From the IMG/VR virus record IMGVR_UViG_3300021335_000003: a stretch of DNA of 64,000 nucleotides. One strand, given 5' to 3'. Below are positions 1 through 64,000 of this stretch, in pieces (position 1 is the first letter of the stretch; every line of letters starts with the position of its first letter). The stretch comes from a virus. Under the pieces are notes generated by a model. That model was not told the origin of the DNA, did no database searches, and saw nothing but the letters and a program-made list of their open reading frames with translations. The translations under genes were made by a program, and so were the position numbers.

Positions 1-1317
1 TGTAACAAAACTTCTGTCAAACGCAAATGCTTTTGGAGAGAAACCTGAACTTCGCAGAGCATACAAACCAAAGTTTGTAGCAGAGTTGGTAATTGAACAA
101 TATCCGCCTGACTGACAATAAACACCGTTGAGCAGGAAGATTTCAAAACAAGACACGATCTGTGCATAAGCATCGTTGGTTAGTCGCCACGCTGTACCAC
201 CAAATGATAGAATAGTAAAGGCGTTAGCAACCATTGATTTACCTTGTTCAGGTATCGCACCAACAACTGGATTCTCAGCCTCAATACCGTATGTCGGAAC
301 GTTGGGAGATTCAACTTTACTACCATCAATCTTAGCACCGTTCATACCTAAGAACGAAATGATCGAAGCGTTCTGAATATATGGTGAAGTAACAATAGTT
401 GGTCTTGTGTTAGGTAAGTTTGTGTAATCAGCTCTGTCTGTAATAATTGGATCGAACGGATCATCAAATGCCACTGCGTAGTCAGCTGTAATAGTTGGAA
501 TAAAGTTGTCATCAACGCCGTCACGGAAAGTAAATTCACCAAAGTAACATGCGTTACGAACACGTAGAATATCCAAGTTAGCGTTTGCAGGACGAATAAT
601 ACAACCACGCAAACCGTCGCCTTTGATAACTGTGTTATCTGGAACAATAACTGGGTTGTCTTCTGTATAGTCACCAACCGCAACTTTGATGTTTACACGT
701 TTAAAGTTAATTGTGCCATCACTGTTGTAAACTAGTCCAGAAGCAATTTGACAGGCTCTTTTAACAGTTTTAACCGGAGCACTCTGTCCATCGTTATCAT
801 CATCACCTTGTTCTTGTGAAACATAAACCACGTTACCACCAAAGATATCCGAGTCTTGGAAGAATAATTGACCATTGCCATCTGTCGCTAAGATTTGACC
901 TACGGTACCTTGTGACGGAGGCAATGTCAAGTTGTACCCTGCATCTAGTGTGTCTGGTGCTTTAATTGCCACACCGTCATCACCTGATGCTGTAAGTTCT
1001 TTAAACGTTAGTGTTTTTGCATCTTCAATATCTAAGTCATTAAACAAGTTCATACCTGCTGCTGTAAATTGAGCAGTGTCTTGTTCATTTACTCTAATAT
1101 TAATTTCTGCTGCGGCACTATCACCTTTATCAGTAATAGCAATCTCGGTATCGTTATCAAAAATTCTTCTTGTAACATCTTGTACAGTGTTATCATCACG
1201 CAGTAGGAAGATTTTACCATCTGCTGTGTTGATTGCTAATTCGCCTGATTCTAGTTGAGATACTATCGGTTGCTTACCCGCGACCGCACTACGTTTATGT
1301 TTAATTCTTGTTGCCAT
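1..1317 (-). CDS. Large virion structural/fibre protein, N-terminal 439 codons (runs off the window); paralog of the 1424..9016 protein
   Basis: Absent from the ORF track because no stop lies in the window. ATG at 1317 with AGGAGG upstream; translates MATRIKHKRSAVAGKQPIVSQLESGELAINTADGKIF... then VYVSQEQGDDDNDG..VKTVKRA..GDYTEDNP..TSPYIQN..AFT..YAQIVSCF, matching the beta-helix-like N-terminus of the 2530-aa protein. Confidence 0.85.
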   Translation of the reverse strand, partial: MATRIKHKRSAVAGKQPIVSQLESGELAINTADGKIFLLRDDNTVQDVTRRIFDNDTEIAITDKGDSAAAEINIRVNEQDTAQFTAAGMNLFNDLDIEDAKTLTFKELTASGDDGVAIKAPDTLDAGYNLTLPPSQGTVGQILATDGNGQLFFQDSDIFGGNVVYVSQEQGDDDNDGQSAPVKTVKRACQIASGLVYNSDGTINFKRVNIKVAVGDYTEDNPVIVPDNTVIKGDGLRGCIIRPANANLDILRVRNACYFGEFTFRDGVDDNFIPTITADYAVAFDDPFDPIITDRADYTNLPNTRPTIVTSPYIQNASIISFLGMNGAKIDGSKVESPNVPTYGIEAENPVVGAIPEQGKSMVANAFTILSFGGTAWRLTNDAYAQIVSCFEIFLLNGVYCQSGGYCSITNSATNFGLYALRSSGFSPKAFAFDRSFVT

Positions 1318-1391
1318 TAAGGCTGCCTCCTATTTAGGTACGGGTCAAGTCTATATAGACGCCCAATTAAAGCAATAGAAATTGCTTAAAG

Positions 1392-1397
1392 TATTTA
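1392..1397 (-). promoter_or_regulatory. T4-type late promoter box (gaTAAATAc)
   Basis: TAAATA core about 75 nt upstream of the ATG at 1317; the same box recurs before many structural genes and gp55 is encoded in the window. Confidence 0.6.
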
Positions 1398-1423
1398 TCA
1401 TAGGAGAAAAAGTAGTAGCTTAA

Positions 1424-4400
1424 TTAAAAGCTACCACCGTCTAGTGTATCAGTCCAAACTGGAGTTGCGTCACTGTCACTTGTTACTGTTAGTACTTGAT
1501 AACTGACGCTTGCATCGCTAGTTCCTGCTGCATCAGTGACTTGTACTGGACTGTCTGCATTACCATACAAAATACCATCTTCAGTAAATTCACTTACACC
1601 TGTACCACCATACTGTACTTCAAGATCGTTATTTGTTAGTATTAGTGTTCCATCAACTGTTACGTCAATGTCAAATGTTGTGTTACCATTTACAGTGCCG
1701 CCTGTAAGTTTGTTTAGGTATCTGTTTTCAACATAAGTTGCAACTGCTTTCTGTGTTGGAGCAGTATTGAAGTCTTGAGTACCAATACTTGATACCAAGT
1801 TTGCGTTGTCACTAACCTCTTTTAGTTCAACACCAACTGGTACGCCGTCTCTAATAAATGGACCAACACTGGTTAGACCTGACAAGTCAATTTCATTAGC
1901 ATTCAGTGTAATAGCACCTGTTAGAGCATTAACACCAAAGAAGTTACCAACTCTAAAGTTACCAATTTGGTCCACTGTACCACCAGCAAACACTCTACCT
2001 TGATTACGTTCGATAATCTCTTGTTCTGGTATTGCTGTACCGCCAAAGAACGGAAGTGCATTGTAATCAACACCTGCACCCACATATTCAAAGGCATGAC
2101 CTGATGTACTAATTGTACTCACATTGTACAGAGCTGCTTTCTTATCAGTTGTAACACTTGTTAGTCCTGGGAAGATAGTAATTTCCGCTGTACCACCAAA
2201 TTCTGCATTTAGATCATCAATTGCTGATGTAACAATCGCTTCTTGATTACCTAGTATAATGTTTCTTTCACTATGATAAACTGCGCTTCCTAATTCGTGA
2301 TTGTGAGGAACTTCATGCCAACCTGTTGTTGTGTTTTCTAATACGCTTAGTGCAATTCTATCAACTAGTAGTTTGATATTATCGCCAACTGTGCTAGAAG
2401 CATCATCATTTGTTAAGAATACTTGGTTTTCAAAGTTTGCATAACTCTTAGTTACAGGATCATTGGCTGCAATTTGTTTCATAATTGTGCCGAGATAATA
2501 ATAGCTATATGCAGTTAAGTCACTTTGATTTGGATAATTTGTACCACTTAGATTGTTTAAGATTGCTCCGCTGTAATATGCAAGTCCTGCTCTACGTGAT
2601 TGTTTGTTACCACCGTACATGATATCATAAATTACTGCATCAATAATATATCCTGTATCACGCTTACACTTGTCTATGTTGTATTCAAATCCTAAAATAC
2701 TTTCGTTGATGTAGTCAATTGTACCTTGTTGGATATTTGCTTTTTGTGATAGCAAACCTGCTGCTGCTGATTTAGTTGATGCTGGAAGCCAACTGTAATC
2801 TGCTTCAATTTCGCCTGGAGTACCAACTAGTGTTTGATTATCTACTGCATCTTTTACAATACCAATCAAATCAACTGCAATTGTACTTTCAACACTTGTA
2901 CCATAATCGCCGCTTAGTACTTGGCTTTCGGTGTTGCCTGGCTGCGGTGTTACAGCAATACCTTGAATACAATCTTCTACCACATCTTGTAAGTGTGTGT
3001 ATGCATCTACTGTGATATCTTTTTGTTCATTTGGCAGATAATTAGTAGTTCCTAAGAAGTATGCTCTTGTTGCAATCAATGTTGCAATATTACCTGTGTA
3101 AAGCAAATCATAAACTATAGCATCAATAATCTGTCCTGTGTCTTCTTTACACTTGTCTTGATCATATGAGAATGCATTGTAAGTTGTTTCTAAGAATGTT
3201 ATTGTGCCATCTACAATAGTTGATTTTTGAGCTTGTAAATTATCAATTGCTGCCTGTGCTCCTGCACTTGCCCAAGTTGTATCTGGATATGTAATACTGC
3301 TTGGCAACTGATCGCTACCATTTTCAATTACATCCTGTATAATTTGTAGTAATGTTTCTGCTCTAGTTACTTCAGTTGCACTTGCTGCACCTGCTGTTGT
3401 ATCTTGAGTTTCGACTGTTTGCTCAGGATCTGCTACAACAACGTCTAATAGCACATCTCCTAGTAATGTTTTAACCCATCCTAATGCTTGTGCTGTTTCT
3501 GTTTGTTGTCCGCTAACTTGACTTGCAGTGCCAACATAATAACTTTGTGCAGCTGAGTATGTTGCTGCATTACCACCATAAAGAATATCATAAGTTAATG
3601 CATCTACAATATATTTTGTGTCTCTATTACACTTAGTTGCGTTAAATTCAAATGTTCTTGTGAAGGTAAAGTTAATATAGTCAATTACTAGGTTTTGGAA
3701 GTAACCTGTGTTGTTTGTTAAACTTGTGAAGTCATTTTGTAAAGTTGAACTTGTCCAAGAAATATCTGTGTCAATATCTGCAGGTAGTCCATCTAAGTTG
3801 CCTGCATTAATAACATCTTCTACAATTTGTATTAAGTTGTCTGCAACACCTGCTTCAATAGCACCTGCACTTGGTCTAGTTGTATCTTGCACAACTGTAA
3901 CCTGTTCAAGTGTTGAGTGTGGAGTACCTTGGATAACGTCTGATAAAACATTTGCAAGTTCTTGATACGCTGCCACTGTTGCCGCTTGTTGTCCTGCACC
4001 TAATTGACTTGTTGTGCCTACAAAATAGCTTTCAGCAGCTTGTTTAGTTGCCAAGTTACCTGGATATAGCAAGTCGTATGCAATAGCATCAACAATATAC
4101 TTTACGTCTCTAGCACACTTGTCTTCATCAAATACCAGTGAAAGATAATTGTTTGTAACAAATGCTGTTGTTTCTGCTGCAATGAAGTCTCTGTTTGCTT
4201 GCAAATGTTCTACAGCAACAGGTTTGTTAGCATTTATACCACTATCTGGATAAACAATCGTATCTGCGGCTGTGTCTGTGCTGGTTTCACCGTTTTCAAT
4301 AATATCAATAATTTCGTTAAAGCCTGCTCTAACTCTATTAACAAATAAACTTGATAAACGGAACATTTGTTCAATAATTTGATCACGCAAGTATTTTATA

Positions 4401-7400
4401 GCAAGAACAGTTTGCAAGTTTTGATCACTTAAAACATAACCACTATTTGCTCTTTGGTATGCTAATCCTGCTGTAACACTATTATAGTTTGTACCAATAG
4501 CACCATCATACGCAACTGCCTCTATCATAATGCCAACATCTCTACGACACTTAGCTTCATCGTATTCAAACGATTGGAAATTGTTAGCAATAAAGATACT
4601 GATGTTGGTTTGTACTAGCTCTTTGTTGCCCTTAATTGTGTTGTAGCCTTGGATTTTTTCCTGTGATGCATAAGTGATATTAGGAAGTTGTGTTGCTGGT
4701 AAATTGTCTAAATTACCGTTTGCAATTACTTGTGTAATAATATCAACTAATCCTTCAGCATCGTCAGCTTCTGTTGAGCTTGCTGGAGTGCCGCTTGTAT
4801 CTTGGAATGCGCCATTGCCTGCAGATTTTACAACAGGCTGTTCGATTAGGATATCTCCTACGATATCTCTAAGTCTATCATATGCACCAGCTGTAGCTGC
4901 TTCTTCACTAGGCGAACCTAGTTGGCTAACACCATCTACAAAATAACTGTTGGCTACTGTAATTGTTGCACTGTTACCACCATACAAAATGTCATGGCAT
5001 AATGCATCAACGATATAACCAACATCACGCTCACATTTTGCACTATCATATGATAAACTTGGGAAGTTTACCGCAATCCAAGCAATCACTTCTGATATAA
5101 TAAAGTTTTTATTTGCAATCAATTGATTTTTAGCTTCTACAGCATTTGTTGTTGGTAGTACACCGGGTGTTGGAAATAACAATGGATCTGCTGCATCGTC
5201 TGTGCTTAGATTACCGTTTTCTAAGATATCAATAACTTCGTCAACCGAAGCATTAACAAGTGGTTCAACTACATCTGTTAGTCCTAAAAGCACAAGTTGC
5301 TTTTTAAGTTCTCTCAAAGACGCACTTGTCTGAATTAATTGATTATCTTGTAAATTAGCATTACTTGCTCTTTGATATGCTAAGCCTGCTGTTACACTGT
5401 TGTAATTTGTTCCTAAAGTAAGGTCAAGTGCAACTGCATCCATTATCAAACCAATATCACGCTCACACTTGTCTCTATTGTATGAGAAGTTTTGATAGTT
5501 GTTCTGTATAAACGATACTGCTTCTGCTGCTAAGAAATCTCTGTTGGCTTGCAATTGATCTTTTGCTGCAATAGTTGCTGCTGTTGCACCAGTTGGATTA
5601 GTAAATGTCAAAGGATCAGCTGCTGTATCCGTGCTAACCACACCATTATTTAAAATATCAATTACTTCATCAAAGTTTGCTTCAACTGCTGTCTGTGTTG
5701 CAGTATCTCCTACTGTTGCAATGCTTGCTTCGCCTTTTGCATAAGATAATGCTGCGGCAGTTTCTGCTAATTGATCTGCAATAACTTTTGCGCTATTTGC
5801 ACGTTGATACGCTAAACCGTTTGTAACTGCATTATAGTTGGTGCCGAGTAGTGCATCATAACCAGCACCGTCGATAATGATACCTGTGTCTCTTTCACAC
5901 TTGGCTTGGTCATATGTGAAGTTATTGTTGTTGATATATGCTACAACATCCTCTTGTAAGAACGCTCTGTTTGCAACAACTTGTGCATGAGCATTAATTA
6001 ATTCTGTGCTTGCAGGACCCGGTGTAGGATACAAATTACCTTCACTTGGTTGTTGATCAAATTCAATTATGTTAAAGATGTCTTCAAATAAGTTAGTAAC
6101 TTTTGTTTGGAATATTGCACTTCCATTTGATGCTGCTACTGCAAGATCGCCAGCGTGTCTCAATGCAATGATAGTTGCTGGTCTTTGCTCTGTATTTAGG
6201 TAAGCAACGTTTGCTCTGCTATAACTTAATGCCGCTGTAATACTGTGATGGTTTGTATCAACTAGTGCATCTCGATAAACGGCATCAACTATATAACCTA
6301 CATCACGCTTACATTTTTCAACATCATAGGTTAAGGTAGGATTATTTGCTTTGTTGTAGTCAATAGCATCTTGTATGTAGTTTGGTACTTGTGAAAGCAC
6401 TTGATTGGCTGCATCAACTTGTGGAATTGGTTCATCGCTAATGTCTGGATATCTTTTGGTTGCTAGATTTGTTAATGTTTGTTCATTAATAATTAACTCT
6501 AAGTTTTGAATCAATGCATCTAATTCACTAGCTTCAACTTGTGTGGCTGTACCACTTGAAAAATCTTGTGATTCCACATTTCCTGTGGTTGCTGTAACAG
6601 TAAATCCTCTAACAATACGTTGTACAATAAATCTTACTCTTGCAAATGCATCTTCAATAATTGCAATTTGTGCAGTTGTAAAGCCACTCCATGTTACCGC
6701 ATTGAATATATATTTTGTTTCTTGTACTGTAGCAGTGTTGCCGCCATAAAGTATATCATATGATAGCGCATCAACTAGATTACTAACATAATCTTCCCAT
6801 TCAGCTTGATCATATTCTATTGTGCCACCGTTTAAATCAACGTATGCAACCCAGTCTGCAATTATAAAATCTTTGTTTGCTTGCAATTGATTTTTTGCAT
6901 CAACACCGTTTTGAGTAAATCCGCTATGTGTAGGATATAGACTAACAATACCTGTACTATCGCCGTCATCAACAACGTTTTTTAATGTGTTTATTGTTTC
7001 ATCAACTGCCGCTTGAGCAGGACCGTTTGCTGCAACAAAACTTAGATTTTTAAATTGTGTTCTAAGATATTCAAAACTAGATAACAACATGTCTCTAAAG
7101 CGAGGTCTGTATCTAAATTCTTGTGCTTGACGTACAACGTTGTGTGTTCCTCCGTGCGCAATATAGTATGACATTTCTGTTAATAATTGTGTCAAATCTT
7201 CTGTATATTGTGCTTGATTGTAACTTAATTCTGTAAATTGATCATTGATGTATGCACTTAACTCTTCGATAATAAAATCTCTATTGGCTAAAATATTGTC
7301 TTTTGCTTCGATTACTTCGCCGTCAATTGTGGTTAAATCGTTAAGTGTAGCAGCGTAGTCACTACCTAAATATTCTGTAGCACTACTGTCGCCTGCGTTT

Positions 7401-9016
7401 AATGTATCAACAATAACTGCAAATCTTTGATCAATTTCTTCTTTGAGAGCAAGATTTGTAGTTAATGCTTTCATTTCGTCTCGTGTTGCTTCAATACCGT
7501 AAATAGTAGGAGCCAACTGATCTAAAATAACTTTTCTACTTGTGCTACGCAAATAGCTTGTTGCTGCGGCTGTACTTTGATAATATGTGCCAAACACAAT
7601 ATCACTAGTTACAGCATCAATAATTCTGCGCACGTCTCTTTTACAGGTTTCAACATTATATGTAAAAGGATTTTCTGTAATTTCGTTAGCAGTGATGTAA
7701 TAATATGTTTCGTCGCCTTCAAATTTGATAATACTACCAGTTTGCGGTTTGTCTCTCAAACTTGCAAGTTCAATACTGCTATTAGTTGATAGATTAACAT
7801 CAGCAGTAGCATCAACACTTGCACCGCCGCCAGTGAATCTAACCTGTGGAATTTCGGTATATCCACTACCTTGATTGTCAATAGTGACAGCACTAACTGT
7901 TCCTGTTGTGATGTCAATTTGTGCAGTACCTTGTGCAGTTACACCGCCTGCACCAAGTGGTGGATCAAATGTAACAGTTGGTGCGCTGGTATAACCAATA
8001 CCCGGAAAATCCATAGTAACACTTGCTACTTTTGAGAAATAATCTTGTGTTGGAACAGCTTCAGTGTATGCAATTGGATAGAAGCCATCTGCTACAACAC
8101 CTTCTGTACCAAAGTCACTAACTGAGTTTGAAATACTTAGGTAACCACCTTTGGTAGTTAGGAAACCTACGCTACAGAAAACTGAGAAGCAACTAACAAT
8201 CTGTGTATAACCAAAGTTTGTAATGTGGAAGCCAATACCACCTTGTGAAATCTGTGTAAATGCGTCTGCAACAAATGAGAATACAAGTGATGCAGGATCA
8301 TACTCGTCGCCATCAACAAGTATGCCGCCGCCTCCGCCTGTTAGATTAACTTGTTTTTCAACAGGAAGATCTGGATAGTCTGCAACTTGTAAAGGTCTTG
8401 CACCTGGTTCGATACCTTCAATTTGAACTGTTTCAAATGGTGTAAATTCAGTACCGTCATTCAACCAAGGACCGTTCATGTTAGTACAGTTTTGTACGTA
8501 CGGTGATGTTGTAACAAGTGCGCCTGGACGGATTCTTGCACACCAACCCGGATAACGTAGTCCTCTAAATGTCATTTGGAATAGATAACAACCGTTGCCC
8601 ATAAAGAACAAATCATCTGTATTGTTCTTAGGAAAAATTCTTGTGTTACGTAATTCGCCTTGTCCTGAAACAGTCACAAAGTCTCTAAGTGTAATAGGGT
8701 TATCTTCAACGTAATCACCAGGTGCAACAACAATTAAACTACCTTCAGGTGCTACTTCTGCTGCTTTTTTAATACTAGCAAACGCTCCGTTAGCATCTTG
8801 ACTTCGGCCGTCATTGTTATCACTGCCTTCTTCAGTAACATAATAAATGTTCTGTGTCTTTGGACCTGATGTACTACCATCAACAACAACGTCTGCGTCA
8901 ATTCTAAATTGTTTGCCTTCGTCGAGATTCATTTCTATATTGCCATCTGCGGTCAATATAAAAGTATTGTCTCCTACTTTCCTTTGATGTAATGACTGTC
9001 TCTTTATAAAACTCAT
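1424..9016 (-). CDS. Giant (2530 aa) virion structural/fibre protein: pectin-lyase-like beta-helix region interrupted by 12 helical repeats of about 140-160 aa
   Basis: N-terminal YYVTEEGSDNNDG..AFASIKKA..VAPGDY motif; repeats Y/F-x3-KCxRD-x-GY-IVDA-x2-D-x3-G-[GT]-N; C-terminal SGHAFEYVGAG..DQIGNFRVG and fibre-like end TLDGGSF. Confidence 0.75.
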   Translation of the reverse strand: MSFIKRQSLHQRKVGDNTFILTADGNIEMNLDEGKQFRIDADVVVDGSTSGPKTQNIYYVTEEGSDNNDGRSQDANGAFASIKKAAEVAPEGSLIVVAPGDYVEDNPITLRDFVTVSGQGELRNTRIFPKNNTDDLFFMGNGCYLFQMTFRGLRYPGWCARIRPGALVTTSPYVQNCTNMNGPWLNDGTEFTPFETVQIEGIEPGARPLQVADYPDLPVEKQVNLTGGGGGILVDGDEYDPASLVFSFVADAFTQISQGGIGFHITNFGYTQIVSCFSVFCSVGFLTTKGGYLSISNSVSDFGTEGVVADGFYPIAYTEAVPTQDYFSKVASVTMDFPGIGYTSAPTVTFDPPLGAGGVTAQGTAQIDITTGTVSAVTIDNQGSGYTEIPQVRFTGGGASVDATADVNLSTNSSIELASLRDKPQTGSIIKFEGDETYYYITANEITENPFTYNVETCKRDVRRIIDAVTSDIVFGTYYQSTAAATSYLRSTSRKVILDQLAPTIYGIEATRDEMKALTTNLALKEEIDQRFAVIVDTLNAGDSSATEYLGSDYAATLNDLTTIDGEVIEAKDNILANRDFIIEELSAYINDQFTELSYNQAQYTEDLTQLLTEMSYYIAHGGTHNVVRQAQEFRYRPRFRDMLLSSFEYLRTQFKNLSFVAANGPAQAAVDETINTLKNVVDDGDSTGIVSLYPTHSGFTQNGVDAKNQLQANKDFIIADWVAYVDLNGGTIEYDQAEWEDYVSNLVDALSYDILYGGNTATVQETKYIFNAVTWSGFTTAQIAIIEDAFARVRFIVQRIVRGFTVTATTGNVESQDFSSGTATQVEASELDALIQNLELIINEQTLTNLATKRYPDISDEPIPQVDAANQVLSQVPNYIQDAIDYNKANNPTLTYDVEKCKRDVGYIVDAVYRDALVDTNHHSITAALSYSRANVAYLNTEQRPATIIALRHAGDLAVAASNGSAIFQTKVTNLFEDIFNIIEFDQQPSEGNLYPTPGPASTELINAHAQVVANRAFLQEDVVAYINNNNFTYDQAKCERDTGIIIDGAGYDALLGTNYNAVTNGLAYQRANSAKVIADQLAETAAALSYAKGEASIATVGDTATQTAVEANFDEVIDILNNGVVSTDTAADPLTFTNPTGATAATIAAKDQLQANRDFLAAEAVSFIQNNYQNFSYNRDKCERDIGLIMDAVALDLTLGTNYNSVTAGLAYQRASNANLQDNQLIQTSASLRELKKQLVLLGLTDVVEPLVNASVDEVIDILENGNLSTDDAADPLLFPTPGVLPTTNAVEAKNQLIANKNFIISEVIAWIAVNFPSLSYDSAKCERDVGYIVDALCHDILYGGNSATITVANSYFVDGVSQLGSPSEEAATAGAYDRLRDIVGDILIEQPVVKSAGNGAFQDTSGTPASSTEADDAEGLVDIITQVIANGNLDNLPATQLPNITYASQEKIQGYNTIKGNKELVQTNISIFIANNFQSFEYDEAKCRRDVGIMIEAVAYDGAIGTNYNSVTAGLAYQRANSGYVLSDQNLQTVLAIKYLRDQIIEQMFRLSSLFVNRVRAGFNEIIDIIENGETSTDTAADTIVYPDSGINANKPVAVEHLQANRDFIAAETTAFVTNNYLSLVFDEDKCARDVKYIVDAIAYDLLYPGNLATKQAAESYFVGTTSQLGAGQQAATVAAYQELANVLSDVIQGTPHSTLEQVTVVQDTTRPSAGAIEAGVADNLIQIVEDVINAGNLDGLPADIDTDISWTSSTLQNDFTSLTNNTGYFQNLVIDYINFTFTRTFEFNATKCNRDTKYIVDALTYDILYGGNAATYSAAQSYYVGTASQVSGQQTETAQALGWVKTLLGDVLLDVVVADPEQTVETQDTTAGAASATEVTRAETLLQIIQDVIENGSDQLPSSITYPDTTWASAGAQAAIDNLQAQKSTIVDGTITFLETTYNAFSYDQDKCKEDTGQIIDAIVYDLLYTGNIATLIATRAYFLGTTNYLPNEQKDITVDAYTHLQDVVEDCIQGIAVTPQPGNTESQVLSGDYGTSVESTIAVDLIGIVKDAVDNQTLVGTPGEIEADYSWLPASTKSAAAGLLSQKANIQQGTIDYINESILGFEYNIDKCKRDTGYIIDAVIYDIMYGGNKQSRRAGLAYYSGAILNNLSGTNYPNQSDLTAYSYYYLGTIMKQIAANDPVTKSYANFENQVFLTNDDASSTVGDNIKLLVDRIALSVLENTTTGWHEVPHNHELGSAVYHSERNIILGNQEAIVTSAIDDLNAEFGGTAEITIFPGLTSVTTDKKAALYNVSTISTSGHAFEYVGAGVDYNALPFFGGTAIPEQEIIERNQGRVFAGGTVDQIGNFRVGNFFGVNALTGAITLNANEIDLSGLTSVGPFIRDGVPVGVELKEVSDNANLVSSIGTQDFNTAPTQKAVATYVENRYLNKLTGGTVNGNTTFDIDVTVDGTLILTNNDLEVQYGGTGVSEFTEDGILYGNADSPVQVTDAAGTSDASVSYQVLTVTSDSDATPVWTDTLDGGSF
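2400..7670 (-). repeat. Twelve protein-level tandem repeats (KCxRD family)
   Basis: Motif centres near 7644, 7206, 6798, 6312, 5898, 5466, 5034, 4548, 4115, 3628, 3148 and 2665; spacing about 136-162 codons. Confidence 0.9.
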
Positions 9017-9349
9017 TTAAACTTCCAAAAAACTCAATGTTGCTGATAAAACTGTAGGTGATCCACCTACACATACGACTGTGTCGCCTTCTTCTAAAAT
9101 CAATCTTTCAGTTGAAAACGTAAATGTATCTGCACTATCAATTGGTAAATCATTGATAATACGATTTGCATCTGATTTAGATTGACCATCGGGTATAACA
9201 TGCACATCTACTTGCGTATCATTTACTCCACTTCCATCATTTACACCATTGTTGCAAATTAGTAGTGTTGTTAGTGCATATTTTTTGCCAGCAGGAACAG
9301 TGAGTAACGTTGTGTCAGTTGTTGCTATTGTTGCATTTACTATTGCCAT
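9017..9349 (-). CDS. Small virion structural protein (beta-rich)
   Basis: 110 aa; TLLTVPAG..LLICN..L.LEEGD pattern common in myovirus structural clusters; abuts the next gene. Confidence 0.6.
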   Translation of the reverse strand: MAIVNATIATTDTTLLTVPAGKKYALTTLLICNNGVNDGSGVNDTQVDVHVIPDGQSKSDANRIINDLPIDSADTFTFSTERLILEEGDTVVCVGGSPTVLSATLSFLEV

Positions 9350-9358
9350 CTTTATTCC

Positions 9359-10414
9359 TTAAAAAATTATACTATAAAGCAGAGCTTTGTTTCTGCTTAC
9401 AAATTCGTCTTGTGTTCCGTCTTGGTTTGTAAAATACAATCCAGTTCCGCCATCGCCTAAGGCTTTACTGTAAAGTGTGATACCTTCTGAGGGTGGATCT
9501 GCAGGGTCTGATTCTAACAAAAAGTTTTGATAACCATCAATTTCAACTTGACCGGTGCCGCTACCTCTAAGTCTAATTGCAGTATTAATACCATTACTTG
9601 TAATAACACCAACATCACCTGGATCAGAAATAAATCTCAAGTTACCAATTTCAACTCTGGTATCATAAAAGTTTGTGTAATTTACACCATCAAGTGTAAT
9701 AACAACTTTTGTATCTCCGCCGTCGATATCAGCATCAAAAATTTCTACACTACTGTCATCTTTAGCAATCTTAGGTTGGAAGAAATTTGTATGATAACTA
9801 TCAACATATTCTACCAAACTCTTTGCACTAACCAATGCATCATTTTTACCTGCTTGCACAGGACCTGCACTAAAGTTGATTTCTAAATCAAGCAAATCAG
9901 TTGGATTATCGTAAAGGAAAACTTGTCTTTCATAATTGGTTACACCTGTAACTGTTACAGTACCTGTGCCTTGTCCAATTAAGTACAAGTCTTCGTTTGT
10001 ATCAGTGATAATACTACTTGTATGAATACCTTTGTATTCGCCATTTCCTAAACCAAAGTAAAATGCTCCTGGATCTACACCGCCTGAATCAAAACCGTCA
10101 AGGTCTTCATCATAAAAGATTCTAGCATCTACTAGTTCTCCAGGACCTCTACTGATAATAATACCAGCACCGCGATTATATCCATCTAATAGATCTTTAA
10201 TACCACCTACAGTTTCGTTTTTGTTTATTGTGAACGTTTTGTCACCAATAGCAACTTCTGTTGATTCAACAGTTGTTGTTACACCTAATACATCTAAGTC
10301 ACCTTTTACAGTAACTTTACCTACAGCATTACCTGTGTCAAAAACGATTTCTCCAGCGTCATTGACTTCGATTGTGTATTTGTCTGCACCTATACGATTG
10401 AAACGTTCAGCCAT
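9359..10414 (-). CDS. Virion structural protein (fibre-associated)
   Basis: 351 aa; V.GDL.V.G.TTTVES...I.D...T.NK.E..G motif typical of phage fibre proteins; SD AGGAG upstream. Confidence 0.6.
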   Translation of the reverse strand: MAERFNRIGADKYTIEVNDAGEIVFDTGNAVGKVTVKGDLDVLGVTTTVESTEVAIGDKTFTINKNETVGGIKDLLDGYNRGAGIIISRGPGELVDARIFYDEDLDGFDSGGVDPGAFYFGLGNGEYKGIHTSSIITDTNEDLYLIGQGTGTVTVTGVTNYERQVFLYDNPTDLLDLEINFSAGPVQAGKNDALVSAKSLVEYVDSYHTNFFQPKIAKDDSSVEIFDADIDGGDTKVVITLDGVNYTNFYDTRVEIGNLRFISDPGDVGVITSNGINTAIRLRGSGTGQVEIDGYQNFLLESDPADPPSEGITLYSKALGDGGTGLYFTNQDGTQDEFVSRNKALLYSIIF

Positions 10415-10425
10415 CTAAGTGCTCC

Positions 10426-10788
10426 TTAAATAGCTGTTAAACGTAAAACTGTATCGGTTGAATCGTCTTCTAAATCCCAAGTGTAACGATTGCTATCAAA
10501 ATCTACTGCTGTTCTGTTGAATAGTTTTTTGATAACTCTGCGCACTCCGCCGGCATCAAAACCTTCGATAACCATTTCGCCTGCTGCTACACTATCAGTT
10601 GCTTTGTTAACCAAACGGCAAACTGCTGTTGCTGTAGCACCGTTGTTTGACACTGTGAACTTGTTTGTTCCTCTTTGGTCTACAATGTATGCTTGCTCGT
10701 CAATACCGCCGCCAACATATGCACGTACTGTGATATTCGTTGCGTCAGCCGGATCTCCGAAATTTCTTTTATTTACTGGACGTCCCAT
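10426..10788 (-). CDS. Conserved phage protein (MGRP-x-NK family), probably virion-associated
   Basis: 120 aa; strong SD AAGGAG; preceded by a late box and a structured leader. Confidence 0.65.
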   Translation of the reverse strand: MGRPVNKRNFGDPADATNITVRAYVGGGIDEQAYIVDQRGTNKFTVSNNGATATAVCRLVNKATDSVAAGEMVIEGFDAGGVRRVIKKLFNRTAVDFDSNRYTWDLEDDSTDTVLRLTAI

Positions 10789-10799
10789 TTGTTTCTCCT

Positions 10800-10879
10800 T
10801 TGTTACGTTCTAAGTAATACGCGGTTGGTCTTCCGCATAAGTCCTCATCTAGAGGTTCTCTCTATGACAATAGTATTTA
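10800..10879 (-). promoter_or_regulatory. Late promoter box (10874-10879) and three-hairpin 5' leader
   Basis: gaTAAATAc followed by CCUC/GAGG, UAUGCGG/CCGCGUA and UUAC/GUAA hairpins just upstream of the SD. Confidence 0.55.
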
Positions 10880-10911
10880 TCAAATTAAATAAAATGGGTT
10901 ATAATGTCCGT

Positions 10912-10944
10912 AAAAAAAGGCCTGCAATTATGTTGCAGACCTTT
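10912..10944 (-). terminator. Intrinsic terminator
   Basis: AAAGGUCUGCAA-cauaa-UUGCAGGCCUUU followed by a U tract on the minus strand. Confidence 0.8.
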
Positions 10945-10949
10945 CTCTA

Positions 10950-11167
10950 TTAATGTGATAGGTAGGACTAAGGATTACCTACAAGTGCCGTGACATATCC
11001 TGTCTACATAACTAGCACAACCTCACAATAGAATGGTTAGTTCTACTTTCTCTGCAACGCCTTGTCTCCAAGGTCTTACAGCGCCACCATAGCGTGTGAG
11101 TCAAGTTAATGCCTATGTGAAGCATCGTTTCCTTGCACTATCTAACTCGGACCGTCGTCTTTGTTAT
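10950..11167 (-). ncRNA. Candidate structured ncRNA of about 215 nt, family not recognised
   Basis: No ORF; sigma70-like promoter upstream and terminator downstream; about 10 helices with many G-U pairs and a GAGA tetraloop on the minus strand. Confidence 0.7.
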
Positions 11168-11173
11168 GTACTT

Positions 11174-11201
11174 AATATAGCATATACAAAATAAAAGTCA
11201 A
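11174..11201 (-). promoter_or_regulatory. sigma70-like promoter for the ncRNA candidate
   Basis: TTGACT-16 nt-TATATT with an extended -10 TG. Confidence 0.65.
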
Positions 11202-11206
11202 CCTCT

Positions 11207-11401
11207 TTATTCAACTTTTTTTAAATTTTCTGCATGTTTTCTGCCATTTTTTTCTACTGGTTCGTATTCAACTCTATCGCCCAATTTCAAATTATGTTCT
11301 TTTTTTCTGAACAAAACATCAGTCCTATTTTGTCCCCATTCGTCGGGACGTATTAATCCGTGAATACCAATAAATTTATAAACTTGTCCTGTGACTATCA
11401 T
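11207..11401 (-). CDS. Cold-shock-domain (OB-fold) protein, divergent
   Basis: 64 aa; G.V..F...G.I.PD....DV.F....L..GDRVEYE....G.K.A.NL pattern of CspA-like domains, RNP1/RNP2 aromatics partly lost. Confidence 0.7.
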   Translation of the reverse strand: MIVTGQVYKFIGIHGLIRPDEWGQNRTDVLFRKKEHNLKLGDRVEYEPVEKNGRKHAENLKKVE

Positions 11402-12099
11402 TACATCATCTCCAGTTGTAATAGTGTTTGATCTAACTTGCCAAAGTTATACAAGTGTATGGGATTATTTCTTAAATCTCTAACAAACTTTACAGTGTTA
11501 AATCCTTTTGTATTAACATAAGTTAAACCTCGTAAATTGCCTACAGCATACGACACGCTATCAGTAAGTCCGCATAACTTTGCATACTTCCAAAGTCCTT
11601 CTAGTGTGCAATTAGTTGCTATGCCAAAACGTGTTTTCTTTTCCCATTGGTTTAATAATCTTGGATTAAAACATAATTGACTTATACCGCCTTTGAAGTG
11701 CATGTATTTTGTAAAAGCCATATTTGCATATGTTTCTGCTTGAGGATATACACCGCAGTACATATCAAATCCATAATCTTCTATTGCATCTTTTACTTCA
11801 TAAAAAGTTTGATACACTTTGCCTTCGTATGTGCTACCGCCAATTAACAAAACTTTGTCAATACCTGCTTTACGCATTGCAATACAGTTTTCGTGTAATT
11901 CACTTTCACTTTGTAAATTACGTGCTGCAATATGCGCAACTGCTTTTGCACTACCTGCTTGTTGATTTAGTTCAATTGCAGCATCTTTAATACGAGACAA
12001 ATCGGTTTTAGGCAAATGTGTAATACTTACACTAGTTGCTGTGTCAACTGCATATTGACTTAATTTTTGTTTTGGAGTTTTTTCTACACTTATGTCCAT
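11401..12099 (-). CDS. Methylenetetrahydrofolate reductase-like (MetF-like) FAD-dependent protein
   Basis: HIAARNL.S..EL, AG.DKVLLIGG, GVYP, ISQLCFN and LWKYAKLCG match motifs of short proteobacterial MTHFRs (PHIAAR, V.VIGG, TQF.FD, L.KYA..CG). Confidence 0.65.
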   Translation of the reverse strand: MDISVEKTPKQKLSQYAVDTATSVSITHLPKTDLSRIKDAAIELNQQAGSAKAVAHIAARNLQSESELHENCIAMRKAGIDKVLLIGGSTYEGKVYQTFYEVKDAIEDYGFDMYCGVYPQAETYANMAFTKYMHFKGGISQLCFNPRLLNQWEKKTRFGIATNCTLEGLWKYAKLCGLTDSVSYAVGNLRGLTYVNTKGFNTVKFVRDLRNNPIHLYNFGKLDQTLLQLEMM

Positions 12100-12114
12100 A
12101 ATGTAGTTATCATA

Positions 12115-12140
12115 AAAATAGGCCCCGTAGGGCCTATTTT
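12115..12140 (-). terminator. Intrinsic terminator after the major capsid gene (possibly bidirectional)
   Basis: AAAAUAGGCCC-UACG-GGGCCUAUUUU, cUACGg tetraloop. Confidence 0.85.
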
Positions 12141-12160
12141 AAAACTGTTTAAACTAAAAC

Positions 12161-13339
12161 TTATGAGAAGCTTAGGTTTGCTGCATTTGTCTGTAGGTCG
12201 ATTAGCGCCAAGTAGTCGGCTGCGTTACCTAGAGACGATGCTGTGTTTGATAGCTCAACATAACCATAACGTGTCATAAATGATACTGTTGGTTCGAATG
12301 TTGATGGATCAAGAACAACACCTGAAGACATTAGTGGGATGTATGGGCAGTAGAACGCTGCTGCGTCTGACTCGCTTGTACCTTTGTATCCAACTAGGAT
12401 GTCGTCGTTTGCTGCATATGTGTTTACATACACTTTCATTGCGCCATTCAATGTACCAACCATTTTTGTGTTTGTTGGTGCTTCAAATGTGCCTTCTGTT
12501 GTACGTGCAAATGCAGAAGTTGTTGCAGATTGTAGGATTGTCAATGTTGTTGGTGAAACAACTGCCCAGTTACCAGCACCGCGGCGAGTACGCTGAGCGA
12601 TTCTGTTTGCTGCACGGTTGACTAGAACTGCTAGAGCAGCATGTTCGTCACCTACGAATGTTGCAGTACCTGAAACAGCAGCTTGATTGTATGTATCTGA
12701 TGCTGTACCAGCTAGTGTTGTTAGAGATGCTAGGACCTCTTGGTCGATCTCTGCTGTGATTTCTTGAGCCAAAGCAGCCATAATTTCTGCTTCAACGTCA
12801 ATACCGTGCTGTGACTGAGCGTCTTGAGCAGCTTCAAAGGTCCAACGTGCTGATAGCTTACGTGTTTTCGCTTCTACAGTCTGTTTCAAGATCTGGATGC
12901 TTAGTCTGTTTCCAGCTTCACCTTCAAGTGCCGCAGTTGCGTCAGCTTTTGCTGTTGTAGCATTACCTGAATATGCTTCTGCGATTTTGAATGGTGATAG
13001 TGCTTCTTCACCAGCTACTGCGCCTGATGCGCCTGAGCCTGCTGTGTCGCTGTAGCGAACACGCAATGTGTGAATCTGACCAACTGGACCAGTCATTGGT
13101 TGTACACCAACTAGTTCGTTTGCAATAACTGTTGGCATAACACGTCTGATCACTGGAAGGATCACACGGTTAAGTGTTGCGATGTTACCGGCAGATGTAG
13201 CACCAGCAGTTGCAGTTTCAGCCAAATACTTGCGAGTATTTTCTAGCGTTGAAGCCATTACTGCTTTCTTATTGCCTTGTAGGCCTTCAAGAAGTGCGCT
13301 TTTTGTATCGTGCCAGCGACTTTCTAATAGTTCTGACAT
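12161..13339 (-). CDS. gp23: Major capsid protein (T4 gp23 family)
   Basis: LPVIRRVMP..IA.ELVGVQPMTGP.GQI, VEAKTRKLSARWTFEAAQD, EI..EIDQE, FYCPYIP, MTRYG; start placed at MSELLES (13339) after AGGAG. Confidence 0.97.
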   Translation of the reverse strand: MSELLESRWHDTKSALLEGLQGNKKAVMASTLENTRKYLAETATAGATSAGNIATLNRVILPVIRRVMPTVIANELVGVQPMTGPVGQIHTLRVRYSDTAGSGASGAVAGEEALSPFKIAEAYSGNATTAKADATAALEGEAGNRLSIQILKQTVEAKTRKLSARWTFEAAQDAQSQHGIDVEAEIMAALAQEITAEIDQEVLASLTTLAGTASDTYNQAAVSGTATFVGDEHAALAVLVNRAANRIAQRTRRGAGNWAVVSPTTLTILQSATTSAFARTTEGTFEAPTNTKMVGTLNGAMKVYVNTYAANDDILVGYKGTSESDAAAFYCPYIPLMSSGVVLDPSTFEPTVSFMTRYGYVELSNTASSLGNAADYLALIDLQTNAANLSFS

Positions 13340-13352
13340 TGGTTTCTCCTCT

Positions 13353-14444
13353 TTATAGTCCAGCAAGACGTTTTAAATCAACTACATTGTGATCTACGTC
13401 TGCTTTGATGTCATTTGATTGGGTTCTGTTGCCTGTTACTTCTTTTGCCTCTGCTAATACTGCCTTTTGCTTCGCTGGACCTTTACCGTCAATAACTGCC
13501 GGTAGGTATTTGTCAAACGCAGAACGTAGTCTGTCTGTTTGAACTGATTCCAGTAAGTCTACCATAATTTCACGCTGGTCTTTGCTTAGTGGCGCAACCA
13601 TATCGCTAATTGTGTCTTTGCGTTTTGCACTTTCAGTGATCATTTTATTTTGATGTGCTTGTGCTTCTGCAAGTTTGATTGCTTTAGACGCTGCTTCTCT
13701 TGCTTCTGCTAGTTGTTTGTCTTTAGCACCAACAACTTTTAGAAGTTTTGAAGTTTCACTCTTCTCGTTTAGATATGAGTGTTGATATTCGTTTGCAAAT
13801 GCTTCGAATAGTTTGCGTCCAAAATCATTTTCACGTGCTTGATCGATATCTTCTTTAAGTGCTGAGATCTCTTTTTTAAGACCTTTAGCAACTGTTTCTG
13901 ATACCAACGCTGCACTTTTCTTAATAAAGTCTTGTTTAACTTTATCAACATGAGCTTTGCCTTCACGTACAAGACGTACTTTTGTTTCGGCAAGATCTTT
14001 TTTGTCTTCGTAAAACTCTGCAATTTCTTTTGCAAGTGACTCAACTACAAACTCTTCTAGTGCAACAAACTTGTCAGCCATTGCTTTTTGATCTGAGTGT
14101 AGTTCTTTGATTTCTTTTGCTAGTGTTTCACTAACAAATGATTTCATTAGATTTGCATTTTTACGCTGTGCAATAGCAAATTTAGCTTTTGCTTCTGCTA
14201 GTTGCTTGCGATCTTCTTGGAATTCTGCAATTTCTTCGCTAAGTTTTTCTGTCATCATAGCATCAATGGCTTCAACCATTGTTGTTTTATCATGCTCATA
14301 CTTTTTAGCAAATTCTTCACGTAGTTCCGCAGTCGCTTGTAGGCGATTTTCTTTCACCTTTGCGTTCCATGCTTCTTCTAGTTCTGAGCGCACTTCTTCT
14401 GATAGTGCTGAATTTTCGAAGAGTGATTTTAGTGCATCTAACAT
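13353..14444 (-). CDS. gp22: Prohead core scaffold protein (gp22-like)
   Basis: Coiled-coil, E/K/A-rich, located between the protease and capsid genes. Confidence 0.8.
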   Translation of the reverse strand: MLDALKSLFENSALSEEVRSELEEAWNAKVKENRLQATAELREEFAKKYEHDKTTMVEAIDAMMTEKLSEEIAEFQEDRKQLAEAKAKFAIAQRKNANLMKSFVSETLAKEIKELHSDQKAMADKFVALEEFVVESLAKEIAEFYEDKKDLAETKVRLVREGKAHVDKVKQDFIKKSAALVSETVAKGLKKEISALKEDIDQARENDFGRKLFEAFANEYQHSYLNEKSETSKLLKVVGAKDKQLAEAREAASKAIKLAEAQAHQNKMITESAKRKDTISDMVAPLSKDQREIMVDLLESVQTDRLRSAFDKYLPAVIDGKGPAKQKAVLAEAKEVTGNRTQSNDIKADVDHNVVDLKRLAGL

Positions 14445-14461
14445 TTTGTATCCTCTCCTAG

Positions 14462-15085
14462 TTAGCGGAGTTTGTCTATTATATCTAATAGACTCTCTTT
14501 TAAGTATTTTTGTGCCTTTTTATCGCCTTGAACTTCCCTTGATGTTTGGAACGCCCTATAACCGCCTCTGCTATTCATAAGATGTTCGTATATCGGTGTT
14601 GGGTATGCGCCTGGCGCACTTGGTTGCGCCACAACGTCTACAGTGATAATTTCAAAATCTGATACTTCACCGTTACCGCTTTCGCTTACATTTCCACTAC
14701 CTCTCGATGAAACGCCTAGTTTAACACTGCTTTCAAGCATTGTTTTAACTAATTGTCCCATCGGAGTTGGTAGAATTTTTAATTTACCGTAACCGTTTGG
14801 GCCATCCATCCACATTTCTGTAATCATATGGCTTACACGGTCTAAGTTAATGTTTAGTCCATCTGGATGATCTACTTCACCTAACACTGAGTAGCCACCA
14901 CTAATTTGTTCGTTGAGTGTGGTGACAGCCCTGCCAATCTCGTTAACGGGATAAACACGCTGATTTGCGTTGCGTACTCCGCCTTGAATGCAAATACCTT
15001 TCATGTAAAGGTCTTTACCATCGTTGGCAGACTCAACAACCATTCTAGCTTGGTCGAAACTCAGATGTTCGTTTAGTAAATTCAT
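14462..15085 (-). CDS. gp21: Prohead protease (gp21)
   Basis: GI.IQ...N.N.RVYP, GE.DHP, VSH, LGVSSRG.G, VD.VAQPSAP.A. Confidence 0.95.
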   Translation of the reverse strand: MNLLNEHLSFDQARMVVESANDGKDLYMKGICIQGGVRNANQRVYPVNEIGRAVTTLNEQISGGYSVLGEVDHPDGLNINLDRVSHMITEMWMDGPNGYGKLKILPTPMGQLVKTMLESSVKLGVSSRGSGNVSESGNGEVSDFEIITVDVVAQPSAPGAYPTPIYEHLMNSRGGYRAFQTSREVQGDKKAQKYLKESLLDIIDKLR

Positions 15086-15095
15086 CTATCAGTCC

Positions 15096-16115
15096 TTACT
15101 TTGCTCTTTTTGGAGCGCCATTTAAAGGTGAGCCTGCGCCTTTGTCAGCTGCTTCTGGCTTACCTTTTTTCTCGGCACCATGGCCGGGTTGCGATGCCAT
15201 TTTAGTAGCACCTTTTGCGCCTGGAACATTTACATTCCCTGCGTTATCTTCTTTAGTTGATGGTTGTGCTAGACCGCCTGCTGTTCCGCCTGCTCCGCCG
15301 TCGCCGCCTTTTGCGATATTTGCTGTTGTTCCGCCCATATCGTTTTTACCTGCAACTGTTGATTTTGTGTTTGCGCCGTTGTCGCCCATTGTTGCTGTGA
15401 CTTTATCTGTGTATTCACGCATAATTTCTGTTTGTGACTTTGGTGCTTTTGACTCTTCTACTTCTTCGTCAGCTGCTTCTTCCACTTCTTCGTCTTCGAA
15501 AGCAATTGCTTCTTCTTCAGCTTCTTCGTCATCGTCGCCTTCTTCTGAGTCCATGTCCATTGGCATGTCGTCTGCTGGCTCTTCATCACCTGCTTCTTCG
15601 TCGCCCATCATAGCTTCGAATTCTGCTTTTAGTGCTTCTAGCTCGTCTTCTAGGTCTGCAACACGATCTTCTACGTCACCGTCTTCGTCGCCCATACCCA
15701 TGTCGTCGTCACCCATTTCTGGTTCCATGTCGTCACCGCCCATGTCTGGGTCTTCGATGTCGCCCATCATGTCGTCTACTGGGTCACCTTCTGCCATATC
15801 AAAAAAGTTTTCATCTACTTCTTCGTCTGCTTCGTCTAACTCTTCGTCTGACTCATCTAGATCTTCGTCTGATGCTTCATCAACTTCTTCATCAGTTGCT
15901 TCGTCTAGGTCTTCTTCTGATTCATCTACTTCTTCATCTGTAGCTTCATCAACTTCTTCATCAGTTGTTTCTTCTACTTCTTCATCTTCAAGTAGTGATT
16001 CGTAAATATCTCTTGATTTTTCTACCACGATTTCGTGGAATAATGCTTCTGCACCTTCTCTGTCTTCATTGACGAGGCGCTCAAGCATTTCTTCAAACTT
16101 GTTGCGATCAGTCAT
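15096..16115 (-). CDS. Highly acidic prohead core/internal protein
   Basis: D/E-rich low-complexity protein upstream of gp21; start MTDRNKF after AAGGAG; late box at 16149-16154. Confidence 0.7.
   Translation of the reverse strand: MTDRNKFEEMLERLVNEDREGAEALFHEIVVEKSRDIYESLLEDEEVEETTDEEVDEATDEEVDESEEDLDEATDEEVDEASDEDLDESDEELDEADEEVDENFFDMAEGDPVDDMMGDIEDPDMGGDDMEPEMGDDDMGMGDEDGDVEDRVADLEDELEALKAEFEAMMGDEEAGDEEPADDMPMDMDSEEGDDDEEAEEEAIAFEDEEVEEAADEEVEESKAPKSQTEIMREYTDKVTATMGDNGANTKSTVAGKNDMGGTTANIAKGGDGGAGGTAGGLAQPSTKEDNAGNVNVPGAKGATKMASQPGHGAEKKGKPEAADKGAGSPLNGAPKRAK
15810..15990 (-). repeat. Imperfect tandem acidic repeat (DEEVDEA/DEDLDES)
   Basis: ETTDEEVDEATDEEVDESEEDLDEATDEEVDEASDEDLDESDEELDEADEEVDE. 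Confidence 0.85.
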
Positions 16116-16175
16116 GTCATTCTCCTTTATTGTCAAGGCTGTCTATTATATTTACACTTTTTAGAAAATATACGT

Positions 16176-16205
16176 GTAAAATGGGGTCAAAACAGCCCAT
16201 TTTAC
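16176..16205. terminator. Inverted repeat, possible terminator or processing hairpin
   Basis: GTAAAATGGG-N10-CCCATTTTAC between the 197-aa gene and the late box of the core gene. Confidence 0.45.
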
Positions 16206-16208
16206 CGA

Positions 16209-16802
16209 TTATTGGAAATTTTTCGCAAAATCATCCACTGTGATATGCGATAAATTGGTTAAATCTTTGAGATGATCAGGAATATAATCATTCATAGACT
16301 TTAATATTCGATAGTATTTAGTCTTTGGAAACTGATTTATACACATCATAGTTTGTCTTTGCCAGTTTCCATAATAGGTTGCTCTATCGTTGATGCCTTT
16401 ATAATTTTTTGTGCCTGCGTATATATTATTTACTTTTTCTTGTTGTTCGCCAATACCAACATAATCAAAACCCATTATATAGATTACTTTATGTCCATGC
16501 TGACTTGCAATCATTAATGCTGTTGGTCCACTGCTCCAACCTTTGTTAGGATCAATAATTTTAATACCAGGTGTGCGTTCTGTGAGTTTGTTTCGATTAC
16601 TCCAAACATTGTGTTTGTGCTGATATTGTGCATCATTTATTTCGGTAACCATTTTGGTATCTACGCATACCAAATGATCAGGTGCAAACTCTCTAAACAG
16701 TGCATTACAACCATACACTGTTCCATATCTTTTTAAATTATGATGATTAATGTCTTTGCGACTAGTACCGTTACCTAGTACAAACGCTATTTTGCTTGCC
16801 AT
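16209..16802 (-). CDS. DUF115/MptE-like or sialyltransferase-like Rossmann-fold transferase
   Basis: VLGNGTSR, YGCNA, PD.LV..D, SSG.TA and IYIMGFD motifs. Confidence 0.55.
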   Translation of the reverse strand: MASKIAFVLGNGTSRKDINHHNLKRYGTVYGCNALFREFAPDHLVCVDTKMVTEINDAQYQHKHNVWSNRNKLTERTPGIKIIDPNKGWSSGPTALMIASQHGHKVIYIMGFDYVGIGEQQEKVNNIYAGTKNYKGINDRATYYGNWQRQTMMCINQFPKTKYYRILKSMNDYIPDHLKDLTNLSHITVDDFAKNFQ

Positions 16803-17050
16803 TAAACTCCGCCAAGTGCTGCCTGTGCTGCTAATCCATACATTTGTCTGATATAGTTTAGATCTTTTGCTTTTTGATCTCTATGGGCGTCACTTGCCTT
16901 GCGGGCACGATTGATATCTTTAAGAGTTAGACGACTTTTACGATCGTCATCAACTTTAATCACACTGGTATCTGCTTGAGGATCGTATGTTTCGTCCTCT
17001 TCTGGCTCCATTGTTTCTTTGTTAAAGTAATATAGTTCTCTTAGTATCAT
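16802..17050 (-). CDS. Conserved hypothetical head-module protein
   Basis: 82 aa, MILRE start, RKSRLTL..IN..R motif; overlaps the next gene by TAATG. Confidence 0.7.
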   Translation of the reverse strand: MILRELYYFNKETMEPEEDETYDPQADTSVIKVDDDRKSRLTLKDINRARKASDAHRDQKAKDLNYIRQMYGLAAQAALGGV

Positions 17051-17058
17051 GTTAGTAT

Positions 17059-18816
17059 TTATATAGTTTGTGCTGTTTCGTCGCCGCCGCCTAGATCAGC
17101 GCCTAAGTCTGTCTCTGTGTTTGTGTCCACACCTTCGCCTGTGCCGCCGTCGATGCCACCTGCATCTCCGCCTAGGTCAGTTTCAATACCGCCTAAGTCT
17201 CCTGCAAGGTCAGCACCGCTTAGTCCTGCGCCACGCATTTCGCCTGCCATATCGTCATCGACTAGATCAACTAGATTCTCATCATTTTCTTCTTGCCATA
17301 GACGTTCATTCTCAGCAATCTCTTCGTCACTAAGTCCTAAGAAACGTTTTAGTGCAAATCTATTTGAGATATATGGTATAGCTGCCATGCCTGTAAATGT
17401 GCTGATTCTGTTGTTATCAAGTTCTGCTTGTCTGTATGCTGCAAAGTTTTGTGGAGGTGTTAGTCTCAAGTCAAACATACTAAAATCTACGTTTGCACCT
17501 TTGCTTTGCAAGAACAATTTGAATTCTTTGTTGAATTCTTCTTCAACCATGCTTTGCAGACGTTCGCAATATTTGTTAAAGCGTAATTCTTGAATATATG
17601 CTGTGCCTACTCGTCCATCATTATACTGCGATGCGCCATCATCAGCGCCTGTGGGTAGATAACTAGAAGGTATGCGTAAGCCACGTACCAATTTATTAGT
17701 AAAGTATCTAAGGTCATCAATCTCTCCTAGGTTAGTACCGCCCGGTAGAGTTTCAACTTTTGATCCACGTCCTTCAGCAGTTTGTGGAAAGAAGTAGTCT
17801 TCGTTGATTGACAGTGGATTATATGAACTGTCTATGACATTTGTGCCACCACCTGTCTTGGATGGGATTCGTCTTTGGTGTATTTCCGTTTTGACTCTCT
17901 CCACAAACTGCATCGCAAGGTGTGAAGGCATGTTACCCACATCAACGTAGAATACTCTGCGCTCTGGCGCACGTTGGACACGATAGATGATAATCGCATC
18001 CTCAAGCAATTCCTTTTGCTTATAAACTTTAAAAATACTTTCGAGCAAACTGTTACCAAATGGATAGTTTTGATCAAGTCCTTCACTCATTGACAAATGC
18101 AATACGTGATTAGCATCTACATAAGTTTCGTCGTGTTCTTGTGCAAATCTACTGGTATTACCACTTGGTGTATGATTACCGCCTGTCATACCCTGTTGTT
18201 TGACTTGTTGATAACCGTTTGTACCACCTGGACCATAACTATTTTGTGTGTTAAGCGGTGTTGCTTCTAATGCTTCAAATGCAAAGTTTAGATTTTTTAC
18301 AACATACTGCTCGGGCTTTTTGCCTTCGCTTTCATTTACAATAATTTTTGTAACTTGACTAGGATCAACATGGAACAATTTTTGTGTTTCAGGATCTCTA
18401 ATAAAGAACTGATCGCCATATTTAAACGCATTACGAATAGTTCTAAACATACGTGTTTCAAACTTGTTTAGTTTGCACCACTGCTGCAAATACTGCCCAA
18501 TAACTTGTATTTCACTGTTAGTTGGACTACCTTTAAAGTCTATGTTGAAGTGTGTATCGTTTTGTTTATTCTTTTGTGTGCAGAATTCTGCAAGGATGTC
18601 TAGTGCAGCATTCACTTCTGAATCACTGTCCATTGTGTTGTATTGATTGTAACGTTCGATACGATTAGGTGATCCAACATATACGTCTGGAAGGTGTGAG
18701 GAATAGTTTGCAGCAGCAGGGCCTACACCGTTGTTGCCTTTCAAACTAAATGGTGAATATCCACCATTTCTATTGTCCGCAGTTGGAACGGGAGTAAAAT
18801 ATTTCTTCCAACTCAT
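17059..18816 (-). CDS. gp20: Portal protein (gp20)
   Basis: LEDAIIIYRVQRAPERRVFYVDVGNMP, EDYFFP...GRGSKVETLPGG.NLGEIDD..YF. Confidence 0.97.
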   Translation of the reverse strand: MSWKKYFTPVPTADNRNGGYSPFSLKGNNGVGPAAANYSSHLPDVYVGSPNRIERYNQYNTMDSDSEVNAALDILAEFCTQKNKQNDTHFNIDFKGSPTNSEIQVIGQYLQQWCKLNKFETRMFRTIRNAFKYGDQFFIRDPETQKLFHVDPSQVTKIIVNESEGKKPEQYVVKNLNFAFEALEATPLNTQNSYGPGGTNGYQQVKQQGMTGGNHTPSGNTSRFAQEHDETYVDANHVLHLSMSEGLDQNYPFGNSLLESIFKVYKQKELLEDAIIIYRVQRAPERRVFYVDVGNMPSHLAMQFVERVKTEIHQRRIPSKTGGGTNVIDSSYNPLSINEDYFFPQTAEGRGSKVETLPGGTNLGEIDDLRYFTNKLVRGLRIPSSYLPTGADDGASQYNDGRVGTAYIQELRFNKYCERLQSMVEEEFNKEFKLFLQSKGANVDFSMFDLRLTPPQNFAAYRQAELDNNRISTFTGMAAIPYISNRFALKRFLGLSDEEIAENERLWQEENDENLVDLVDDDMAGEMRGAGLSGADLAGDLGGIETDLGGDAGGIDGGTGEGVDTNTETDLGADLGGGDETAQTI

Positions 18817-20934
18817 TTATACACCTCTCAACATATTACCAGTTAGTCCTTTTGTTGCCTTCAACTGTCTGCTTTGTGTTCCTACAGCCATATTTTCAAC
18901 TTGTATTAGTTGTCCTAAAAGACCAATCATAGTATCTAATTTTTTATTACTTTCTATAGCACCCAAGCTAGGTTCATTATTAGTACTTATGCTATTTTCC
19001 ATTGCAGATTGCACTTCTTGAACATTCATATCCAATCCTCTAATGCTTTTCATTAATGTCTGCATAACACCCATACTGGTTCTAGCACTCATTACATTGG
19101 CAGGACCAGAAACAAATTCAGGACCAGCTTCACCTACAATGCCAAACCCGCCTTTAGGAATATTGCCGCCATCGGCATATGTTTTGCCACCTAAATTAGC
19201 AATACCAGCAGCTTTCATACTAACTGCGGCTTGTTCTCTTGCTGCTGCTTCAGCTGCTACCTTTGCAGCTTCAGCTGCTGCTCTAGCTTCTCTAATTTCA
19301 GGTATCATACCTGCTTCTACTGCTTCTTGTAATGTAGCAGTTGCACTAGCTAATTCGGCTTGAGCATTTAGTACTTTTTCATTTGCTGCTTCAACTTTTT
19401 CTTGTGTTTCTTTTGCTGCTGTTTTAGTTGCTTCAGTTGTTTTTTCTGCACCTTCGACATTTGAATTTACAACATTAGCGCCAGCTGTTTCAATTGCAGC
19501 AGTTTGAGTATCTGTTTTGTTCAACATATCACTGCGATAACCATCTGCTGCATTTCTTGCATCAGTAAGCTGTGCAATGTCAAACAAACTATCAACACCT
19601 TTGTTTATACCAGCAATAATATCTTCTTTACTAGGTAATGCTGCTTGGAATGCTTCTAATCCTGCAATAGCAACACCTTCAATTTTTTCAATTGAATTAG
19701 ACATAACAGCACTTGACACCACCCTCAAGTTTTCTTGTATTTCCATAGTCTTGTCGAATATGCCAGTAGTTTGTTCCATTTGTCTTAGTTGCTCATTAGC
19801 AATAGATGTTCTAATTTCACGTTCTGCGTCAGCAGAAGTCATTGTATCATCTTTACTTGAATCTACTGCATTTTTAAAATCAAATGCTGCTTGGCTAGCT
19901 TTTGCAAAACCATCTGATACACCAGTAACACTGCCTAATATAGCTGTGTTTCTAAATTCTTCTGTGTCTTGATAATCAAGTGCAGCACCTCTAGCGTCTA
20001 TCATAGACTGAGTAAATGCTCCAATGTCACCACTGTTGAATTGTTCTGCTGCTGCATATAATTGATCTGCACCATCGCCCATTGCAAGCATTGCGTTTCG
20101 AGCACCTTCAGTTGTAGGCGCCCCTCTTAGAGCAATATCAACAAACGCATCAGCCGCATCTTGACCCATTGTTGCTTGCATTGTTGTTAATTGATCCATA
20201 AATGCTTTTTGTTCTTCTGCACTCTTGCCCATTAGGAACGCATTTACATCACCTTGACGCCTACGTGCTCGCATTTCGTCAGCAAGCTCTTTTCTATTCT
20301 TACCTGTAAGTTTTGCAAGACCATCTAACTGTACCATTAATTCTTTAGCTGATGCAGCTTGTTCTTGAACACTCATTCTTTCAGTGTTAGCATTACCTCT
20401 TGTTATTTCACCAAATAACGAAAGTCCTTCTGAAATATCTTTGGTAGTAAAACCTAATCTACGTAGTTCCATGCCTAATTCTTTTGAATCAAGAATAGTT
20501 GTGTTCAATGCTTTAAATCTTGCAATTGCTTGGTCAGTAGTACCACCAAATGCTCTTAATGCTTGGGTATTATTCTGTAAGAAACTGGTCATGTCTTCTA
20601 CAGTCATGCCCATTTCTGCTGCTGCTACTTTTACATCTGCAATTTCTTTGTTAAATGTAGCACCAACTGTTGTAAGTGCTTGATATTCAGCTAAACTTGA
20701 TTCAGCAAACTTGGTTAAACCATCTACAACTTGACCAACTGCGCCGCCAACGGCGCCAAATGCTTTGGTGTTTTTTTCTAAAGCACCACTGTAGGCACTA
20801 AGTTGTTGCTGCCCTGTGAGAAGCGCACCGCCTAAACCAATAGCAGTATTAGCAGTTCCTGAGAGAGATTTTTTAAGGAAATCTAAGCTGTTTCCAAATA
20901 AACCTGCTGCTGCGCTTTCTTCAGCCAAATCCAA
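18817..20934 (-). CDS. Tape-measure-like protein
   Basis: 705 aa, Ala-rich helical; C-terminal YADGG.I..G.FGIVGEAGPEFV motif typical of tape measure proteins; TTG start (20934 or 20928). Confidence 0.7.
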   Translation of the reverse strand: MDLAEESAAAGLFGNSLDFLKKSLSGTANTAIGLGGALLTGQQQLSAYSGALEKNTKAFGAVGGAVGQVVDGLTKFAESSLAEYQALTTVGATFNKEIADVKVAAAEMGMTVEDMTSFLQNNTQALRAFGGTTDQAIARFKALNTTILDSKELGMELRRLGFTTKDISEGLSLFGEITRGNANTERMSVQEQAASAKELMVQLDGLAKLTGKNRKELADEMRARRRQGDVNAFLMGKSAEEQKAFMDQLTTMQATMGQDAADAFVDIALRGAPTTEGARNAMLAMGDGADQLYAAAEQFNSGDIGAFTQSMIDARGAALDYQDTEEFRNTAILGSVTGVSDGFAKASQAAFDFKNAVDSSKDDTMTSADAEREIRTSIANEQLRQMEQTTGIFDKTMEIQENLRVVSSAVMSNSIEKIEGVAIAGLEAFQAALPSKEDIIAGINKGVDSLFDIAQLTDARNAADGYRSDMLNKTDTQTAAIETAGANVVNSNVEGAEKTTEATKTAAKETQEKVEAANEKVLNAQAELASATATLQEAVEAGMIPEIREARAAAEAAKVAAEAAAREQAAVSMKAAGIANLGGKTYADGGNIPKGGFGIVGEAGPEFVSGPANVMSARTSMGVMQTLMKSIRGLDMNVQEVQSAMENSISTNNEPSLGAIESNKKLDTMIGLLGQLIQVENMAVGTQSRQLKATKGLTGNMLRGV

Positions 20935-20956
20935 ATACTCCTAGTTTATGATACAA

Positions 20957-20976
20957 TAAATATACTATAGTATTTA
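20957..20976. promoter_or_regulatory. Face-to-face late promoter boxes
   Basis: TAAATA (+, 20957-20962) and TAAATA (-, 20971-20976), 8 bp apart, between divergent genes. Confidence 0.6.
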
Positions 20977-20992
20977 CCTAATAGGAAAACAC

Positions 20993-21826
20993 ATGGAAAA
21001 CTCTCAAAGTCCATTAAGACAATTTCAAAGACAACCAAAACTTTATATTGATTTACCAAGTCAAGGAAAATGGTATAATGAAAACATTGTTGCTGATGGA
21101 ACTTCAACTTCATTAGCAGTTTTTAGTATGACTGCAAACGACGAAATTGGATTTAAAACACCAGATGCAATGGTTAATGGTGAAGCAACAGTAAGAAATG
21201 TAAAAAGTTGCATTCCTGCAATATTAGATCCTTGGAGTATTAGAACTGTTGATACAGACACTATTTTGCTTGCAATACGTATTGCCTCATATGGACAAAT
21301 GATGTCAGTAAGTAGTCCTTGTAAAAAATGTTCAGAAGATAATGCGTACGATGTTGATTTACAAAATTATCTTGATTATTTTGCAATGAAAACTTATAGT
21401 GATACAGTTGTATATGAAAACTTTACTGTAAAATTGCATCCTTTGACATATAGACAATGGAATGAAATACAGAAAAAACAAACAGGTTTCCAACGGGCGT
21501 TGAACTTTCAAGTGCCACAAATAAAAGACGAAGACCAAAAAGAAGAAGCAATACAAAATATCATTGATCAAATTAATGAACTTACTGTATTGAGTATTTT
21601 AGATCAAGTTGCAAGTATTGAAGTTGATGGTCAAATAGAAACTGACAAACAAGAAATTGTCAATTTTTTAAACAACCAAGACGTAAAATTCTTTCATGCT
21701 ATTAAAGCACAAATTGAACAAAATATCAAAGAATGGGAAATACCCACAGAAGATATCAAGTGTGAAAAGTGCGGTTATGAAGATCAAATAAAAGTTTCGT
21801 TGGATCAATCAAATTTTTTCGCATAA
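20993..21826 (+). CDS. Baseplate hub assembly / tail chaperone protein (gp26-like)
   Basis: RQPKLYI.LPS.G..Y, MTA.DE, D.IL.AIRIASYG, two CxxC pairs (CKKC, CEKC), ends NFF. Confidence 0.75.
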   Translation: MENSQSPLRQFQRQPKLYIDLPSQGKWYNENIVADGTSTSLAVFSMTANDEIGFKTPDAMVNGEATVRNVKSCIPAILDPWSIRTVDTDTILLAIRIASYGQMMSVSSPCKKCSEDNAYDVDLQNYLDYFAMKTYSDTVVYENFTVKLHPLTYRQWNEIQKKQTGFQRALNFQVPQIKDEDQKEEAIQNIIDQINELTVLSILDQVASIEVDGQIETDKQEIVNFLNNQDVKFFHAIKAQIEQNIKEWEIPTEDIKCEKCGYEDQIKVSLDQSNFFA

Positions 21827-21873
21827 GGCTATCGAAACTAGACGACACCCAAATATTATCGTTAGCCAAAGAT

Positions 21874-22053
21874 ATGGAAAATGAAATTAAACAAATCAAA
21901 GAAGGGTGTTATAGACTTGCATGGTATATGCGAGGTGGCATAACTGTTGATAAATTGATGTATGATACAGATTTAGAAGATCAAGAAGTTATGACACGTA
22001 TTGTAAAAGAAAACATAGAAAACACTAAAAACACTAAAATGCCGTTGCTATGA
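21874..22053 (+). CDS. gp51-like small hub-assembly protein (59 aa; possibly made as a -1 frameshift extension of the upstream gene)
   Basis: MENEIKQIKEGCYRLAWYMRGGITVDKLMYDTDLEDQEVMTRIVKENIENTKNTKMPLL; below the ORF-track cutoff; frame open back to the slippery site at 21814. Confidence 0.7.
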   Translation: MENEIKQIKEGCYRLAWYMRGGITVDKLMYDTDLEDQEVMTRIVKENIENTKNTKMPLL

Positions 22054-23580
22054 TTAGACTGTTGCAGGTTGCGGTTGAGCTGCTGCATTGTCACTGTCCA
22101 TTTTATTAGATATAGCAGTGTCAGCAGCATCTTGAGAGGTGTCTTTTTGTTCTAGCGTCATTATTGAATTTAACAAATCCTCACGTTTTTGTTGTGGCAT
22201 GTAAGGAACAAATTTTGTTTTATCACCTTTAGGAAATAGCAGAGCTCCAAAAACTTTTTTAGCCCACTCGCTTTCAGAAAAATATTCGCCATCAGGTCCT
22301 TTATTAATCGTTTGTTCAATGGTTAATTTATCTGCTAAGAAACCTGTGCCAAATGCTCCAGCAAGTGATTCGTCTGCTGCTTTTAACAAAAAGTCAAAAC
22401 CTTGACCTAAATATCCAAAATAATCGCCCAACCAAGAGTTTTGAAGTATTTGTGCTACTAATCTTTGTACTGGAGGAAGTGAAACAACTATATAGAATAA
22501 AACATCCAATCCTTGTCCTGCAATTATGCCAAGTATTCTACCTGCTCGGTTACCAGCAAGTGCTCCTTTGGCTCCTCCTGCTATAGTGCCTACAGGTCCT
22601 ACTCCAGTGCCTACCACAGCACCACCGACTGCACCTACTCCTGTTCCAATTGTTGCTAATCCTATTTTTATTGCAGCTCTAACCCAACTAGTAAGTATTT
22701 TAATTGATTTAATATCTTTTAAAAGAGTTACTGCAAATATACCAAATTGAATAACAGCTTGACCTTGCAAAATACTATACTCTTCAGCTAATTTGCCATC
22801 TGGATCGCCTGTTTCAATTATTTCAGCTTCTACCTGTGCTAAGGCAAAACTAATACCATAAAACAACATCAACGCTGCAAGAGCTTTTCCAACTACTGCT
22901 CCTGCCTTTCCTGAGAAAGCTGCAAAATTAGAAGATTGTACCCATCTTCCTATTTTGGTATTCCCTAGTTGTTGTCCTGGTGCAATTCCTTTTTTAAATT
23001 CATCTAATGTCATAGATGTAATTTTGCGACTAATAGGATTGTTTCTAATTTTTCCTTCGATGCTTTTTGCGTCTATACCTGCATTTTTTAAAAATTTAGC
23101 TTGCTTTTTCTTAAGTGCATTTGTAATGTCTTTGGGCTTTTTTCCTTCAGCTTCAAGTTGCTCAATGTACTTTTGTAATCTAGCAGCGTCATCTCCGTCA
23201 TTTAAAGTTACAATGCTTTTTCCATCAGGCATAACGACCTTCCAACGATTGGTATCAGTTTGGAACATGCCAGGTGCTAACTTAACATTTGGAGGCACTG
23301 CTTTTGCAGTAGGAGCAGGAGTTTTTGTTCTAGGAGAACTATTTCTTCCACTGCTAGATTTAGTAGTGGTCTTGGTATCTTTAGGTTTAGGAGGAGTTGG
23401 ATTCCTCAACTGGTCTGCTTTGATATTTGCTTGATTTTTTGTTTTATGACTTGAAATCAAAACATTTGGAGTCACAGTAGTATTATACACCCCCCATGTT
23501 CTTCCATTAGGATTTTTACGTATTTCAAATTTATCTTCTAAAAGAATTTGTGATTCAAAGATTAGTTCAGACAGTTTCAT
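22054..23580 (-). CDS. Hypothetical protein with hydrophobic and glycine-zipper segments; candidate internal/ejection protein
   Basis: 508 aa; MKLSELIFESQILLE start, basic N-half, GxxxG-rich C-half; TATAAATA box 5 nt before the ATG. Confidence 0.6.
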   Translation of the reverse strand: MKLSELIFESQILLEDKFEIRKNPNGRTWGVYNTTVTPNVLISSHKTKNQANIKADQLRNPTPPKPKDTKTTTKSSSGRNSSPRTKTPAPTAKAVPPNVKLAPGMFQTDTNRWKVVMPDGKSIVTLNDGDDAARLQKYIEQLEAEGKKPKDITNALKKKQAKFLKNAGIDAKSIEGKIRNNPISRKITSMTLDEFKKGIAPGQQLGNTKIGRWVQSSNFAAFSGKAGAVVGKALAALMLFYGISFALAQVEAEIIETGDPDGKLAEEYSILQGQAVIQFGIFAVTLLKDIKSIKILTSWVRAAIKIGLATIGTGVGAVGGAVVGTGVGPVGTIAGGAKGALAGNRAGRILGIIAGQGLDVLFYIVVSLPPVQRLVAQILQNSWLGDYFGYLGQGFDFLLKAADESLAGAFGTGFLADKLTIEQTINKGPDGEYFSESEWAKKVFGALLFPKGDKTKFVPYMPQQKREDLLNSIMTLEQKDTSQDAADTAISNKMDSDNAAAQPQPATV

Positions 23581-23600
23581 ATTACTATTTATATGTTATT

Positions 23601-23677
23601 AGTTGAACTACGTTCAACTGTGTTATCGCTATCGCTCAACACGATGTTTTTTAAGGCATATGCAAAGCATATGCTTT
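23601..23677. repeat. Cluster of three short inverted repeats
   Basis: AGTTGAAC-TAC-GTTCAACT; GTGTT-N13-AACAC enclosing (ATCGCT)x2; GCATATGC-AAA-GCATATGC. Confidence 0.8.
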
Positions 23678-23681
23678 TAGT

Positions 23682-24005
23682 ATCATTCAGATTGTGAAGT
23701 CATAATTCGCCCGTTGCCGGGCGAAGGTAGCTTTTGAGCTTCATTCGAGTCGCTTCAGCCATCTTGTTAAAAGAGATTCAACTTATGTTGTCGGAGGCGG
23801 TTGACCTGTATCCCCCTACTCTAGCTTCGTCATATCAACGGAAGGCAGTTATTCCCTAACAAGCGAAAACACTTACCACGTGGTTGCTTTTTCTCAGAGC
23901 CACTATCTTTTAAAGCCTATCGTATACTTCTTCACGTGAGCATTCCACACCACCGGCCACGAGCATTACCTCGGCTGGATCTTGGAGTTTAATTAGAGCT
24001 CAATA
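23682..24005 (-). ncRNA. Candidate large structured ncRNA of about 320 nt directly downstream of the GIY-YIG gene
   Basis: No ORF of 60 aa or more; GC-richer than flanks; UUCGCCCG-GCAA-CGGGCGAA hairpin, several G-U-containing helices and a probable pseudoknot on the minus strand. Confidence 0.6.
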
Positions 24006-24011
24006 TATAGC

Positions 24012-24437
24012 CTATTTGTGTTCTAGTAGTGCCTGGCGTAATTTATTTGAACCACCAACTCTTACATTGATTATGCCATTGTAGTATTCGTCTGTTTCTA
24101 ATACTCGCCTGTCAAACTGTTCTCGTGCTTCAATGTAACTCATTTCTGCTCTGCTTTTGCAGAAGTAAAGTATTTCACGAGTAAAGTTTTTTTCGCCTAG
24201 TGTTTTTACATCTTCGTTCAGTCTATCTGAACTTCCCCAGTATTCACGCCAATCGCTTTCTTTGTAGCCTCGACGCTTGTTCTTTTTGCCTTTTAATGGT
24301 GGCTTGGTTGTTTTAAATTTTGCTAACTTCTTGCCTACGTATTTTTGTTTTGTCTTTTTGTTTGTAATTAGATATACAAACCCTTCGTATTCGTCAGGTA
24401 TTGATTCTACAGTTTTGCCTTTGTATGTCCAACTCAT
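24012..24437 (-). CDS. Small stand-alone GIY-YIG-family nuclease-like protein
   Basis: GFVYLITN....KYVGKK, YWGSS, F.REIL, E...Q, YYN motifs; no C-terminal DNA-binding domain. Confidence 0.8.
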   Translation of the reverse strand: MSWTYKGKTVESIPDEYEGFVYLITNKKTKQKYVGKKLAKFKTTKPPLKGKKNKRRGYKESDWREYWGSSDRLNEDVKTLGEKNFTREILYFCKSRAEMSYIEAREQFDRRVLETDEYYNGIINVRVGGSNKLRQALLEHK

Positions 24438-24455
24438 AATATGTTTAGCGTTGGA

Positions 24456-26111
24456 TTAAATTTGTGATTCCGTTTTTGGTTTGCCTACGTGTGATTGCCA
24501 ACCCTCACGACTAAACATTTTACTGAAATAGTCCAAGGGCCATTTGTTTAAGCCTTTGTCGTGTTCTTGTACATTGTTATACATTTGCATAAACTTGTCA
24601 ATCGATTTTTTATTTTTATTTGCTTGATTTTCGTGTGTTGATTTTTCATTACGCATTCTTGTAATGTACTCTTGTTGTTGTTCAGCTGTTGATTTTACAG
24701 GCCAACTTGCTAGGTCTTCTTTAGTCATCCAGTTGTTTGCAATATCAATCCAATTTACATCTGGAAATGCTGTGCGGTATCCTATGACACCATCCATACA
24801 GTTTGCCTTGTCATAATATTTTTGTTTTACAAGTTCTTTGTGATTTAGTTCTTCGCCAATGCGTCTCATGTCATTCCAAAAATGATTGTCGCCTTTGGGT
24901 GATAATGTGTAATGCACAGCAAGATAATCTGCTATGTCTTGGAAATAGTGATCCATTTTTTCATTGTAATAGTTTTTATCATAGTCACGTTGCAACATCC
25001 ATGCAATGTTTTTGATGCTTGCAATGATACTGACTACTGCGTTTGCTTCTAGTGGATCAACAAAACTTGCTGCCATACCAATAGCAAAACAGTTTCCAAC
25101 ATTTGGTTTTGCCAATCTACCTGGCTTCCATTTTAACTGTTTAGGCGGACGTAGATTCCTGCCTTCTACTTGTTCCAACAACCAATCTCTTGCTTCGTCG
25201 TCACTGAAGTATTCATCACTGTAAATAATACCTGTGCCTATTCTAGCATCTAAACAGATTTGGAACTGCCAGCCCATGTCTTGTCTAATACTTCTTGTGT
25301 AATTTACATATTCAGCATCTTTGTCTTTGTAACTAATAGGACATACCCAAGCACTGTTCATTTTGTTAGCAGGTGTTTGGATAAACTCATCTGTTAGTTT
25401 GCCAATCAACAACCTACCTAAACCTGTGCAGTCCATCCACAAGTCGCTGGTAACTTCTGTTCCATCTTCTAGTACAATACTGCTGATGCCGTTGTCATCT
25501 GTATTCACAGTTTCGATATGCGCAATAGTTTCCACTACGCCATATTCTTTACAAACATTTTCAATCAGCCAAGGCGCACATTTTTCTGCATCAATATGAT
25601 AAGCATAGGTTGCTGTTGCACTGATCAAATAGTTTCCGTTGTCGTCAAACGGCATCTTTCTATCTTTGAGATAATGATAACCTTCACCGTTGTGATGATA
25701 AACATCCAAGTCTGGTGCTGCGCCACTGCGATACACATCCAACCAAACATCGCTTGTTCTCAAGTCATCTGGTCCAACACTGCAAACATTTTTCCAAGTT
25801 GTTTCTTTGTTGTGCCAGTTGCTCCAATGGAACATTCTAATTACATCAGGCTCGCCTTCAGCTGTGTCAGTCCAGTTTTCCATACGATTAGCATATTTAA
25901 AAACTGCATTTGTTTCTCGCATAAAACGTTTTTCATCTACGCCTAATGCACCAAGCACACCCGGCAAGTGTGGTGTAATACTTTCACCTACACCAATTGT
26001 AGGAACCTTGTTGCTATGAATCATTTCAACTGTAGAGTTTGGAAGTTCTTTTTTTAAAAATGCACTTGTGAGTGCTCCTGCAAATCCACCACCTACAACT
26101 GTAATCTTCAT
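24456..26111 (-). CDS. Flavin-dependent (tryptophan) halogenase family protein
   Basis: VVGGGFAG, IGVGES, FK (catalytic Lys position), AYHIDA, DCTG, FVDPLEA, HY. Confidence 0.85.
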   Translation of the reverse strand: MKITVVGGGFAGALTSAFLKKELPNSTVEMIHSNKVPTIGVGESITPHLPGVLGALGVDEKRFMRETNAVFKYANRMENWTDTAEGEPDVIRMFHWSNWHNKETTWKNVCSVGPDDLRTSDVWLDVYRSGAAPDLDVYHHNGEGYHYLKDRKMPFDDNGNYLISATATYAYHIDAEKCAPWLIENVCKEYGVVETIAHIETVNTDDNGISSIVLEDGTEVTSDLWMDCTGLGRLLIGKLTDEFIQTPANKMNSAWVCPISYKDKDAEYVNYTRSIRQDMGWQFQICLDARIGTGIIYSDEYFSDDEARDWLLEQVEGRNLRPPKQLKWKPGRLAKPNVGNCFAIGMAASFVDPLEANAVVSIIASIKNIAWMLQRDYDKNYYNEKMDHYFQDIADYLAVHYTLSPKGDNHFWNDMRRIGEELNHKELVKQKYYDKANCMDGVIGYRTAFPDVNWIDIANNWMTKEDLASWPVKSTAEQQQEYITRMRNEKSTHENQANKNKKSIDKFMQMYNNVQEHDKGLNKWPLDYFSKMFSREGWQSHVGKPKTESQI

Positions 26112-26365
26112 TTTTTCTTTTTCCTTTCGTGGTTAGCCTTGCCAATATTGACAGCCCACTTGCCGCTGGCACGTATTTCGGCTAACTCCTCTTTGTATCT
26201 CTGTTTAGCCTCTTCGGCTCTTTCTCTGCATAAGGTAACTAGCTCACGTAGCTCTCTACGTATTCGTCTTTTACTACGCTCACTTGGCAAACGTTCGAAG
26301 TCTTCGCTTGCTGCCAAGTAGTCTAGTACCTTTTGCATTAATTTATCATGCGTGTCGTCTGTCAT
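26108..26365 (-). CDS. Small basic helical hypothetical protein
   Basis: 85 aa, R/K-rich; ATGA overlaps at both ends. Confidence 0.65.
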   Translation of the reverse strand: MTDDTHDKLMQKVLDYLAASEDFERLPSERSKRRIRRELRELVTLCRERAEEAKQRYKEELAEIRASGKWAVNIGKANHERKKKK

Positions 26366-28137
26366 TCTACAATATCGATATCGTTTTCATATGATGTAAA
26401 GCCATTCTCTTTGATAACTTTCATTACATGATTGACTCTACCAACAAGTTCGTCTTTGTGTGAGATGAGGAAAACATTTTTGCTACGCTCTCTACCCATC
26501 TTCTTGAGTACAGCGAGCGCATTTTCAACACCAGCAGTGTCCATACCTGAGTCAATAAGCTCGTCAATGAACAACAAGTTGATGCCTTGATACAACGATT
26601 CCCAAACATCACGGAATGCAAAACTCATGCCTAGTATCAGCCTGTTGCGTTCGCCTCTAGATAAGTTATCAAAGTCCAAGTCTTGTCCTAGTTGTGTAAT
26701 CTCAACTGACAAATCATTTTGGAATTCTACTTGATGTGGTAAGCCTAGTTTGTCTAAATAGTATGTGAGCCTATTGTTCAAGTACGCCAAGTTCTGATCA
26801 ATGATCTTTTTGCGGATGAACGAGTCTTTGTTTGTCAAAAGTTTCAGTAGAAACTCTTGATGTTCACGCAAGTTGGTAAGATCATTTACAGGTTGCCAAT
26901 CAATTTCTTGTAGTGCTGTTGTCTTCAAGTCCTCAATTTGTGCTTCGTAAGGATCTTCTTCTTGCGTTTTACTTATCAGTGTTTGTTTTAAATTATCTAC
27001 ATTGTTTCTGTGTTCATATGCTTCTTTGGCACTCTCATAAAACGTGTTAGGACGTCCGTTGATGTCACCAATTTCGTTGAGAAACTCCATAGTTGCTTCT
27101 AATTTGTCAGCAACTTCTGTTTGATAAGCAAGTGCATCACTTAATTCTTTTTGTTTTTTAGTTTCGATCTCTGCTTTCTTGTCTGCATGAAGCGTTTGAC
27201 CGCAAGTGTAACAAATAGCATCGTCAAGTTCTTTGATATCCTTTTCTGCTTTGTCAACACCTTTGGTTGCTCGCATCAATGCTGTTTCCAGTGTTGCTTT
27301 CTCTTTGTTCAAACTAGTTATACGATTATTCAATTCTGTCCAGTTGGTAAGTTTGTCGTGTGCTTCTAATTCTGCATCAATATCTAGTTTTTCTAGTTCT
27401 TCAAGTGCAGTTTGCATTCTATCTGCATCAGTTTTGCGTTTTGCAACCCAAGCACGTTGTCTTCCAGCAAGTGTTTCAATACTTTGTTCGATCTTTTTGT
27501 TACTTGCTTCTATTGCATTGATCTTTAGTGTTTCTTCTGTGATAAAGTCTTTGGTTTGTTTAACTTTTTCCTTCAACAAGTCTGCTTTTTCAGTAAGAAT
27601 GGTAATACCAAGTAGCTGTTCAATGATTGCACGTTGGTCATTTGCTCTCATACTGAGAAAAGGCTCTGTGTAAGTGTTGAGTGCAACAATATGTTTGAAC
27701 ATATCGTGACTCATATCTAACAAACTGTCAATATCTTTTTGTGTTTGACGACTATCGCCTTGTGATTCGTCAATATCTTCTTTTTGTTCGTGGTCATTTA
27801 TGTAAAACTTGAGAACATTTGGCGATCGACCACGTTCGATCCGATATTGATTGTTGCCTTTCTCAAAGTTAAGGGTAACCAACATGCCTTTGGAATTGGT
27901 CTTGTTAATAAGATTGTTCCGTTTGATGTTGGTTAGTGCTTGGCCGTACAAGGCGTAGGATAATGCATTGATTATCGTTGTTTTACCTGTACCGTTGCGT
28001 GATCCTGTATCGTCACCTCCTTGGTCTAAGTTTTCACCAAGCACAAGAGTGAGTTGCTCCTTGTTGAAGTCAACTGCTTGGGTAACATTACCCACACTCA
28101 TAAAGTTTTTTACTGTTAGGTCTTTAATTTTAATCAT
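26362..28137 (-). CDS. gp46: Recombination nuclease ATPase subunit (gp46, SbcC/Rad50-like)
   Basis: KNFMSVGN, Walker A NGTGKTT, zinc hook CYTCGQ, signature LSRGE, Walker B LLFIDE, ISH. Confidence 0.95.
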   Translation of the reverse strand: MIKIKDLTVKNFMSVGNVTQAVDFNKEQLTLVLGENLDQGGDDTGSRNGTGKTTIINALSYALYGQALTNIKRNNLINKTNSKGMLVTLNFEKGNNQYRIERGRSPNVLKFYINDHEQKEDIDESQGDSRQTQKDIDSLLDMSHDMFKHIVALNTYTEPFLSMRANDQRAIIEQLLGITILTEKADLLKEKVKQTKDFITEETLKINAIEASNKKIEQSIETLAGRQRAWVAKRKTDADRMQTALEELEKLDIDAELEAHDKLTNWTELNNRITSLNKEKATLETALMRATKGVDKAEKDIKELDDAICYTCGQTLHADKKAEIETKKQKELSDALAYQTEVADKLEATMEFLNEIGDINGRPNTFYESAKEAYEHRNNVDNLKQTLISKTQEEDPYEAQIEDLKTTALQEIDWQPVNDLTNLREHQEFLLKLLTNKDSFIRKKIIDQNLAYLNNRLTYYLDKLGLPHQVEFQNDLSVEITQLGQDLDFDNLSRGERNRLILGMSFAFRDVWESLYQGINLLFIDELIDSGMDTAGVENALAVLKKMGRERSKNVFLISHKDELVGRVNHVMKVIKENGFTSYENDIDIVE

Positions 28138-29147
28138 ACTAGCTCGTTGTATATGTCTAATAACAGTTTTTTGTTGAACTGTTCGCTGTCAATTGCTTGG
28201 ATTTCGTTGCTAACAATTTGATCTACGCTTTCAAATTGTTCAATATCCAAGTCTGTGTTGATTTCCTCAATGTGTTTCTGGGGAATCAGTGTGATCTCTC
28301 TACAGTTGTATGTGTCAATAAACGTTTCTTTGATGTATGTCGCTTCTTCAAAGCTGATATCGATATCAAGTGTAACTCTTAGGTACATGCTTGGCTTGAT
28401 CAGTGTGTCTTTCTCATCAATCAACTGTGATAACTTGACTGTACGGTACTTAGGACAGTCTGGCCAGTTGATATACTCTGGTTCTGCATCGTTCTCACGG
28501 TCCAGTATCATCATACCACGGTCGTCATCCCAAGCATCTGCATAGTTGTGTGGGAAAGCATTGCCGATATAGTGGATCTTACCCTGCCGTTGTCGCTTGT
28601 GAAAGTGGCCACTAAACACATACTCTTGATTCTTGAAGTGTTCTGATTTTAGTTCACCGTGATCTGGCATTTGTACCATAGCATTCATGTAAAACGATGG
28701 TAGTTCAAAGTGTCCAAACAGATATTTGGATTGTAACTTCTCAATACGCCGCCATTCCTCACCTACTAACCACGGAACCAGTGCTACATCTTCAATAACC
28801 TGTATCTCATCTACCACTGTAATGTTAGGAATGTGTTTTGCAAACTCAGTTGACTTAACATCACGCTTGTCTTTGTAGTACAAGTCGTGGTTACCAGCAA
28901 ACATATAGAACTTTTCAAACGATTCACCTAGTTTCTCCAACAACCGTATGGTTGTATCCATAGTTGTAAGGTTCAAACTGTTCCTATTATGGTGCCAGTC
29001 GCCGCAAAAGATGCCTGTTTCGCAATTGTTTGCTTTTGCTGTTTCAATATACCAATCGATATAGTCTTCACAGTCCTGATTATGGACACGTGAGTTGCCT
29101 TTCATACCTAAATGTATGTCAGTAAATACTGCTGCCTTTTTAAACAA
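28134..29147 (-). CDS. gp47: Recombination nuclease subunit (gp47, SbcD/Mre11-like)
   Basis: TDIHLG, GDW, GNHD, GHFE, SGHFH phosphoesterase motifs; TTG start with GGAG. Confidence 0.95.
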   Translation of the reverse strand: MFKKAAVFTDIHLGMKGNSRVHNQDCEDYIDWYIETAKANNCETGIFCGDWHHNRNSLNLTTMDTTIRLLEKLGESFEKFYMFAGNHDLYYKDKRDVKSTEFAKHIPNITVVDEIQVIEDVALVPWLVGEEWRRIEKLQSKYLFGHFELPSFYMNAMVQMPDHGELKSEHFKNQEYVFSGHFHKRQRQGKIHYIGNAFPHNYADAWDDDRGMMILDRENDAEPEYINWPDCPKYRTVKLSQLIDEKDTLIKPSMYLRVTLDIDISFEEATYIKETFIDTYNCREITLIPQKHIEEINTDLDIEQFESVDQIVSNEIQAIDSEQFNKKLLLDIYNELV

Positions 29148-29169
29148 TAGAATACTCCACTTCTAACAC

Positions 29170-29198
29170 AGTATAGCGGAGATTGATTTAGAAATCAA
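29170..29198 (-). promoter_or_regulatory. sigma70-like promoter for gp47-gp46
   Basis: TTGATT-17 nt-TATACT. Confidence 0.6.
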
Positions 29199-30022
29199 CC
29201 TTTATTTGCGTTTTCTCTGCGCTGTGCTGCTTCCCATTCGCCACTATGTAAGCGTGTATGCGATGGATTCATATCATTCATTTCTAAAATGTCGTCTCTA
29301 ATGTTTTGATTACGTTTTTCAATGTTGATTACACGTACAAAACTGTTTGTAACGGCTGCTGTGTAGTAAGCAAATGGGTTTTGCGACTTTGATTCGTCGA
29401 ATTGTAGTCCAATTTGAGCAAGTTGTAGGATTGCTTGTCCTCTCATTTCATCATTGTATGTGTATCCACGCACATTGCCTCTTGTTGCGTAGCGATCACA
29501 CAGTTTCATCCACATGCGGGCAAGTTCGTTAGTAGCTTTGCCGTGTGTTTTATCAAAGTAACCGTTTTCCATTCCGCCTACCCAATGACTTTTACCTACA
29601 CAGACTAGGTTGTTGTTATCATCAAACTTGTAATGTTGGAATGGAGGAAAGTTTAATTTTGTTTTATGATCTGCAACTGTCTTAGGATTTTTCTTGCGTC
29701 CTGGCTCGTCTGGAATATGATCAAATGTCATTATACGGAACACAAGGTCTGTTTTTTCAATTTTTCTATAATCAACTTCAAATTCTGCCTGCTTTACTTT
29801 TTTACCAGCAGCTTTTGCAGCTTCATATGCTTGTGTTCCTTGTTTCTTTGCCTTGTTACGTTTTGCTTCTGCTATAGTTCTGATGTTTATTTTGTCAATA
29901 TCAGTAAGTATGATATCATAATTTGCATATTCAGGTGCTACATAACTACAAAACGTTGCTTTTGACTTGTGTATTTCCGCTAACATGTCCTTGTTGTTTA
30001 AATAATTTACTTTTCTTGCCAT
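29195..30022 (-). CDS. gp55: Late-transcription sigma factor (gp55-like)
   Basis: NYLNNKD, GYTYNDEM, FDESKSQNPFAYYT...NSF.R.I..EK. Confidence 0.88.
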   Translation of the reverse strand: MARKVNYLNNKDMLAEIHKSKATFCSYVAPEYANYDIILTDIDKINIRTIAEAKRNKAKKQGTQAYEAAKAAGKKVKQAEFEVDYRKIEKTDLVFRIMTFDHIPDEPGRKKNPKTVADHKTKLNFPPFQHYKFDDNNNLVCVGKSHWVGGMENGYFDKTHGKATNELARMWMKLCDRYATRGNVRGYTYNDEMRGQAILQLAQIGLQFDESKSQNPFAYYTAAVTNSFVRVINIEKRNQNIRDDILEMNDMNPSHTRLHSGEWEAAQRRENANKG

Positions 30023-30044
30023 ATTTAGATCAATCCTTTTTTAC

Positions 30045-30073
30045 ATTATAATATACGCACATATTTTTGTCAA
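30045..30073 (-). promoter_or_regulatory. Consensus sigma70 promoter for gp55
   Basis: TTGACA (30073-30068)-17 nt-TATAAT (30050-30045). Confidence 0.85.
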
Positions 30074-30074
30074 C

Positions 30075-30080
30075 TAAATA
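30075..30080 (+). promoter_or_regulatory. Late promoter box for the baseplate operon
   Basis: cTAAATAc upstream of SD AGGAG and ATG 30097. Confidence 0.6.
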
Positions 30081-30096
30081 CTATGTAGGAGTGAAT

Positions 30097-30906
30097 ATGG
30101 CTAATAATCCAAGACAAGCAAACAATTTGGGCAATGTTGATGCACAAACAAGAACCTTTGTTGGTTCTCGTGGGTCGAGAGATATTGTTATTACAAATCC
30201 TGGCGATATTACCAGACAAAGAAGATTAAACAATCTTCCAAATGGTGCTGAACCGTCACAATCATTATCTCAAACAGCAACTTTTTTGCCTACTGATGAT
30301 ACACAACCAGACTGGAGGGTAAAAATCAGTGTTCCTGCATTATCTACCTATAGAACAAGTTCAATTTTACAACCTTTGGCAAAAACTGGTTATAATGTTG
30401 TATTTCCTGTAACTCCTATGATTAACTTAGTAACAAGTGCTATGTATGAAGATTTCTCTCCTGTACATAGTAATTATCCTTTTCCTTCATATGTTAATAG
30501 TAGGACAGAAGATATAACAATATCTGGAAGTTTTCCTGTGCAAACACAAGAAGATGGATTGTATTGGTTAGCAGCTATTCACTTTTTTAGGAGTTTAACC
30601 AAAATGTTCTATGGAGAGACTAGTGAAAAAGGTGCTCCGCCTCCTGTTGTAAAGTTAAGCGGTTATGGAAGTTATGTTATGAATAATATTCCAGTTGTCA
30701 TTACACAAATGACATTTGATTTGCCAAATAATGTTGATTATTTGCAAGTAGGTGCTGCTGGTATCACACCTGACAAATATCAAATGGTTCCAACAAACAG
30801 TACTATTGCTGTATCTTGCAGACCTGTGCATAGTAGAGCAAAAATTAGTGAATTTTCTTTGGATAACTTTGTTTCTGGTAATCTTTCAGATAAAGGATTT
30901 ATCTAA
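30097..30906 (+). CDS. Baseplate tail-tube initiator/cap-like protein (gp48/gp54-like)
   Basis: FP.TP, P.HSNYP, F.RS.TKMFYG, G.PPP...L.GYG.Y...N.PVV; precedes the gp53-like gene; start moved to the ATG after AGGAG. Confidence 0.6.
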   Translation: MANNPRQANNLGNVDAQTRTFVGSRGSRDIVITNPGDITRQRRLNNLPNGAEPSQSLSQTATFLPTDDTQPDWRVKISVPALSTYRTSSILQPLAKTGYNVVFPVTPMINLVTSAMYEDFSPVHSNYPFPSYVNSRTEDITISGSFPVQTQEDGLYWLAAIHFFRSLTKMFYGETSEKGAPPPVVKLSGYGSYVMNNIPVVITQMTFDLPNNVDYLQVGAAGITPDKYQMVPTNSTIAVSCRPVHSRAKISEFSLDNFVSGNLSDKGFI

Positions 30907-31208
30907 TGGCGCAATATGGAAAAACTAGTCCTTGGGGAAACACAGATTTTACCAACACAGGTGAATTAGATATATTAAGGATACGTCCTGTACCAGCAGA
31001 AGATGATGATATTTTATATACAATAGAACCGCAATATACATATAGACCTGACTTGCTTGCTTTTGACTTGTATGGCACTGCAAAGTTGTGGTGGATATTT
31101 GCTCAACGCAATATTGATACATTAAAAGATCCTGTGTTTGATTTTATACCAGGTACCAAAATATATCTACCTAAGTCGTCAGCAGTCAAAAAAGGTCTTA
31201 ATTTATAA
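30906..31208 (+). CDS. Baseplate wedge protein (gp53/LysM-like)
   Basis: YRPDLLAFDLYG...LWWIFAQRN...DP.FDF.PG..IYLP. Confidence 0.8.
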   Translation: MAQYGKTSPWGNTDFTNTGELDILRIRPVPAEDDDILYTIEPQYTYRPDLLAFDLYGTAKLWWIFAQRNIDTLKDPVFDFIPGTKIYLPKSSAVKKGLNL

Positions 31209-33556
31209 TGGCAATAGAAACAAACAGCTTACATCAGTTTAGCAGTTTTAACAATATCTTCACTTTTAGTTGTTTAACACGTGAAGAAATTGCTGTTCCC
31301 AACGAAACCTATAGAAATTATGGCCCTGCTAATGTTATTTTCCAAAGTGGCGGTACATATGAAAATAAAGTCACAACAGAATATGAAACAGCAATAGGCG
31401 GCAAATTAGAATATTATATTGATAATGTAATGATAGAAGCATTATGTGTTCCTAATACAAAATCACGTAGTACAAATGCAACATACATAGAGTTTACAGT
31501 AACAGAACCATACAGTATGGGTCTATTTCTGCAAACTTGTCAAATAGCAGCAAACATGAGCGGCTATACAAACTATCAACGTGCGCCTTACATGCTTAGT
31601 ATTGAATTTATTGGCTATGATGATGACGGTGATATTATTGTTACAGAAAGCGGACAAAATTTACGCAGAGATATTCCTGTAAAAATTACAAATATTACAT
31701 TTGAAGTTAATCAAGGCGGAACAGTTTATACTGTTGAAGCAATGCCTTGGAATGAACAAGCATATTTAGATGATAAAACAGGTGTTCCTATTGATATTGC
31801 ACTCAAAGGCAACAGCATAGAAAAATGTTTGCAGAGTGGAGAGCAAAGTTTATGCACAGTTATGAACGGACACTTTGAAGAATTAAAACAGCAAAACAAA
31901 CTTATCGAAGCTGACGAATTTGTTGTTACTTTTCCTAAAGATATTGCAACAAAATTTAATCCAGCACAAGTTGCAAGCACTAGTGACGTAGGAGCAACTA
32001 CAAAAAGTGTGACCAGTAGAAGAGGCAGTAGTCTTTTTGGTAGAGTTGCAGCAGGTGCAATTGGCGGTATTATTAGTGGTGGATTAAGCGGAAATAAGAA
32101 TATTGGTCAAAATGCTCTAAGTGGTGCGTTAGGAGGAGCACTTGGAGGAGTTTTAGGCGGCGGTCTTGGCGGATTTGGTGGCGGATTAATAGGTGGATTA
32201 CTTACTAATTTTAAAAGTGGAAATACACAAGGATTATTTGAAGGCATAAGCGGATTTTTAGGCGCACAAGCACCTCAAAACTTTGAGAGTTTTCTAAGTA
32301 TGATTACTGGACAAATTTTAACCAAAAGCAGTATAGGTGAAAACCTAGCAAGAATAGCACAAGATCCTAGTAGTCTAAACAATTTAGGTAAAGCAAAAAT
32401 AATTTCTGGTCATGAAGAACAAGGTAAAGCACCTATGGCGCAAACTGGACAAGTTTATGACAAGAAAAACAAGGTTTACACAAGAGCAAAAAATGTAGTC
32501 AGTAACGACGAACGTGTGTTTGAATATCCTGCAGGCACAAGTATGATTAAAATTATTGAAGATGTAGTTTTAACTAGTCAATGGGCAAAAGATTTAAAAG
32601 AAAGAGCACCAGACGAAAACGGAATGGTACCTTGGTTTAGAATTGATGCAGAAACATATTTAAAAGCTAACCAAACACAAGAAAATGTATATGGCGAAGA
32701 TGCAAAAGTTTTCCATTATAAAGTTGTAGAATATATGGTGCATAGTAGTCACTTGCAAAGACCAAGCGACCCGGGTGTAAATTACAATGCTTTACGTGAA
32801 AATGCAATCAAAGAATACAATTACATCTACAGTGGCGAAAACACAGATATATTAAATTTTGATATACAATTTAATGCAGCATTTTTTCAATTTCTACAGT
32901 CAGATTACGGACAAGGTACAGTAGATTTTAAAACAGGTGGAATACAACAGAACACTGTGCAATCAAAACCAGAAACATTAACTATGAAAACAGAAAATTC
33001 TGGTGCATTTAGTGCTAATGGTGCGGTAGTACAAAGTTTTAATCCAAGCTCAAGCACACAGGGCAATGGCGGTGCTGGAATTGATAACAGTAAAATACGT
33101 TGGGCAAGACAATTCCATGATAACATTTTAGGATCTGGCAGTATGGACTTGGTAGAAGTTGATTTGGAAATATTTGGAGATCCGTATTTTATTGTTGATA
33201 CTGGCATGGGCAACTGGACAGATGAACCAGGAAGTTTAAACAGCACAGCAAATGGACAAGTTGAATATCAACGCAGTGAGTGTGATATACTTTTAAACTT
33301 TAGAACACCCATTGATTACAATCCGGAAACAGGCGGTATGATATTTCCAGAAGATACAATACCTGTACAACAGTTTAGCGGCTTGTATAGAGTTACAAAA
33401 ATCACAAACGAAATACGTGGAAACAAATTTACACAAGTTTTAAAATTATTACGTAGAAGAGGGCAACCAGAGGATACAAACACAACTGGTGATAATCCAG
33501 TTAAAGTTAGAGATACACAGCCAAATGAAAATATGGCAACACCGTTTAAAGGTTAA
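31208..33556 (+). CDS. Baseplate hub protein (gp27-like) with a glycine-rich insertion
   Basis: EF.V.EPY, LEI.GDPYF, SGLYRV..I.N...G.F.Q.L.L.R; located between gp53- and gp5-like genes. Confidence 0.65.
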   Translation: MAIETNSLHQFSSFNNIFTFSCLTREEIAVPNETYRNYGPANVIFQSGGTYENKVTTEYETAIGGKLEYYIDNVMIEALCVPNTKSRSTNATYIEFTVTEPYSMGLFLQTCQIAANMSGYTNYQRAPYMLSIEFIGYDDDGDIIVTESGQNLRRDIPVKITNITFEVNQGGTVYTVEAMPWNEQAYLDDKTGVPIDIALKGNSIEKCLQSGEQSLCTVMNGHFEELKQQNKLIEADEFVVTFPKDIATKFNPAQVASTSDVGATTKSVTSRRGSSLFGRVAAGAIGGIISGGLSGNKNIGQNALSGALGGALGGVLGGGLGGFGGGLIGGLLTNFKSGNTQGLFEGISGFLGAQAPQNFESFLSMITGQILTKSSIGENLARIAQDPSSLNNLGKAKIISGHEEQGKAPMAQTGQVYDKKNKVYTRAKNVVSNDERVFEYPAGTSMIKIIEDVVLTSQWAKDLKERAPDENGMVPWFRIDAETYLKANQTQENVYGEDAKVFHYKVVEYMVHSSHLQRPSDPGVNYNALRENAIKEYNYIYSGENTDILNFDIQFNAAFFQFLQSDYGQGTVDFKTGGIQQNTVQSKPETLTMKTENSGAFSANGAVVQSFNPSSSTQGNGGAGIDNSKIRWARQFHDNILGSGSMDLVEVDLEIFGDPYFIVDTGMGNWTDEPGSLNSTANGQVEYQRSECDILLNFRTPIDYNPETGGMIFPEDTIPVQQFSGLYRVTKITNEIRGNKFTQVLKLLRRRGQPEDTNTTGDNPVKVRDTQPNENMATPFKG

Positions 33557-33559
33557 AAA

Positions 33560-35251
33560 ATGGAAAAGAAAACAGCAAGTATAGAAACCTCAGAACAAAA
33601 ACGTACCGCTGGTATAGTTGAGCCAACAAAAAACGCTGGCCCATTTATTGCCCGTGTTATTAAACATGCTGATCCATATTACCTTGGTGGTTTAGAAGTT
33701 GAATTGTTAAAAACTACAGAAGCAGGCAATGTTGGAGAAACACTAGGACAAACTGCTATTGTTTATTATGCAAGTCCTTTTTACGGTGTAACTGGCGCAC
33801 AGCATTTAGGCAAAAACGACAGTTATTCAAACACACAAAAAAGTTATGGTTTTTGGATGGTACCGCCTGATCCAGGCACACTTGTACTTGTAACATTTGT
33901 AGAAGGTAGCAGAGAGTTTGGCTATTGGTTTGCTTGTATTCCCGAAAAAGGCATGACCTATATGTTACCAGGTGGTCAACCTGCAACAGAACAAACCAGT
34001 GGTAACATTCCAAAAGAATTAAAAGGTAAAAAATTACCAGTTGGAGAATACAACAAAAAAATTACAAAACCTAGCACAAACAATGTTGTAAAATACAAAA
34101 GACCTGTAAATGAAGACTTTGTTAATATATTAAAAGAACAAGGCACTGTAGAAGATGATATTAGAGGTATTACAACTACAAGTGCGCAACGTGAATTTCC
34201 AAGTGCAGTTTATGGATTTAGTTCTCCAGGTCCGCTTGATAAACGTGGAGGATCTCCGCAAGGTAAAGTTGGTATAAAAGAAAGTCAAGCAACTGTGCAT
34301 ACAAGTCGGTTGGGTAGTAGTAGTATTGTAATTGATGACGGCGATGACAAGTTTCTACGCAAAGGATCTCCTGAAGATACACCATATGAATATGTCAATA
34401 AAGAAGCAAGTGAAGCAGGCGGCGATGTAACACGCCCTGCTAATGAGATGATACGTTTCCGCACACGCACAGGTGCGCAAATTATGATTAATACCAGTGA
34501 AGATTTGATCTACATTAATAACAGTAGAGGCACTGCATGGATAGAAATGTCAAGTAATGGCAAACTTGATGTTTATGCAAAAGATAGTATTAGTTTTCAC
34601 ACAGAAACAGATTTCAACTTTATTGCAGATAGAGATATAAACTTTGAAGCTGGCAGAAATATTAACATGATGGTAAATTACAACCTTAATATTAGTGCAG
34701 CTCAAGATTATCAACTACTAGTCGGACGTAATGGAAACATAAAATTTAAAAACAATTTAGATACTACTGTTACTAATGATATGAAAACAACTGTGTTGAA
34801 TGACAAGCATGTTTTAGTTACAAATGATTTATTTGAAACTGCACAAAATGATGTGAATATATATGCAGGTAATAATATGAATTTGAGCGGCAAAGCAGGT
34901 GTAGGTGGATACAGCGGAGGAGATATGAAACTAACAGCAGTTGGTACAAGTAATATTAAATCTAGTCATCATAAAGAAACTGCAAACCGTATTGATATGA
35001 ACGGTCCACCTGCGGCTACTACTGAACCTGCACCAGAAGCAACTGAAGCAGTTTTACCTATAAAAGCATTTTTCCCACAACGTGTTCCACAGCACGAACC
35101 ATGGCAAGGACATGAAAACTGGAATCCATTAGAAACAGCACCTGAAAATACACAAGCTGTTGATACAGAAAGCCAAGACATACACATGGAAGAACGTCCT
35201 GTACATACTGATAGGACACCAATGAATGAATTAAAACCGGAGGATGATTGA
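33560..35251 (+). CDS. Baseplate central spike (gp5/VgrG-like)
   Basis: OB-fold DP...G.L.V and SYGFWMVPPD.G..VLV.F; beta-helix-like repeats; C-terminal RVP.HEPW.GHE. Confidence 0.8.
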   Translation: MEKKTASIETSEQKRTAGIVEPTKNAGPFIARVIKHADPYYLGGLEVELLKTTEAGNVGETLGQTAIVYYASPFYGVTGAQHLGKNDSYSNTQKSYGFWMVPPDPGTLVLVTFVEGSREFGYWFACIPEKGMTYMLPGGQPATEQTSGNIPKELKGKKLPVGEYNKKITKPSTNNVVKYKRPVNEDFVNILKEQGTVEDDIRGITTTSAQREFPSAVYGFSSPGPLDKRGGSPQGKVGIKESQATVHTSRLGSSSIVIDDGDDKFLRKGSPEDTPYEYVNKEASEAGGDVTRPANEMIRFRTRTGAQIMINTSEDLIYINNSRGTAWIEMSSNGKLDVYAKDSISFHTETDFNFIADRDINFEAGRNINMMVNYNLNISAAQDYQLLVGRNGNIKFKNNLDTTVTNDMKTTVLNDKHVLVTNDLFETAQNDVNIYAGNNMNLSGKAGVGGYSGGDMKLTAVGTSNIKSSHHKETANRIDMNGPPAATTEPAPEATEAVLPIKAFFPQRVPQHEPWQGHENWNPLETAPENTQAVDTESQDIHMEERPVHTDRTPMNELKPEDD

Positions 35252-36546
35252 TGTTTAAGGTAATTGGGGGCGAACTAAAAACAGCAGCATTACGAGAAAG
35301 TAATAAAATATTAGGAAACGCAGTAAATCAAATTGCAGCAAAAAACCCTATACCAACTATTGCAACAGTAGGTGCAATTCAAGGTTTTGCATCAAGTGGA
35401 AATTTACAAGGTGCAATTAGAGGGGCAGCACAAGGTGTCATAGGAGCTGGTTTACAGCAACTTGGAAATCAAATACCTCCTCAATTAGCAGGCGCCGCAG
35501 CAGCATTGCAAGGCATTGCCAATCCAGCAGCATTTACAGCAAACGGTTGGATAAATCCAGATACATTAGCAGGCGGTTATACAAATGCGGTGAGAAACGC
35601 TACTGGACAAGTAGGTACGCCAACTTCAACCTATGCAGGTACTATAGATGCATCTAATCCTTCTAAAGCTAGAACAATAATTATTGATGCTACACAAGGT
35701 GAAGTTCTAAATATCAAAGACAGTTTTTTACAAGGTGTTGCAGGTGGGTTGAGCAGCATAGCTGGACAAGGTATTAATAATCTATTAGGTAGTTTACCTA
35801 GCACAATGCAAAACCTATTAAGTACAACAGGATTAACTGGTGCATTAGGCAGCGCAATCAGTGGAGGTTTAGGAAAAGCATTAGGCGGACTTGGAAACGC
35901 ATTGGGAGATGTTGCTGGCAAACTAGCAAACGGGTTAGGTGGAGCAATTGCAAGTATTCCTGGTGTAGGACCTGTGTTTGAAGGATTTACAAAAGGAATT
36001 AGTTCTTTTGCTAAAAATTTAGATGGTGCAGTAAAAGGATTGCCTACAGATTTACAAATAGCAATCAGTGGTGCTGCTGCACAAGTAGGTGCTAATTTAA
36101 TAGGAAAAGCATTTAAAAAACCAAATGTTGTAAAAGATGTAGGAAGACAAGTTGCACGTAATATTGCTTTTAAAGAAAATCCTATTACTCAAGTAAATGC
36201 GATTGCCGAAACTGCTAATGAAGTCCATAGAAAAATATACAAAAGCACAGGAGATAAGAGCTTTTTAAATGCAGCAAATGCAGCTAGAAAAACAGCTAAA
36301 AAGTTTGGTACAAAACTTGTAAAAAAGAATAGTTTATTTTTATTAGATAACAATAAAGAACAAGTTACGCAACCTAATAAAATTGTAAATGGACAAGTAA
36401 CAAATATTAATAGCAACACTGTAAAAAAATCAACAACTAGTAACATTTGTTATCTACCAACAGATCCAGATTATAATAGAATTGCTGAATACATACCATA
36501 TGATGATATTGATGCCTGTTTAATATCTGGTGGCATTTCGAGGTAG
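35248..36546 (+). CDS. Gly/Ala-rich hypothetical protein in the baseplate cluster
   Basis: 432 aa with long GxxxG stretches and a basic C-terminus. Confidence 0.65.
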   Translation: MMFKVIGGELKTAALRESNKILGNAVNQIAAKNPIPTIATVGAIQGFASSGNLQGAIRGAAQGVIGAGLQQLGNQIPPQLAGAAAALQGIANPAAFTANGWINPDTLAGGYTNAVRNATGQVGTPTSTYAGTIDASNPSKARTIIIDATQGEVLNIKDSFLQGVAGGLSSIAGQGINNLLGSLPSTMQNLLSTTGLTGALGSAISGGLGKALGGLGNALGDVAGKLANGLGGAIASIPGVGPVFEGFTKGISSFAKNLDGAVKGLPTDLQIAISGAAAQVGANLIGKAFKKPNVVKDVGRQVARNIAFKENPITQVNAIAETANEVHRKIYKSTGDKSFLNAANAARKTAKKFGTKLVKKNSLFLLDNNKEQVTQPNKIVNGQVTNINSNTVKKSTTSNICYLPTDPDYNRIAEYIPYDDIDACLISGGISR

Positions 36547-36558
36547 GATAAATACGTT

Positions 36559-36996
36559 ATGGCTACAAATGAAAAACCACTTTACAAAAATATCAGTATA
36601 AGTTCTCCTGCTACAGAAGAATCTGTAACCAGCAAACAATACAGAGGTATCAGTACCGTAGCCAATCCACGTGGATTTAATTTATATGACTTGGAAATAA
36701 TCAAGCAAGACATTATAAATCACTTCCATATTCGCAAAGGTGAAAAACTAGAAAATCCTATGTTTGGCACTGTTATTTGGGACGTATTATTTGAACCATT
36801 TACAGAAGATTTAAAAGAATTGATTATTCAAGATATTACAGAAGTAATCAATTATGATCCTCGCATTAGCGTAGAAACTGTAACTGTTGATGCATACGAA
36901 AGCGGATTGCAAGTTGATTGTACATTAACTTACATTCCGTATAGTATTAGCGAAACAATGCGTATTAAATTTGATCAAAACAACGGCCTTCTTTAA
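36559..36996 (+). CDS. gp25: Baseplate wedge protein gp25
   Basis: D.EIIKQD..NHF.IRKGEK..NP.FG..IW..LFEP, DPRI. Confidence 0.88.
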   Translation: MATNEKPLYKNISISSPATEESVTSKQYRGISTVANPRGFNLYDLEIIKQDIINHFHIRKGEKLENPMFGTVIWDVLFEPFTEDLKELIIQDITEVINYDPRISVETVTVDAYESGLQVDCTLTYIPYSISETMRIKFDQNNGLL

Positions 36997-37048
36997 TATA
37001 CGCACATTATTACTTCAGGTAAATATACTATAAAGTGAGGAATGGCAT

Positions 37049-40000
37049 ATGTCAACGACAGACAGGCAAAATCGACTTCTATTAGCAGAAGATTGGAAAA
37101 CGATATATCAAAGTTTCAAATACGCAGACTTCCAAAGCTATGACTTTGACAATCTACGTAGAACAATGATCACATACATCAGAGAAAATTATCCTGAAGA
37201 TTATAACGATTATATTGAAAGCTCAGAATATCTTGCACTGATTGATTTGATTGCATTTTTAGGTCAAAACCTAGCCTTCCGCACAGACCTAAATGCTAGA
37301 GAAAATTACATTGAAACAGCAGAGCGTAGAGAAAGCATTCTCCGCCTTGCAAGACTTATTAGCTACAATGCAAGTAGAAACACAACGGCCAATGGTTTAT
37401 TAAAAATTGACAGCATTAGCACAACAGAAGATGTGTTTGATGCAAATAACAATAATCTCAGTGGCCAAACAATATTATGGAATGATGCAACCAATCCTGA
37501 TTGGTATGAACAATTTACAAAAATTCTTAACGCAGCATTGCCATCAAATTCACGTTTTGGTCGTCCTATCAAAAGAACAAATGTAGATGGAGTTATTACA
37601 GAACAATATAGATTTAATGGCACTAACACAGATGTTCCTGTTTTTAGTTTTACTAAAACAGTTGATAACAAAAGTAGAAAGTTTGAAATTACCAGTGCAG
37701 GCATTGATACAGCAGATAATTTTATCTACGAAGAAGAGCCATTTCCTGGCAACAAACTAGCATTTTTGTACAGAGACAACGGGCAAGGTGCTGGTAGCTC
37801 TAACAGTGGATTTTTCTTTCATTTTAGACAAGGTACATTAAACAATAATGTGTTTTCTATTTCAAATCCTGTACCAAATACAACTGTTAATATAGATACA
37901 GACAATATCAATGAAACAGATGTTTGGCTGTATAAACTAGACAGTAATGGAGATGAACAAGATCTTTGGAATAAAGTGAGTAGTGTTGAAGGTAACAACA
38001 TTGTTTATAATAGTGTTGAAAAAGGCGTGCGTGATATTTACGGTGTGTTAAGTAGAATTAATGATAGAATTAGTTTAATCTTTAGTGACGGTGTTTTTGG
38101 TACACTACCTAAAGGCAGTTTTAAAGTATATTATAGAACAAGTTCAAACGAACAGTACAAAATTAATCCTGCAGATCTTATCGGCATTCAAATACAAATA
38201 CCATATCTCAGTAAAAATTCAACTAATGAAACATTAAACTTGGTCTTAGATTTGCAAAGCACTATATCAAATGCAGATGCAAGTGAAACAGATGAAAGTA
38301 TTAAAACAAATGCACCTAGCACATTTTATACGCAAAATAGATTAATAACTGGTGAAGATTATAATATAGGTCCGCTTGGTATCAGTCAACAAATTATTAA
38401 AACCAAAAGTGTTAATCGTACAAGTAGTGGTATTAGTAGATATTATGATTTACGTGACGCAACAGGAAAATATAGTAATACATTAATGTTTGGTGATGAT
38501 GGAAGTTTATATACTGAAGATCTTGCTAAAAAATTTAGTTTTGATTTTACAACAAGAACAGACATTGAAAGTGTAATAAACAATCAAGTAATTGAAATTA
38601 TTCAACATACACAAACTAAAAACTTTTATTACAAATATTTTGATAGAAACACCAGTGTTGAGGATTTAGATTTTACATGGAATCCAACAACAAATGATAC
38701 AAATCAAAGCAGTGGTATATTTCAAGACCAGTTTGATATTGCAGTAGCAGTTAGTAGTTTTACTGCTAGTGTTATGAGATTTGTTTCTCCTGGTAGTTTA
38801 GTTAAATTTATTGCACCTACAGGACAATACTTTGATAAAAATAACAATCTAGCAATTGGCACGCCAAGTGTATTAGGCGATAAAACATACATTTGGACAA
38901 AGGTTATAAGTGTTTTTGAAAACGGCACTGTACAAGATATTGACAGCAATTTAGGACCAATTCTGCTTAATGAAAATATACCAAGTGGTGCTAAGATAGC
39001 TGAAATAGTTCCTGTTTTAAATTTAACAATTGTCGATGATACATTAAGTCAAATGGTTGATCAAATTTTTTCATACAAAACCTTTGGCTTAAGATACGAC
39101 CAAGAAACCAGCGATTGGAAAGTTATAACAAATTTAAATCTAGACACGGTAAATCCATTTAGCCAAGGACGTACTGGAGATGCAACAGGTACTAACCAAG
39201 ACAGCAGTTGGATATTTTTATTTGAAACCAATGGTGAAACTTACACAGTAACACATCGTGGTTTACGTTATGTGTTTGAAAGCGATGAACAAATACGTTT
39301 TTACTTTGATGGAAATGACAGAATTTATGATAGTAAAACTGGACAAATTGTTACTGATACAATTGATGTATTAAGCAATAATAATCTACCAGATAGTTTA
39401 ACTAATTTTACCCAAAACTGGAAGTGGCAAGTAATTAGTGCATACAGAGGCGATGCTGGTTATGTAGATAGTAAAAAATTAGAAGTAGGATTTGTTGATA
39501 CAGACGCCGACGGAGTTATTGACGATCCAGACTTATTTACACAGATTGTTGCACCAGATTATTTGCCTGATACCAAATATATTTTTGCTAAGAAAATTTT
39601 AAGAAATGATGTAGAAACTTATGAATATGCAGATGCTGAAGAAAATAACATTATTGTCATTTCAAACGAAGCCGCCGCAGGATCATTAAGTGCATATACT
39701 AATAATCCAGTTTTTTATATTAGTAGCAAAGATGTATTTAAAAGAATCAACAGTTTAATGACTGGTTTAGAATTAGACATTAATTGGCGTGCTTATAAAG
39801 GTAGGGATAAATTAAGATTTAATTACAGACATGCCGCAGCTGAAAATCGCAGAATTGATCCTAGCAGTAGTAACATAATTGATTTGTACCTTTTAGAAAA
39901 AACATATGATACAGAATTTAGAAAATTCTTAAAAGGCGATATTACAACTAAACCTTTACCACCAAGTAGTGATGCATTGTATTTAAATTATGGACAAGAT

Positions 40001-40513
40001 ATCAAGAAAATTAAAAGTATAAGTGATGAATTAATTTATCATCCAGTAAAATACAAACCATTGTTTGGTAGTTTAGCTGATGAAGATTTGCAAGCAACAA
40101 TTAAAATTGTTAAAAACACAGCAAGAGTTGTAAATGATAACGAAGTAAAATCAAGAGTTATTGACAGTATTAATGAATATTTTGCACTTGAAAATTGGGA
40201 CTTTGGAGAAACATTTTATTTTAGTGAATTAGCAGCATATGTTATGAAGCAAGTTTCTCCTGATGTAGCTAGTATTGTGTTAGTACCAAAAAGTGAGACA
40301 CAAGTATTTGGTAGCCTATACGAAATAGTTTGCGAAAATGATGAAATATTTGTAAATGCTGCAAATGTTAGTGATGTAGAAATTATTGACAGTATTACAG
40401 CAGCAAGATTAAAAGCCACAGGAACAGTAGTAACTAGTGACGATGTTTTAAACACAGGAATACAAAGTAGCGTGACAAATACCAATATTATTACCGAAGG
40501 AAATGATTACTAA
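37049..40513 (+). CDS. gp6: Baseplate wedge protein (gp6-like)
   Basis: YDFD.LR, D.IAFLG, E.Y..TA.RRES...LA....Y, FSDGVFG.LP, E....IK.NAP....QNR.IT.EDY. Confidence 0.85.
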   Translation: MSTTDRQNRLLLAEDWKTIYQSFKYADFQSYDFDNLRRTMITYIRENYPEDYNDYIESSEYLALIDLIAFLGQNLAFRTDLNARENYIETAERRESILRLARLISYNASRNTTANGLLKIDSISTTEDVFDANNNNLSGQTILWNDATNPDWYEQFTKILNAALPSNSRFGRPIKRTNVDGVITEQYRFNGTNTDVPVFSFTKTVDNKSRKFEITSAGIDTADNFIYEEEPFPGNKLAFLYRDNGQGAGSSNSGFFFHFRQGTLNNNVFSISNPVPNTTVNIDTDNINETDVWLYKLDSNGDEQDLWNKVSSVEGNNIVYNSVEKGVRDIYGVLSRINDRISLIFSDGVFGTLPKGSFKVYYRTSSNEQYKINPADLIGIQIQIPYLSKNSTNETLNLVLDLQSTISNADASETDESIKTNAPSTFYTQNRLITGEDYNIGPLGISQQIIKTKSVNRTSSGISRYYDLRDATGKYSNTLMFGDDGSLYTEDLAKKFSFDFTTRTDIESVINNQVIEIIQHTQTKNFYYKYFDRNTSVEDLDFTWNPTTNDTNQSSGIFQDQFDIAVAVSSFTASVMRFVSPGSLVKFIAPTGQYFDKNNNLAIGTPSVLGDKTYIWTKVISVFENGTVQDIDSNLGPILLNENIPSGAKIAEIVPVLNLTIVDDTLSQMVDQIFSYKTFGLRYDQETSDWKVITNLNLDTVNPFSQGRTGDATGTNQDSSWIFLFETNGETYTVTHRGLRYVFESDEQIRFYFDGNDRIYDSKTGQIVTDTIDVLSNNNLPDSLTNFTQNWKWQVISAYRGDAGYVDSKKLEVGFVDTDADGVIDDPDLFTQIVAPDYLPDTKYIFAKKILRNDVETYEYADAEENNIIVISNEAAAGSLSAYTNNPVFYISSKDVFKRINSLMTGLELDINWRAYKGRDKLRFNYRHAAAENRRIDPSSSNIIDLYLLEKTYDTEFRKFLKGDITTKPLPPSSDALYLNYGQDIKKIKSISDELIYHPVKYKPLFGSLADEDLQATIKIVKNTARVVNDNEVKSRVIDSINEYFALENWDFGETFYFSELAAYVMKQVSPDVASIVLVPKSETQVFGSLYEIVCENDEIFVNAANVSDVEIIDSITAARLKATGTVVTSDDVLNTGIQSSVTNTNIITEGNDY

Positions 40514-43500
40514 TGGCATACGAAGATAACCAAAACGAATATCCTATTCCAGGTCGCAATGATAGTAAAAGAACCAATGCCTCTTTATTACCAAGATATT
40601 TTCGTACCGATGCTAACAAAAAATTTGTAGGAAGTACATTAGATCAATTAACATCTCCTGGTGTTGTTGAAAAATTAAATGGCTTTGTAGGTAGCAGAGA
40701 AGCTAAAGCAGCCGTTATTACCGACAACTATATTGAAGATATAAATCAAGAACGTGAAAATTATCAATTAGAACCATATACAATCATTGAAGATGATTTA
40801 GGCAATATAGATTTTAATGCTGATTATTTAGATTTACTTGGACAAGTTAATGGCTTCGGTGGCACAACTACCAATCATGACAAGTTGTTTGCTCAAGAGT
40901 TTTATGCATGGAATCCACATATTGATTTTGACAAGTTCACAAACTTCCGTGAATATTATTGGTTACCAAATGGGCCACAAGAGGTTCCTGTAAGAGGAAC
41001 AGGTATTGATGTTGTAAGCACATTAAAAGTTAGACTTGAATATGATGGCGGCGATGCAGCATTTGTATTCACACCTGACGGAGTTACTCGTAATAAAATA
41101 TTAACACTGTACAGAGGTCAAACATATAGATTTGAAGTAGATACTCCTGGTCATCCTTTTGGTATTGCACTAAGCAGATTAAAAAATGTTCCTTATGCTG
41201 ACAGCACAGAATATGTAGAAAATTTATATTTAGAAGGTGTATCTATTACAGAAGAATATGACGATACTGTTGTATTTAGAGAAGACCTAGTAGGTGATGG
41301 ATTCTTAGAAAAAGGTGTGTTAGAATTTACAGTGCCAATGAATGCACCTGATAACTTGTATTATATCAGTCAAAATGATATTAATGTCAGTGGTAATTTA
41401 AATTTATTTGATATTGAAGAATCAACAGTTCTAAATGTTGAAGAAGAAATCTTAGGAAAGAAAACCTATAAAACAGTAGATGGCTGGGACTTTTCTAATG
41501 GTATGAAGGTGTATTTTACAGGCACAGTATATCCTGAGTCTTATGAGCAAGGATTATATTATGTAGAGGGTGTTGGCGAATCGATCGAACTTGTTGCAGT
41601 AAAAGATTTACAAGTACCTGCAATCTTTACACAGGATACACAAGTGCCATTTGACATTAATCCTTTTGATAGAGTGCCTTTTGGCGATGCAAAAAGTTTT
41701 GCAGGAACAAAAGATTATGTGTGTATTAACCGCAGAGACAAAAGTAAAAACCCTTGGAGTAGATACAACCGTTGGACACATAAGAGTGTTATAGAAAAAA
41801 GTGCAGAAATAAACAATACACCTATTGAAATTTTTGAAGACCTTAGAGCACTAAGACCTATCATTGAATTTGAACCAAACTTAAGATTGTTTAATCATGG
41901 TAACAAAGCCAAAGCAGCAGTAGATCTTGTTGATACTTTTACACCTGATGTGTTTAGCACAATTGAAGGTAGTGCAGGTTACAACGTTGATGGTGTAGAT
42001 TTAGCAGATGGAATGCGTGTGTTATTTACAGGTGATCAAGACTCTCTTGTAAATGGTAAAATTTACGAAGTTAATTTTATCACACATAATAACAATATAC
42101 AAATCAGTTTATTAGAAACCGGAGATACACTGCCTGCTGAAAACGAAACAATTTTAATTTTAGATGGTGATGTTAATGCTGGTTGTATGTATTGGTATGA
42201 TGGCAATCAATGGAATAAAGCACAAGACAAGTCAGGTATAAATCAATCTCCGTTATTTGATTTATTTGATAATGATGGAAACAGCATCGGTGATCAAACA
42301 ATTTATGATAGTACAGAATTTGTAGGAAACAGAATTTTTAATTATCGTGTTGGCGAAGGTACAAAGGATACCGAATTAGGATTTCCTTTGACATATCAAA
42401 ATTTTGTTAATATTGGTGATATAGTTTTTGATTTTCCGTTATTAAGTAAATCTTATAATTATAAGGTTGGCAATGATTTTGTACAAATATTTAGCGATAC
42501 ATTGTTTTTGAAAAAATTTGTAAATGAAACAGATCAATATGTAAATGCATGGAAAAAGTCAAATACAAAATCGCAACAATATGTTGTTAGAAAATTTACA
42601 GGATCAGAATATGTAAATAATTTTCCTATTGATGTTTATAATAACAGTGCAGAATTAGATGATTTAAAAGTTAAGGTATATGTTAATAGTTTATATAAAA
42701 CAGAAAGTACAGACTATACTTTAGTAAATTCTAGTAAAACAAAAACCATTGTCTTTAACAACGATTTACAATTTGAAGATATTATTGTAATTAAAACACA
42801 TAGCAAAGCAGATAAAAATAACAATGGCTATTACGAAATACCTTACAATTTAGAAAGAAATCCTCTCAATGAAAATATAACTGAATTTACTCTTGGAGAA
42901 GTTAATGATCATGTAGAAGGATTAATAACTGAATTACAAAATTTCCAAGGCACACAGCCTGGTATTAGTAATTTAAGAGATTTAGGTGATGTTGCAGCAT
43001 ATGGCAGAAAATTTATTCAGCATAGCGGACCAATTAATCTTTCTATGTATAATCTAGTTTCAAAAAATGCAAATATAATAAAAGCAGTAAGATATGCATC
43101 TAATGAATATCAAAAATTTAAAAGACAGTTTATTCAAATTGCAACTGACAATACATTTAACGGTACATTAAAAGAACACGTTGATTTTATTTTTAATTTG
43201 TTAAATGAAGATAAAACAGAAAAAACAAATTTTTATAGTACAGACATGGCAGGCACTGGCGGCAGTGTTGAAATTAAGTATGATGTTTTAGACAACAGAT
43301 TAAAAACATATGCCTTAAGTGCAAACTTTTCAAAAGATGTAATTAGTAATCTTGCAGTATATGTGTATATAAACGATGAACAACTTGTACATGGTAAAGA
43401 TTATACTTTTACAAATACAGGTTTTGTGAATATCTCAAAAGAATTTGCAAATGGAGATGTAATTAAAATTTATGAATATGCAAATACAGAAGGTAGTTTT

Positions 43501-46500
43501 ATTCCTCCTACTCCTACAAAAATAGGATTGTATCCAACATATGTTCCTGAAAAGTTTTTAGATAATTCATATAGAGAAAATACTAATGTGATTAGAGGGC
43601 ACGACGGTAGTTTGATGATTGCATACGACGATTATCGTGATGATTTAATTTTAGAATTAGAAAAAAGAATTTACAACAATTTAAAAGTATCATATGATGA
43701 AGATATATTTGATATAAATGATATTATCGGTGGCTATAGTAGAGACACTGGGGTCTCAAGACAAAGCATTGACGATATTATAATTACAGATTTTGTTAAA
43801 TGGTTAGATGTTGCTAAAATCAATGATTATACAAACAATGACTTTTTAGTGCAAGGCGATTCTTTTTCCTATAATTATAGCAAAAGTGTAAATTCAAAAA
43901 ATCAACTGTTACCAGGTTATTGGAGAGGTGTATATTTACAAGCATATGACACCGATCGTCCTCACACACATCCTTGGGAAATGTTAGGCTTTGCAAGTCA
44001 GCCAATATGGTGGAAAGAAGTTTATGGACCTGCACCATACACAAGTAACAATTTAATTTTATGGTCAGATTTGCAAAAAGGCATTGTGAGAGAACCAGGG
44101 CAACCTGTTGTAGTACGTTCTAAGTATGTAAGAAGCAATTTGTTAGAGCATTTGCCTGTTAATGAAAACGGACAATTGTTGTCACCTTTAGAAAGTGGAT
44201 ATGCTCAAAATTTTAGTTTTTCTGTGCAACAAAGCACAGAATACAAATTTGGCGATCATGCTCCAGTAGAAACTGCATGGAGAAGAAGTAGCGGATATCC
44301 TTTTGCTTTACTAACAGCAATGATTTTGTTACGTCCTGCACATACAATTGGTATTGGATTAGACAGATCTAGAATTACAAAAGATAAAACAAATAATATT
44401 GTTTATGGAAATACTAATAAAAGAATAAACACAAAAAATTTAACATTCCCAACTATCAATGGAAATATAACTGGTGGATTGTTAAATTACATTTTATACT
44501 ATACCCAACTTAACAATGAATTTTCTTTCGAAACTTATATAGATAACATTCAACGTATTGATAATAAAATAGGTTTTAAACTTGCAGGTTTTGCTAACAA
44601 AGATAAACTAAAATTGGTTTTAGATAGTAAAACACCCTTAAACCAAGGCAATGTGTTTGTACCTTTTGAAAATTATAATTTAACATTTAGAAGTAGTGCT
44701 CCTTTACAAACAATAACATATAGTGGTGTTATTGTTGAAAAAGTAAGCAGAGGATTTAAAATTACAGGATACGATCAAGAAGATCCGTATTTCTTTTATA
44801 ATGCAGTATTAGAAAGTGCAAATGATCCAGTTGTAAATGTTGGCGGAATTAGCGAAAGTTTTTCTACATGGTCTGATAACAAAACTTATGTAGCTGGTAA
44901 AATAGTTGAGTTTAATGATAGGTATTATAGAGTAAATGTCACTCATACCTCAGAAGAAAATTTTGACGAAACTAAATTTACACCTTTAAGAAGTTTGCCA
45001 CAGGTTGGTGGTGTAAATGCATATTTTAGAAAACGTTTTGATACTAATATTTCTCGCATTGATTACGGAACTGTTTTGACTAGTATTCAAGACGTTGTAG
45101 ATTTTCTTTTAGGTTATCAAAAACATTTATTATCACAAGGATTTATTTTTGATTATTTTAACAAAGAAACTGAAGCAATTGAAAATTGGTCACTAGCAGC
45201 AAAAGAGTTTATGTTTTGGACAAGTCAAAACTGGGCTCAATCAAGTATCATAACATTAAGTCCTGCTGCTAATAATTTGGTATTTTCACAAGATTATTAT
45301 GTTGTAGATAACTTGTTTGATAGTTTTTATAATTACCCTGTACTAAATCAAAATAGTAAAAAACTAAACTTTAACTTTTTTAATGTTTATAGAGATAATT
45401 CTAACAACTTCCAACTCACTTCAAGCGAAGATGGTATCTTCTTAATAAAATTACCATTAATTCAGAAGGAACATGTTGTTTTAATAGATAATACAACTGT
45501 GTTTAATGATGTTATTTTTAGCAAGAACACAGGTTATCGTCAGCAAAGAATTAAAATTGTTGGATATAGAACAGATCAGTGGAATGGTAGTTTAAATATT
45601 CCTGGTTTTATTTACGATGATGCAAAAGTAACTGAATGGGAATCATATAAAGATTATACTGTTGGCGAACTTGTAAAGTTTAAAGAATTTTATTATGCAG
45701 CAATTGCATCTCATAATGGCACTGAAAACTTTGATTTTAATTTATGGTCTAGACTACCAGAAAAGCCGGAAAACAAACTTCAACCAAACTGGGATTACAG
45801 AGCAAATCAATTTGCAGACTTTTATGATTTAGATACAGATAATTTTGATTCTGAACAACAAAGGTTAGCACAACACTTGATTGGTTATCAAAAAAGAAAT
45901 TATTTGTCAAACATTATACAAGACGATGTAAGTCAGTACAAGTTCTATCAAGGATTTATACAAGACAAAGGCACATCAAATAGTGTAACAAAATTGTTTG
46001 ATAAACTAGGAAGTGCTAACCAAGACAGTATAGAACTTTATGAAGAATGGGCAATACGAGTTGGTCAGTATGGTGCTGTATCTAGTTTTGATGAGGTTGA
46101 ATTTAAATTAGATGAAAAGCAGTTTAGAATTGAACCGCAAACAGTAGAATTAGTAAATCAAGTAGATAATACTAGAACAGATTTAGTTTATCAATATCCA
46201 AGTTCTGATGTTTTAATTAAACCATCAAACTACGATCAAGGGTTTTTACCAGTTAATAACACAGTAAATGAATATACTAAAACTGGTGGCTATGTAAAAT
46301 TAGATCAAGTGGACTTTTTAGCAAAAGTTTTAGAAGATATTTTAACAGTTGATATTGATACAGTTGATATCGGTTCATATGTTTGGACGCCCAAAGATGA
46401 AACAAGTTGGATGGTTTATCGCCATGTAACTGCACCATATAAAGTCACACATATTGAAAAAACTGATTTAGGTTTTAAAATGTATTTTAACACCAACATC

Positions 46501-49500
46501 GAATTAGAAGAAGATGCTATTATTGGTATTAATAACATAAATGATGAAGTAAATGGATTTTGGTTAGCAACCAATATTCAACGTAATATTATCAACAACG
46601 CTGATAGCACTATTACTCATCCAAATATTGAAATTGAAACTGATAATCCTATCAGCGACGATTATATTGATTTAGAAGATAGCACACTTGGTCTTGTAAG
46701 TGAATTTTGTATTAGAAGAGTTACTCAAGTAAGTGATATTAACATAGCTTTACAAACTTATGATTTAAACAACGATAGATTTTGGATTGACGATATAGGT
46801 AATGGTATAAGTGCAACTTACGATAATAAACCAACACTTACAAAACTACAAGATATATTAGCCAGCCAAGAATCCAGCGAACTTTTTGGACAAAGTATTG
46901 CCGCAAGTTATAACAACACAATATTAGCAGTTGGTGTGCCGGATATAGATGACGGCAAAGTTTATGTTTATACTAGAGGCAGTGATGCACAAGAACTAAG
47001 ATTAAATCAAACTTTAGAACCAAATATTGATTATCATGATATAGGAAGCGAATTTGGAGACAGTGTTGCAATAACACCAAACGGACAATATTTGTATGTT
47101 GGTGCGCCTCTTGCATCAAATGTAAGAAGCAGATACAAAGGTGCTTTAGATCCAATTGAAGAATATGCACAAGGCGATATTGTTAGCAGTAAAGGTGTGC
47201 TATGGGAAGCATTAAGAACTGTTACAGTTGAAAGTAGCACAATTAACTTAGAAAGTCAAGACTGGAAACGTGTAAAAATAATTCCAGCCGATCCTGGTGC
47301 TGATCCTATGAAGTATTCGCAACAGGGTGTTGTTTATATCTATAAAAAACTTGTAGATAATACTTTTGATTTAATCGATGTAATTTGTAGTAGTGCTCCA
47401 GGAACAAATGAAAAATTTGGCATAGGTGTAAAAGCAGTTTCACCTGGTGATTATGATCATAGCTTATATGTGAGAAGTTTAGCAGATAACGGAAGATTGT
47501 ATGTTATTAATAATGGCGGAATAAATGATGTTGATTCTTATTCATACAATATTGATGAGGATTATCGAGGTGAATGGCAAAGTATTGCAAAATACATAGA
47601 AAACGAAATTGTATATTACGAAGGCGATCTATATCAAGCAAATCAAACTGTATTTGCAGGTAATCCTTTTGATACAAGTTTATGGAACCAATTAGACACA
47701 TTTGTCGATTACACAGGATACTTAACAAGTGATTTAAGCGATACTACTGATTTGTATAATGAAGATAGTAGTGGTTTTGGTTTAGCAACAGATGTTGGTA
47801 TTACATTTGACATTAGTGGCAACGGTGAAGTTATAGCTCTTTCGGGTGTTTTAAATGCAGCAGAATTTAGAGTTGCAATTTATAGAAAACAAAACGGAAG
47901 ATATGTATTTGATCAAAACATTGATTCTCCTGTTGATAATGAATTCTTTGGACACAGTGTAAGTTTAAACACGCTTGGAAACAAGTTAGCAATTGGTGCT
48001 CCTGATTCAGATGAAGCTGGAATCACAAACGGACAGGTATATATTTACAAGTTAGTAAATCAACAATTTGAATTAGATCAAAAACTATTTTCTCCTGATG
48101 GAGAAAAAAATAATAGATTTGGAGTTTATGTAGATCTAGATGGTGAAAAACTAGCTGTAACTAGTGAAAGAGGTGATACAGAATTTGAAATATCTTTTGA
48201 TGTTTATAATACTGTATATCCAGATTCTTTAGCAAAATTTGGAAGTGCATATGTTAATAGTCCAGGTTCTGGCGAAACAGATGCTCCTACACTGTTTGAT
48301 AATGGTGCAACAAATATAATTGATAAAGTAAAAGATAACAGTCGTGTTTATCTATATGAAACTATTAACGACAAATTAATATATTCTGAGAAATTATTTT
48401 CAAGTACTGATATAAGTGACTCAAATATGAATTACGGATATTTGAATAGAAACCATTTATATGTTGTTGCACCTTCACAACCTTTAGATGATATTATTAA
48501 TGATTCTACTAATAATAACGGTATTATACAAGACTTTAGATCTGACTTAAATGCAACAGCTTGGACAATTAATTCACAAGTTGAACCTTTTGTAGATTTA
48601 AGTAAAATTAAAGGTGTTTGGTTATACGATAATAAAACAAAAGATTTAATTACGTATTTAGATTATATTGATCCTATTCAAGGTCGTATTGCTGGTCCAG
48701 CTGAGCAAGAAGTATCGTATAAGCTGTATTATGATCCAGCAGTTTATAATGTAGGTTCAACTGATACTGGCACAAAAGATTTATGGTCAACACAATATGT
48801 AGGAAAGTTGTGGTGGAATATTGACACAATCAAATGGTATAATCCTTACCAAGGAGATTTACAATTTAAAACAAATACATGGAATCAAATTATTCCAGGG
48901 TTTGACGTTGATATATATGAATGGGTTGAAAGTGATTATATTCCTAGTGAATGGGATGGATTAGCAGATACAACTGAAGGTTTAGCAGAAGGAATAAGTG
49001 GCACGAGTTTATATGGTGATGAAACTTATACAGTAGCCAATAGTTATGATCCTGTAACAGGTGTAGCAATACCAAAGTATTATTTCTGGGTAAAATCTAA
49101 AACAACATTACCTAACACATATGGTAGAAAAATTTCTGCACTTGATGTAGAAAATTTAATTAGAGACCCAGCAGCTCAAGGTTATAGATTTATAAATTTA
49201 TTTGATAGTAAAAATTATGCTTTACATAATGTAAGAAATTTAATTAAAGATAAAGACACAATTTTGCATATTGATTATTATAATACTGACGATATAGATA
49301 ATAATATACACAGTGAATATCAACTTTTAACTGAAGGACTTGCAAGTAGTAAGCCAAATGCAGATATAGTTGATAAATGGGTTGATAGTTTAGTTGGATA
49401 CAATGAACAAAGTATTCAACTACCAGATACTAGAGTGAGTATTGCTAGACGTTTTGGTATATTAAATGAACCAAATCAAAGTATGTTTGTAAATCGCAAA

Positions 49501-52500
49501 GAAGCTCTAAAACAAATTATTGAAAGAGTAAATGGAATCTTAACTGAATATGTAGTGGTAGATGAATTTGACATTTCTCCATTACAAAAAGTTGATCCAG
49601 CTCCTAGTAAGTTTAGTCATCTTTGGGATACCGAAATCGAAAGTGAAAGTTTGCTAAGATTTATCGGTACAGCAAAAATAGAACAAGCTGTTCTTACACC
49701 TGTGATAGAAGATGGCAGCATTGTTGAAGTGCAAATTACAAACGCAGGACGTGGTTACATTGATAGTAATTACACAAATGGTGCAACTAGAGACGGACCT
49801 ACAGTTACAATTGAAGGCACAGGTACCGGTGCAGAAATTAAAACTTACATTAATAATCTAGGACAAATTACAAGTGTAGAAATTATAAATGGTGGTAAAA
49901 ATTATTTAGACAACACAACACTGATAGTGCGACCGTTTAGTGTGCTTGTAAGAAATGATAGCGACATTGGCGGGTTTTGGGCAATATACAATTGGATTGC
50001 AAGCACCGGCGAATGGTTTAGAAATCAAATACAAGATTATGATGTATCCTTATATTGGAATTATATAGATTGGTATGCAGAAGGATATAATGCAGAAACT
50101 GCAATTAACTTTATTATTCCTGGCGCTTATGCACTAGAAAGTTTAGATGATAGAATTGGTAGTGTTGTAAAAATTGAAACTATTGGCAGCGGCGGCTGGT
50201 TGTTGTTAGAAAAAATTGACAATCAATCAAATGTAGATTATACTGTAAATTATAAATCTATAGGCAGACAAAACGGTACAATTCAATTTAGTAGCCAGTT
50301 GTATCAAAGTGAAAACGTAGGATATGACAAACTTATATACGATACAAGTTTTTATGACAGAGAACCTAGTGAAGAAATAAGAATTATTTTAAAAACTATT
50401 GAAAATAATTTATTTGTAGATCAATTAGAAGTCGAATGGAATAAACTTTTCTTCAGTAGTATTAGATATGCAATTAGCGAACAAATTGATGTTGATTGGA
50501 TCTTTAAATCTAGCTTTGTTACAGCAAAACACAACGTAGGTGAATTACAGCAAAAAATTACATATCAAAATGATAATTTACCAAACTATCAAGAGTATAT
50601 AAATGAAGTTAAACCATTTAGTACTAAAGTTCGTGAATATATCAGTGCATATGAAAAAGTTGATCCTACGCAAACTGTAACAACTGATTTTGATTTACCT
50701 CCTGCATATGATGCAGAAGCTGGTCGAGTTATTCCTGAGGCAATAAAATTTGTTAATAATGAACTTACCAATGTTAGTGCTAGTGCTTTGACATATCCAA
50801 AACGCAATTGGCTAGACAATGTTGGATTTGAAATCAAAGAGTTTGTAATTTTTAATGGTGGTAGTGGTTATACAAATACAGCTAATGTTACTGTTAGTGG
50901 CGGCGGAGGACCTACACTTGAAGGATTTGCATACTTAGGTGGTAGTAGTATCAGTTTTATTGATGTTAATACCAGTGGTGCAAGATATTTTAATACACCA
51001 ACAGTTACTATAAATGGAAGTTTGGAAGACGGTGGAGAAGAAGCAGTTGTTTATGCTATCATCGGTAACAACCTAGTAAGAAATACACACATGTTGATGC
51101 GTTTTGATAGAGTATCGGGTAATTACTTGTTCACAACTTTAGACGAAACAGAAACATTTGTCGGTAACGGTGGTCTTACAGAATTTAACTTGAAATGGCC
51201 AGCAAGCACACGAAGTGCAGATATCAGTATTACTGTCGCAGGCGTTGATCAACTTGTAAGCGATTTTACAATTAGTAACGAATTAGATCAGTCTAAGAGT
51301 TTTACACGTTACAAAGGACGTATTACATTTGCTGATGCTCCTGCAAATAATGCAGAGGTAATTATAAATTATAAGAAATCAACAGACTTATTAACAGCAG
51401 CAGACAGAATCAATTTCTTCTATAATCCAACAACAGGTATGCCAGGCAAAGACCTAGCACAGTTAATGGATGGTATCGATTATGATGGTGTTCAAATGGA
51501 CAGTATTGGCTTTGGTGAAAGTTTAGGTTGGGATCTACAAGGATTTGGCATTGACTTTGACACATTTGATACAAATAACGAAGACGAAGTTATTGTGTTA
51601 GATGGCAGCACACAAATTGTAAATCTGTCTAAAGAATTAGAAGCAGGTGTTGAATATAATGTGTATCTAAACAATGTGCGTATTGACGATCCTGCGTATC
51701 CGGGTCCTGGAACAATTAACCCTAATGCAAAAATGGTTACTATTACAGGTGACGGAATCACTAAATCTATATTCTTAGACAGTGATGTAATTACTACACA
51801 ATTAGATGATGTTATTGTAGTGCGTAAGAGTACAAGTGATGGCAGCTTTACACCTGAAAGCACAGCGTTTGATGTAAGTTTAGGTGGTGGTACTTTTGAA
51901 ACAACAACTGCAACAGGCATTGATCCAGGAGAAATTGTTGTAGATGGTGATGGATTTGTAACAGAAACCACATCAAAAGGTCCAGAAGAACAAGTTCCAG
52001 GTCAAGTTTTAGATACTATGGACATAACGGTTTATAACAGAGTATCACAAGGACAAGGCTTAATTGCAGTGCGTAATTACATTGCAGATGGCAACACACT
52101 AGAATGGGACTTTGATTTATTACCACAGACTGAAAACACAGTAATTGTAACAGTTGATGGCGAAGTAATTGGTCATGATGATCTTGTAATTGATTTTGAA
52201 CGCAAAGTTATTAGTTTAGCAGATAGCACAGTAATTGAAGCAAATAAAAATCTAAGTATTTTGTGTATTGGTACAAATGGTGTAGATATTGTTGATAGTG
52301 ATATTATTATTGCTGACGGTACAAGCACATTATTTGAATTACCTTTCTTATTCACTACAGAACAAAGTATATTTGTCACAATAAATGGTGTAAAGAAAGA
52401 ACGCACTACAGAATATGGTTATGACACTAACGATGCAGGATTTGGAGTATTAGAATTTCCAACTGTAATAGATGAAGGTTCTGTAATACAATACACTGTA

Positions 52501-54276
52501 TATAGTGACAATGTAAATCAATTCAGTGAAATGGTAATTGATAAAACTATGCTTGTAGATGGTACCAATAGAGTGCATAGATTTGAAAATGATGTTGTTG
52601 TACCATTTGTTAAAAAACCATATTCGCATAATATTCTAGTTCAACGCAGCAAAGGATCCAAGTTCCTTAATCCAGGATATAGAAAATCTTATACAATGAC
52701 ATTGTTAAGAGACTATGACATTGATGCATGGCAATTTGAAGATACAACATTAGTAAATAGCAGCGATGTTAAAGTTTATATTAATAATGAGCCACTAGAC
52801 GAAACTAAATGGAACTATGATCCACTTAATGGTAGAGTTGAAATTTTATCAAACAATATTGGATTACCAGGAGATCTGTTAGAAATCTTTATTATTCGTG
52901 ATGCAGAATATTTTTTCTTTAACACAATAGCAGAAATTGAAGGCGGCAGTGCTTTAGAAAAAATTCCAGCAGGCACAGATGTATCGTTTAGATTGAGCGA
53001 CGATAGCACAGTTGTTAATGCAAGAGTTGAAAGTTTTGCATATAGTGGTGATAATGCTCTTATCGAATTGCAAGGGTATGTAAGAGATTTATTTGATTTA
53101 AAGAGTACTGACGATACTCCAGAGATGATTGCAAATGATGACAGCACAGCAAATCTTAAAATTAAAGATGTTCGCTTACAAGAAACTGACAATTTGGTGT
53201 TGCTAGAAGCTCCTGAAGAATGGGAAGAAGTTAATATCTACACATTTAGCAATCATGATATTAACGAGTTTGAAAGAAACAGTTATGATGTTGTTTGGAA
53301 CACAAGTCAAGCACCTCAAGGCTCGCAAGAATATATAGATAAAAACTTGTTGAGTACAGGTTATATCAAGTTGCAAAAACCTGCACTAAGTGCAAATTAC
53401 GTTTGGGTATTTAAAAATGGTATTATACAAGTACCACAAAAAGATTATAAAATTACTGAGCGTAAAGATGGAGTGCAAATGTATGAAAAAGTAGATCCAA
53501 ATGATACAGTTGATGTACTACAATTTGCAGCACCAGTAAGTAAGCCTAAGTTTGGATTTAGAATATTTAAAGATATGTTAAATAGATTCCACTACAAGCG
53601 GTTGAATAATCAAAACGAATATGAATTACAACAACCATTAAATTATTTTGATCAAAGTATTCAATTAAAAGATGCAACAGGTTTAGAATCTCCAAACAGA
53701 GCATTGGGACTTCCAGGCATCATTTATATTGATAAAGAACGTATTGAATATTTTAGTTTAGACGGAAATGTTTTACGTCAATTACGTAGAGGTACCTTAG
53801 GTACCGGTATCAAAGAAACTTATCCTGCTAATACTAAAGTAGTAGGACAAGGAATTGAAGAAAATATTCCTTACAAAGATGCAATATATAGAACCAAGTT
53901 TATTGGTGATAGTAGTACAAAACAATTCTTGTTAGATTGGACACCTTCTAGTATAAATGAATTTGATGTTTATTTAGGCGGCATAAAACTACGTAAAGAC
54001 AGCATTGTAACTTTTGATCCTACAATAGACCAAGATTCTCCAGAAGCTGATATTACAATGGTTCCAGAATACACAATGGAAACAATTGTTTGGGGAGATG
54101 GTACAAGAGTTGCAATTTATCTTGCTGATTATATAGATCCTCCAGCTGATGGAACAATAATTGAAATTGTAAGAAAAACAGGAAGAATTTGGAATGAAAT
54201 TGGAAAATCTATTGCAGACAGTGAAAATGAAATATGCAAATTTATAACAGACAAAACAATATCGCTACCCCGATAA
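40513..54276 (+). CDS. Giant (4587 aa) multidomain baseplate/virion protein (in the gp7 position)
   Basis: Follows gp6; N-terminal LLP.YF.TD.NKKF; contains FG-x-S-V..L.VGAP propeller repeats, W....Y..G..V.Y carbohydrate-binding-like modules, NGGSGY and DG.T..F repeats. Confidence 0.75.
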   Translation: MAYEDNQNEYPIPGRNDSKRTNASLLPRYFRTDANKKFVGSTLDQLTSPGVVEKLNGFVGSREAKAAVITDNYIEDINQERENYQLEPYTIIEDDLGNIDFNADYLDLLGQVNGFGGTTTNHDKLFAQEFYAWNPHIDFDKFTNFREYYWLPNGPQEVPVRGTGIDVVSTLKVRLEYDGGDAAFVFTPDGVTRNKILTLYRGQTYRFEVDTPGHPFGIALSRLKNVPYADSTEYVENLYLEGVSITEEYDDTVVFREDLVGDGFLEKGVLEFTVPMNAPDNLYYISQNDINVSGNLNLFDIEESTVLNVEEEILGKKTYKTVDGWDFSNGMKVYFTGTVYPESYEQGLYYVEGVGESIELVAVKDLQVPAIFTQDTQVPFDINPFDRVPFGDAKSFAGTKDYVCINRRDKSKNPWSRYNRWTHKSVIEKSAEINNTPIEIFEDLRALRPIIEFEPNLRLFNHGNKAKAAVDLVDTFTPDVFSTIEGSAGYNVDGVDLADGMRVLFTGDQDSLVNGKIYEVNFITHNNNIQISLLETGDTLPAENETILILDGDVNAGCMYWYDGNQWNKAQDKSGINQSPLFDLFDNDGNSIGDQTIYDSTEFVGNRIFNYRVGEGTKDTELGFPLTYQNFVNIGDIVFDFPLLSKSYNYKVGNDFVQIFSDTLFLKKFVNETDQYVNAWKKSNTKSQQYVVRKFTGSEYVNNFPIDVYNNSAELDDLKVKVYVNSLYKTESTDYTLVNSSKTKTIVFNNDLQFEDIIVIKTHSKADKNNNGYYEIPYNLERNPLNENITEFTLGEVNDHVEGLITELQNFQGTQPGISNLRDLGDVAAYGRKFIQHSGPINLSMYNLVSKNANIIKAVRYASNEYQKFKRQFIQIATDNTFNGTLKEHVDFIFNLLNEDKTEKTNFYSTDMAGTGGSVEIKYDVLDNRLKTYALSANFSKDVISNLAVYVYINDEQLVHGKDYTFTNTGFVNISKEFANGDVIKIYEYANTEGSFIPPTPTKIGLYPTYVPEKFLDNSYRENTNVIRGHDGSLMIAYDDYRDDLILELEKRIYNNLKVSYDEDIFDINDIIGGYSRDTGVSRQSIDDIIITDFVKWLDVAKINDYTNNDFLVQGDSFSYNYSKSVNSKNQLLPGYWRGVYLQAYDTDRPHTHPWEMLGFASQPIWWKEVYGPAPYTSNNLILWSDLQKGIVREPGQPVVVRSKYVRSNLLEHLPVNENGQLLSPLESGYAQNFSFSVQQSTEYKFGDHAPVETAWRRSSGYPFALLTAMILLRPAHTIGIGLDRSRITKDKTNNIVYGNTNKRINTKNLTFPTINGNITGGLLNYILYYTQLNNEFSFETYIDNIQRIDNKIGFKLAGFANKDKLKLVLDSKTPLNQGNVFVPFENYNLTFRSSAPLQTITYSGVIVEKVSRGFKITGYDQEDPYFFYNAVLESANDPVVNVGGISESFSTWSDNKTYVAGKIVEFNDRYYRVNVTHTSEENFDETKFTPLRSLPQVGGVNAYFRKRFDTNISRIDYGTVLTSIQDVVDFLLGYQKHLLSQGFIFDYFNKETEAIENWSLAAKEFMFWTSQNWAQSSIITLSPAANNLVFSQDYYVVDNLFDSFYNYPVLNQNSKKLNFNFFNVYRDNSNNFQLTSSEDGIFLIKLPLIQKEHVVLIDNTTVFNDVIFSKNTGYRQQRIKIVGYRTDQWNGSLNIPGFIYDDAKVTEWESYKDYTVGELVKFKEFYYAAIASHNGTENFDFNLWSRLPEKPENKLQPNWDYRANQFADFYDLDTDNFDSEQQRLAQHLIGYQKRNYLSNIIQDDVSQYKFYQGFIQDKGTSNSVTKLFDKLGSANQDSIELYEEWAIRVGQYGAVSSFDEVEFKLDEKQFRIEPQTVELVNQVDNTRTDLVYQYPSSDVLIKPSNYDQGFLPVNNTVNEYTKTGGYVKLDQVDFLAKVLEDILTVDIDTVDIGSYVWTPKDETSWMVYRHVTAPYKVTHIEKTDLGFKMYFNTNIELEEDAIIGINNINDEVNGFWLATNIQRNIINNADSTITHPNIEIETDNPISDDYIDLEDSTLGLVSEFCIRRVTQVSDINIALQTYDLNNDRFWIDDIGNGISATYDNKPTLTKLQDILASQESSELFGQSIAASYNNTILAVGVPDIDDGKVYVYTRGSDAQELRLNQTLEPNIDYHDIGSEFGDSVAITPNGQYLYVGAPLASNVRSRYKGALDPIEEYAQGDIVSSKGVLWEALRTVTVESSTINLESQDWKRVKIIPADPGADPMKYSQQGVVYIYKKLVDNTFDLIDVICSSAPGTNEKFGIGVKAVSPGDYDHSLYVRSLADNGRLYVINNGGINDVDSYSYNIDEDYRGEWQSIAKYIENEIVYYEGDLYQANQTVFAGNPFDTSLWNQLDTFVDYTGYLTSDLSDTTDLYNEDSSGFGLATDVGITFDISGNGEVIALSGVLNAAEFRVAIYRKQNGRYVFDQNIDSPVDNEFFGHSVSLNTLGNKLAIGAPDSDEAGITNGQVYIYKLVNQQFELDQKLFSPDGEKNNRFGVYVDLDGEKLAVTSERGDTEFEISFDVYNTVYPDSLAKFGSAYVNSPGSGETDAPTLFDNGATNIIDKVKDNSRVYLYETINDKLIYSEKLFSSTDISDSNMNYGYLNRNHLYVVAPSQPLDDIINDSTNNNGIIQDFRSDLNATAWTINSQVEPFVDLSKIKGVWLYDNKTKDLITYLDYIDPIQGRIAGPAEQEVSYKLYYDPAVYNVGSTDTGTKDLWSTQYVGKLWWNIDTIKWYNPYQGDLQFKTNTWNQIIPGFDVDIYEWVESDYIPSEWDGLADTTEGLAEGISGTSLYGDETYTVANSYDPVTGVAIPKYYFWVKSKTTLPNTYGRKISALDVENLIRDPAAQGYRFINLFDSKNYALHNVRNLIKDKDTILHIDYYNTDDIDNNIHSEYQLLTEGLASSKPNADIVDKWVDSLVGYNEQSIQLPDTRVSIARRFGILNEPNQSMFVNRKEALKQIIERVNGILTEYVVVDEFDISPLQKVDPAPSKFSHLWDTEIESESLLRFIGTAKIEQAVLTPVIEDGSIVEVQITNAGRGYIDSNYTNGATRDGPTVTIEGTGTGAEIKTYINNLGQITSVEIINGGKNYLDNTTLIVRPFSVLVRNDSDIGGFWAIYNWIASTGEWFRNQIQDYDVSLYWNYIDWYAEGYNAETAINFIIPGAYALESLDDRIGSVVKIETIGSGGWLLLEKIDNQSNVDYTVNYKSIGRQNGTIQFSSQLYQSENVGYDKLIYDTSFYDREPSEEIRIILKTIENNLFVDQLEVEWNKLFFSSIRYAISEQIDVDWIFKSSFVTAKHNVGELQQKITYQNDNLPNYQEYINEVKPFSTKVREYISAYEKVDPTQTVTTDFDLPPAYDAEAGRVIPEAIKFVNNELTNVSASALTYPKRNWLDNVGFEIKEFVIFNGGSGYTNTANVTVSGGGGPTLEGFAYLGGSSISFIDVNTSGARYFNTPTVTINGSLEDGGEEAVVYAIIGNNLVRNTHMLMRFDRVSGNYLFTTLDETETFVGNGGLTEFNLKWPASTRSADISITVAGVDQLVSDFTISNELDQSKSFTRYKGRITFADAPANNAEVIINYKKSTDLLTAADRINFFYNPTTGMPGKDLAQLMDGIDYDGVQMDSIGFGESLGWDLQGFGIDFDTFDTNNEDEVIVLDGSTQIVNLSKELEAGVEYNVYLNNVRIDDPAYPGPGTINPNAKMVTITGDGITKSIFLDSDVITTQLDDVIVVRKSTSDGSFTPESTAFDVSLGGGTFETTTATGIDPGEIVVDGDGFVTETTSKGPEEQVPGQVLDTMDITVYNRVSQGQGLIAVRNYIADGNTLEWDFDLLPQTENTVIVTVDGEVIGHDDLVIDFERKVISLADSTVIEANKNLSILCIGTNGVDIVDSDIIIADGTSTLFELPFLFTTEQSIFVTINGVKKERTTEYGYDTNDAGFGVLEFPTVIDEGSVIQYTVYSDNVNQFSEMVIDKTMLVDGTNRVHRFENDVVVPFVKKPYSHNILVQRSKGSKFLNPGYRKSYTMTLLRDYDIDAWQFEDTTLVNSSDVKVYINNEPLDETKWNYDPLNGRVEILSNNIGLPGDLLEIFIIRDAEYFFFNTIAEIEGGSALEKIPAGTDVSFRLSDDSTVVNARVESFAYSGDNALIELQGYVRDLFDLKSTDDTPEMIANDDSTANLKIKDVRLQETDNLVLLEAPEEWEEVNIYTFSNHDINEFERNSYDVVWNTSQAPQGSQEYIDKNLLSTGYIKLQKPALSANYVWVFKNGIIQVPQKDYKITERKDGVQMYEKVDPNDTVDVLQFAAPVSKPKFGFRIFKDMLNRFHYKRLNNQNEYELQQPLNYFDQSIQLKDATGLESPNRALGLPGIIYIDKERIEYFSLDGNVLRQLRRGTLGTGIKETYPANTKVVGQGIEENIPYKDAIYRTKFIGDSSTKQFLLDWTPSSINEFDVYLGGIKLRKDSIVTFDPTIDQDSPEADITMVPEYTMETIVWGDGTRVAIYLADYIDPPADGTIIEIVRKTGRIWNEIGKSIADSENEICKFITDKTISLPR

Positions 54277-54302
54277 ATACATTATAGGAACGGAATAAAA
54301 AT

Positions 54303-54905
54303 ATGGTTAATGAACAAAGTGGCGTACACATTGAAGGACACATAAAAATATACAATCCAGATTCTGGACATGTGTATATTAATAAACGTAATGCTATACA
54401 TTATGAAAACATGAGTATCAGTCTTGCTGAAAGTTTAGGTAATGCTGGAGAAGGATTCATATATGAAATGGGCTTTGGTAATGGAGGAACTAGTGTAGAT
54501 CCTACAGGTATTATCACATACCTAACACCAAACAGTACAGGTACAAATGCAAGTTTGTACAATCAAACATATTCTAAAGTTGTTGATGACCGTTCAGTCA
54601 ATAACGTAGATCCACAGCGTAATAAAATTGAAACACGCCACGTTACTGGTACAAATTATACCGATATTGTTGTAAGTGCATTGCTCGATTATGGTGAGCC
54701 TGATGGACAAGATGCATTTGATACTGCAACTGATACTGAACAGCAATTTGTATTTGACGAATTAGGACTTATTGGTTACTCACCAAACGGAACTGGTAGA
54801 TTACTAACACACGTTATTTTCCATCCTGTACAAAAGTCATTAAACAGATTAATTCAAATTGACTACACTGTAAGAGTACAAAGTTTAAGTGGAGGTAACA
54901 CTTAA
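54303..54905 (+). CDS. Conserved baseplate/structural protein
   Basis: 200 aa; NAIHYEN, FGNGG, FDELGL, LLTHVIFHPVQKS.NR.IQI.YT; late box at 54274-54279. Confidence 0.65.
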   Translation: MVNEQSGVHIEGHIKIYNPDSGHVYINKRNAIHYENMSISLAESLGNAGEGFIYEMGFGNGGTSVDPTGIITYLTPNSTGTNASLYNQTYSKVVDDRSVNNVDPQRNKIETRHVTGTNYTDIVVSALLDYGEPDGQDAFDTATDTEQQFVFDELGLIGYSPNGTGRLLTHVIFHPVQKSLNRLIQIDYTVRVQSLSGGNT

Positions 54906-56923
54906 TGCCATATAATATTCCGTTCACAGATGAAGCAAACAAAGGCAATGTTACAGTAGAAGATCAAAGCATTAATACAGAAACAAGTATGAAGCTGCCG
55001 GGTCGTTTAACAACAGATTACGGACAAAGTGTAAATGAAAACTTTTTACATTTATTAGAAAACTTTGCTAATGCAAGTCCTCCTGCTAATCCAGTTGAAG
55101 GACAATTATGGTATGATACAACACAGAACGTTGATCAACTTAAAATTTATGATGGTACCAATTGGGTCGCAGCAGGCGGCCTAAAAAAAGGTCCATTTGA
55201 ACCTGATATATCAAATAGTGTTGCAGGAGATCTATGGGTTAATACAAGCACTAGCCAACTCTATCTTTACACTGGAAGTGGCTGGTTATTAGTTGGACCT
55301 AATTATAGTGATGGAAATAAAAGCGGCGCACTAGTCGAAGAAATTGTAGATACTGCAAGTGTAACTAGAACAGTTATTATAAATTATATTGAAGATATTC
55401 CTGTAACAATTTATACAAGATCTGAGTTTTCTCCAAAAACGCCTTTTGCAGGATATAACAGCACACTACCATTCAAAGTAGGAATTAATTTTAACAGAAA
55501 TCTTACTGATGCAAAATTTAATGGCACAGCAGATATTGCCGAAAACTTAAAGATAAGCGGAGCAAGCATTCCTGCATCAGATTTTATGAGAACCAATGTA
55601 GTAAATCAAGTAACAGAAAAATTGCAGATCAAAAGCAATCAAGGTGTTGAAATTGGATCAGCCAAAACATTAAGTCTTTTAGTAGAAGGAAACAATGGTA
55701 TTATTGAAAATACTATTCCTGGTGCTCCAATTGACGTCCGTGTTAATAACAATGGTACTTTTGTAGTGCCTATTCGTGTAAAGAGTAACACAAATGTTGG
55801 TATTAATAATTTAAATCCTTCAGAAAGTTTAGATGTAGTTGGTAATATTATTACAGATAGTAATATTAGAGTAAATGGTACCGATCAAAGTAACAATCCA
55901 ACAACAGGTTCATTAACTACAGCAGGAGGATTAGGTGTAACAAAAAATCTAAACGTTGGCGGTAATGCAACAATAGATGGTAATATAACACTTGCAAATC
56001 TACTTCCAGATCAAGCAAATGTTAGAAATATTGGTAGTAGTGTTTTACCTTTTGATACACTTTATGCAAACAGAATTACAGGTAATTTAACTGGTAATGT
56101 CACAGGTAATGTCAGTGGCACAGCAGGTAGCACAGGCAAATTAAATAGTACAACTACTTTTGCTATGACAGGACAAATTGTTAGTAGTAGTTTTGTATTT
56201 GATGGACAAACAGGCGGTAGTACAAAAACTTTTGGCACACAAGCGGCACCTGCTATTATTAGTGATCAAACTGCTGCAACAACCATCAATAGAACAGATG
56301 ACGAATTACTAGTTAATCAAGGAGGTGTGTTAGCAAAAGCAACTCCTGCACAACTAATTGGTAGTATTGATACAATGCCAGTAGGAACAATTATTATGTT
56401 TGGTGGTCCTGTTGCACCAGCTGGTTGGTTCATTTGCGACGGAGAAGAATACTCAGTTGTTACCTATTCAGACTTGGCAAGTGCAATTGGATTTGAAGCT
56501 GGTAATAGCAGCACATATTATTATGGAACTCCTACAACAGGTAATTTTAGAATTCCAGATTTAAGAGGACAACTTCCGCTAATGTCAACCGATTCAAGTT
56601 TGTCAGGAAGAGCGTTAGCATCAAATGCAATTACAACCGGTGGTTTAGGTAGCACAGATGGTAACACTGAAGTTACTATACAAGAAGAAAATCTACCTGA
56701 ACACAAACATGATTTGCAAGATGGCGATGACAATCAATACTATGCTGCAAGTTCTGCAACATATACTGGAGGAGATAGTGTTCCAAATGATGGCGATACA
56801 ACAGGTATTGGAACAAGATTAGAAACTAGTGGAGGAGTGCTTGGCTTACAAAACCTTCCAATTGATGTTACCAACCCGTATATTGCATTGAACTTTATTA
56901 TCTATCACGGAGTAACTTCATAA
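54905..56923 (+). CDS. Tail fibre protein with tail-collar domain
   Basis: NENFLHLLENFA...P..PVEGQLWYD N-terminus; collar PVGTIIMFGG...PAGWFICDG..F.IPDLRG; ends PYIALNFII. Confidence 0.8.
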   Translation: MPYNIPFTDEANKGNVTVEDQSINTETSMKLPGRLTTDYGQSVNENFLHLLENFANASPPANPVEGQLWYDTTQNVDQLKIYDGTNWVAAGGLKKGPFEPDISNSVAGDLWVNTSTSQLYLYTGSGWLLVGPNYSDGNKSGALVEEIVDTASVTRTVIINYIEDIPVTIYTRSEFSPKTPFAGYNSTLPFKVGINFNRNLTDAKFNGTADIAENLKISGASIPASDFMRTNVVNQVTEKLQIKSNQGVEIGSAKTLSLLVEGNNGIIENTIPGAPIDVRVNNNGTFVVPIRVKSNTNVGINNLNPSESLDVVGNIITDSNIRVNGTDQSNNPTTGSLTTAGGLGVTKNLNVGGNATIDGNITLANLLPDQANVRNIGSSVLPFDTLYANRITGNLTGNVTGNVSGTAGSTGKLNSTTTFAMTGQIVSSSFVFDGQTGGSTKTFGTQAAPAIISDQTAATTINRTDDELLVNQGGVLAKATPAQLIGSIDTMPVGTIIMFGGPVAPAGWFICDGEEYSVVTYSDLASAIGFEAGNSSTYYYGTPTTGNFRIPDLRGQLPLMSTDSSLSGRALASNAITTGGLGSTDGNTEVTIQEENLPEHKHDLQDGDDNQYYAASSATYTGGDSVPNDGDTTGIGTRLETSGGVLGLQNLPIDVTNPYIALNFIIYHGVTS

Positions 56924-58806
56924 TGGCCTATAAATTAAATAAAACAGACGGATCGTTATTAGTAGAATTAGTAGATGGAAGATTAGATACAACATCCGCT
57001 GATATTAGTCTTATAGGTAAAAACTATCAAGGATTTGGTGAAAGCATAAATGAAAACTTTATTAAAATGTTGGAAAACTTTTCTAACACAACTGCTCCTA
57101 GTAAGCCGATTAAAGGACAATTATGGTACGATACTTCAACAGGCAGATTAAAAGTTTATGACGGCATCACCTTTAGAAGTACAGATAGTACAATTTACAG
57201 TGCCACACAACCAGATGAATTAATCGAAGGCGATATTTGGATCGACGGTTCAAAAGATCAAGTATTCTTTTGGAATGGTACAGAAACAGTTTTAGTAGGT
57301 CCTGTATTTGATAAAACACAAGCAACAACTGGAGATGTTGTAGAAACAATTAAAGACACACTAGGGCAAAACAGAACAGTAGTAAAAAGATATATAAACG
57401 GAAGTTTAATAGGTATTGAAACAAAAGTAGCATTTACTCCTGCGCCTTCTATTCCAGGATTTGCAGATTTAGAAGTTGGTTTCAATATTAGTGCAAGTTT
57501 TAACACTTACAAATTTTTAGGCGCTGCTAATAGTGCCAAACAACTTATTGATGATTTTGGTAACGTATATGATCAAAGTAGTTTCTTAAGCACAAGTAAT
57601 AACAGTACAACAACAGGCAGCATCAGTATTAAAGATGACAACGGTTTATTCCTTGGTGACGATTTTGATTTAAACATCAGACAAGATGGCGCAGTTACAA
57701 ATTTGAAAATGCAAAAATCTAACCAAGATTTTAAAATTGCATTTGTAACTAATAATTTACAAGACAGTGTATATTTTGATGCAAGTGAAAAACGTGTAGG
57801 ATTTTTCCAAAGTTCGCTACCTGCATACACAGTTGATATTGCAGGCGACTTGCGTGTTACAGGTAACATTTTAGTTGAAGGTGATAGTGTAAGTTTAGAC
57901 GTTGCTAAATTACGTGTAGAGGATCACAGAATTGAACTTGCAATTCAAGATGATAGCACACTAATCAGTGAAGCAGATCTTGCAGGATTAGAAGCATTAA
58001 ATGGTCCTGCTGGCATTGTTGTAAGAGTTAGCGGTGATGATAAAGAATGGGCATTTTACACAGGTACAAATAGTTGGACAAGTAGCCACGATATATCACT
58101 TTTAAATGATAGTGATAGTTATTATGTAGGACTTAATGAAGTACTTTCAAGAGATACATTAGGTAGCACAGTTGAAAACAGTAGTCTTAGAACAGTTGGT
58201 AAATTAATTAATTTAACAGTTGGTCCTGCTGGCGGTGAAACAATGACCATCACAGAAGACACAATTTCAACCACTGCTGGTTTGCAAATTACCAGTGTTG
58301 ATCCAATTGAATTAACTAATGCTAAACAAATTAAAAATGTAGCAGATCCTACAGACAATGGCGATGTAACAAATAAAAAATATGTCGATGATGCGGTATT
58401 ATCTACACCTGTTGTTTTTGGAGTAGATATTACCGGCTTAGGCACAACTTATAATCCTGGAACATATGCAGATGGCACATGTGATGACGGTTTACTCGTT
58501 AATATAGCAACAATGTTAAGTGAAATATCGCCACCTACTACACAAAGAAATGGAACAGTTGCAAAAATACATGCATATTATTTTGAAGCTACAACAGACC
58601 CAATTGATGTACAATCTGGCATAACAAAAACACTTACTGCTGTTGATAGTGCCGGTGTGCAGAACGTAAATGTTGTAGGCGATTTTGCAATTAGTGATCC
58701 AACTGCAACAGTTACACTTACAGTAACAAGGCGTGTCATTACAATGACAATTAGTTCATCTCTATGGGATGTAAATGGAAGCACTATTGAGACATCAGCG
58801 GTATAA
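56923..58806 (+). CDS. Tail fibre-like protein (paralogous N-terminus)
   Basis: MAY.LNKTDG..GKNY.G.GE..NENF..LENF...P..P..GQLWYD; VADPT...D..NKKYVD. Confidence 0.75.
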   Translation: MAYKLNKTDGSLLVELVDGRLDTTSADISLIGKNYQGFGESINENFIKMLENFSNTTAPSKPIKGQLWYDTSTGRLKVYDGITFRSTDSTIYSATQPDELIEGDIWIDGSKDQVFFWNGTETVLVGPVFDKTQATTGDVVETIKDTLGQNRTVVKRYINGSLIGIETKVAFTPAPSIPGFADLEVGFNISASFNTYKFLGAANSAKQLIDDFGNVYDQSSFLSTSNNSTTTGSISIKDDNGLFLGDDFDLNIRQDGAVTNLKMQKSNQDFKIAFVTNNLQDSVYFDASEKRVGFFQSSLPAYTVDIAGDLRVTGNILVEGDSVSLDVAKLRVEDHRIELAIQDDSTLISEADLAGLEALNGPAGIVVRVSGDDKEWAFYTGTNSWTSSHDISLLNDSDSYYVGLNEVLSRDTLGSTVENSSLRTVGKLINLTVGPAGGETMTITEDTISTTAGLQITSVDPIELTNAKQIKNVADPTDNGDVTNKKYVDDAVLSTPVVFGVDITGLGTTYNPGTYADGTCDDGLLVNIATMLSEISPPTTQRNGTVAKIHAYYFEATTDPIDVQSGITKTLTAVDSAGVQNVNVVGDFAISDPTATVTLTVTRRVITMTISSSLWDVNGSTIETSAV

Positions 58807-58839
58807 CGATAAATAACATAAGCACGAGGAACAACAATA

Positions 58840-60414
58840 ATGGCATATATTGTAAATAGATTTAACGGCACACAACTAACAGTTGTTGAGGACGGCACAA
58901 TTGATCAAACAACAGACATCAAGTTTGTTGGTAGAAATTACAGCGGTTACGGTGAAGTACAGAACGAAAATTATCTACATTTACTAGAAAATTTTAGCGG
59001 AACAACTGCACCTGTAAAAGCATTAGATGGACAAGTTTGGTACGATGCAAGTACAACCAAATTAAAATTTTACACAGGTAGTGCATGGAAAACAGCAGGC
59101 GGTACTGAAGTAAGTGCAACTGAACCAGTTGGCCTAGATGAAGGCGACCTTTGGTGGTCAAGCACAAGTAATCAGTTGTATGGTAAAACTGCCGGTGGTG
59201 AATTTATTCTTGTTGGTCCTCAGAGTGCTGGTAGTGGTACTACACAAATGCTTAGTGTTAATGTATTATCAGCACCAGATAACATAGAAAAAACTATTAT
59301 TGTTGCTTTAATTAATGATGTTGCCATTTACGTTATATCAAATGAAGAATTTACTCTTGCTACAACTCAACCTGCCGGAACACCTACACTTACCACAAGA
59401 TTTAATACAATCAAACGTGGTATTACTTTTATGAATACTCCAGCAGATGGTATTACAGAAAATGAAGAAGATATTGACGTATCTGGTTTAAGTAATGAAC
59501 CTATTATTTGGGGAACATCAAGCAACTCACTGAAACTAGGCGGATTTTCAGCTAATGATTTTATTGGTGCAGGAAATTTAAATTTTATTCCATCACAAGA
59601 TGCTGCTGCCGCTAAAGTACAATTTGCAGATATAGGTGTTACTATTGGAGATACAGACGATTTACTTCTTCATGTTCCGGACAGTGAAACACCGATTATT
59701 GCTAACCAAATTTCTAGTAAATTAAGATTTGCTGCAAAACTAAGCGGTGGTGGAGTGCAAAATATTTTACGCTTACAAGCTCAAGACACATTAAATCCTA
59801 TTTCTGGTATGTATCCAGAAACAACTGACGTATTTAATATTGGTAGTTCGACTGAAAGATTTGCAGAAATTCATGCTGCATCTTTTGTAGGTACTGCTAC
59901 TAAAGCAGGAACAGTTGATGTGGGCGGAACTGGCAGAAGTGCAAGTACAGCAGCATCACCAAATACTATTGCTGCAAGAGATAGCAATGGCGATTTGACA
60001 GCACGTTTCTTTAACGGAACTGCTACACAGGCACAGTATGCAGACTTAGCTGAAAAATACACTACCGAAATTGAACATCCGGTAGGAACTGTTATGACTG
60101 TATCCGCACAAAGATTTGTAGAAGAAGCAGATGTAAGTGCAGAAACAAGACCGTGTAGATCAAGTGATTTAGCAATTGGTGTTATCAGTGAAAATCCAGC
60201 ATACTTAATGAATGCAGATATTGACGGACAAGCTATTGCATTGAAAGGTCGTGTTCCAGTAAGATGCACAGGTATTGTTGAAAAAGGCACTCCTGTATAT
60301 GCATGGGAAGATGGCGTATGTACAACAACTGCAACTAGAGCACTTGTTGGTATTGCGTTAGAAACAAATACAAATCCAGAAGAAAAATTAGTAGAGTGTG
60401 TGCTGAAAGTATAA
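58840..60414 (+). CDS. Tail fibre-like protein with a probable C-terminal intramolecular-chaperone-like domain
   Basis: Same N-terminal module; ATQAQYADLAEKY, GV.SENPAYLMN, IALKGRVP. Confidence 0.75.
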   Translation: MAYIVNRFNGTQLTVVEDGTIDQTTDIKFVGRNYSGYGEVQNENYLHLLENFSGTTAPVKALDGQVWYDASTTKLKFYTGSAWKTAGGTEVSATEPVGLDEGDLWWSSTSNQLYGKTAGGEFILVGPQSAGSGTTQMLSVNVLSAPDNIEKTIIVALINDVAIYVISNEEFTLATTQPAGTPTLTTRFNTIKRGITFMNTPADGITENEEDIDVSGLSNEPIIWGTSSNSLKLGGFSANDFIGAGNLNFIPSQDAAAAKVQFADIGVTIGDTDDLLLHVPDSETPIIANQISSKLRFAAKLSGGGVQNILRLQAQDTLNPISGMYPETTDVFNIGSSTERFAEIHAASFVGTATKAGTVDVGGTGRSASTAASPNTIAARDSNGDLTARFFNGTATQAQYADLAEKYTTEIEHPVGTVMTVSAQRFVEEADVSAETRPCRSSDLAIGVISENPAYLMNADIDGQAIALKGRVPVRCTGIVEKGTPVYAWEDGVCTTTATRALVGIALETNTNPEEKLVECVLKV

Positions 60415-60435
60415 GTACTATAACGGAGATTAAGT

Positions 60436-61338
60436 ATGCCAGAAATAGTTTCAGCAGCAAGATACAATGAATTACAAGGTCGAATATCGGGTTTATTAGG
60501 AGTAGGAAACAGAGACAAAGGGTACAATCAGATAGTATCTTCTACAGGACAACCTTCTGAGACAGTGGTTCTTGCGTCACATATGAATTCTTTATACACT
60601 GACTTTGAAAAAGTTTATGTGCATATCAATGGAACAACTCCAACAACTATTTCTACTGTAACTAGCGACGATGATATAGAAGAAGTATTGTATGCTGCCT
60701 ATGAATCATTAATCACAACATTAGAAAACGATAGGTTTATACTACATCCTACACAAGCAACTGCTGAATCTGCAGGTGTAAATAGTATCAAAAATGGTTC
60801 AGCATCGCCTTGGGGTGGAACTGCAACACCGCAACAAATCAATCATACTATTGATGTTGGTTTTTCTAGTGCTAATGAACGTAGAGCATTTTTTAATGCT
60901 GGAGGACAAATACGTTTTGAAGCAAGTATTGATATTAGTTCAGTAGGCGGTGCCGATTTGGCAAAAAACCAAGCATGGGAAACAATGCTTGATAACAGTG
61001 GGCAAGTTCAGTTTGGTAGAGCTGCAACTGCTACAACTGGAAGCGGTACAGCATATACTATTGGTAACGAAGATTTAACAGATACCTATCAAAAAATATA
61101 TCTTAAAGAAGGCGACCCTAGCGGAACATATGCTGAAAATAATTGGTATGTAGAAGCAAAAAATAAAACAGATTCTACCATTACATTTAATATTGTTTTT
61201 TGGGACTTAGATGTAGGATCAGGCGGAGCCGATGAGTATGTTGCAGGAATTTTAACAAGTAGTGTATCGCATTTGCGAGCCTCAGGTACGTATGTTAGTA
61301 ATGATGCACCAGCATATGTTAAAACTAGCGAGTTATGA
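60436..61338 (+). CDS. Virion structural protein
   Basis: 300 aa; SAARYN.LQ, GY.Q, F.S....RAFFNAGGQIRF. Confidence 0.65.
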   Translation: MPEIVSAARYNELQGRISGLLGVGNRDKGYNQIVSSTGQPSETVVLASHMNSLYTDFEKVYVHINGTTPTTISTVTSDDDIEEVLYAAYESLITTLENDRFILHPTQATAESAGVNSIKNGSASPWGGTATPQQINHTIDVGFSSANERRAFFNAGGQIRFEASIDISSVGGADLAKNQAWETMLDNSGQVQFGRAATATTGSGTAYTIGNEDLTDTYQKIYLKEGDPSGTYAENNWYVEAKNKTDSTITFNIVFWDLDVGSGGADEYVAGILTSSVSHLRASGTYVSNDAPAYVKTSEL

Positions 61339-61367
61339 TTGACAAAGTAAATAAATCATACTATATT
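61339..61367 (+). promoter_or_regulatory. sigma70-like promoter with a late box in its spacer
   Basis: TTGACA-17 nt-TATATT; TAAATA at 61348-61353. Confidence 0.6.
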
Positions 61368-61384
61368 ATAAAAAAGGATATTAA

Positions 61385-62548
61385 ATGGCTCAATTTACTC
61401 CAATATTAGCATCTCATTATAATGCAATTAGAGAACTTGTGGCTGGTAGATTAGGCAGTGTGTCGGTGTATGTAGAGTATCCTAGTTTAACAACACCTTT
61501 AACAACAAGCGGTGGTTACGGAAGAAATTTTACAAGTGACGAAGTTGTAGGAGGAAGTACGCCTGGTGTAAGTGACATTGTTACTGAAGACCAACATTTT
61601 AATTTATGGTTAGATTTACAAGCAGGACATAACCATTGTTATGGAACACTAGCAACAGATATATCACCTACTGAATTTGAAGGTAAAACAACTTATCCTC
61701 TTGATGCCGATCAAAATAATAGAGATTTAATTGCATGGCAGCATAAACTAGATTTGGATACAATCGCCGACACTGTGTTGGCATTTAATCATGCAAGCAC
61801 CGAATTTCCTAGTAGCAGTTTTACAGGAGTAGAGCCATTAGAAACTACAGGCGGTGTTAGTACCAGCAGTACACGAACTACACAGTTTGGAGGTAGCTCT
61901 GATGCTGTAAAAGTAATTAGACATGACGTGACTGTAAATTTTGGTAGTCATAATAATTTAATTTATTATCTAGCAGCTGGTGGTGAAATACTTTTCCAGG
62001 CTAGTGCATCAGGAGGTAGTACAGGCACACCAAATACAAAAGATTGGGATTGGGCTCAAACACTATCAGGTGCTGGAACAGTAAGATTTAGACGTAGAAA
62101 TCAAACCACATGGGAATGTGAAGCTATTTCGCCAGGATCGGGGACTGGTTATAGTAATGCTACCATTGGTAGCGGTTCCACATGGACAAAAGTTTTTGAA
62201 AAATTTGGAGGTTCGACAGTTGGTGCTCCAAATATTGGCGATCCAACAGGTACAACTATATACGATGATAACGTTTTTAGGATATATGCTAGAACCAATA
62301 CTGCATTTGCAAGTGCAACACAATTACAATTTAGAATAGAAGTTGATGATGCCGATTTAGGTACAGGCGGCCAGACTGGGTATCCTGGAGAAACCGATAG
62401 AGGTACTTTGGTTGATGAAAGTGTAACAGCAAATATTACAAGTACAGTATTTACAAAGACACCAAACAGCACATTTGTTTATGACGGTGTAACCTATAAT
62501 GGTATTGTGTTAGAAACTCCAACAGGTGTAAAAAATTCCGACTTTTAA
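61385..62548 (+). CDS. Virion structural protein, paralog of 60436..61338
   Basis: ASHYN, GYG, F.S.....YYLAAGGEILF, K..DW...L...G.V.F shared motifs. Confidence 0.65.
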   Translation: MAQFTPILASHYNAIRELVAGRLGSVSVYVEYPSLTTPLTTSGGYGRNFTSDEVVGGSTPGVSDIVTEDQHFNLWLDLQAGHNHCYGTLATDISPTEFEGKTTYPLDADQNNRDLIAWQHKLDLDTIADTVLAFNHASTEFPSSSFTGVEPLETTGGVSTSSTRTTQFGGSSDAVKVIRHDVTVNFGSHNNLIYYLAAGGEILFQASASGGSTGTPNTKDWDWAQTLSGAGTVRFRRRNQTTWECEAISPGSGTGYSNATIGSGSTWTKVFEKFGGSTVGAPNIGDPTGTTIYDDNVFRIYARTNTAFASATQLQFRIEVDDADLGTGGQTGYPGETDRGTLVDESVTANITSTVFTKTPNSTFVYDGVTYNGIVLETPTGVKNSDF

Positions 62549-62577
62549 TTGACAATCGTAAAAAACTACTATATAAT
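62549..62577 (+). promoter_or_regulatory. Consensus sigma70 promoter
   Basis: TTGACA (62549-62554)-17 nt-TATAAT (62572-62577). Confidence 0.85.
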
Positions 62578-62598
62578 AATACTATATAGGAGAAATAC

Positions 62599-62946
62599 AT
62601 GGACGAACGTCTTCAAAAAGCACTTGATCATAGTAATTACATGGTTACACTTAACAATCAAAAAAGATTGTTAAAAGAACAATATCAAGAAAATTTAGTA
62701 TATTATTTTAACGGCGGGCAGTTCACAGTTACACAAGGATTGGTTAGTTTTTGTCAAAGTTTAGTTAGTCTAAATCAAGACGAAACTATTATAATTGATG
62801 ACAACGATTTGCCTATTGCAGTAGATGATTTAAAAAACTTTTTAAGTGAAATTGTTACCAAATACTTTGAAGCAGCAAATAGTTATCTTGTTGAATACAA
62901 TCAATTAAAGAAAAACAGAACTGTAGAAAGTGTTGTTAATTTATGA
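62599..62946 (+). CDS. Conserved phage hypothetical protein
   Basis: 115 aa, SD AGGAG; MDERL.KAL...NY..TL.NQK, NGG.F, D.N..P motifs. Confidence 0.7.
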   Translation: MDERLQKALDHSNYMVTLNNQKRLLKEQYQENLVYYFNGGQFTVTQGLVSFCQSLVSLNQDETIIIDDNDLPIAVDDLKNFLSEIVTKYFEAANSYLVEYNQLKKNRTVESVVNL

Positions 62947-63776
62947 GCAAAGGTGTATTGTTATTTGCCAATAACAATGGAAGTATTGATTACGTAAAAC
63001 AAGCAGTATATTTGGCAAAACGGATTGAAAAGTATTTACAATTACCTGTTAGTTTAGTTACAAGTAACAAATTAACAAAAGAACAATCAAAGGTATTTGA
63101 CCAAATTATTCCATCTACTTTATCGGTAGCAAAAAGCAGTACTAAGCGTCATTGTGACGGCGATATGTATGATAAAATAACTAAATTTTATAATAACGAT
63201 AGAGCATCTGCATATGATTTAACTCCATATGAACAAACTATTGTTATGGATACAGATTTTATTATATCAAACAACTTATTGAATAATTGTTTTATACAAA
63301 ATAAAAACTTTTTAATTTACAAAGATGCTACGCATGTAGGAATACATACTGGTACTCCTGAATTCCAAAGGGTAAGCGATACTAGTATTGACTTTTACTG
63401 GGCAACAGTGTTCTTTTTTAGAAAATCTCAAGATACACAAATATTTTTTGATTTAATAAAACACATTCATGAAAATTATTTGCATTATCGAAGTATGTAT
63501 CAGTTTAGGACCACTGTGTTTAGAAATGATTTTGCATTTAGTATGGCAATACATATTATGAATGGTTATCAAACTGGCGAATTCGCAGGTACATTGCCTG
63601 GTAAAAAGTTTTATGCTATAGACAAAGATGTGTTAATTGATATAGTAGATGATGAAATTAAAATATTAGTTCAAAAAACAAACAGGTTTGGCGAATATAC
63701 TGCTGTAAAATTAAAAGGTAGTAATTGTCATGTAATGAATAAGTTTAGTTTGGAGAGAATTATTGAAAACAAATAA
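62943..63776 (+). CDS. Glycosyltransferase-like protein (GT-A fold)
   Basis: KG.LLFA.N, VSLVT, FD.II, LTPY.QTI.MDTD (DxD), WATVFFF, RNDFAFS.A. Confidence 0.65.
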   Translation: MSKGVLLFANNNGSIDYVKQAVYLAKRIEKYLQLPVSLVTSNKLTKEQSKVFDQIIPSTLSVAKSSTKRHCDGDMYDKITKFYNNDRASAYDLTPYEQTIVMDTDFIISNNLLNNCFIQNKNFLIYKDATHVGIHTGTPEFQRVSDTSIDFYWATVFFFRKSQDTQIFFDLIKHIHENYLHYRSMYQFRTTVFRNDFAFSMAIHIMNGYQTGEFAGTLPGKKFYAIDKDVLIDIVDDEIKILVQKTNRFGEYTAVKLKGSNCHVMNKFSLERIIENK

Positions 63777-64000
63777 TTTTACAATGCTGGCACAAAATAG
63801 TGATTTTGATTATGTAAGGCAAGCATACCTTGCAGCTATGAGTATCAAGGCAACAAACAATAACAGCAAAATTTGTTTAGTAACAAACGATCCAGTTCCT
63901 ACAAAGTATAAACAAGTATTCGATGACATTGTAGATATCCCTTGGGGCGATCATGCCGAAAATGAAAATTGGAAAGTTAGTAATCGTTGGAAAATTTATC
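63763..64000 (+). CDS. Second glycosyltransferase-like protein, partial; paralog of the preceding gene
   Basis: TTG start after GGAGAG; MKTNNFTMLAQNSDFDYVRQAYLAAMSIK...ICLVTND...FDDIV.IPWGD...NRWKIY, open to the window end. Confidence 0.65.
   Translation, partial: MKTNNFTMLAQNSDFDYVRQAYLAAMSIKATNNNSKICLVTNDPVPTKYKQVFDDIVDIPWGDHAENENWKVSNRWKIY

Follow-up and report, generated by a model that had tools for sequence, protein, structure and literature searches.

The minus strand of the 64,000-nucleotide stretch of viral DNA analysed here (the window; IMG/VR record IMGVR_UViG_3300021335_000003) carries a structured RNA that belongs to the catalogued manA family (Rfam RF01745) and is predicted to be transcribed separately from its neighbours. 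The structured RNA is real, and it does not constitute a new RNA family. In the reading that we favour, to which we assign a probability of roughly 0.6, the manA RNA of this virus is a self-contained gene with early-type transcription, whose product acts as a homo-oligomeric particle by means of two covarying kissing-loop contacts. Specifically, a sigma70-type promoter and a terminator of its own would yield a discrete manA transcript, separable from the next gene. The RNA itself would be the end product, exerting no control over its neighbour, and it would most likely assemble into a homo-oligomer through the loop pairs L5/L7 and L8/L9, as suggested by their complementarity, their covariation and the kissing loops formed by manA RNAs in vitro.

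The identity of the RNA emerges from a full-length match to the Rfam manA model, positions 1-192 of 192, at 11161..10952 (-), with a score of 52.0 bits and E-values of 2.2e-12 locally and 2e-10 on the whole 64-kb window. The gathering score of RF01745 is 55.2 bits, that is, 3.2 bits above the window copy, and routine annotation overlooks the RNA because its score lies under this curated cut-off. An Rfam scan at gathering thresholds, in fact, reported only a freshwater-2 RNA at 10786-10857, and manA surfaced with E-value thresholds. Against the same Rfam model, syntenic orthologues in three contigs reach 89.3, 60.8 and 55.4 bits, all above the gathering score, which makes the window copy a true, if slightly divergent, member of the family. 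The family is wider than annotated, since the Rfam threshold misses members in giant non-cyanophage T4-like phages. The original prediction had described an ornate phage RNA, equipped with its own transcription unit and outside any family that it recognised. The first part of this description stands, the unit being a predicted one, whereas the claim of novelty gives way to the confident RF01745 match and to the orthologues above the gathering score.

The manA RNA was introduced as a riboswitch candidate occurring in marine metagenomes, T4-like cyanophages and two gamma-proteobacteria (Weinberg et al. 2010, PMC2864571), a label repeated by later phage papers. The window copy displays the architecture of the family, consisting of a 5′ hairpin, a closing stem, a P3 hairpin, a P4 stem with three hairpins, and the hairpins P8 and P9. 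The interface elements are also present, as L5/L7 and L8/L9 are complementary and L6 is a GNRA loop, under a helix numbering that we infer to correspond to that of a recent cryo-EM preprint on manA (10.64898/2026.07.01.735769). The cis-regulatory 5′ UTR position implied by the Rfam type is not found at this locus, where a terminator followed by a distinct late promoter sets the RNA apart from the next gene; this discrepancy is a matter of annotation, not of fold.

The RNA core spans about 210 nt and nine helices at 10952..11169 (-), and a covariance model built in this analysis (R1) matches it at 11169..10954 with 210 bits. The 5′ hairpin P1 (11144..11165), capped by a GACG loop (11156-11153) that is found in original manA seed sequences too, changes on both sides at all 9 of its pairs across homologues, and in the subgroup of the window it carries a 3x3 internal loop. 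The closing stem P2 (10957..11142) pairs 11142-11138 with 10961-10957 and encloses P3 to P9; 97.7% of its alignment cells are paired and 3 of its pairs are changed on both sides. Within it, the covarying stem P4 (11022..11100; 11100-11095 with 11027-11022) bears P5, P6 and P7, with the loops L5 at 11091-11085, L6 at 11068-11065 and L7 at 11041-11033. All 11 pairs of P6 covary, and its loop is a GNRA tetraloop in every homologue, reading GAGA, GUGA or GAAA. Toward the 3′ side follow P8 (10985..11018), also backed by covariation, with its apical loop L8 at 11001-10995, and P9 (10962..10982), with an 11-nt loop L9 at 10977-10967, 100% of its cells paired and 2 pairs covarying.

Covariation across the whole structure was assessed on a MAFFT alignment of 25 sequences, in which 84.5% of the cells at paired positions are indeed paired, against 73% in shuffled alignments and 34-47% in slid controls. 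As many as 39 pairs change on both sides, a number reached by none of 500 shuffles, and a model-based alignment raises the count to 43. In one subgroup P4 and P7 score low because the alignment is shifted there by a single column, the pairings CUAGUA/UGCUAG and UUGGA/UCCGA being recognisable by eye. In addition, the minimum-energy folds of divergent members (the window copy, L004, L069 and L009) independently give the same nine-helix layout. The fold is specific to the minus strand, with a z-score against shuffles of -4.03 compared with -0.96 for the plus strand, as the original prediction had proposed from its many G-U pairs.

This covariation also sorts the individual pairings drawn by eye in that prediction. 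Ten of its helices coincide with consensus helices of manA and are maintained by compensatory changes. Its first helix, pairing 11149-11143 with 11108-11102, performs no better than shuffled controls (54 of 500) and clashes with the covarying 5′ hairpin at 11165-11144. The long-range pseudoknot dissolves in turn: the GAUAG/CUAUC pairing corresponds to P2, which closes the multi-helix junction, and the UGCAAG/CUUGUA pairing never varies and is unsupported.

Other identities for the transcript were considered and rejected. ARAGORN finds neither a tRNA nor a tmRNA in the window, in agreement with the initial assessment. Nor is the region likely to be coding: the sole same-strand ORF within the RNA encodes 37 aa (11125..11012), its ATG lies inside a strand of a covarying helix and is not kept in homologues, the substitutions in helices are compensatory and the indels are not multiples of three. 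The earlier statement that the segment holds no ORF is thus correct in substance.

The signals that flank the fold are equally well defined, and both had been spotted correctly beforehand. The sigma70-type promoter occupies 11174..11201 (-), with the -35 element TTGACT at 11201-11196, a 16-nt spacer and a TG-extended -10 element TATATT at 11182-11174. From its position, transcription is predicted to start at about 11169-11165, and the paired stretch of the RNA begins about 7 nt past the -10 element and ends at 10957. At the other end, an intrinsic terminator at 10912..10944 (-) is composed of a hairpin of 12-16 bp with a 12-bp core stem, a 5-nt loop and a T7 tail, and has a folding energy of -19.7 kcal/mol (z -6.3). 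A simple terminator scan called this hairpin on the plus strand only; it is the minus strand that has the T7 tail. The predicted transcript would accordingly measure about 255 nt, from about 11167 to 10912. Sigma70-type promoters are of the kind that T4-like phages use early.

Both signals are under conservation. The -35 element and the TGnTATAnT block are invariant or nearly so in 25 homologues, with a freely drifting spacer between them; the promoter hexamers and the TG are kept in all of about 24 distinct homologues, and the terminator in all but two. The terminator stem itself covaries, with 6 pairs changed on both sides and 91% pairing. Its sequence takes at least six forms and the adjacent strands of the aptamer stay constant, a pattern that leaves no co-varying antiterminator. 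Moreover, the terminator starts 12 nt past P2 with no overlap with the fold, and the two coexist in the minimum-energy structure; the mutually exclusive aptamer and terminator pairing of a riboswitch expression platform is not seen here.

Directly upstream of the promoter lies a 64-aa ORF (11207-11401, -), which has its stop at 11207 and a weak match to the cold-shock domain (Pfam CSD, 18.4 bits, cut-off 27). No terminator separates this ORF from the manA promoter, and late read-through transcripts would therefore also carry the manA RNA as a 3′ tail.

Downstream, the order of elements on the minus strand is the manA terminator, a late promoter box, a freshwater-2 leader, a Shine-Dalgarno sequence and a gene of 120 aa. 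The T4-type late promoter box GATAAATA (10874..10881, -) does not vary at any locus, not even in relatives that do not have manA. The freshwater-2 RNA (RF02980; 10786..10857, -; 51.6 bits against a gathering score of 49.9) begins about 16 nt past the box and constitutes the leader of the 120-aa gene (10788..10426, -). It forms three hairpins, in which compensatory changes can be seen by eye (CCUC/GAGG against CCGC/GCGG; GCGG/CCGC against GCAG/CUGC and GCUG/CAGC), and this orphan motif thereby gains a defined setting, that of a late-gene leader in giant T4-like phages. A block of 19 nt between the terminator and the late promoter (10891-10909, -) is conserved in most homologues and absent from L043, L054, L009, L018 and L021. 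Farther downstream, the operon of the 120-aa gene includes genes for 351-aa and 110-aa proteins and a 2530-aa ORF (1424-9016, -), presumably encoding a giant fibre or structural protein.

The independence of this downstream unit is apparent from natural variation. The relatives L010-L013, L022 and L023 possess the late promoter, the leader and the gene and have no manA, and in L019 a 356-aa ORF is interposed between manA and the 120-aa gene. In L040 (3931-4128) the RNA is preserved as far as P6 and there joins the late promoter directly, with P7-P9 and the terminator lost and the leader kept; this deletion suggests either that manA is dispensable for the next gene or that the genome is defective. 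Taken together, a late promoter and leader that are retained without manA and a terminator that does not compete with the fold identify manA as a separate module in this clade, rather than a switch of its neighbour.

These comparisons draw on an IMG/VR search with both flanking proteins, which returned 74 loci. In 49 of them, 31 distinct, nhmmer followed by the R1 model located the manA RNA at the same syntenic place, and promoter, fold and terminator are conserved together in about 25 distinct related contigs. The part of the genome covered by a 187-kb relative contains no manA. The major capsid protein of the window (12161-13366, Pfam Gp23) shares 66-70% identity with its counterparts in Phosso, Vibrio phage 2.275.O and PA5oct, and related contigs of 155-187 kb are about half complete according to CheckV. 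The host genome is thus that of an uncultured giant T4-like virus, not a cyanophage. Neither covariance model detects manA in PA5oct, Vibrio phage 2.275.O or Phosso, and a search for a cultured stand-in for this clade found none. Blastn of the locus against cultured phages gave no match, and with the L009 copy as query it returned only promoter-like 40-mers in Lactococcus phages.

The homo-oligomeric reading draws on two contacts between hairpin loops. The L5-L7 contact pairs UGGU at 11089-11086 with ACCA at 11037-11034 (-) and is 91.6% paired across homologues, compared with 27-72% in slid controls. At its central position 14 sequences have AU, 10 have GC and 1 has GU, the contact reading UGGU:ACCA in the subgroup of the window and UAGU:ACUA in others. 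The L8-L9 contact joins AGGAU at 11001-10997 to AUCCU at 10975-10971 (-) and is 85.6% paired against 66% in shuffled controls; column by column, four of its five pairs are changed on both sides, with a covariation score of 0.472 against 0.136 and no shuffle of 500 reaching it. One and the same register accommodates AGGAU:AUCCU, CUGAU:AUCAG, AUGA:UCAU and GAGAG:UUCUC, and cultured cyanophages have ACUGU:ACAGU. A cruder test, comparing the duplex energies of cognate and non-cognate pairs of L8 region and L9, did not reach significance (2093 of 20000 permutations); the region used included stem sequence, and the valid test of this contact is the column-wise one.

Recent cryo-EM work provides a likely structural counterpart of these contacts. 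Five other manA RNAs were found to assemble in vitro into pentamer-based particles, namely octamers, decamers and a T=1 shell of 60 subunits, held together by intermolecular L5-L7′ and L8-L9′ kissing loops; an alternative interface combines a GNRA-receptor contact of L6 with L5-L7′ and L3-L8′ (10.64898/2026.07.01.735769). Assembly took place at about 3 mg/ml RNA, 10 mM Mg and 50 °C, conditions far from physiological, and covariation and genomic context were outside the scope of that preprint (10.64898/2026.07.01.735769). The contacts that covary in nature would be the same L5-L7 and L8-L9 contacts, assuming that the helices of the preprint are numbered from 5′ to 3′, a mapping for which the GNRA loop of L6 is the one support. 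By itself, covariation is consistent with loop pairing between molecules and within one molecule alike.

This last consideration leaves room for the main rival, which we nonetheless regard as rather unlikely: a stand-alone, trans-acting monomer, in which L5-L7 and L8-L9 pair intramolecularly to lock a compact fold whose binding partner would be a small molecule or a protein of host or phage, the cages being formed in vitro only. The promoter, the terminator and the evidence for separability fit such a monomer equally well; P5 and P7 depart from one junction, making an internal L5-L7 kiss sterically plausible, and assembly has been seen only with concentrated RNA at 50 °C. However, the same loop pairs form between subunits in five different manA constructs (10.64898/2026.07.01.735769), and an internal L8-L9 kiss would be awkward, P8 being much longer than P9.

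Two further explanations would deny the RNA its autonomy. The element might be a cis-regulatory leader or riboswitch, whose ligand-dependent fold decides between a stop at the terminator and read-in to the 120-aa gene. This is how Weinberg et al. (2010) rated manA as a candidate and how Rfam types it, and most cyanophage-type copies do lie close upstream of a same-strand ORF and without a hairpin terminator, the start codon in P-SSM2 being 16 nt off. In the clade of the window, on the other hand, the terminator stands 12 nt past P2 and forms together with the fold, its arms vary with no matching changes in the aptamer, and the late promoter and leader of the downstream gene are invariant and kept in relatives devoid of manA. 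Across the family, moreover, manA is followed by heterogeneous genes, by tRNAs or by genes on the opposite strand, so that we judge regulation of the neighbour improbable. More improbable still is a 3′-end or read-through element, that is, a processive antitermination RNA or a stabilising 3′ tail of capsid-operon mRNAs. The placement of manA directly after a promoter, the path free of terminators from the upstream ORF (stop 11207) into the RNA and the location of several cyanophage copies right behind gp23 or gp24 would all agree with it. Against this, the Rfam scan reveals no likeness to known antitermination RNAs, a pure 3′ tail would not need a conserved promoter of its own, and copies inside tRNA arrays fit poorly.

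How far the stand-alone arrangement extends was addressed by a survey of 94 distinct cyanophage-type copies in IMG/VR. A sigma70-like promoter is present in 75 of them; a hairpin terminator within 110 nt was found in only 18, with none in the other 76, a same-strand ORF starts within 60 nt in 53, and 9 of the 94 touch a tRNA. What stays constant across the family is therefore a promoter immediately upstream rather than insulation, and these numbers do not support a stand-alone manA throughout the family. Most cyanophage copies are placed like 5′ leaders, as in P-SSM2, where 16 nt, with no hairpin terminator among them, separate manA from the next start codon; the gene that follows in P-TIM68 is encoded on the opposite strand. 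In S-CREM1 (L078 / L082, record 10132-10501) manA sits between tRNA-Leu and tRNA-Asn with a spacer of at most 1 nt on each side, and would be freed by tRNA processing. The stand-alone reading thus holds for the clade described here and is not generalised to the family.

The cyanophage copies have features of their own. In L084, L086, L087, L088, L090 and L091, a G+C-rich hairpin is found about 30-70 nt upstream of manA, with the -35 element of the promoter in its loop. The T-tract of the same hairpin serves as the promoter spacer, terminator and promoter being packed into an element of about 45 nt in many cultured cyanophages. In addition, CDSs for hypothetical proteins of 30-70 aa overlie manA in the GenBank records of L085 (P-HM2), L088 (S-SSM5), L089 (P-SSM4), P-HM1 and S-TIM4, and are probably mis-annotations.

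Compared with the rest of the family, the window copy shares the full-length model match, the nine helices, the GNRA loop L6, the complementary L5/L7 and L8/L9 loops and a T4-like host genome, along with a series of single-stranded signatures: a GUG past P2, an L5 of the GGUGG type, an L7 of the AACCA type, a GGU linker and a GGUA start of L9. It also has in common with others an extended -10 sigma70 promoter directly upstream (P-SSM2, P-SSM7, S-SSM5, P-RSM4 and others) and a position behind the major capsid gene (S-SSM5, P-RSM4, metaG-MbCM1). It differs in the internal loop of P1, in having AGGAU:AUCCU instead of ACUGU:ACAGU in L8/L9, and in residing in a giant phage that is not a cyanophage. 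The strong terminator that insulates manA from the next gene is likewise a trait of this clade, being missing from 76 of the 94 cyanophage-type copies.

A comparison with other systems helps to place these findings. Transcription-terminating riboswitches similarly have a structured RNA directly past a promoter, followed by an intrinsic terminator; unlike them, the manA fold and its terminator neither overlap nor compete, and a separate promoter serves the downstream gene. Within T4-type genomes, the small stable RNAs C and D of phage T4 are also genes in their own right, and to our knowledge their function is not known. The likeness to manA lies in this status as own genes and, for the copy in S-CREM1, in a location inside a tRNA array. 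As for RNAs that multimerise, ROOL and GOLLD are phage-borne and lie near tRNAs, and we know of no function for either. ROOL, GOLLD and OLE are several hundred nucleotides in length, have no sequence or fold in common with manA and yielded no match here in the Rfam scan. All three form protein-free homo-oligomers through loop-loop contacts, in dihedral assemblies (summarised in 10.64898/2026.07.01.735769).

For 16 years manA has been an orphan, and it is still catalogued as cis-regulatory. The clade described here offers a clean natural example of manA insulated as its own gene, which argues that, at least in this case, the RNA is the product. Furthermore, the two loop pairs that, under our numbering, hold subunits together in the 2026 cryo-EM structures show covariation among natural phages. 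Tentatively, the covariation of L5-L7 and L8-L9 might reflect selection on contacts between subunits, so that early in infection RNA-only, pentamer-based particles or cages, with clade-specific L8/L9 codes, would perform a role of their own. If this were true, the L8/L9 codes would restrict assembly to RNAs of the same kind, and the resulting particle may, for example, enclose or sequester a host factor.

What the first reader, a model, noticed from the sequence alone, without database searches (positions are those of the whole stretch)
23682..24437. Minimal GIY-YIG protein followed immediately by a structured RNA of about 320 nt: candidate nuclease-RNA system
Seen: about 430 nt of ORF-free, GC-richer sequence right after the TAG, the longest intergenic gap in the window. 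Minus-strand helices: CGAG-guaaug-CUCG extended by GCC/GGC; GUGG-CU/AG-CCAC with an A-rich loop; a GGUA..UUUC/GGAA..UGCC hairpin whose loop CUUGUUAG (23863-23856) pairs with UUAACAAG (23770-23763) as a pseudoknot; CGUU/GACG; GGGGG/CCUCC; CAAC-auaa-GUUG; UGAAG/CUUCA enclosing UUCGCCCG-GCAA-CGGGCGAA. The 141-aa protein has only the catalytic-type domain plus a very basic arm (KFKTTKPPLKGKKNKRRGYK) and none of the DNA-recognition domains of Seg/I-TevI homing enzymes. Inference, by analogy with HEARO/OMEGA RNAs next to IscB/TnpB: an RNP in which the RNA scaffolds or guides the nuclease. Alternative: an RNA primer for an R-loop replication origin.
Basis: partly seen in the sequence, partly recalled or inferred. 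Interest (0 to 1): 0.82.

Follow-up and report, generated by a model that had tools for sequence, protein, structure and literature searches.

The report
Twin-box phage RNA beside nuclease gene
The gene-free stretch behind a small nuclease gene of this uncultured marine T4-like phage encodes a real, intricately folded RNA of about 350-420 bases that is in no RNA catalogue. It carries one 7-letter word twice. It does not depend on the nuclease, and its job is unknown.

Summary
Positions 23581-24011 are the longest ORF-free gap in the window, are richer in GC, and encode on the minus strand a conserved structured RNA. In 24 relatives 95% of the cells of the proposed structure form pairs, against 36-47% when the partners are slid, and 7 pairs show compensatory changes. 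Rfam 15 has no match.

The nuclease-RNA reading is not supported. The RNA follows the GIY-YIG gene in 66/66 and 101/103 related contigs, but that is conserved gene order (gp46 - small ORF - GIY - RNA). The same RNA family occurs without any GIY-YIG gene in three other phage lineages. Five cultured phages carry the GIY-YIG homologue with no RNA, and two of them (Melnitz, phiN3) keep the "basic arm".

The notable feature is two single-stranded 7-nt words that flank a GNRA hairpin (window: GAAUGAA and GAAUGAU). They differ between phages but stay identical within each RNA: 70/72 type-B sequences, at least 10 word changes on the tree. I found no complementary partner in cis or within about 10 kb.

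This scan has already met the same family on other DNA ("Twin-box structured RNA"); I re-tested its claims here. Best reading: an autonomous phage ncRNA that displays a bivalent specificity word for an outside partner. The function is unproven.

The parts
24012..24437 (-). 141-aa stand-alone GIY-YIG protein (SegE-type domain only); a syntenic neighbour of the RNA
   Evidence: Pfam PF19835, E 4.9e-33, covering residues 3-123; phrog_447. Motif residues are invariant in 7 homologues.
23650..24024 (-). Core of the twin-box structured RNA (type A); its conserved 5' word overlaps the last codons and the stop of the GIY gene
   Evidence: nhmmer with the type-A profile matches 24030-23650, E 2e-140. 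Covariation. The 5' word GAACAYAAnUAGGYU is shared with type B and with the GIY-less loci.
23937..24002 (-). 5' domain closed by the stem UGAGC (23998-24002) / GCUCA (23937-23941); it encloses the hairpin GCCGAG..CUCG..GC (23956-23975)
   Evidence: 3 of 5 pairs change on both sides: UA/CG 12:12, AU/GC 19:5, GC/AU 19:3.
23694..23935 (-). Large closed domain: GUGAAG (23930-23935) pairs with CUUCAC (23694-23699)
   Evidence: Six pairs, five of them invariant and one unpaired in 2 of 24 sequences, found by RNAalifold; 98.6% paired.
23880..23903 (-). Hairpin GUGG/CCAC with an A-rich loop; the loop CUCUG may pair with UAGAG downstream (pseudoknot 1)
   Evidence: GUGG/CCAC alternates with GCGG/CCGC and UGGG/CCCA. 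The pseudoknot pairs are invariant.
23763..23863 (-). Candidate pseudoknot 2: CUUGUUAG (23856-23863) with UUAACAAG (23763-23770)
   Evidence: 99% paired; three pairs change on one side only, and most of those changes are wobble-compatible.
23793..23816 (-). Hairpin GGGGG/CCUCC with an AGGUCA-containing loop
   Evidence: The 20-mer inside it is invariant and recovered 70 related contigs. GU alternates with AU at one pair.
23779..23790 (-). Variable-length peripheral hairpin (minimal form here)
   Evidence: It is replaced by unrelated hairpins of 30-60 nt in relatives.
23740..23746 (-). Twin box 1: GAAUGAA, preceded by ACUC, single-stranded in the model
   Evidence: Model R1, built from type B, covers 23676-23777 at E 0.0047.
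23706..23725 (-). GCAA-capped hairpin between the boxes
   Evidence: One compensatory CG to UA change. The type-B counterpart is GGAACC-GUAACA-GGUUCC.
23682..23688 (-). Twin box 2: GAAUGAU, preceded by AUCU; 6 of 7 letters identical to box 1
   Evidence: Type-A relatives carry GAAUAAU twice or GAAUGAU twice.
23656..23674 (-). Terminal hairpin GCAUAUGC-UUU-GCAUAUGC (weak terminator-like, no U run here)
   Evidence: Conserved, with loop variation and one compensatory pair.
23601..23642 (-). Two small conserved hairpins (GUGUUGAGCGAUAGCGAUAACAC; AGUUGAACGUAGUUCAACU); a possible 3' extension of the RNA module
   Evidence: Shared by types A, B, L073, L190 and L332; the second covaries freely.
23586..23593 (-). 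T4-type late promoter box TATAAATA for the next gene (508-aa ORF, 22054-23580)
   Evidence: Read from the sequence. The consensus is from established T4 biology.

Best explanation
The gap encodes an autonomous structured non-coding RNA of about 375-425 nt. It belongs to a modular, uncatalogued family of aquatic phage RNAs that this scan calls the 'twin-box RNA'. Shown: the fold is conserved and specific to this strand. The family has interchangeable 5' and central modules: type A here, type B in most relatives, and a Polynucleobacter-1-like module in one relative. It has a constant 3' domain in which two single-stranded 7-nt words flank a GNRA-capped hairpin. The two words change often between phages but stay identical to each other. 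The RNA moves between unrelated phage backbones without the GIY-YIG gene. Inferred: the fold serves to present two copies of one specificity word. These most likely base-pair with two copies, or two sites, of an outside nucleic acid (a host or rival-phage RNA or DNA), so the RNA would act as a bivalent decoy, sponge or clamp. Alternatively the words bind a symmetric partner. The GIY-YIG nuclease is a conserved neighbour downstream of gp46, not a required partner.
For: Structure. No known family. Twin boxes: type A has GAAUAAU twice or GAAUGAU twice, and the window has GAAUGAA/GAAUGAU. In type B 70/72 unique sequences have identical 7-mers, in 8 variants. Further variants are AGAUAAU (L073), ACAGAAA (L190) and ACAGGAA (L199). 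On a tree of 73 type-B RNAs built without the box columns, box 1 changes at least 10 times and box 2 at least 12 times; 10-11 of 11 independent contrasts go the same way in both boxes and none go the opposite way. One family: the 5' word, the ACUC-box1 and AUCU-box2 contexts and the 3' hairpins are shared, and model R1 (built from type B) hits every type-A locus tested and L073 at the expected place, with E from 0.005 to 0.4. Independence from GIY. No cis partner.
Against: No transcription data exist, and the RNA ends are inferred. No complementary partner has been found, so 'outside partner' is an argument by elimination. Within type A the core is so conserved that several helices, pseudoknots included, never vary. 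In the window the two boxes differ at position 7. Inside the T4-like lineage the RNA is always next to the GIY gene, so a lineage-specific partnership cannot be excluded. Anonymous candidates in large virus RNA screens (PMC10690425) may already include this motif.
Confidence: 0.6

Rival explanations
1. Nuclease-RNA system: the RNA binds the minimal GIY-YIG protein and scaffolds or guides it, with the 7-nt words as guide-like determinants.
For: The RNA starts at the stop codon of the gene in 66/66 type-A and 101/103 type-B contigs with enough upstream sequence. The protein lacks any DNA-binding domain. The scaffold does carry short variable words.
Against: The RNA occurs without GIY in three other phage lineages. 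GIY occurs without the RNA in five isolates, and the basic arm is conserved in two of them, Melnitz and phiN3. The linkage is explained by synteny behind gp46. The words are 7 nt, internal and duplicated.
Confidence: 0.08
2. Cis-acting element of the polycistronic transcript, such as a 3'-UTR stabiliser, a processing platform or a conformational switch. The two identical boxes would pair in turn with one shared partner to control read-through into the downstream late gene.
For: There is no terminator between the GIY gene and the RNA. The module is always followed by hairpins and a promoter plus gene. Identical boxes are what mutually exclusive pairings to one strand would give. Weinberg et al. 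2010 (PMC2864571) rated Polynucleobacter-1 as probably cis-regulatory.
Against: No anti-box exists in cis. No third column follows the box changes, and there is no consistent G-U-tolerant complement. The downstream genes are unrelated between lineages, and here the next gene has its own late promoter 5 nt upstream of its start codon.
Confidence: 0.13
3. A self-assembling 'ornate' RNA like GOLLD, ROOL or OLE, which builds homo-oligomeric particles. The twin words would be contact points.
For: It is large, carried by phages, multi-domain with GNRA loops and variable peripheral hairpins, and of unknown function, as for the RNAs in PMC12286853.
Against: There is no sequence or model similarity. 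Identical, non-palindromic words cannot pair with each other, so identity is not explained.
Confidence: 0.08
4. A DNA-level element: a replication origin or R-loop primer, a recombination hotspot or a mobile-element remnant, with the boxes as direct repeats.
For: The first 350 nt are swapped as cassettes between close relatives (types A, B, C). Assemblies often break just after the GIY gene. The boxes are 7-nt direct repeats.
Against: Many conserved G-U pairs make the fold strand-specific. No variant has lost the segment between the boxes. No recombinase is linked. No skew signal lies at the element.
Confidence: 0.05

Closest known systems
Polynucleobacter-1 RNA motif (Rfam RF01718; Weinberg et al. 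2010, PMC2864571)
   Same: In relative L073 a Polynucleobacter-1 match (71.8 bits, gathering score 37) starts at the GIY stop codon and forms the 5' module of an RNA. That RNA continues into a type-A-like centre and a twin-box 3' domain (AGAUAAU twice). Both are aquatic and of unknown function.
   Different: The window's RNA does not match RF01718 even at E 10. The Rfam model is 141 nt and does not cover the twin-box domain. It is at most one interchangeable module of the family.
GOLLD (RF01998), ROOL (RF03087) and OLE: large ornate RNAs, often in phages or prophages (PMC12286853)
   Same: Large, multi-domain, phage-borne non-coding RNAs with GNRA loops and variable peripheral stems, and no known function.
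   Different: No model match. This RNA is smaller (about 0.4 kb). Twin identical words have not been described for those RNAs, as far as I know.
HEARO / omega-RNA with IscB, and TnpB (OMEGA systems)
   Same: A structured RNA lies directly beside a small nuclease gene, with a conserved scaffold and a variable part.
   Different: In OMEGA systems the RNA and the nuclease always travel together and the guide is a terminal segment of about 16-20 nt. Here the RNA and the nuclease occur apart, the nuclease is GIY-YIG, and the variable part is a duplicated internal 7-mer.
Seg and I-TevI free-standing GIY-YIG homing endonucleases of T4-like phages
   Same: The protein has a SegE-type GIY-YIG catalytic domain with the motif residues intact.
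   Different: It has no DNA-binding or linker domains. It is a fixed syntenic gene behind gp46 in more than 160 contigs rather than a sporadic insertion. It falls in phrog_447, small proteins mislabelled 'NAD synthetase'.

Membership tests
Twin-box structured RNA (informal family of this scan, unpublished) | Two identical 7-nt single-stranded words, one on each side of a GNRA-type hairpin, in the contexts ACUC-word and AUCU-word | tested here: met
   Window: GAAUGAA (23740-23746) and GAAUGAU (23682-23688), 6 of 7 identical, in the right contexts. Type-A relatives are 7 of 7 identical.
Twin-box structured RNA (informal family of this scan, unpublished) | Similarity of the 3' domain to other members by a covariance model | tested here: met
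   R1, built only from type-B and GIY-less members, hits 23676-23777 over its full length at 25.5 bits, E 0.0047 in 136 kb. The score is modest but the position is exact, and the same holds in the five other type-A loci tested (E 0.006-0.16) and more weakly in L073 (E 0.39).
Twin-box structured RNA (informal family of this scan, unpublished) | The words covary for identity across members | tested here: met
   70/72 type-B sequences; at least 10 changes on the tree; 10-11 of 11 independent contrasts concordant.
Polynucleobacter-1 (RF01718) | Reaches the Rfam gathering score | tested here: not met
   No hit in the window at gathering score or at E up to 10. Met only in relative L073.
RNA-guided nuclease system of the OMEGA/HEARO type | RNA and nuclease gene co-inherited wherever either occurs | tested here: not met
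   RNA without GIY: L181, the L190 group, L332. GIY without RNA: Melnitz, S-SRM01, phiN3, P-HM1, S-CAM7.
RNA-guided nuclease system of the OMEGA/HEARO type | A terminal variable guide long enough to specify a target (about 16 nt or more) | tested here: not met
   The only fast-changing unpaired segments are the two internal 7-mers. The other variable part is a hairpin.
RNA-guided nuclease system of the OMEGA/HEARO type | Physical RNA-protein complex and RNA-dependent cleavage | not testable with these tools
   Needs biochemistry.
GIY-YIG nuclease superfamily, SegE-type domain (PF19835) | Pfam score above the cut-off, and GIY / YIG / Arg / Glu / Asn motif residues present | tested here: met
   114.4 bits against a cut-off of 25. 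F20, Y22, Y33, G35, R55, E103 and N120 are invariant in 7 homologues.
Seg/I-TevI-type homing endonuclease | A C-terminal DNA-binding module and sporadic, mobile distribution | tested here: not met
   The domain fills residues 3-123 of 141. The gene sits at a fixed position behind gp46 in the related contigs.
Group I intron, tmRNA, tRNA, GOLLD/ROOL | Match to the family model | tested here: not met
   cmscan and ARAGORN are negative. The flanking genes are intact: the halogenase matches its profile from end to end.

The most novel reading that the evidence does not exclude
The twin-box RNA is a new kind of programmable phage RNA. A conserved knotted scaffold presents two copies of a fast-evolving 7-nt 'address' that base-pairs with a repeated or dimeric target in the host or in a rival phage, as a bivalent guide, sponge or clamp. 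It may work with a protein not yet identified. In the T4-like lineage that protein could still be the neighbouring GIY-YIG enzyme.
Probability: 0.15. Interest if true: 0.85.

Novelty: new variant of a known kind. Interest (0 to 1): 0.6.

Why it matters
Large structured RNAs with conserved tertiary folds are rare, and almost all that have been studied turned out to be ribozymes, riboswitches or assemblies with unusual biology. This family is abundant in uncultured marine T4-like phages: my pattern scans recovered about 70 type-A and more than 100 type-B contigs. It also moves between phage backbones and is absent from Rfam. Two words that are selected to stay identical, rather than complementary, fit no standard RNA mechanism that I know of. 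That makes this a concrete, testable puzzle: swap one box, or both. For the original question the result is a useful negative. A small nuclease gene next to a structured RNA is not in itself evidence of an RNA-guided nuclease.

Tried and rejected
- Rfam at gathering score and at E up to 10 on the window and 30 related loci gave only Polynucleobacter-1 in L073 and freshwater-2 elsewhere.
- tRNA and tmRNA, because the relative Melnitz is reported to carry a two-piece tmRNA: ARAGORN was negative.
- Group I intron with its homing gene: no model hit, no room for a 5' half, and the neighbouring genes are complete.
- Small ORF inside the RNA: a 20-codon ORF runs from the AUG of AAGAUGGCU through the GCAA hairpin. 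The one hairpin variant changes two codons non-synonymously while keeping the pair, so I rejected it.
- Cis anti-box: no exact or G-U-tolerant complement at a consistent position, and no third column follows the boxes. UUGUGU at about -50 belongs to its own covarying hairpin.
- Complement of the word in flanks of about 3-14 kb: 78 hits against 65 for control words.
- Boxes as stop codons (URA at positions 4-6): refuted by ACAGAAA and ACAGGAA.
- Boxes as anticodon-loop complements: type A would need a pyrimidine at position 37.
- Boxes as start-codon mimics: most type-A boxes have no AUG.
- Extended direct repeat around the boxes: weak (p about 0.10 and 0.03).
- blastn of types A, B and L332 against 50,697 phage records: no match.
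- R1 on five whole isolate genomes: only chance-level hits, and the Melnitz hit is antisense inside a CDS and has no boxes.
- The genome contigs pattern scan was mostly chance; 3 of its 77 hits are real.
- A profile comparison of type A against type B (nhmmer) finds only the 3' end.

Full report
**What is there**

The window is part of an uncultured marine T4-like myophage. The closest isolate is the OM43 phage Melnitz (Kyanoviridae), whose GIY-YIG homologue is 68% identical.

On the minus strand the order is:
- gp46/SbcC-like gene (26362-28137)
- an 85-aa ORF
- a tryptophan-halogenase gene (24456-26111)
- a 141-aa GIY-YIG gene (24012-24437)
- 431 nt without any ORF of 50 aa or more (23581-24011)
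- a 508-aa ORF whose ATG lies 5 nt after a T4-type late box, TATAAATA

The gap is the longest in the window. Its GC is 0.42-0.47 against about 0.30-0.40 around it. Rfam 15 gives nothing there, even at E 10, and ARAGORN finds no tRNA or tmRNA. A single-sequence fold is no better than shuffled sequence (z -0.3 and -2.0), so only comparison can decide.

**Is it a structured RNA?**

IMG/VR holds hundreds of contigs with a GIY-YIG protein 61-99% identical to this one. In almost all with enough sequence, 450-570 nt of ORF-free DNA follow the gene.

The first 350 nt fall into sequence types that cannot be aligned with each other:
- type A: the window and 22 of the 80 loci
- type B: 33 loci
- smaller types

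I aligned 24 non-redundant type-A sequences.
- 95.2% of cells pair, against 36-47% when the 3' partners are slid by 1-3 columns.
- Seven pairs change on both sides; 0 of 500 shuffles reach this.
- Compensatory changes support UGAGC/GCUCA (CG or UA 12:12, plus two more pairs), GUGG/CCAC and the GCAA hairpin.
- The pseudoknot CUUGUUAG/UUAACAAG shows mostly wobble-compatible one-sided changes, so it is compatible but not proven.
- CAAC-auaa-GUUG is the minimal form of a hairpin that is 30-60 nt long and unrelated in sequence in relatives. This is a typical peripheral expansion.
- Many conserved pairs are G-U, so the fold belongs to the strand of the GIY gene.

Type B is more diverse and shows abundant compensatory changes by eye.

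**Twin boxes**

Notes of earlier agents of this scan said that look-alike RNAs carry one 7-letter word twice. I tested this.
- In the window, GAAUGAA (23740-23746, after ACUC) and GAAUGAU (23682-23688, after AUCU) flank the GCAA hairpin.
- Type-A relatives have GAAUAAU twice or GAAUGAU twice.
- Of 72 unique type-B sequences, 70 carry the same 7-mer at both sites, in eight variants: ACAUGAA, ACAUAAU, ACGUGAA, ACAUAAA, ACAUGAU, GUAUGAA, ACAUGAG and others.
- Further loci add AGAUAAU, ACAGAAA and ACAGGAA.
- On a tree of 73 type-B RNAs built without the box columns, the word changes at least 10 times at box 1 and at least 12 times at box 2. In 10-11 of 11 phylogenetically independent contrasts both boxes change the same way, and never the opposite way.

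Both boxes lie in stretches that are unpaired in the consensus structure. Box 1 is inside the large closed domain and box 2 is just outside its closing stem.

I found no partner.
- There is no complement, even allowing G-U, at a consistent place in the RNA.
- No third alignment column follows the changes.
- The complement is not enriched in the roughly 3-14 kb of flanks held for each locus (78 against 65 hits for control words).

**One family, modular**

Types A and B share:
- the 5' word around the GIY stop codon (GAACAYAAnUAGGYU)
- the box contexts
- a GNRA-type hairpin between the boxes
- the 3' tail
- two small 3' hairpins

A covariance model built only from type-B and GIY-less 3' domains (R1) hits the window at 23676-23777 over its full length (25.5 bits, E 0.0047). 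It hits the five other type-A loci I tested (E 0.006-0.16) and L073 (E 0.39) at the equivalent place, and none of the GIY loci of isolates.

In L073 the RNA starts with a bona fide Polynucleobacter-1 match (RF01718, 71.8 bits). It continues into a type-A-like centre and a twin-box 3' domain. That Rfam motif therefore looks like one interchangeable 5' module of this family.

**Does it belong to the nuclease?**

Within the lineage the linkage is complete. 66 of 66 type-A contigs and 101 of 103 type-B contigs with enough upstream sequence have the GIY gene directly before the RNA. But the whole neighbourhood is syntenic: gp46 - small ORF - optional halogenase - GIY - RNA.

Outside the lineage the two separate.
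- RNA without GIY: L181 and the L190/L276/L278/L279 phage carry a type-B-like RNA with twin boxes near a small-terminase gene, with no GIY-YIG and no gp46.
- RNA without GIY: L332, a 23.8-kb contig binned with a Crocinitomicaceae MAG, carries an A/B hybrid RNA with ACAUGAA twice next to a ClpP-like gene.
- GIY without RNA: in Melnitz, S-SRM01, phiN3, P-HM1 and S-CAM7 the next gene follows the GIY homologue within about 20-150 nt or overlaps it.
- R1 finds nothing credible in those five genomes.

The 'very basic arm' lies inside the Pfam SegE_GIY-YIG match and is conserved in RNA-less Melnitz and phiN3. The catalytic motif residues are invariant, so the protein is probably an active nuclease, but nothing ties it to the RNA.

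**Mechanism**

Shown:
- a conserved, strand-specific, modular fold
- two exposed words kept identical through many changes
- mobility of the RNA module between phage backbones

Inferred: selection for identity, not complementarity, with no cis partner, is most simply explained if both words contact the same kind of outside partner. That could be two copies or two sites of a nucleic acid, or a symmetric protein. The RNA would then be a bivalent decoy, sponge or clamp whose 'address' evolves quickly.

I put about 0.6 on 'autonomous ncRNA independent of the nuclease'. Within that, I put only about one third on the base-pairing version. Rivals are a cis-acting switch or processing platform (0.13), an RNP with the GIY-YIG protein (0.08), a self-assembling ornate RNA (0.08) and a DNA-level element (0.05).

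**Novelty**

There is no Rfam family, and blastn finds no match in 50,697 phage records. I found no paper describing it. A 2023 screen of IMG/VR lists over ten thousand anonymous candidates that might include it (PMC10690425). Within this scan the family has been reported repeatedly on other DNA as 'Twin-box structured RNA'. This window adds another type-A member and, among the loci gathered here, three contexts without the GIY gene. It also adds a tree-based count of concerted box changes and model-based evidence linking types A and B.

Noticed in passing
window 10786-10857 (-): Rfam freshwater-2 RNA (RF02980), 51.6 bits against a gathering score of 49.9. It lies beside a further ORF-free stretch at 10954-11206.
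   Followed up: no
window 684-1075 (to 1423 if only ORFs of 80 aa or more count): The second-longest ORF-free gap of the window (392 nt). It has no Rfam match at gathering score and no hit with the twin-box profiles.
   Followed up: partly
window 24456-26111 (-) and loci L001-L151: The tryptophan-halogenase gene (PF04820, E 6e-78) is an optional cassette. It sits between the 85-aa ORF and the GIY gene in only a minority of syntenic relatives (for example L001, L009, L011, L075, L111, L133). In the others the GIY gene follows the small ORF directly.
   Followed up: partly
loci L004, L012, L023, L024, L029, L038-L040, L047, L054-L057, L063, L067, L068, L072, L077, L078: Many IMG/VR contigs end 0-150 nt after the GIY stop codon. 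The likely cause is that co-occurring phage strains share the gene but carry non-alignable RNA types, which breaks assemblies.
   Followed up: partly
window 22054-23580 (-): The 508-aa ORF after the RNA has no Pfam or PHROG match and a long Gly/Ala-rich hydrophobic centre. It is only 25-41% identical, often over its C-terminal part alone, in otherwise close relatives, so it is a fast-evolving late gene.
   Followed up: no
L351 and L355 (PBPT01000016.1, 335 kb; PBPT01000082.1, 153 kb): Two contigs binned into a 'Candidatus Neomarinimicrobiota' Red Sea MAG carry GIY (71%) plus a type-B RNA, and one of them (L355) also carries gp46. They look like T4-like phage DNA mis-binned into, or infecting, that MAG.
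   Followed up: no
L190:1700-1897 (-): In the GIY-less phage the 65-aa ORF that runs into the RNA contains ...TEHK, close to the GIY protein's C-terminal LLEHK, and the DNA shares CTAGAACA with the T4-like loci. The RNA module seems to have moved together with the last codons of the GIY gene, or its 5' end or promoter overlaps them.
   Followed up: partly
window 23601-23642 (-): The two mini-hairpins after the RNA, the subject of a separate first-stage note, are conserved in types A and B and in the GIY-less loci. They therefore travel with the RNA module rather than with the downstream gene.
   Followed up: partly
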